A stretch of 26,386 bases of DNA, taken from NCBI RefSeq assembly GCF_004010195.1, contig NC_057718.1, positions 83,558,503 to 83,584,888 of the forward strand. Reading direction: 5' to 3'. The position numbers and the translations under genes were made by a program. Shown here piece by piece: positions 1 through 26,386 of this stretch; the stretch's first letter is position 1; each line of letters opens with the position of its first letter. This DNA is from Chiloscyllium plagiosum (Eukaryota). The notes under the pieces were generated by a model. It saw only the letters and a list, made by a program, of their open reading frames with translations. It was not told the DNA's origin and did not search any database.

Positions 1-145
1 GGTAGGTAAGTTCTTGGTAGGCAGAGGAAAATCAAGGGTTAGTTGGGGTAGATGGGAATGGGGAATATGAAACAAAGGTCAGCCACAATCTTACTAAATG
101 GTGGAGCAGGCGCAAAGGGCTGCATTTCTGCTCCTATTTCACGTG
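1..145 (+). mobile_element. CR1-type LINE 3' end (decayed)
   Basis: atcaagggtta...ggtcagccacaatctt...aatggtggagcaggc..aagggc...ctgctcctattt resembles elasmobranch CR1 3' UTRs. Confidence 0.65.
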
Positions 146-255
146 TGCATATTTTCATTAGATATTATCAAAGAAAGCTTAGCGCATTTCTTCAAAATAT
201 CTTGTGTACGGTGCATACTGCTGCCACTGTACACCAGTAACCGGTAGTCTGAATA

Positions 256-560
256 GACGGCACAGTGGCTCAGCGGTTAGCCGTGCTGCCTCACAGCGCC
301 AGGGACCCGGGTTCGATCCCAGCCTCGGGTGACTGTCTGTGTAGGAGTTTGCACATTCTCCCAGTGTCTGCGTGGGTTGCCTCCGGCTGCTCCGGTTTCC
401 TCCACAGTCCAAAGACGTGCAGGTCAGGTGGATTGGCCAGGCTAAATTGCCCATTTAGTTAGGGGGAAATGGGCCTGGGTGGGTTACTCTTCGGAGGGTC
501 GGTGTGGACTAGTTGGGCCGAAGGACCTGTTTCCACACTGTAGGTAATCTAATCTAAAAA
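256..560 (+). mobile_element. HE1-type V-SINE (tRNA-derived)
   Basis: A box TGGCTCAGCGG, B box GGTTCGATCCC, V-domain gagtttgcacattctcccagtgtctgcgtgggtt, CR1-like tail gggccgaaggacctgtttccacactgtagg followed by (TAATC)n. Confidence 0.92.
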
Positions 561-728
561 TGGTAATCGGGTGCCAAACAAATGACTGCTTTTTGACAGT
601 ATACAAGCAACTCTGCCATCTAGCATAAAGCAACTTACTTGACTGATGCTCTGACTACAGACCTCAACAGCCACACTTACCCCACCAGCACACAACAGCA
701 GAATACATAATCAAAGAATACACAACAG

Positions 729-946
729 TATAGGTAGTTCTTCTATAACATGATGGTTGCATTCTCGTGCAACCCTGCATTATAGAAAAATCACGCTTTA
801 AAAAGTGCTTATAGTGTTGGTGAGAAAACATCCGAAAATCGTGTTACAGCAACAACTTTTAAAAGTTTGCACTTCAGAAACAGTGTCCCTAGTTCATCAA
901 TTGTGTTACAACAAATGCAACAAGTATTACAGCAGAATGACCTATA
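729..946. mobile_element. MITE / non-autonomous Tc1-mariner (MER6/Tigger-like) element
   Basis: Terminal inverted repeats tataggtagttcttctataaca (729-750) and tattacagcagaatgacctata (925-946) match at 17/22, with TA at both outer ends. Confidence 0.65.
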
Positions 947-1039
947 GTCCACTAACAGAATCACTGTGACACCTATCACTGACAAAGACAATAGCAGTTA
1001 GGATCATTAAAATCCGACTGCCTCAATGCACTACTCCAA

Positions 1040-1170
1040 TTTGCACACCATCCTGACTTGGACAAGTTCTGCTGTTTCTTCAATGCAGCTGGGTACACAT
1101 ACTTGAAAATCTTTTGCCATCAACACCATGGAAACACCATTAGCATAAGGATTGAAGTATTTCAAGATAC
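1040..1170 (+). mobile_element. Old CR1/L2-group LINE 3' remnant
   Basis: cacaccatcctgacttgga...gctgggt...ttcaaga resembles a common shark LINE 3' region; highly decayed. Confidence 0.4.
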
Positions 1171-1281
1171 TTGAGCAGGCTCAATGAGTTTCCTGAAGAA
1201 GGGCTTATGCCCGAAATGTCGATTCTCCTGTTCCCTGGATGCTGCCTGACCTGCTGCGCTTTTCCAGCAACTTCAAGATAC
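1161..1281 (+). mobile_element. Penelope-like terminal fragment with 10-bp target duplication
   Basis: TTCAAGATAC at 1161-1170 and 1272-1281 flanks cctgaagaagggcttatgcccgaaatgtcgattctcctg...ttccagcaac, which is nearly identical to the copies at 14167 and 20678. Confidence 0.8.
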
Positions 1282-2364
1282 ACTTTTGACTTCTCAGAGA
1301 AAATAGGATTGAACTAAAAACATCAATCTACTAAAACTAGAGAACAAAATGTTTAAAAATGGAAGGTCAGGTAAGATAGAGGAGGACTGCAAATTTTGCT
1401 CCAAGTGTGCAAATGTTATTGTCAATGCAGTTACTCCACTAGCTGTTGTTCTTAAGATTTCAAGTGCTATATTGTATTTGACTGAAGTTAAATAAAAAAG
1501 CTGCCTCATTACTCTAAATAATTGTTTTATTTTTAAGAAAATTCAAGACTGTACTTTGGAAGATGCATGGACTGACTTATCAAGGACCAGATCAAAACTT
1601 TTTTCATTTTAAAATGGAGATACTAATATACAGACCTCATCAGGACAGAACTGGTTTTCACTTACGATTCTTTATGTCAGTACAATCTGTCGCCATTCAC
1701 CAATAGGCTCATACTTTATTGACCATTGGGATTTTATCTACAAAGTAATTTTGTCTCCTCCCTCAACTAGTACTCAAAGTATCTTCTTGCCAATGCTATT
1801 TCTCTCTTCCATTATACATCTTGTTCAATGAAAGGTAAGAATGCTTAACTTTATTTCCTTAAATTGAGATACCTGTCCTAGCATTCTTTTTTCCTTTTAG
1901 TCATACGCCAAAAGTGAATAAATTTTATTCTCCTGTATCATTCAGAAATCCACACCCTTCAAAAACAACATGACTGAGCAGGCTCAATGAGTCACTGTCG
2001 TATGCAAAACTAAGCTTTTATACCAGAATGTCACAGCTTTGTTAAATTAACTGAATTTAGAAAGAACAATGGTTTCCCCCAAATCCCTGGAATAATAAAG
2101 CAAATAAGTAAATGTAGAAGTAAAATAAATCAGGCAAGAATCACGTCCCTGATTCCTAACCAATAATCCCTGTAGATCAATGCAGTCTTATGGAATCCAG
2201 ATAAAAACTAGGTTTGGTTTTCATAGCACAAGTAGCTTGCCAACACACACTGCACGGTCTTAGGCATCAGGAGTAGTCACTTGGGTGAGGTACTGAAATG
2301 TTGGAACCACCCTGTGAAACAATACTTCTATAAGTTTAGGCATTGCATGAAGATGTACATTGCA

Positions 2365-2532
2365 TTGCCCTATAAATGGTTTAAAGATTTGTACCAGTTT
2401 TGAATCTGAAGGCGAGGAGGGTAAGTGGACATATAGTTATTTCATCAATCTGTTCAGACAGGTTATGGTACATCTCTCAAACAGGTGGGACTTGAACCTG
2501 GACCCTCTATCAGATACAGGGATAAGAGCCCC
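2365..2532 (-). mobile_element. Decayed tRNA-derived SINE-like segment, duplicated at 3334-3488
   Basis: The minus strand has a B-box-like GGTTCAAGTCCC, and the segment is colinear with 3334-3488. Confidence 0.55.
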
Positions 2533-2790
2533 TTCAAGAACTGCATAGTTATACTATTCAAAAATATGCATTATTCTCCTAAAGAAAGATTTTCTCTACA
2601 TTTCACTTCTTTATCTTGATTGCACAAAATACCTGAAATTAATGATTGGTTAGTCTGAGTTTTGCTTTATTCTTCAATTTCTCTCTTTCATTCCATCCAA
2701 GAGATTGCTCCCATTTTATGCATACTCATTTCTATTAACTACCTCTTAGTACAAACTTGTCAAATGCTTCCTAGCAATCTATATGAACAA

Positions 2791-3112
2791 GGGCGGCATG
2801 GTGGCTCAGTGGTTAGCACTGCTGCCTCACAGCACCAGGGATCCAAGTTCGATTCCCTCCTGGGGTGACTGTGTGGAGTTTGCACATTCTCCCTGTGTCT
2901 GTGTGGGTTTCCTCCCACAACCCAAAGATGTGCAGATTACGTGAATTGGCCATGCTAAATTGCCCATACTGTTCAGGGATGTGTAGACTAGGTGCATTAA
3001 TCAGGAGTAAATATAGGGATGGGGAACGGGTCTGGGTGGGTCACTCTTTGGAGGGTCGTGTTCGACTTGTTGGGCCGAAGGGCCTGTTTCCACACTGTAG
3101 GAATTCTAATTC
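2791..3112 (+). mobile_element. HE1-type V-SINE
   Basis: gggcggcatggtggctcagtggttagcactgctgcctcacagc...gttcgattccc...gggccgaagggcctgtttccacactgtagg; colinear with 256-560. Confidence 0.92.
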
Positions 3113-3190
3113 GAACAGACAATCATTTCCTTATCTACCATCTCATTCATCTCCTTAAAAGAATTCAATTAGATTCATTAGACATAACTT

Positions 3191-3680
3191 GCACTTTACA
3201 AAGTCGATAAACCTTGGCGCTGGAAAGAACACAACAGGTCAGGCAGCATCCGAGGAACAAGAGAATGGACATTTTGAGCAGGACTCTTCTTCAAGACTGG
3301 GGAGGGGAAAGGAGGTTGAGGGGTTGCCCTATAGCTTAAAGATTTGTACCTGTTTTGAATCTGAAGGTGACGAGTAGGTGGACATACATATATTTCATTA
3401 GCCTGTTCAGACATGTTATGGTATACCTCTCGAGCAGGTGGGACTTAAAGCTGAGCCTTCTGGATCAAAGATAGGGATAAGAGCCCCCATTTTTTTTCTC
3501 CCCCCATCTCTCAATCCCCTTCCCCACCCCAGTCCTGAAGAAGGGTCCTGCCCGAAACGTCAACTCTCTTGCCTCTTGGATGCTGCCTGACCTGCTGTGC
3601 CCTTTCCAGCACCATACTTTATCAACTCTGATTTCTCCAGCATCTACGGCCTCCGTTGTCTCCTAGCCGCACTTTACAAA
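3191..3680. mobile_element. Fold-back Penelope-like insertion with 12-bp target duplication and a captured core
   Basis: GCACTTTACAAA at 3191-3202 and 3669-3680; inverted arm ~3203-3332, forward arm ~3489-3668, unrelated core 3334-3488. Confidence 0.85.
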
Positions 3681-5134
3681 TTCTTGCTCTCTGATCAACC
3701 AATGATTTTCAAATGCTTAGTCACTCTATCCAGAAAAACAGATTCTAAGTCATCTACCATTGATGTTAAATCATAGGCCTAAAAACACCTTAGTTTATCT
3801 CTCTTGTCATTCTTAATGTGACTAGCAAAGGCATAAAATGTAATTTGCAGTGAGACAATTATACAAAAAAACCTACTTAATGCCACTATATGAATATGAT
3901 TGTCTTAAAAGAGGAAGAAATAATGAACAACCAGTTGTGTCTTTAAACTCATTTTAAGACTATGCCACTAACAATCTGTACTAAAAGTTTTACTCAAAGC
4001 AGAACAGGAGAAAACCACAAGAATCTTCCAAATACTTTTATGGTATCTAGCTTTGGTCCTAATTAAAGTGGATGCTTCTACAAAAGCTTAAACACCTAGG
4101 AACATTTTCCAAATGAACCTCAGTTAAAACAGCAAAAAAATTCACAAAATGGTTAAAATCAAATTGCAAACCAATCCAAAGTTAGAATAGCTAAAGAATG
4201 ACAGCAAAGTCCAACACCCCAAAATGTGAAAGTGTGGGCAAGAGAGAAAAAGATTGTGCCAAACAAACAAACTTGCACCATATGTCTAACTTCCTGCATT
4301 AACGATGCAGAGTTCCTGCATCCTTCAACACCAAGAATCAGAAGCTGAAATCTGTTGTAATGACAAAACTGTAGTGCTGCCAATCTTCAAGTGGCAAATT
4401 CACTTGGTAACATCAGAAAGTAACACAGTGAGCATGAAGATGGATAGAAAGTAAGATGGGACCAACGTCTGATAAAAATCCTAGATAAAAACGCATAACT
4501 GATTATTTAATAGAAACTCATTTAGGAGCAATAGGCATGATCTGTTGCACTTCGAACAAAATTTTCAAGTAGCTTTAAACAAATTGGTGAATTTGTATTG
4601 AAAGCATAGCATTGCATAAAATACACAAGATCAGCATTATTGGGCTCATACAGCCATTTAGTGAACATTTAATGAACTAAAATCTCAACTTAGAACTTAT
4701 CTGGCTATCAGAACATTTGATTACTTGAATGAAGTTTAAAGACCCCAATGAAATTCACAGAGCTAATCAGGCAACCTGAAAACTTGACTAGTTTGGAACC
4801 CTCTAGCACTGTTGTGTCATAGTTGAAGTGGCTATCAGTTAGATTATTCAGCAAATTTAACACTGTTATTGATTTTAAGCATCAGGGATGGAGTGAAGTT
4901 ATTATCATTATTTGAACCTTTCCAACATCATCTCTGGGATAACTCGAGTTCCAGAAAATGACAGCACGGAATATGTAACACAAATTACACAATGTTTCAT
5001 GGAGAATTTTTCATACATTTATTCTCAAAGTAAGAGAATCTCAACAGCACCAGCATTTATTGACCATTTCTAGTTGCATTGCCAACTACTGTAATTAACA
5101 GCTGACAAATTAGTGAAGCATTGATATGTTATAC

Positions 5135-5440
5135 CATAGAATACATTCAGAAACTGATCACAACAGGCCAAAAGACCATTTCCCACAGTGTGCTCATGCC
5201 AGTTGTCTGGAAGGACAACTTTCAGCTCCTTTTACGCACTTCATAGTCCTTCGCATTTTTTCCGACTTCAGTGGATTATCCAAATCTCTTCTGAAGGCCC
5301 TCAAAGAATCTGCCTCCACCACGTGCTCAGTTGGGAGTATACCAGATCCTAAACAGTTCTACGTGAAAAGTTTTTTCTTGTCACCATTGCTTCTTTCCAG
5401 TCACCATAAAACAATGTCCTCTGGATGTCAACATACCGTC
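5135..5440 (-). mobile_element. CR1-type LINE 3' end (decayed)
   Basis: acaggcc...ccatt...ttatccaaatctcttctgaagg...gaatctgcctccaccac...ccagatcct...gtgaaaagttttttct is the typical reverse complement of a CR1 3' end. Confidence 0.65.
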
Positions 5441-6076
5441 AAAAAACAGTTCTGTCCCTACTTTTTTCTACCCAGACACGTTTTGCAAACGTCTCCTGTT
5501 AAAATTTTCTATTTTACACAAGCCAGACCTGGGTGGGAACAAAAGATTTTCTTCCCCAAGGGCGTCACTGGGATTTTGACAACAGATTTGTTGACTTTCG
5601 TGTTGGTTCTACGCCGACTTCGTTACTTCAAGAGAAAAAAACCGAATGACAATTTAGAGTTTTTTTTGGTGTGGGGGGTGGGGGATCTGAACTCGCAAAT
5701 TGCGACTGGCCCTGTAGCCACAATACTAACCGGATCCAGCCTGAAATTCCCACACTAGGAAGAGTGGCGGAGGCCAGGAAGGGAGCAAGTTTTAAGCAAT
5801 CTCAGGCCTTATGGACGTAAATATTTTTAAAATTATGAAAACAGAGACAACCAACGCAGTCGCGCTAAGGCTGCAACCCTCCCCGAGATAAACAAGTCAG
5901 TAACTAACCCCCTCCCCCCTCCAGAGCGGGAGGAAGGGCAGTCCCTTCAGCTCAGGCACGGTGGCGGCTCTCTCCCCTGAGGGGGGTCAAAGGGTCCGGG
6001 GACCCCCTCACTCCCACTCCCACAACAGGCCATTCTACCCGCTCGGGCCTACTACGTCCTGGTGTCGTACACAAAC

Positions 6077-6184
6077 CTTGTAAACGTCGCCGTAGGTGCC
6101 GCTCCCGATCCTCTGGATCAGCTCGAAGTCCTCCTGCGGGTTCCTCCGGGACAGGTCGAAGCTTCCCTGAGAGTGGGCAGACAT
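6077..6184 (-). CDS. MAP4K3: First coding exon of MAP4K3 (GLK, STE20/GCK-I family kinase)
   Basis: Minus strand reads GCCACC-ATG (strong Kozak), then [36 protein letters not shown] (36 codons), then a phase-0 donor AAG|GTTTGT at 6076. [28 protein letters not shown] matches the vertebrate MAP4K3 N-terminus including the GxGxxG loop. Too short to appear in the ORF track. Confidence 0.95.
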
Positions 6185-6393
6185 GGTGGCTCCGGGCAGA
6201 AAGAACCAGAACAAGTGCAGGGTGGAGGGGGGGGGGGGTCAGCGGGGACCTTCCTGCGGGAGGTGGTAGCGCCTCTCAATCATCCCAACCCCCTCCCCTG
6301 CCTTACATTCAGCACAAACGGAGCCAAGACAGCAGCGGGTGAGAAGACAGCCTCCGACGAACCAGCAAAGCCCCCCCTCCCGTCGTCCCCACA

Positions 6394-6416
6394 AACAACA
6401 ACAACAGCAGCAGCAA
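6394..6416. repeat. Short (CAA)n(CAG)n microsatellite in the probable 5'UTR
   Basis: aacaacaacaacagcagcagcaa. Confidence 0.8.
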
Positions 6417-6463
6417 CTTCTTCCCGGAACCCCTAAAAACAAATCACAATCCAACACTCGAGC

Positions 6464-6474
6464 CAAACATGGCC
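6464..6474. promoter_or_regulatory. YY1-type motif overlapping an upstream ATG
   Basis: CAAACATGGCC contains AANATGGC, a motif typically found near or just downstream of CpG-island start sites. Confidence 0.45.
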
Positions 6475-6490
6475 TCCGAACGGCTGCAAC

Positions 6491-6502
6491 TGCGCGTGCG
6501 CA
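6491..6502. promoter_or_regulatory. NRF1-type motif
   Basis: TGCGCGTGCGCA (reverse complement TGCGCACGCGCA) fits YGCGCAYGCGCR and lies ~310 bp upstream of the ATG. Confidence 0.65.
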
Positions 6503-6544
6503 CTCCGGTCTGACGCGGCCGGGAATCGGACAGTTCTGCTGAGG

Positions 6545-6973
6545 CTGTCTGAGGCAAATGCACAAATCCACATAGATTATTAAAGTGTCTGTACTGTGTC
6601 CAAGACAAATGCATATACGTTTTAAATGTTTTTACTGTGTCCAAGGCAAATGCACGTATGCATATAAGTTATACATGTTTTGCTGTGTCCAAGGCAAATA
6701 CACATATCAATATAAATTTAAAATGTTTTTACTGTGTTTAAGGCAAATGCACACATGCATATAAATTATAAATGTTTTTACTGTGTCCAAGGCAAATGCA
6801 CACATTCATATAAGTTATAAATGTTTTGCTGTGTCCGAGGCAAATACACACCAATATAAATTAAAAATGTTTTTACTGTGTTTAAGGCAAATGCGCACAT
6901 GCATATAAATTATGAATGGTTTTACTGTATCCAAGACAAATTGACACTTCCATATAGATTATAAATATTTGTA
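6545..6973. repeat. AT-rich minisatellite, ~48-49-bp unit, 9 copies
   Basis: Units start at 6545, 6594, 6635, 6683, 6732, 6781, 6829, 6876 and 6925; consensus approximately CTGTGTCCAAGGCAAATGCACACATGCATATAAATTATAAATGTTTTTA. Confidence 0.93.
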
Positions 6974-7000
6974 TGCATGGAATTGCCATATAGATAAAGA

Positions 7001-7034
7001 TAACGTTTCGGGTCCAGTGACCCTTATTCAGAAC
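7001..7034 (-). mobile_element. Tiny Penelope-like fragment consisting mostly of the hammerhead motif
   Basis: Minus strand gtt-CTGAATA-a-gggtc-actg-gaccc-GAAACGTT-a; homologous to 8731-8766. Confidence 0.6.
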
Positions 7035-7089
7035 CGGAATGCCGAAAGACTGTCAGCTGTCTTCAGAAGACAGCTAACATGACTTCTGT

Positions 7090-7985
7090 GTAAAACAGTG
7101 AGAAGAAATCGCACAGGAAAATATAGAACAATTAGTTTAACACCAGTATAGAAAGCTAATGGAATCGTTAAGTAAGAATGGAATAGGAAAAAAACGAGAA
7201 ATTAAAACTACAATAGCAAATATCAAAAAGGAAGGTCATGTTTGAGGAACCTTCTTGATTCTTGCATGAAGTAACAGGCAGGGTACAGAGAGTAATGCAG
7301 TAGATATTAAACTTGGATTAAAAAAACATGCTTCATAAAGTAGGATACAGAAGAGTCAGGGGCTACTAGTAGAAAGTATCAAGCTAGCTACAAGGAAGGA
7401 AATGGTCAGATTGCCAAATGTTAGAAAGTGGTGTTCCAAAATTATGCTGGGACCATTCTTGTTCATCATTTATTTAAACAATTTGGGCTTGTTAATTGGA
7501 TGTATAATTTCAAAATTTGCAGATGCACCAATGTAAGTTGTGTAGTTATACAGAGAATTTGCAACAAAATATAGGAAGACATGAATAATTTTGCAGTATA
7601 ACTTGAGATGAAGAATAAAGTGGTCACATTTGGAAAACAAGTGCTGAAATGGGGTAGAGAAACAAAGCAATCTTAGTACTCAAATTCACAGATCAAAAAG
7701 TATATCAGCACTGGTTAAGAAGGCTGTAGGGGAAAAAGTCAAAAAAAATTCTATAACAATAGAATTAAAAAACAGAAAGCTTATGTTAAACTTGTATAGA
7801 ATTTGGTTCAGTCACACCTAATTCTCATTTTCATATTATAAACTGGACTTGTTGGCAAAGTAAAAGATGCAAAAAATTACGATCAGGATACCAGAATCAG
7901 ACAAAAAGCAGTGGAAGGAGGCTTGCGTGGAGTCACAAACACAATAATGGCCTGCCAGACCAAATGGCCCGTTGGTCTACTGTAC
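7090..7985 (+). mobile_element. Highly decayed CR1 LINE (RT region to 3' end)
   Basis: agtggtgttcca...gctgggaccattcttgttcatcatttatttaaacaatttg resembles SGVPQGSVLGPLLFxIYINDL; tcaaaatttgcagatg resembles SKFADD; CR1-like tail near 7950-7985. Confidence 0.7.
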
Positions 7986-8670
7986 AAACATTTTTTTATA
8001 ATTAAACATACTATTATCTGCACGTAAATTTTGATTCAATATGAATACAAATGTCAACATTTTTCCTTAGAGATACTGGCTGGCATTGTTTTAGACTTAT
8101 TCTTGAGGATGTGGGAAACACTTCGCAACCTAGAATGTGTCAAGCATTCCCAGTTGTCTTAAGTATCACATACAAAGTGTGGGACTGGAATCTCATATAA
8201 ACTAGACCAAATAATATTTTCTTAAATGTGCGTGTAACACTTCTGAACTGTCCTCCAATTTGTTTCTTGCTTTCTACAAGATGAAAGGTAATCTTCAGAT
8301 GTTACAACTTCAAGCAGAGCGTTGTGACACGCATATCCCCAAACCACAAACTACCCTGTGTGCTAGTAAGTGGCCATGCATCATATAGCCATGCAGTGTT
8401 ATCATGATTTAATATCTAAAGCCCTATGAAGATCTGTAGGACCCAAAGCTTTCAATTGTAAGTTGAGAATTCACTGCCAAAATATGTATACATACAAGAA
8501 GCAATGTGAAATCTATAAAGCCAAGCTTTATGAACATTTCTTTATAAAATACCCATAAAATATGTCTGTCACTAGCAAGGGTAACATTTATTGCCCATCT
8601 GAGCAAGTATATTGAGCCATTTTTGAGAATCACTGTCCCCATCATTGATGCTGTGAGAAACAAAGTTAAA

Positions 8671-8772
8671 GAAAAAAACAGAAAATCCTGGAAAAGTCAG
8701 TTCTGGCAGCATGTGTGGAGAGAAAGCAGAGTTAACACTTCAGGTCCAATAACCCTTCTTCAGAACAGTTCT
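8671..8772 (-). mobile_element. Penelope-like terminal fragment (second family)
   Basis: Minus strand gttctgaagaagggttattggacctgaagtgttaactctgctttctctccacacatgctgccagaac...ttttccagg, a degenerate hammerhead plus the shared downstream motif. Confidence 0.65.
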
Positions 8773-8799
8773 CTGCATTCAGGAACAATAAAACGTATC

Positions 8800-10140
8800 C
8801 AGTTTTTTCCCCAAAAATGTAGTTTATTTAAAAAATTTGTGAAAGTGCATTACAAAACAGTTGAACTTGAAAATTACAGAAAATGCAGTAAAATTCAACT
8901 TCTCTTCATACTGCATTTACCTCTCTGAGGTGCATCAATATAGTTTCAATGTTTATGATATTCACAAGGTACATTCTTAGTCAGATATACAACCTGAGGA
9001 TTTCTAAACAGTTTTAGCCCTCAGCATATGATGACTGAAAGGCCTTAAACAGCGACATTTCACTTCTGCTGCAGGTAGACCCACAGGTTTTTGGCGGACC
9101 AGAAAGAGTCCTTCATCAGTGGATGGTCCGCCAATCGCAGCTGATCTTTATGTCTGTATGTTTCTCTGAGAACAACCTGTAAAGCAAAAGGTCTTGCTTC
9201 ATGGAGTTACTTGGAAAGAACTTCAAGAAAAAACACTCCATATCTCTCCAAATCTTCTTCAAAAAGAAAAATTCCTCAAGCAGATGTACAATAGTCTCTT
9301 CCCCACCACAGCCCATGTAGTACCATGTGGAGGGCTTGAGACTCCAGGTGTTACCAGCCAAGCTATGTCATGGTTTGTAAGTCTTTGTCATAGAGTCATA
9401 GAGATGTACAGCACGGAAACAGACCCTTCGGTCCAAGTCATCCATGCTGACCAGATATCCCAACTCAATCTAGTCCCACCTGCCAGCATCTGGCCCATAT
9501 CCCTCCAAACCCTTCCTATTCATGTACCCATCCAGATGCCTTTTAAATGTTGCAATTGTACGAGTCTCCACCACTTCCTCTAAGAGGTATAGTTAGTAAG
9601 TTTGCAGTTGACAGCAAAATTGAAGATGTTGCAGTCAGTGAAGAAGGTTACCTCGGACTACAACGGGATCTTGATCAGGGCCATTGAGCTGAGAGTGACA
9701 GATAGAGTTTAATTTACATAAATGCAAGGTGCTGCATTTTAGGAAAGCAAATCTTAGCAGGACTTAAATACTTAATGGTAAGAAAGGGTTCAGAAAAGAT
9801 TTGGAAGAATGTTGCCAGGGTTGGAGGAATTGAGCTATAGGGAGTCATTCAATAGGCTGGGGCTGTCTTCCCTGGAGTGTCAGAGACTGAGAGGTGACCT
9901 TATAGAGGTTTACAAAATCATGAGATAGTCTGCTTGGAACCATGTGACACAAACTCCGATATTCTTTTCCTGCAGAACTTGAAGACTTTACGTGTTGACC
10001 GCTTCCTGATGAATTTATGGTGTTGTTTTCCATACGATTTTCCATGAAGGGCGTTCAACAACTTTGAGCATTCTGCAGCAACCTATCTACACGCATTCTT
10101 CACAAAACTGGGAACAGAAAGAACCTCAGCACAGAACCAG
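8800..10140 (-). mobile_element. Tx1/L1-clade LINE 3' portion, interrupted by CR1 at 9386-9925
   Basis: T-run and TTTATT (minus-strand AATAAA) at ~8803-8829. ORF 9116-9361 gives GCGGEETIVHLLEE..KKIW, a decayed ORF2 C-terminal zinc knuckle. Confidence 0.7.
9386..9925. mobile_element. CR1 (HER1-like) insertion with internal inversion
   Basis: 9386-9582 is a minus-strand 3' end (gtcatagagtcatagag tail repeat). 9583-9925 is plus-strand RT sequence (agtaagtttgcagttgac resembling SKFADD; agactgagaggtgaccttatagaggtttacaaaatcatgag = RLRGDLIEVYKIM). Confidence 0.8.
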
Positions 10141-10892
10141 AAAATTTACATTATAGGATTCCTTTCAGGTTTAATATTCCCAGTAATTTGTAATGCAAAT
10201 AAGAGACAAGTAATTTTAAAGCCACATTAAAATCTATATCACCTGAATTACTTTCTTCTCAAAAAAATGGTCTGCCATACACATACTATTAGGTTTAAGC
10301 TCATTTCAAGTTTTTTTTAAAAGAGGTGATGAGGAACTCATGAAAGACCATTCAAATGGTAATTGTCAAGTGTTTCCAAGAAGCTGTGATCCAACAATTA
10401 ATGGCAGTTGTTTTCCAAACTATCAGTTTCCTGTTGAAGAGCTTTGGCAGGATGAATCTTAGAAGTGTGCGCATGACACTCCTTCAGATAACAGGAATCA
10501 CTGCGCTGACTAATTTCCCATTAACTTCCAGATCGTATTGTCTACACACATGCAGTTGGCTAACCATCAAAGCAGTACTTAGTTAAAGGAGGTCTGTCAA
10601 GGAAACTGGTAACATGGCCCTGACAATTAAGCAATGTTGTAAATAAAATGTTAAGTGAGAAATGGGAGTTAATTGTCAACAGAAATGGCAAAAGGCAATG
10701 CTTACACATGAAGAGGTGATCAATCCTGTGTCTGCACTTCAACTTTTCTCTGGCAGAAATATGAGACCAGCCATAATGGATTGTACAAGATTTCTCATTT
10801 CAGTTCACTCAACAAAGTGTGACAATTAATGTTTTGATCATTTTTATTTTAACACATGTAAGCTTTACTTTGAGGTACACTTCATTATTTAT

Positions 10893-11070
10893 GATGTGGA
10901 GGAGCCAGTGTTGGACTGGGGTGAACAAAGTTAAAAATCACACAATACCAGGTTACAGTCCAACAGGTTTATTTGGAAGCACTAGCTTTCAGAGCGCTGC
11001 TCCTTCATCAGGTGGTTGTGGAATATAAAACCATAAGACACAGAATTTAAAGCAAAAGATTACAGTGTCA
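10893..11070 (-). mobile_element. Penelope-like terminal fragment (third family)
   Basis: Contains a hammerhead core at 10980-11014, followed on the minus strand by aaataaacctgttggactgtaacctggt. Confidence 0.7.
10980..11014 (-). ncRNA. Minimal type-I hammerhead ribozyme motif (predicted to need dimerisation)
   Basis: cac-CUGAUGA-A-ggagc-agc-gcucu-GAAA-GC-UA-gug: stem I cac/gug, 5-bp stem II with a closing G-U pair, palindromic AGCU in place of stem III. Confidence 0.7.
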
Positions 11071-11145
11071 TGTCACTATGTGACATTGTGAAGAGTGCAG
11101 GGTGCCCTCCACAATAAAGCTCAGAAGGAGACAGCAGACATCATG

Positions 11146-11475
11146 GAATCACTACAGTACAGAAAGAGGCCATCTGGACCATTGATTCTGCATGATCCTC
11201 CAAACAGCATCCCACCCAGACCTCTACCCTATCCCCATAAACCTGCATTTACTCTAGCTAATCCACCTGGCCTGCATACCCTGTAGACACTACGGAAAAT
11301 TTAGCGTGGCCAACCCACCTAACATACTCATCTTTGGACTTTGGGAGGAAAGCAAAGCACCCAGCAAAGCAAAGCACGGGGTGAAGGTAATACTGCACGT
11401 AGGTTGCCTGGAATTGAATCCAGGTCCCTGGTACTGTGAGGCAGCAGTGCTAACCACTGAGCTATCATGTCATCC
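11146..11475 (-). mobile_element. HE1-type V-SINE (older copy)
   Basis: Reverse complement reads gatagctcagtggttagcactgctgcctcacagtaccagggacctggattcaattcc...ggcctctttctgtactgtagtgattc. Confidence 0.85.
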
Positions 11476-11624
11476 ATGGACCTGGAGTGTTCAGGACTTG
11501 GATCTGGAACTACAAGAAGTTTATTATCAAAATTATCAAAATCAGACAATACATCTTCAAATTCTACATCCTTCCAAACATAGAACGTGCTTCATAACAG
11601 CACTCTGGACATACTTATCGAGTC

Positions 11625-11808
11625 TTCTGTCTACAACACAGAAGAAGGCTCTTCAGCCCATCAGGCGGTCATAAGCAAACACATAACTATTCTAATCCCA
11701 TTTTCCAGCATTGCCTTGTTTGCCTTGGCACCGCAAATGCACAGGTAAATACCTCTTAAGTGATATGAGCATTTCTGCCTTTACCACTCTTTCAGGCAAT
11801 GAGTTCCA
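11625..11808 (-). mobile_element. CR1-type LINE 3' end
   Basis: acaacacagaagaaggctcttcagcccatc...ctaatcccattttccagca...tctgcctttaccactctttcaggcaatgagttccag. Confidence 0.65.
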
Positions 11809-12789
11809 GGGTAATGGACATTGACCTGCAAAGTTGGTATTTGGTCACACACCAATTGGACATTAAGGAAGTAAAACCTTTTACTTTTCTGATTTAGGGC
11901 AGAGTGAACAAGTGATGTGTATGCAATCACTGAAATCTTACATCTTGGCAAAGCCTGCATTCCAGCAAAGCATAATGTTGACTTTTTGTGCTTCTTTCTA
12001 GCAACAGGGAATTAAGTATAATGAATAGAGAAATATAATGAATATTGAAAAACACAGAGCAGCCATTTCAATGTATCAAATACTTCCAAATGCAGCCTGG
12101 AGGAGACAGGTGCATAAACGTTTATCACCAGAATCACTTCAGCTACTAGCAATATGGTCCAGGTCTTGTTCTAGTTCTGCAGTTTTGGTTGCAGCACATG
12201 GCAGATTTTGGTAAAGATGCCCTTAGGAAAATAAAGAAGCCTCAGGCACTTGTCTGAGCTGAAGTTCAGATAGGAAACCTGTCCCTGACCACTCTCTGCA
12301 ATGGGCCCCTCTCTGCCTCCATTTTCCAGCAGCTTTTCCTGTTTTGCTCTGTTTCCCTCTTCCAGATTTCATTCTACAGTATAGGCTAAACCGCACATAA
12401 TAGCTCGCTAATAATTGTGAAGATTTTCCTTTGTGTTGCCACAGGTTATACAGCAGGTAGACTGAGCAGGTAGTTATAAAGATTTGGATGGGAACCCTTC
12501 ACAACAGAGCCCTACCCATCTTAAATCAAATAAATGTTCAGTTTAGGCAAAAATTATGAAGTTGAAGTGTCAGACATCTGAGGTATTATTACTTCATGTT
12601 GTTACACTATACATATATACATTGACCTCAATTTTATTGAGTGACAGGAAAGGTGTTTTGCATGCAGTGGGCACTCCACTAAGGGAAATTCCTTACTGGT
12701 AGTAATTTTGTGGCTACAGTGAAGGAAACTGAATAGAAAATTGTGACAATGCTGCTTTGGCCCTTTAAGTTGATGCAGGTTGAAATAAT

Positions 12790-13890
12790 ACCCTCCCAGT
12801 GCTCTATATTGGTTTTCCCAGTTATTAGCACATCATCCAGACAAATGGCAACCTGGGGTAGCCCTTGTAAAATATTCTCCATGGTCCGTTGGAAAAAGGT
12901 GCATACTGATGATATCCCAAATGACAGTCTTGTACATTGGAGTAAACCCTTATGGGTGTTAATTGTACGTGCTTCAGGAGCTTCTCATCCAGTTGTAATT
13001 GTAGGTAGGCATGACTCATGTCCAGCTCCGTAAAGGATAGCCAACCCCCTCACCAACTCTGTGTACAAGTCCTCTATGCGAGGGATCGGGTATTTATCAA
13101 GCTGTGAGATGCGATTTACCATTTGCTTAAAAATTGCCACAAAGGCGAACTGAGCCATCAAGCTTCACTATCAGAATGACCAGCTGTTCATTCTATGAAC
13201 TGCACTGGTTGGATGGTTACTTTGCTCTCCAGCCTCCTGATTTCTGCCTCTACTTTCACCCACATGGCAAATGGCACCAGGTGGGCCTTGCAAAATCTCA
13301 GAATTGCTTCCTGGTCAACATGCAATGTGGCTTTGGCCCCTTTGATAGTCCCAAGCCCTTCCTGAAAAATGCCTGGGTATTTCACTAGAACTTCACTGAG
13401 GCAGCCATTTTCTAATTGAAAAATGTTGAGCCAATCCAGGCAAATCTTTTCCAACCAATTCCACCCCAATAGGCCTGGGCCTGAGCCTTTCACTTCCATC
13501 AGTGGTTACTGCACCAGCTACTTCTCATAGGAGACTGGAGCTGAAGTCATACCCTTAATCTGCAATGGTTCCCCAGTATATGTTCTCAGTCTGGCTGAGG
13601 TCTTGTGCAAATGTAAGGGTTGGAGTCCCAAGTGAATCTTGTTAACGACAGATTCTGCAATCACAGATACAGCTGCGCCAGCATCAATCTCCAAGAGAAA
13701 TTGGTGACCATTGAACCAAACATTAATTTTAATCTGTAGGGGCAGGCAGGTAGGCCGTCCTTAGCGCTGTCAACCTGGGCAGGTACTGGGATGTTGCTAA
13801 GCAATTTGCAATTTCCCACAGATAAGGGAATTTTCCAGGCCGAGGCTCGGCTTTGTTGTGGGCTTGCTGAGGATCCCACTCTCATCGCCA
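12790..13890 (-). mobile_element. Decayed Ty3/Gypsy internal region (protease and part of RT; gag largely missing)
   Basis: Minus-strand translations: IKINVWFNGHQFLLEIDAGAAVSVIAE...LRTYTGEPLQ (protease, DTG changed to DAG), GSGPGLLGWNWL, MSHAYLQLQLDE, and MENILQGLPQVAICLDDVLITG (YLDD changed to CLDD). Contains stops and frameshifts. Confidence 0.9.
13873..13890 (-). promoter_or_regulatory. Primer-binding site, tRNA-Ser(GCT)-like
   Basis: Minus strand TGGCGATGAGAGTGGGAT lies one base after ...TTTCA (LTR end at 13892). It is close to the complement of a tRNA-Ser(GCT) 3' end (ATCCCACCCTCGTCG-CCA, from memory; 16/18). Confidence 0.7.
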
Positions 13891-13891
13891 C

Positions 13892-14022
13892 TGAAAAGCT
13901 ACACAGAGGTCAATACCCCATCACCAAGTCACCCTTCACTTACTTGTGCGCAGTATTCTGGCTGTGGTCAGCCAGCTCAGAGTCAATCCCCTGAACTGAG
14001 GACGTTATAAATTCCCTATTAA
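13892..14022 (-). mobile_element. 3' part of the Gypsy 5' LTR
   Basis: Ends in CA next to the PBS and is interrupted at 14023 by a poly(A)-tailed insertion; 13958-14022 recurs at 16021-16085. Confidence 0.7.
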
Positions 14023-14058
14023 TTTTTTTAAGTTTTATTAACCAGTACAAATTACAAA

Positions 14059-14308
14059 CTGTTTACATGAACAGCGCTGAAAATGTGTTGCTGGAAAAGC
14101 GCAGCAGATGAGGCAGCATCCAAGGAGCAGGAGAATCGACATTTCGGGCATGAGCCCTTCAGATTTCTGAAGAAGGGCTTATGCCCGAAACGTCGATTCT
14201 CCTGTTCCCTGGATGCTGCCTGACCTGCTGCGCTTTTCCAGCAACACATTTTCAGCTCTGATCTCCAGCATCTGCAGTCCTCACTTTCTCCTGTTTACAT
14301 GAACAGCG
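14059..14308. mobile_element. Fold-back Penelope-like insertion with 18-bp direct repeat
   Basis: CTGTTTACATGAACAGCG at 14059-14076 and 14291-14308; inverted arm ~14076-14160, forward arm ~14167-14292. Confidence 0.9.
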
Positions 14309-14539
14309 ATATACAAGAAACAGCAATTTACAGGGGAAAGGGGCAGCAAAGCCAAACCCCAAACCCCAATGTACAATCAGTTCACAGGGAAACGAGGGCG
14401 AACCTTGAATCCCAGCTTACATTAATAAAGGAGGAAACAGTAAATGCAATCACATACAGACAGTCCGATAAGCCAAACAATAAAAACAGTGTATATATCA
14501 TAGACACCCCCGGCAACCCAGCAAACCACCCATCCCTCC

Positions 14540-15170
14540 CACCTTCTGGCCACTCAAAGGCAGCCCGCCCTTCCGGCTCTCAGACTGCCCATGCTCCTTC
14601 TGGCTCTCAGTCCGCCCTGACACACCTTCCGACCACCTCTCAGACAGTCCGTCCTGTTTCCACACCGCCCCCCAAGATCAGGACAGCCTACCCACCTTTT
14701 GGCTTCCCTAAACATCCTCTCGCGCCTTCCGGCCACTTGTAGGACAGCCCGCCCCATTACCTGCCCAGGTTGACAGCGCTAAGGACGGCCTACCCGCCTG
14801 CCCCTACAGACCATCTGGCTCTCACCCACCCTGATACACCAGCTAGCTTGTGGACTGCCCTGACAACTTTTCGACCACCTCTAGGACACACAGGGACGAC
14901 GAAGCACAGGGCAGCCCATTAGCCTTCTGGATCTCAGACTGCCCCAATGCACCTTCTAGCTCCCAGCTGCTCTGTCACACCTTCCAGCCACCTCAAGGAC
15001 AGTCCATCCCGATTACCCCTTCTCGGGACGACAGCGCTCAGAACGGCTGACCCAGTTTCTGGCTTCGGGGCAACTGGCATCAGGGTAACCTGCCCACCTT
15101 CCAGCCTTCGGGGCAGCCTACCTACCTTCTGGTTCACAGGACAGCCTGCCCACCCTCCAGCTGTCAGGCT
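14540..15170. repeat. Degenerate C-rich minisatellite (~27-29-bp motif, approximately CCTTCYGGCTCTCAGACWGCCC)
   Basis: The motif recurs near 14542, 14569, 14596, 14625, 14725, 14923, 14952, 14980, 15097 and 15125. Confidence 0.7.
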
Positions 15171-15406
15171 GAAAGCTTTTGGGGCGACCTATGAGCCTCC
15201 CACCTCACAGTGAGGCCTGCCAAACGCCAACAAACAGAGTCCTTTCTGCTACACAGAGACCATTACCATAAACAGTTCTCTTCAAAATGCAGAGTCCATT
15301 CCCAGGAACAGAGTCCACTCCAGATACAGAATGCACTGTCAGAGATAGAGTCCACAACCAAAAGCAGAGTCCACTCCTGAAGGCAGCAGGTACACACCCC
15401 ACAGCA

Positions 15407-15633
15407 CACACACAAGTGTTCAGTCTCCATAGAGGCCTGGTTTATCCACAGGGAACCAGGCCCACTTACAGGAACAGAGTACATGCAGTTAACTCACAGG
15501 GGTTTGGTCCACTCCCAAACTCCAGGAAAGAGCGAATGCTCACCTCCCAACACACACACACACACACACAGGTGTTCAGTCTTTACAGAGGCCTAGTCCA
15601 CCAACAAAGGGGCAGGCCTACCCACAGGAACAG
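15407..15633. repeat. ~70-bp diverged direct repeat plus (CA)n tract
   Basis: cacacaca(a/g)gtgttcagtct...agaggcct...caggc...acaggaacag at ~15407-15478 and ~15563-15633; (CA)n at 15550-15570. Confidence 0.75.
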
Positions 15634-15860
15634 CTCATCTGGAAAGGTGCATTTTCTCACAGGGGCTCAGTCCAAATGCCATAAAAGTGAAAACACATAC
15701 AAAAACAAAGAAAACCAAAGTGCAAGGCCTAAGCTCTGCCACAATATCAGCACAGTCCTTTTCTCAAGTAAAAGAAAACGAATAACACACAAGCCAGTGA
15801 AACAACAGTTCCCTAATAAGAACTGAATTACACCCGTAACACATTGACTGTGTAAGTCAG

Positions 15861-15935
15861 CCAGTTTAGAAGTCAGGATCTAGATGAGAGTGGTGCTGGA
15901 AAAGCACAGCAGGTTTTGCCCAGTTTAGAAGTCAG
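15861..15935 (-). mobile_element. 43-bp Penelope-like fragment with 16-bp target duplication
   Basis: CCAGTTTAGAAGTCAG at 15861-15876 and 15920-15935 flanks gagtggtgctggaaaagcacagcaggt, which is shared with the arms at 14090 and 20595. Confidence 0.75.
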
Positions 15936-16071
15936 TCCTCAATAGAAAGGAATACCAGTTAACAGCCAATTTAGGAGTCAGGTTTCCCAAAAAAACAGAA
16001 ACCAACAGCATCAGAACACACTGGCTGTGGCCAGCCAGCTCAAAGCCAGTCTCACAAACTGAGGAGATTCT

Positions 16072-16880
16072 AAATCCCCTGTTAATTTTTTTTTTCATTT
16101 TTTTTTTAACCCCCACACTACCACCTAAGTGCGGTAGTGCTTATTTTATCCCCAGCACCCATGGTGTGTGTGAAATCCCCTGTTAATTTTTTTTTTTCTT
16201 TTTTTTAAATTTAACCCCCACACTACCACCTAAGTGCGGTAGTGCTTATTTTATCCCCAGCACCCATGGTGTGTGTGTGCAGGTGTGAGACACAGTGAAA
16301 GACACAAAGTGCACCAATCTTTATTCAATTTCCACCACCAGGAAGATAGGAAAACACCCGGGTGGCCAGTGACAAACACTGCCCTTCACAGCAAAGGGCA
16401 GTGCTGTGTGATCAAAAACAGTGAAGGGGAGGGTAGGGACTAAATCAAAATAAAATTGGAGGGAGAAATGATGCACTCCAATCCCTGCGGCGCCCACACT
16501 CCTGTTTATATATTTTTTTATTATTTTTTTTTGGCGTGGCTCGGTTGGGCCCAGAGGGGTTTCTTTTTTTTTCTTTTTTATTAAACCCCCACACAATCCC
16601 CTGTTAATTTTTTTTCTTTCTTTTTTTTTGTTTATTTTTTTTTATTTTAACCCCCACACTACCACCTAAGTGCGGTAGTGCTTATTACATTCCTGTGTAT
16701 ATTTTTTCTTTTTTTTCTTTTTTTTTTGTTTATTTTTTTTTATTTTAACCCCCACACTACCACCTAAGTGCGGTAGTGCTTATTTTATCCCCAGCACCCA
16801 TGGTGTGTGTGTGTGCAGGTGTGAGACACAGTGAAAGACACAAGGTGCACCAATCTTTATTCAATTAATCCCCTGTTAAT
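16072..16880 (-). mobile_element. Tandem stack of 5'-truncated Tx1-like LINE 3' ends at one target site
   Basis: Five poly(T)-aacccccacac ends (16108, 16213, 16584, 16649, 16747); AATCCCCTGTTAAT four times (16073, 16174, 16595, 16867); the longest copy encodes WAPQGLECIISPSNFILI* (16496-16440, minus), resembling a Tx1 ORF2 C-terminus. Confidence 0.85.
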
Positions 16881-16972
16881 ACTGGTCAGCCAGGGCTTCT
16901 TTACTGGTCCAGGTTAACAACCCCAATCAAGGATCTCGTAGTCAACAAGATCCACCTAGTTCCAATCACTAT
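16880..16972 (-). mobile_element. Probable 5' (U3) part of the interrupted Gypsy LTR
   Basis: Continues the target sequence after the last duplication and contains CCAAT motifs; a terminal TG is not preserved. Confidence 0.5.
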
Positions 16973-17759
16973 TTAGGTGTTGCAGTCCAGCAGCAGTATC
17001 TTATTCTGCTCCTGAGTGAATGTAGGAAGCAGTATTGGGACTTAAAATATCTAAACAAGGCTGATGCCAGAAGATCAACTGAAATCAGATTCCTGGTGAA
17101 AAATCACAACAATGTCCCTTCCTTTTAGATCTCTCTTAAACAGCACCAAAAGCTGGTGACATTCTTAAAAAAGCCTTTGACACATTTGGTATGACATTTT
17201 GGTATTTTTGTCTTCACTTAGTGACACCCATGCACGATTCTGTCTATTCTAAATTAGAAACTATCTATTTTGAATCTCTTTCCCAAGGACATTTAACTCC
17301 TCCTCGTCTCCACCTCCCCATCAGCCCTTTTTAATCATTAGCTGCAGATTCTCATATGGCAGGCTCTCAAGCTGGCATTTCTCAACAGAGAGGAAGAAAT
17401 GTTTGAACATCAAATTGAAGACTGCCCTTAGGGTATTTCCAAGGTTTTAGAGCATTATGGGCCGAGGCCAAGAATTAGGCAATCTTCCCTTTTTCCTCAG
17501 ATAATAGAAAATAGAAATACTGTGGAAGTAAAGTTCTTTTAAAATAATAATTGATACAAAATAAAATATATATTTGTACATAACTGAGATGGTGACAAAG
17601 CATGGTTCTGGTCAATTGGAGTCTCAGTGGAAAATGTCTGAAGTTCAAACACAAACATGTTCCCCTTGATAGGCAAATATGTAGTTCTCCATTATAAGGC
17701 ATTAACAAGAATAAAAACAATCCCATAGCACAGAATCAAATGCAAAAAACACAAGGAAA

Positions 17760-18300
17760 ACCACAGGAGACCATTCAATCCATCATACGCTGGCATTTTC
17801 AAACATGTTTATAATTAGTCCCGTTGCCTTAATCTTTCTCCAACACTGTACAAAGTTGACCAATGCAAGTATTCATCCAGTTTCCTTTTGGAAGTTACAA
17901 TTTAATCTGCTTTCGTGATCCTTTCAAGCTGTGCACTCAATATCATTAAAAATCTGCTGAGTAAATAAATTCTTCTCAACTTCCCTCAGATTCCTTTGTC
18001 AAATATTTTACATCCCTGTTACCAACTCCCTGTTACCAACCCTCCCGCCAGGAATTAGCTATCCCTCATCTGCACTATCAAAATCCTTTTCTAATATTGA
18101 ATATCTCCATTAAAACTCTTCTTAACATTCTCTGCTCAGTGGAAAACAATCCCAACCTCTCTATAACTGAAGTAAGCTCAGTGCTCACTGCATTCCAATA
18201 AATCTCCAAGGCTTTGACATCCTTCCTAATTTGTGGTGCCCAGAATTGAACACAATGCACCAGCTGGGGCCAAACAGTTTTAGAATAACTTCCTACATTT
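17760..18300 (-). mobile_element. CR1 LINE, RT C-terminus and 3' end
   Basis: ORF 18078-18308 reads KTVWPQLVHCVQFWAPQIRKDVKALE...ERLGLFSTEQRMLRRVLMEIFNIRKG. Confidence 0.85.
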
Positions 18301-18389
18301 GTCCTCAATTTATTTCAAAACTTTACAGGTCATGTTCACAGGAGATATGTAATAGTGGTGTATACACACACAAACAGATGTTGTCGTCA

Positions 18390-19590
18390 TTCTCCATTTA
18401 CTATACAACAGCATCCAAGCTGTGATCCTAAACAACAGATCCACAGCAACTCTAATTCACATTCAATCCGGGGTCAAACAAGGCTGCATGATCGGAAAAG
18501 GCACCTCTCGATCTCCCCTGCAGAAATGCTTGACCTCAAGCTCCCCACTGAAGTGGAGTTTGTCCACAGAAGAAACAAGAACACATTCAACCTCCACCAC
18601 CTGCTGATCAGATCTAAGATTGTCTCATCCTCTGTCATTGAACTACAGTATGCAGATGGTGCTTGCTTTTGCATAGATTCAGAGGCTGAACTCCAAACTA
18701 ATGTCAAAACTTTCAGTAGGTGTATGAGAGCATAGACCTGCCACAAAACATATGTAAGGCAGCAGTCCTCTACTAACCTGCCCCTGCTACACAACACTGC
18801 CACAGTTAGCAAAATCCAAAATGAAGACTTTAACAAATGAATCACTTTCCCTACATTGGGCGCCTAATGCCAGCAAGGGCTGACAATGACAAGGTTCAAC
18901 ACTGCCTTTAGTGTGCCAGCACAGCCTTTGGTCTCCTGAGGAAGTGAGCGTTTGAAGACCAGAGCCTCAAAACCTTCACAATTCTTGATCTACAGAGCAG
19001 TATTGATCCTGCCCTGTACGGTTCAAAGATGTGGACTGTATGGCAACAGGCACCTCTAAACCCTGGAGAGGCTCTACTAGAGCCGTCTCTGCAAACCCAT
19101 CAGCTAGATCAGCATAATAATGACTTCGCTTTCACTCAAACTAACATTCCCAGCATCAAAGCATTGAGCTTGTTCAACCAGCTCCATTGGGTAGTCCGCA
19201 GCAATCGCATTCCTGCAACAAAACTCTCAAACCAAGCTCACTACTTGGAACTGTGGCATGGCAAACTAACCCCAGGAGAGCAGATGAACTGCTTCAAGAA
19301 TGCCTTCAACGTCTCCTTGAAAAATTGCAACTGTCGCATATACATCAGGGAAACCCTGGCCCAAGATTACCCAAACTACAGGGAAAATAGGGCAGGATCT
19401 GTACTGCTTGAGTCTCATCATAAATGGCAAGCCGAAGGCAACACCAAGAGAAAGGGGCACATGGTAAATCAGACATCCCGTTGCCCAATCACCAATTGTC
19501 CCACCTATGAAGATTATGCATTGGACTTTTCAAGTCACCTGAGCACTCATTTTTGTGTGGAAGCAAGTCATCTTTGATCATAATGGACTG
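18390..19590 (+). mobile_element. RTE-clade LINE, decayed RT to 3' end
   Basis: IQSGVKQGC, FNLHHL, VIELQYADGA, NIPSIKAL..NQLHWV, YLELWHGK..GEQ..FKN....LK. Confidence 0.88.
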
Positions 19591-20464
19591 TCTAAAAGGA
19601 GGTTGCACATGCATGGGAATGCTGAGGGAGGGGAAAAATCAATGATGTCAGAAAAGTCAAGGTTGTACAGTTGTCAAGCGTGCTAGGAACATGCAATGCT
19701 GGATATGTTCTGAGCAGATCAGGTTCTCAGCTGCCATGTTCTTGCTCAAGAGTGTGGGGCTCATAAAGCTCTGAAAAATATCTTCCCCTCACCCACATTG
19801 TTCAGAGTTTTCAATGAAACACAAGGTTTTCACTAAGCATCTGCATGAACCTGGCATACTTCCAAAGCCACTTCCTGCTGTTCAGGACAAAAGCTTCGAA
19901 AGGTGGAGTCCCCTAACTTCCTAACTGGCAATAACATCATTTCTTTCTTTCATTTGCTGTTCTTTCACAGAATCAGGTGTACTGTATGATTTTGTATTTT
20001 AAAGTTTAATTTAATGGCTTATTCTCTAGTTCTCCCTCACCTTTTCTTTTCTCTGCACAACCCTGACCCCATCAAATACTCCACTTTTTTAAGCATGAGA
20101 ATGTAAAGGTGTTATTCTGCTGACCGTAGCGCCTGCACTGCTAGACTCTTTAGAAAGTTAGAGGGTAAGGAACAGTTCTTGATTGGAAAACTTTCTTGAA
20201 CATGTGATGGGTGCCAGAGACTCTCTGTTATCCAGGTATGCAGTTCCACATACTCCACATGAATAGGCACCTGACAGCATTACCATGTTGTCTCTCAAGC
20301 GTTGCCAAGGCAAGATCTTCTCTACATGTTGGGACTGGACCTTTCATATGATATCTTGTTTCTCAAGCAGTAACATAATAATGGAGTGCTTAGTAGTGAC
20401 ATAGTCCATACACTGTGACAAAGTGCACAAACTGCACACCAACTCAGGTTTTAGCCAATACGAT

Positions 20465-20862
20465 GCTGAGCTATGCTGCACTCTCAGGGTAAGTACTTTT
20501 TGGATGAAACTTTAATTTGAGGCCTCTTCTATCCTTTCAGGTGTCCTCAGCAGAAGATTCCATGACATTATCTGAAGAAGCTGAAAATGTGTTGCTGGAA
20601 AAGCGCAGCAGGTCAGGCAGCATCCAAGGAACAGGAGAATCGACGTTTCGGGCATAAGCCCTTCTTCAGGCTTCTTCGGGCTTATGCCCGAAACGTCGAT
20701 TCTCCTGTTCCTTGGATGCTGCCTGACCTGCTGCGCTTTTCCAGCAACACATTTTCAGCTCTGATCTCCAGCATCTGTAGCCCTCACTTTCTCACATTAT
20801 CTGAAGAAGAGCAGGGGAGTTCTCCCTGGTGTCCCGACTGATATTTATCATACTACTAACAA
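20465..20862 (+). mobile_element. DeuSINE (SacSINE1/AmnSINE1-like) remnant interrupted by a Penelope-like insertion
   Basis: After removing the insertion it reads tttggatgaaactttaatttgaggcc...tcaggtg...agattccatgacattatctgaagaagagcaggggagttctccctggtgtcc...atatttatc, resembling the Deu domain. Confidence 0.7.
20565..20809. mobile_element. Fold-back Penelope-like insertion, perfect 83-bp inverted repeat, 16-bp target duplication
   Basis: ACATTATCTGAAGAAG at 20565-20580 and 20794-20809; arms 20579-20661 and 20678-20760 are exact reverse complements. Confidence 0.92.
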
Positions 20863-21239
20863 GTAACACCAATGTTAACAGAACCTCCAGCAGCAATTAG
20901 TGATAGTGAGGGAAGGCAGCTGGCACAATTGATTGGATCCTCTCTGGAAAAAGATGGTGTCTTTGGGAGAAGGAAGCCTGATGGGAAGAAGCAGCAGATA
21001 AACAGAGGATTCCTCATCCCAATGTAAACCACAGGCTTCATTCTATATAAGTACTTCTCTATTTAACCTTAATTTCCCGTCACATTTGTGATAACCTGAT
21101 TCCAGTGACAAAAAGAATTCTTGCTTCATGATCTTTGCACTGTCTGTATGTTCAATTATCATTTTATATTTCTGGTGTAGTCAGTAGGATTCCATAACAC
21201 AGGCATCAAGTCATGGTGGATGAATTTGAAAGGTGCCTG

Positions 21240-24200
21240 GCCAAAGTGCAGCTGATGATGATGAGCATAAATTTGGCAAGTTGAAGGATTGTGCCTAATT
21301 GACATAGGAGTGGAGATGTCAGCCATTACTCAGCATTTTTTCAATGAGTGCATTCTCATTGATGTGTTAACCCTTATCTGCGTCTCTACTTCCCAGAGTT
21401 GGACATCCTCTCTCATGGCTACCTCAAGGTTTCCTTATCTGTCCTCAATCACACTTTTCATAGACTGGGGTTTCAGATAATTTGTGATTAATAATACAGT
21501 GGCAGTAAGAAAGTTAAGAATAAGCAGAGTGTTGGGGTCAACTCTGATAAGAGATATCTGGACATCCTTGGCAACTTTTATGAGCAGGTCAGCAGATGGG
21601 CACAGGAGTCTGTAACCTTCCTCAATGCACTTAAGGTGTATGACCCTGAACCAGATCCTGTAGCTGTTCAACTAGAGGAAAATAAGGCTTTTATTTTATC
21701 TGTCCACACTATCATTATTCTTGAAGGCTCCTACCAGCCATCTGCAACTGGTCAACATCGGACGTTGCTAGAGCATCATATATCACATACGGCAGAGCTC
21801 CCGATTTGTGTAACTCTGGGAGCATCCCCCATCACTGTGGGAGAAATGCATATGGTAGCCATGCAGATGTACAGGTTCAGCAACAAAGATGTTTAACTCC
21901 AATCAAGAACACTCATAGTTGGCTTTAAACTTGCCAATGTCATGGTTAGTGGATCGACTGGTGGCGATATCTCTAATCTCATTATAAAGAAGGATATTGG
22001 TAAGTCAGAGGAGACCTCAAGGAGGCATTGTACTTCTACTGTTACAGAGTGCAAGACAAATTTCAGTAAAGATGAGGATAGCATAGGATATTGTGACTTG
22101 TTAAACCACAGTGTAGTAGCTAAAATTGACCTCCAGTAAAGACCCCTTATCGCTGGAGAAAATCTGAGACAACTTTCAGTAGTCTTTTGAGTGAGGTGTC
22201 ATCCAAGAATCATCAAGTCTATGCATCTGTGTTATAGTTCTCATGAGGAAGAAAGATGGAAAACTGATGATCTGTGTCAATTATCGGCACAAAACACAAA
22301 GACTCAAAAGGACATTTATCCTCCAACTAGAATTGAAGAAGTATTACATGTCCACAAAGGTGCAAACTATTTCTGAAATCTCAACTTATCCCCTGGTTAT
22401 AACTGGCTACCCAACCCTGAACAAGATATTAAAAAGACAGCATTCCAAACAGGCAACTGGGAACTTATAAATTCACAAAAATGTCATTTGGGTTCTGGTG
22501 TGCACCACCACCTTAAAGTGCATGACTTTAATTTCCAATCCCGCCTTATCTATCTGGACAACACGCTCAAATTCAGCTTGACAGTCAATGAAATGCTTGT
22601 GAGATTCTACACCACTTTAGCTTGCTTGTTGCAGTTTAGCTTGAAAGTTAAATCAGAGAAGTGATAACTTTTCCGGTCAAAGGTATAATAATTTGGGCAC
22701 TTCATTGCCAAGGAAGGCCTTACTACTGACAATAAGAAATCTGAGTTATAGAGCAATAGTCCCAACCTAAGAAATAGAGAGAAATGCCAGGGATGTTTTG
22801 TATAGCTGGGGTTGCTGTAAGAGGTCAGTGTAAGATTACGCAAAGTTGGCTGTCGCACTCTGCAACTTGATAAGGAGATCAGAGAATGCTGAACGAGTGA
22901 ATGGGAAAGGATGTGCTACTTCATAATGCATTACAGCAAGTGAAGACTCCATCTGCACCCTCAGGCAGAAGCTTGTCTTATCAACTGTCCTTGGCTACCC
23001 AGAGTTCCAATTCCCCTCCATGCTGGAAACCAATGTCAATTCCATTGGGTAAGGAGCAGTGCAATCACAGATTCAGGGTAGAAAGGTGTAATCATCACTT
23101 ATACCAGTTGTAGTCTTAAGCTAAATGAAAGGGATAAGAAGAATTATTCCATATTAAACTCAAACTGCTAGCTTTGAAGTGGGCTATTTCCCAGAAATTC
23201 AGAAGCATTCAGATCTGTGCGAAGTTTAAAATGTTTACAGACAGCAACCTACTCAGCTAGTTTTAAACATCCACCAAACTTAGAGCAACAGAGACACAAT
23301 GGGCTGCTGAACTCATACAGTTTCAACCGTTGCTTGCATAATGCAAATGCTTATGCTCTTAGTCAGAAAACTAACCACAGGAAGAAACCTACTCTGCCCA
23401 GCTGGAGGGGGCTGTGTCTAATGTTATGCCCATACTCATGTTCTAAGTCAAAGGCAGCATCTGACCCCAATGCCCTATGAAATTTAGGCTAAGATTCAGT
23501 GGAGTATCACCAATGCACTTATAAATGAGATACAAACCAGGTCCAGACAGGTATGCTTTCACCTTTGCCATCTATCTTGAAAGAGGACCTCAGGTAACAT
23601 TATCTGAATGACACAGACATCAGTAGACCATTATTAGAAGACCCAATGTCCACCAAACCAGCACCAGATGACAAGGGCATGCCAAGTAAAGATGGAAATT
23701 ATCAAAGTGCTGGAAATTGGTCATGAAGAGGATGGGGTTCTCTATCAGCTGGTTCAAGACAAGCAGTGAGAGGTGAAGCAACTCGTCCTTCTTAGGTTCC
23801 TTTGTTTCTTATTTTGTCTGTTTCAGTGTTCCATGTCAGATTCACAGTGATGAGGGATGCAACTTCGGGAACAAGATTTTCCAGGAGTTTTGCAAAGTTG
23901 TGACATTGCCAAGAGTTGCACCATCCTCTATCATCCAGAGGGTAATGGACAGTGGAAATGATTCAAATGTACTCCACATGACTGTTGTACAGCTTGCCTT
24001 CTGAGAGTAAATGAAAGCGGCTGAATACCTTCTCTGGTTTAAATTTACTCAGCAACAAACTATTTTCTATACTATGTCTTCTTTGGATGAGACCCATTCC
24101 TTCTCATGGACCACCATCATGACCCAAAATGCCTTCCAAAGAGAGATGGCCAGTTTAATGAAAAGATAGCCGAACATCACATGAGTTTAAGCCGGACAAT

Positions 24201-24300
24201 TGACAGGTTGTCTGTGAGGACTGAGAGAGAAACACTGACAAGAAAACTTTGGATAATCGGAGGGCTGACAGGAGTGACCTTCCAATTAGTACAAGTGTAT
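21240..24300 (+). mobile_element. Heavily decayed Ty3/Gypsy pol (PR-RT-RNaseH-IN)
   Basis: CLIDIGVEMSAIT (protease); RKKDGKLMICVNYR and KDIYPPTRIEEVL..KGANYF, plus atctatctggacaac = IYLDN at ~22548 (RT); ctgctagctttgaagtgggctatt = LLALKWAI and NANAYALS (RNase H); tatcatccagagggtaatggacag = YHPEGNGQ at ~23929 (integrase). The domain order is Gypsy-type. Confidence 0.88.
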
Positions 24301-25892
24301 TCCTCTGAAATAGGAATATCCTGAGTTGGAATACAACCCAGGATGTGTGGAACTCTGAACTCCACAGAGTCATCAACCAGATAAACACAGGCAACCACAG
24401 CTACATTGTTGAACCAAGGCAGCCTCAGAAAATAGTTCACGGAGGGGATTTGTTTGAGGCGAGCTGTCTGGTGGATGATGTGGAGGCAAGCTGATCACTA
24501 TTTGCTATTGCAGAACCATAAGTGTCAATGGATGAATACTACAAATGAAGTGTAGTTGGATAGTGATGCAGAATCCTGGAGTGACCTGTGTGTTGTTGGT
24601 GCAGGGAGTACATCCAGCATGCAGAGGCTTAATCCCACGCTGGAAGATGTGCAGGGACAACCTGCTGAGAGGTACAAACTGAAGCAACAAGAGCACTGAC
24701 TGATCTAAACCCCAATGTGGGTGATCAGTTGCAGAGCCTGAAAGGTATCAATATAGGTAGGAGGCTGAGGAGGTCTTCTTGCACAAATGCTGGATATCAC
24801 TCCTAACCTCACCATTTGCTCAGTTTGATGATACAAGTAAAGAATGCTCCCACTAAGGTAGACTCAAACATTCTAGCCATCATGGCACAATCGAACTTCT
24901 TAATCAAGCATGCTCAGCAAATGGTCACTGTATGCTTATATAGTTGTCAATGAATAATCTATCAAACTCATTGCCAAAGCTTACCTGAATTTTGGAGCCA
25001 TTGTTTATAACATCTACTTTATGCAATTTTGCTGATGTGACACCACCCCTTTCAGTAGACTGAAATACAAAACGTCACGATAGAATATGATCGAATCTAA
25101 GTGAAAACTTGGTACAAAAAGAAACACAATTTTAGACATTTTCAATAGGAATGCTCCAAAGTGACCAGGACAATATCAATTAGCTTCAGTCTTTAAAAAT
25201 CAAAATCCAACATGGTTGAATTGTCACTTTTGGGATTGGTACATTTAGAAAACTCTTAGGGTAGTTTCCCTAGTGTACCAAACAGGACTGTGCCAATTAC
25301 TGAACTGTCTAACACTACTAACATATGTAGGGTCTGGGTAGAGGAGACGAGAGAGTTACATATTTGGCAGTTTGGGAATGGTTGTGTAGTGATTCGCTGC
25401 TGAAGGAACTGCTCATGTTGCTGACAGCTTGTTGGGAGAGGAGAGTTTCTGAATTTTGACCAGAAAGAAAAATACACTTCCTCAGAGTTGGGTCAGAGTT
25501 TAGAATTAGAGGGAAAAAATGTTGTACAGATTTTTCAGGTTTAGATCTAGTTCTACTTCTTTGTCATGATGGGGAAGTGTGACTGGTGGAATGGGAAAGT
25601 CTCCACTGATGTAATGTTAGGTTCCAACTGAGGGCCAGACTGCAGAGAGTCTCAGACAGGCTCCATCCAATCTCTACCTCTTCTACATTGATGGTCTTAA
25701 GGGAGCAGGCAGATTCTCAAGGCTAGGCCAAAGACATTGAAAGATTTAAGGTTGTTCTAGAGCACACCCTCCAGAGTGTGCTTCCAGTCTGTGGAAGGAA
25801 GGACTAAAGAATTTGGGCTTCCATTACTTGTAAAATGGGAGACTAAGACAATCTAATTGAAAAAAGACTTCCAACCTGGAGCAGGTAAATTG

Positions 25893-26386
25893 TTTTTTTT
25901 TATTATAGATATTTTTATTAGAAATTTAACATTTTTACAAGTTTACAAAAATAAACAAAACTCTCAGATATAAACATTGATATACAATTAGCTCAAATAT
26001 ACAATAGCCAAAATTTAACAAAAAAAACAAAACAACAAAAAAAACTGAAAAGAAAAAAAATCCGAAAAAAAAGAAAAAAAAGCAAACAAAACTAAACTAT
26101 CTACTAATCTAACCTACAACTAACCAGAGTGTATATTTAAGTCTCTTACATGCTCGGGATGTGTTAGCATCAGATATAATAAAACACGTATTCGTGCAGG
26201 ATTCCTCCCCCGAGGGGCCCCGGACCAGCCAGGTTTGTAATCTCAATTAAATAAAAGCCCTTGTTAGGATAGCCGAAATATCTGTATTTATGTAATTCAA
26301 AAAGGGCTGCCATATTTTATAAAATAATTCGGTCTTTCGGTGCACCATATTTGTAAGGAAGTCAAGGGGAACACATTCCATAATTA
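25893..26386 (-). mobile_element. L1-clade LINE 3' end, running off the right edge
   Basis: Poly(T) plus TTTATT at ~25893-25919. Minus frame 26384-26247 reads IMECVPLDFLTNMVHRKTELFYKIWQPFLNYINTDISAILTRAFI*, resembling fish L1 ORF2 C-termini. Confidence 0.8.

Follow-up and report, generated by a model that had tools for sequence, protein, structure and literature searches.

How did the two halves of a single LTR come to be separated by a stack of 3'-end fragments that are bordered, one after another, by the same short word? In the window, by which we mean the whole stretch of 26,386 nucleotides that was analysed, the 14-mer AATCCCCTGTTAAT occurs exactly at positions 16073, 16174, 16595 and 16867, as the original prediction had read from the sequence alone, and this is more than chance would give: with up to two mismatches allowed, six matches were found against 0.29 expected, and six were reached in 0 of 100 shuffles. 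Likewise borne out was the reading that the first three copies are followed by poly(T) and the 3' end of an element, with tails and 5' ends all different, and that the fourth continues into the U3 of an LTR-like repeat. A fifth, diverged copy, overlooked at that stage, is joined to the remainder of the same LTR, the two halves of which are split by ~2.85 kb of inserts that include a second element of 2 kb, referred to here as element X (Table 1).

With a probability of about 0.7, we favour a reading in which the locus holds stacked 3' ends of a young Tx1-like LINE, together with an older passenger, at one TATA-like site of an LTR. They would have accumulated as target-primed reverse transcription started time and again from the site copy on the U3 side, with newcomers pairing with the resident copy.

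Table 1. The split LTR, its target-site copies and its inserts, in window coordinates
Feature	Position	Strand	Remarks
Internal region of the host element, Gypsy-type	12750..13891	-	decayed, internally deleted; left end approximate
R/U5 half of the 5' LTR	13892..14009	-	family A, ~225 bp, TG...CA
Oldest target-site copy	14010..14023	-	2 mismatches; then poly(T) of element X
Element X	14024..16072	-	older non-coding passenger at the same site
Target site copy 1	16073..16086	-
Insert A	16087..16173	-	tail and 65 nt of LINE 3' end
Target site copy 2	16174..16187	-
Insert B	16188..16594	-	compound cassette; recurring inner junction
Target site copy 3	16595..16608	-
Insert C	16609..16866	-	compound cassette
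Target site copy 4	16867..16880	-	in its native promoter; minus strand reads TATTAA
U3 half of the LTR	16881..16972	-	CCAAT-type boxes, proximal one mutated; 87% to the empty copy L143

The host LTR and the composition of the inserts

Since U3 sequence lies to the right of the array and R/U5 sequence with a PBS-like word (13873-13890) to its left, the array splits a 5' LTR. Beyond the PBS-like word, translation reveals pieces resembling aspartyl protease and RT, interrupted by stops and frameshifts; the former matches gag-asp_proteas (PF13975, E 2.7e-4) under the Pfam cut-off, and the RT-like frame of this internal region gave no Pfam match. The host thus presents a TG...CA repeat, a short target-site duplication (TSD) in some of its solo copies, a PBS-like word and protease-like and RT-like sequence downstream, and we take it to be probably of Gypsy type, given the weak Pfam match, with a PBS that we presume to be of the tRNA-Ser kind. 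Seven empty copies of the LTR measure 210-232 bp and run from TG to CA, with 5-bp flanking repeats that are exact in two of the seven and agree at 4 of 5 bases in one. The empty copy L143 aligns to U3 (window 16867-16971), to R/U5 (13921-14026, 75%) and to the head of element X (16018-16089); the repeat-family match to the right of the array ends near 16972, and 39 other best matches stand at 86-90%.

On the sense strand, most LTR copies show a CCAAT box, 22 nt, TATAAA and, 27-29 nt further on, an Inr-like word, where the TATA and Inr readings presume the general consensus sequences. The predicted nick position is inside the TATA-like box, with the CCAAT box 22 nt from it in most copies; in the window LTR the proximal box is mutated (ACTGG instead of ATTGG at 16903).

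A contig from a second organism covers U3 and its flank (window 16869-17300) with 12 differences, the array side being outside that contig; judging from these differences, the LTR is likely to be older than the split between the two organisms.

The inserts had been read as three simple insertions, a description that had to be revised, as two of the three are transduced multi-unit cassettes that recur at other loci. Both B and C are compound and contain foreign site words. Insert B is composed of a 285-nt LINE 3' end with the ORF2 C-terminus, a site word (16498-16511), a 31-nt piece that found no match in the 22 long stretches compared, a tail and a 12-nt stub, whereas insert C is composed of a tail, a 38-nt stub, a site word (16687-16702), a further tail and a 120-nt LINE 3' end. 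The inner junction of insert B was found at 4 places in the assembly, one of them possibly the other haplotype of the window locus, and the stub of insert C with its foreign site word at 11 places; the recurrence of both cassettes elsewhere indicates that arrays at other loci were read through and copied. Insert C is likely the newest insert of the array. The twin tails of insert C are nearly alike in the window, whereas elsewhere the same cassette has unlike tails, which points to some local copying of DNA or to smoothing in the assembly. Among the contigs listed from other sequencing runs, which cover single junctions only (15919-16093, 16468-16554 and 16867-16932), none spans the whole array. 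A search against Rfam gave no match anywhere in the window.

Element X and other passengers

Element X, the longest stop-free frame of which is 84 aa, has a head resembling the R of LTR-A (16018-16072) and encloses a short inverted-pair repeat at 14069-14292. The element lies at the LTR site, beside LTR R or U3, in 24 of 29 other X copies.

Inserts that are neither LINE nor X were observed at the same LTR site in L124, L127, L137, L148 and L191, several of them behind a T run, which suggests that other RNAs were mobilised in trans. At L002 and L082, a second recurrent site within element X was encountered, in opposite orientation and with its own regenerated duplication. In L071, a truncated LINE unit is directly preceded at its 5' end by a whole 5S rRNA (1767-1891; Rfam 74 bits) of the same sense, and the two may form a 5S-LINE chimera.

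Identity of the inserted LINE

A 32-mer taken from the 3' end of the LINE has 1,926 exact matches in the 3.56-Gb assembly, with 0 for the reversed control, and the best 40 places for a 276-nt LINE piece match at 97-100%. Longer copies supply the ORF2 C-terminus; in near-full-length copies, the 5' UTR is rich in repeats, ORF1 includes a CCHC knuckle and ORF2 encodes APE and RT. In matches pieced from different natural copies (L102, L101 and L062), the APE (PF03372, E 7.8e-7) and RT (PF00078, E 1.5e-32) domains are both above the Pfam cut-off, with a weak C-terminal zf-RVT (E 0.02) under it; the CCHC zinc knuckle of ORF1 is visible in L080 and L102, its Pfam zf-CCHC match (E 0.038) also being under the cut-off. 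An intact single ORF2 was found in none of the 20 long copies fetched, most of which carry runs of N.

The closest relatives of the APE domain are horn shark, skate and sturgeon proteins that bear no family label. The nearest family-labelled relative is a 'YTX2 protein' of bichir (39%, E 1.4e-43), and human L1 ORF2p is far more distant (E 1.9e-12, from a smaller library). A poly(A) 3' end, 5' truncation and TSD, features of the Tx1 type, are present as well. The Tx1-like identity proposed in the original prediction is supported by the APE, the RT and the zinc-knuckle ORF1, and from its sequence features the inserted element appears to be a young, Tx1-like LINE. Among eight full-length LINE heads aligned, those of L165, L168 and L172 align with the R of LTR-B and the other five do so partly.

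Targeting of the LTR site and its specificity

The forward test comprised all 70 clusters from the first 100 listed matches (contig 1 whole and the start of contig 2), scored against 23 natural empty LTR copies. Of these position-ordered clusters, 34 of 70 occupy the LTR site and run in the orientation of the LTR; 28 fell under 'other' and 8 were uncallable owing to gaps or locus ends. One cluster was found in an LTR in the opposite sense and at another position. By simple arithmetic, even 100,000 LTR copies would still be <1% of the genome (the first-look candidates numbered 2,495 and 2,612). In the reverse test, which used the best 30 of ~2,500 candidates and thus a non-random set picked by U3 and site sequence as best-scoring copies, 19 of 29 LTR-A copies were interrupted exactly at the site, 11 with a recognisable LINE; for LTR-B, again from the best 30 of ~2,500 candidates, the site was interrupted in 9 of 29 copies, 7 with LINE (the script counted 11/29, of which visual inspection discarded two as empty copies bearing small deletions). 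The predicted target, the TATA-like box of a Gypsy-type LTR entered in LTR orientation, is therefore upheld by genome-wide enrichment in both directions (34/70 forward, 19/29 and 9/29 reverse). Kojima 2015 regards as target-specific those Tx1 elements with one sequence type in >20% of flanks, and here the share is 34/70.

LTR targeting is real, as a preference rather than as a strict sequence specificity. A strictly sequence-specific LINE places nearly all insertions at one word; here 28 of 70 clusters lie elsewhere, and the suggestion of strict specificity is not sustained. In 20 off-target duplications, chosen by eye from 45 loci run through an automatic TSD finder (which reported no TSD at 20 of the 45 and misread L087 and L092), the duplication is 11-17 bp long, the CCTG word is absent and only the T^A step is common, with A as the next base in 15 of 20. 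Occupied LTR sites may also diverge far from the word, as in L025, L094, L064 and L117. Together, these off-target and divergent sites indicate a loose T^A nick and a preference that needs more than the word. The contention that the nick is not the generic L1 one does not hold either, as a T^A step fits the L1-like nick consensus.

These observations bear on a model in which the endonuclease strictly reads a word of ~14 bases and dispersed masters give rise to each unit independently. Such a model would account for about half of the clusters being at one position in two related LTR families, for the use of the same position by element X, and for two unrelated repeats, C and D, which have a similar CCAAT-TATA layout and another word and are empty in 29 of 29 copies each. 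However, the divergent occupied sites and the off-target duplications just described argue against it, and we consider it unlikely.

Alternatively, promoter architecture or bound factors, with the CCAAT box ~22 nt from the TATA nick, may set the site for a loose T^A endonuclease. In accordance with this, ATTGG is found 20-24 nt from the nick at 3 of 20 off-target sites against 0.14 expected, repeats C and D have two matches each at or near their TATA position (L028 and L073; L118 and L087), and both LTR families share the arrangement of CCAAT, 22 nt, TATAAA and Inr-like word, again by sequence against the general consensus. Yet repeats C and D are empty in all of the 29 copies of each, the spacing is absent at 17 of 20 off-target sites, and the window LTR received young inserts with its proximal CCAAT mutated. 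As the determinant of the site, promoter architecture is conceivable at less than even odds, and promoter layout as a sufficient cause was rejected on account of the empty repeats C and D. Site choice appears to be governed by more than the 14-base word, and promoter context probably plays a part.

Besides the two LTR families, two repeat families, represented by loci L207-L236 and L237-L266, were seen to have the CCAAT-22 nt-TATA layout together with several CCAAT boxes.

Growth of the arrays beside U3

Arrays are common: of the 95 loci parsed, 65 contain at least two units. Private changes are more numerous in the unit on the R side than in the one on the U3 side in 33 of 42 arrays, and less numerous in 7 (overall 246/8007 on the R side versus 83/7909 on the U3 side), which indicates that units were added over time beside U3 and the promoter. 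Serial insertion with regeneration of the target duplication, as put forward in the original prediction, is supported by these data.

Repeated target-primed reverse transcription would explain this order in the following manner. The LINE endonuclease would nick the plus strand at the T^A step of the TATA box (here GTTAAT^AC) and prime on poly(A), and a second-strand break ~14 nt away would give rise to the duplication and leave U3 and TATA intact beside the newest insert, which is the structure seen at the locus. New units would go on being added on the U3 side, in line with the statistics above. RNAs read through from arrays elsewhere, with the LTR promoter as their putative maker, are carried along as multi-unit cassettes, as the recurring ones in the assembly show. 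Finally, a strand of the resident copy would pair with the homologous new cDNA and prime the second strand, so that the old truncation point is inherited; at empty LTRs, the LTR-R-like head of full-length copies (LTR-B R) and of X (LTR-A R) may serve as the pairing arm. For L1, the cDNA is known to pair with endogenous copies.

In a more far-reaching form, which we offer tentatively and would not bet on, promoter context would guide the LINE to the TATA box of an LTR promoter used by polymerase II, the R-derived head would act as a homology arm, and the self-templating arrays so built would inherit truncation points and become promoter-driven source elements.

Shared 5' junctions within arrays

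Units of one array frequently end at the same 5' junction: 143 of 1,051 unit pairs within loci, which are not independent of each other inside one locus, share it, versus 8 of 63,210 pairs between loci, and such sharing was found at 36 of the 65 loci with arrays. The three inserts of the window have no common junction, and junction inheritance is not visible there. Microhomology to the site word alone was rejected as an explanation, because a common junction is seen in only 8 of 63,210 pairs between loci even though the word is nearly identical there. Likewise, independent insertion from dispersed masters leaves this 1,000-fold difference within versus between loci unexplained, the near-identity of the word notwithstanding.

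A model in which one RNP or one local transcript made all units with the same junction, through repeated priming or through resident RNA being copied back in cis, was first favoured. It would be compatible with an identical 5' end despite differing tails and 3' starts, and with arrays acting as RNA sources, but it predicts near-identical bodies and private variants common throughout. At L012, L092, L094 and L109, the junction is common and yet dozens of positions differ (in L109 the common junction includes 15 private extra bases); overall, 6 of 136 same-junction pairs differ by at most 1% and 75 of 136 by at least 4%. In addition, rare-variant sharing, determined on one pair per locus at 45 loci against a background of ~1-2% and with the 0-10 nt bin dropped as inflated by alignment ends, falls with distance from the junction, from 9/35 at 11-60 nt through 11/59 at 61-150 nt to 5/78, near background, beyond 150 nt. 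Body differences and variant decay rule the model out as the general explanation and leave it very improbable; it is largely refuted for most pairs and may apply to the few near-identical ones.

The same data weigh on the possibility that, after one or two insertions, most of the growth of the arrays was due to DNA-level events (slippage, unequal exchange or gene conversion). TRF reports tandem repeats at 16072-16277 (2.0 copies at 95%) and 16608-16784 (1.8 copies at 96%), junctions are common within loci, the twin tails of insert C are alike, and some pairs look like plain duplications, with 6 of 136 near-identical (such unit pairs occur in L005 and L106) and 9 tail-duplicate pairs. Counting against the favoured reading, same-junction pairs differ somewhat less than random pairs do even at a distance from the junction (5.3-5.6% versus 7.0%). 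On the other hand, the bodies are 4-6% apart, with about one third of the differences at family-polymorphic sites, and rare-variant sharing falls off away from the junction. Among 97 successive pairs, the tail is common in 4, the 3' start is common in 37 and a different 3' start is found in 60; the 97 extra junction copies thus stand against 9 duplicated tails, a comparison weakened by the fast mutation of T tails. The age polarity toward U3 and the presence of the same duplication on unrelated passengers likewise speak against DNA-level growth, which as the main process is already disfavoured and appears to us improbable.

A new unit is often truncated at exactly the same point as the copy before it, probably owing to pairing between the two during insertion. 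These results suggest that homology with the resident copy guides the joining of a newcomer, which, we infer, takes from the resident no more than the junction and a stretch some tens of bases long.

Relation to known systems

The targeting habit is already known for the Tx1 clade, and the putative inheritance of junctions is the added point. The main text of Kojima 2015 (PMC4494074) describes a preference of two crocodilian families, Tx1-8_Crp and Tx1-4_AMi, for LTR retrotransposons, and the present Tx1-type LINE, which favours specific LTR retrotransposons, is akin to them; that main text does not give the position within the LTR elements, and its supplements may show the same type of site, whereas here a single TATA-like-box position is used, with 31-66% of the sampled LTRs occupied. 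The same text reports that Tx1-Mar and SINEU share a target in Mariner-N4, with tandem insertions around the TSD. As with these elements and with Xenopus Tx1 in Tx1D, a LINE and a non-autonomous passenger share a target inside another transposon, the TSD is sandwiched by tandem insertions and heads come from another transcript (U1/U2 there). In contrast to those systems, where the target is a DNA transposon, the target here is an LTR, the head resembles the host R and the passenger is a 2-kb non-coding element (PMC4494074).

The passages of Stage and Eickbush 2009 (PMC2718515) on ancestral-type R1 of Drosophila describe a 14-bp TSD, tandem arrays that arise when a new copy enters the TSD at the 5' end of the resident one, and off-target insertions, and in all three respects the present arrays are similar; for melanogaster-type R1, cDNA annealing to target DNA is described as giving precise 5' junctions. 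R1, however, belongs to another clade, targets 28S rDNA and anneals via target sequence on its RNA, whereas here the truncation point of the resident would be inherited. That a new TE insertion preserves the target and makes a new one, leading to tandem dimers, was set out in the relevant sections of McGurk and Barbash 2018 (PMC5932611), and the arrays resemble such double insertions in that the target is kept and renewed each time. There, distinct 5' truncations mark independent insertion, whereas here likely independent insertions often share a truncation. In the literature searched, which covered few subscription journals and not Repbase, no paper turned up that describes this shark-type family, a Tx1 element from a shark at the TATA box of an LTR, or the inheritance of truncation points, and none of the passages of PMC11702581 that were consulted deals with pairing with a resident copy.

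If junction inheritance is true, identical 5' truncations in tandem LINE arrays can no longer be read as DNA duplication, and homology on the 5' side would steer how a Tx1-type element is joined, with consequences for LINE-based gene insertion. The arrays offer a natural data set for LINE 5'-end joining, second-strand priming and the promoter-context aiming of an APE-type LINE, and with a third to two thirds of the sampled LTRs interrupted at the TATA-like box, they constitute a strong case of promoter parasitism between elements.

Other features of the window

The first coding exon of a kinase gene, which we presume to be MAP4K3-like, was recognised by translation at 6035-6184 on the minus strand, ~10 kb downstream of the LTR and in the same sense. 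Just upstream of this exon, a tandem repeat with a 49-bp unit and ~7.6 copies extends over 6562-6970. A short repeat family, often arranged as near-perfect inverted pairs, was observed at 20579-20795, 1192-1316 and 3199-3664, as well as at 14069-14292 within element X.
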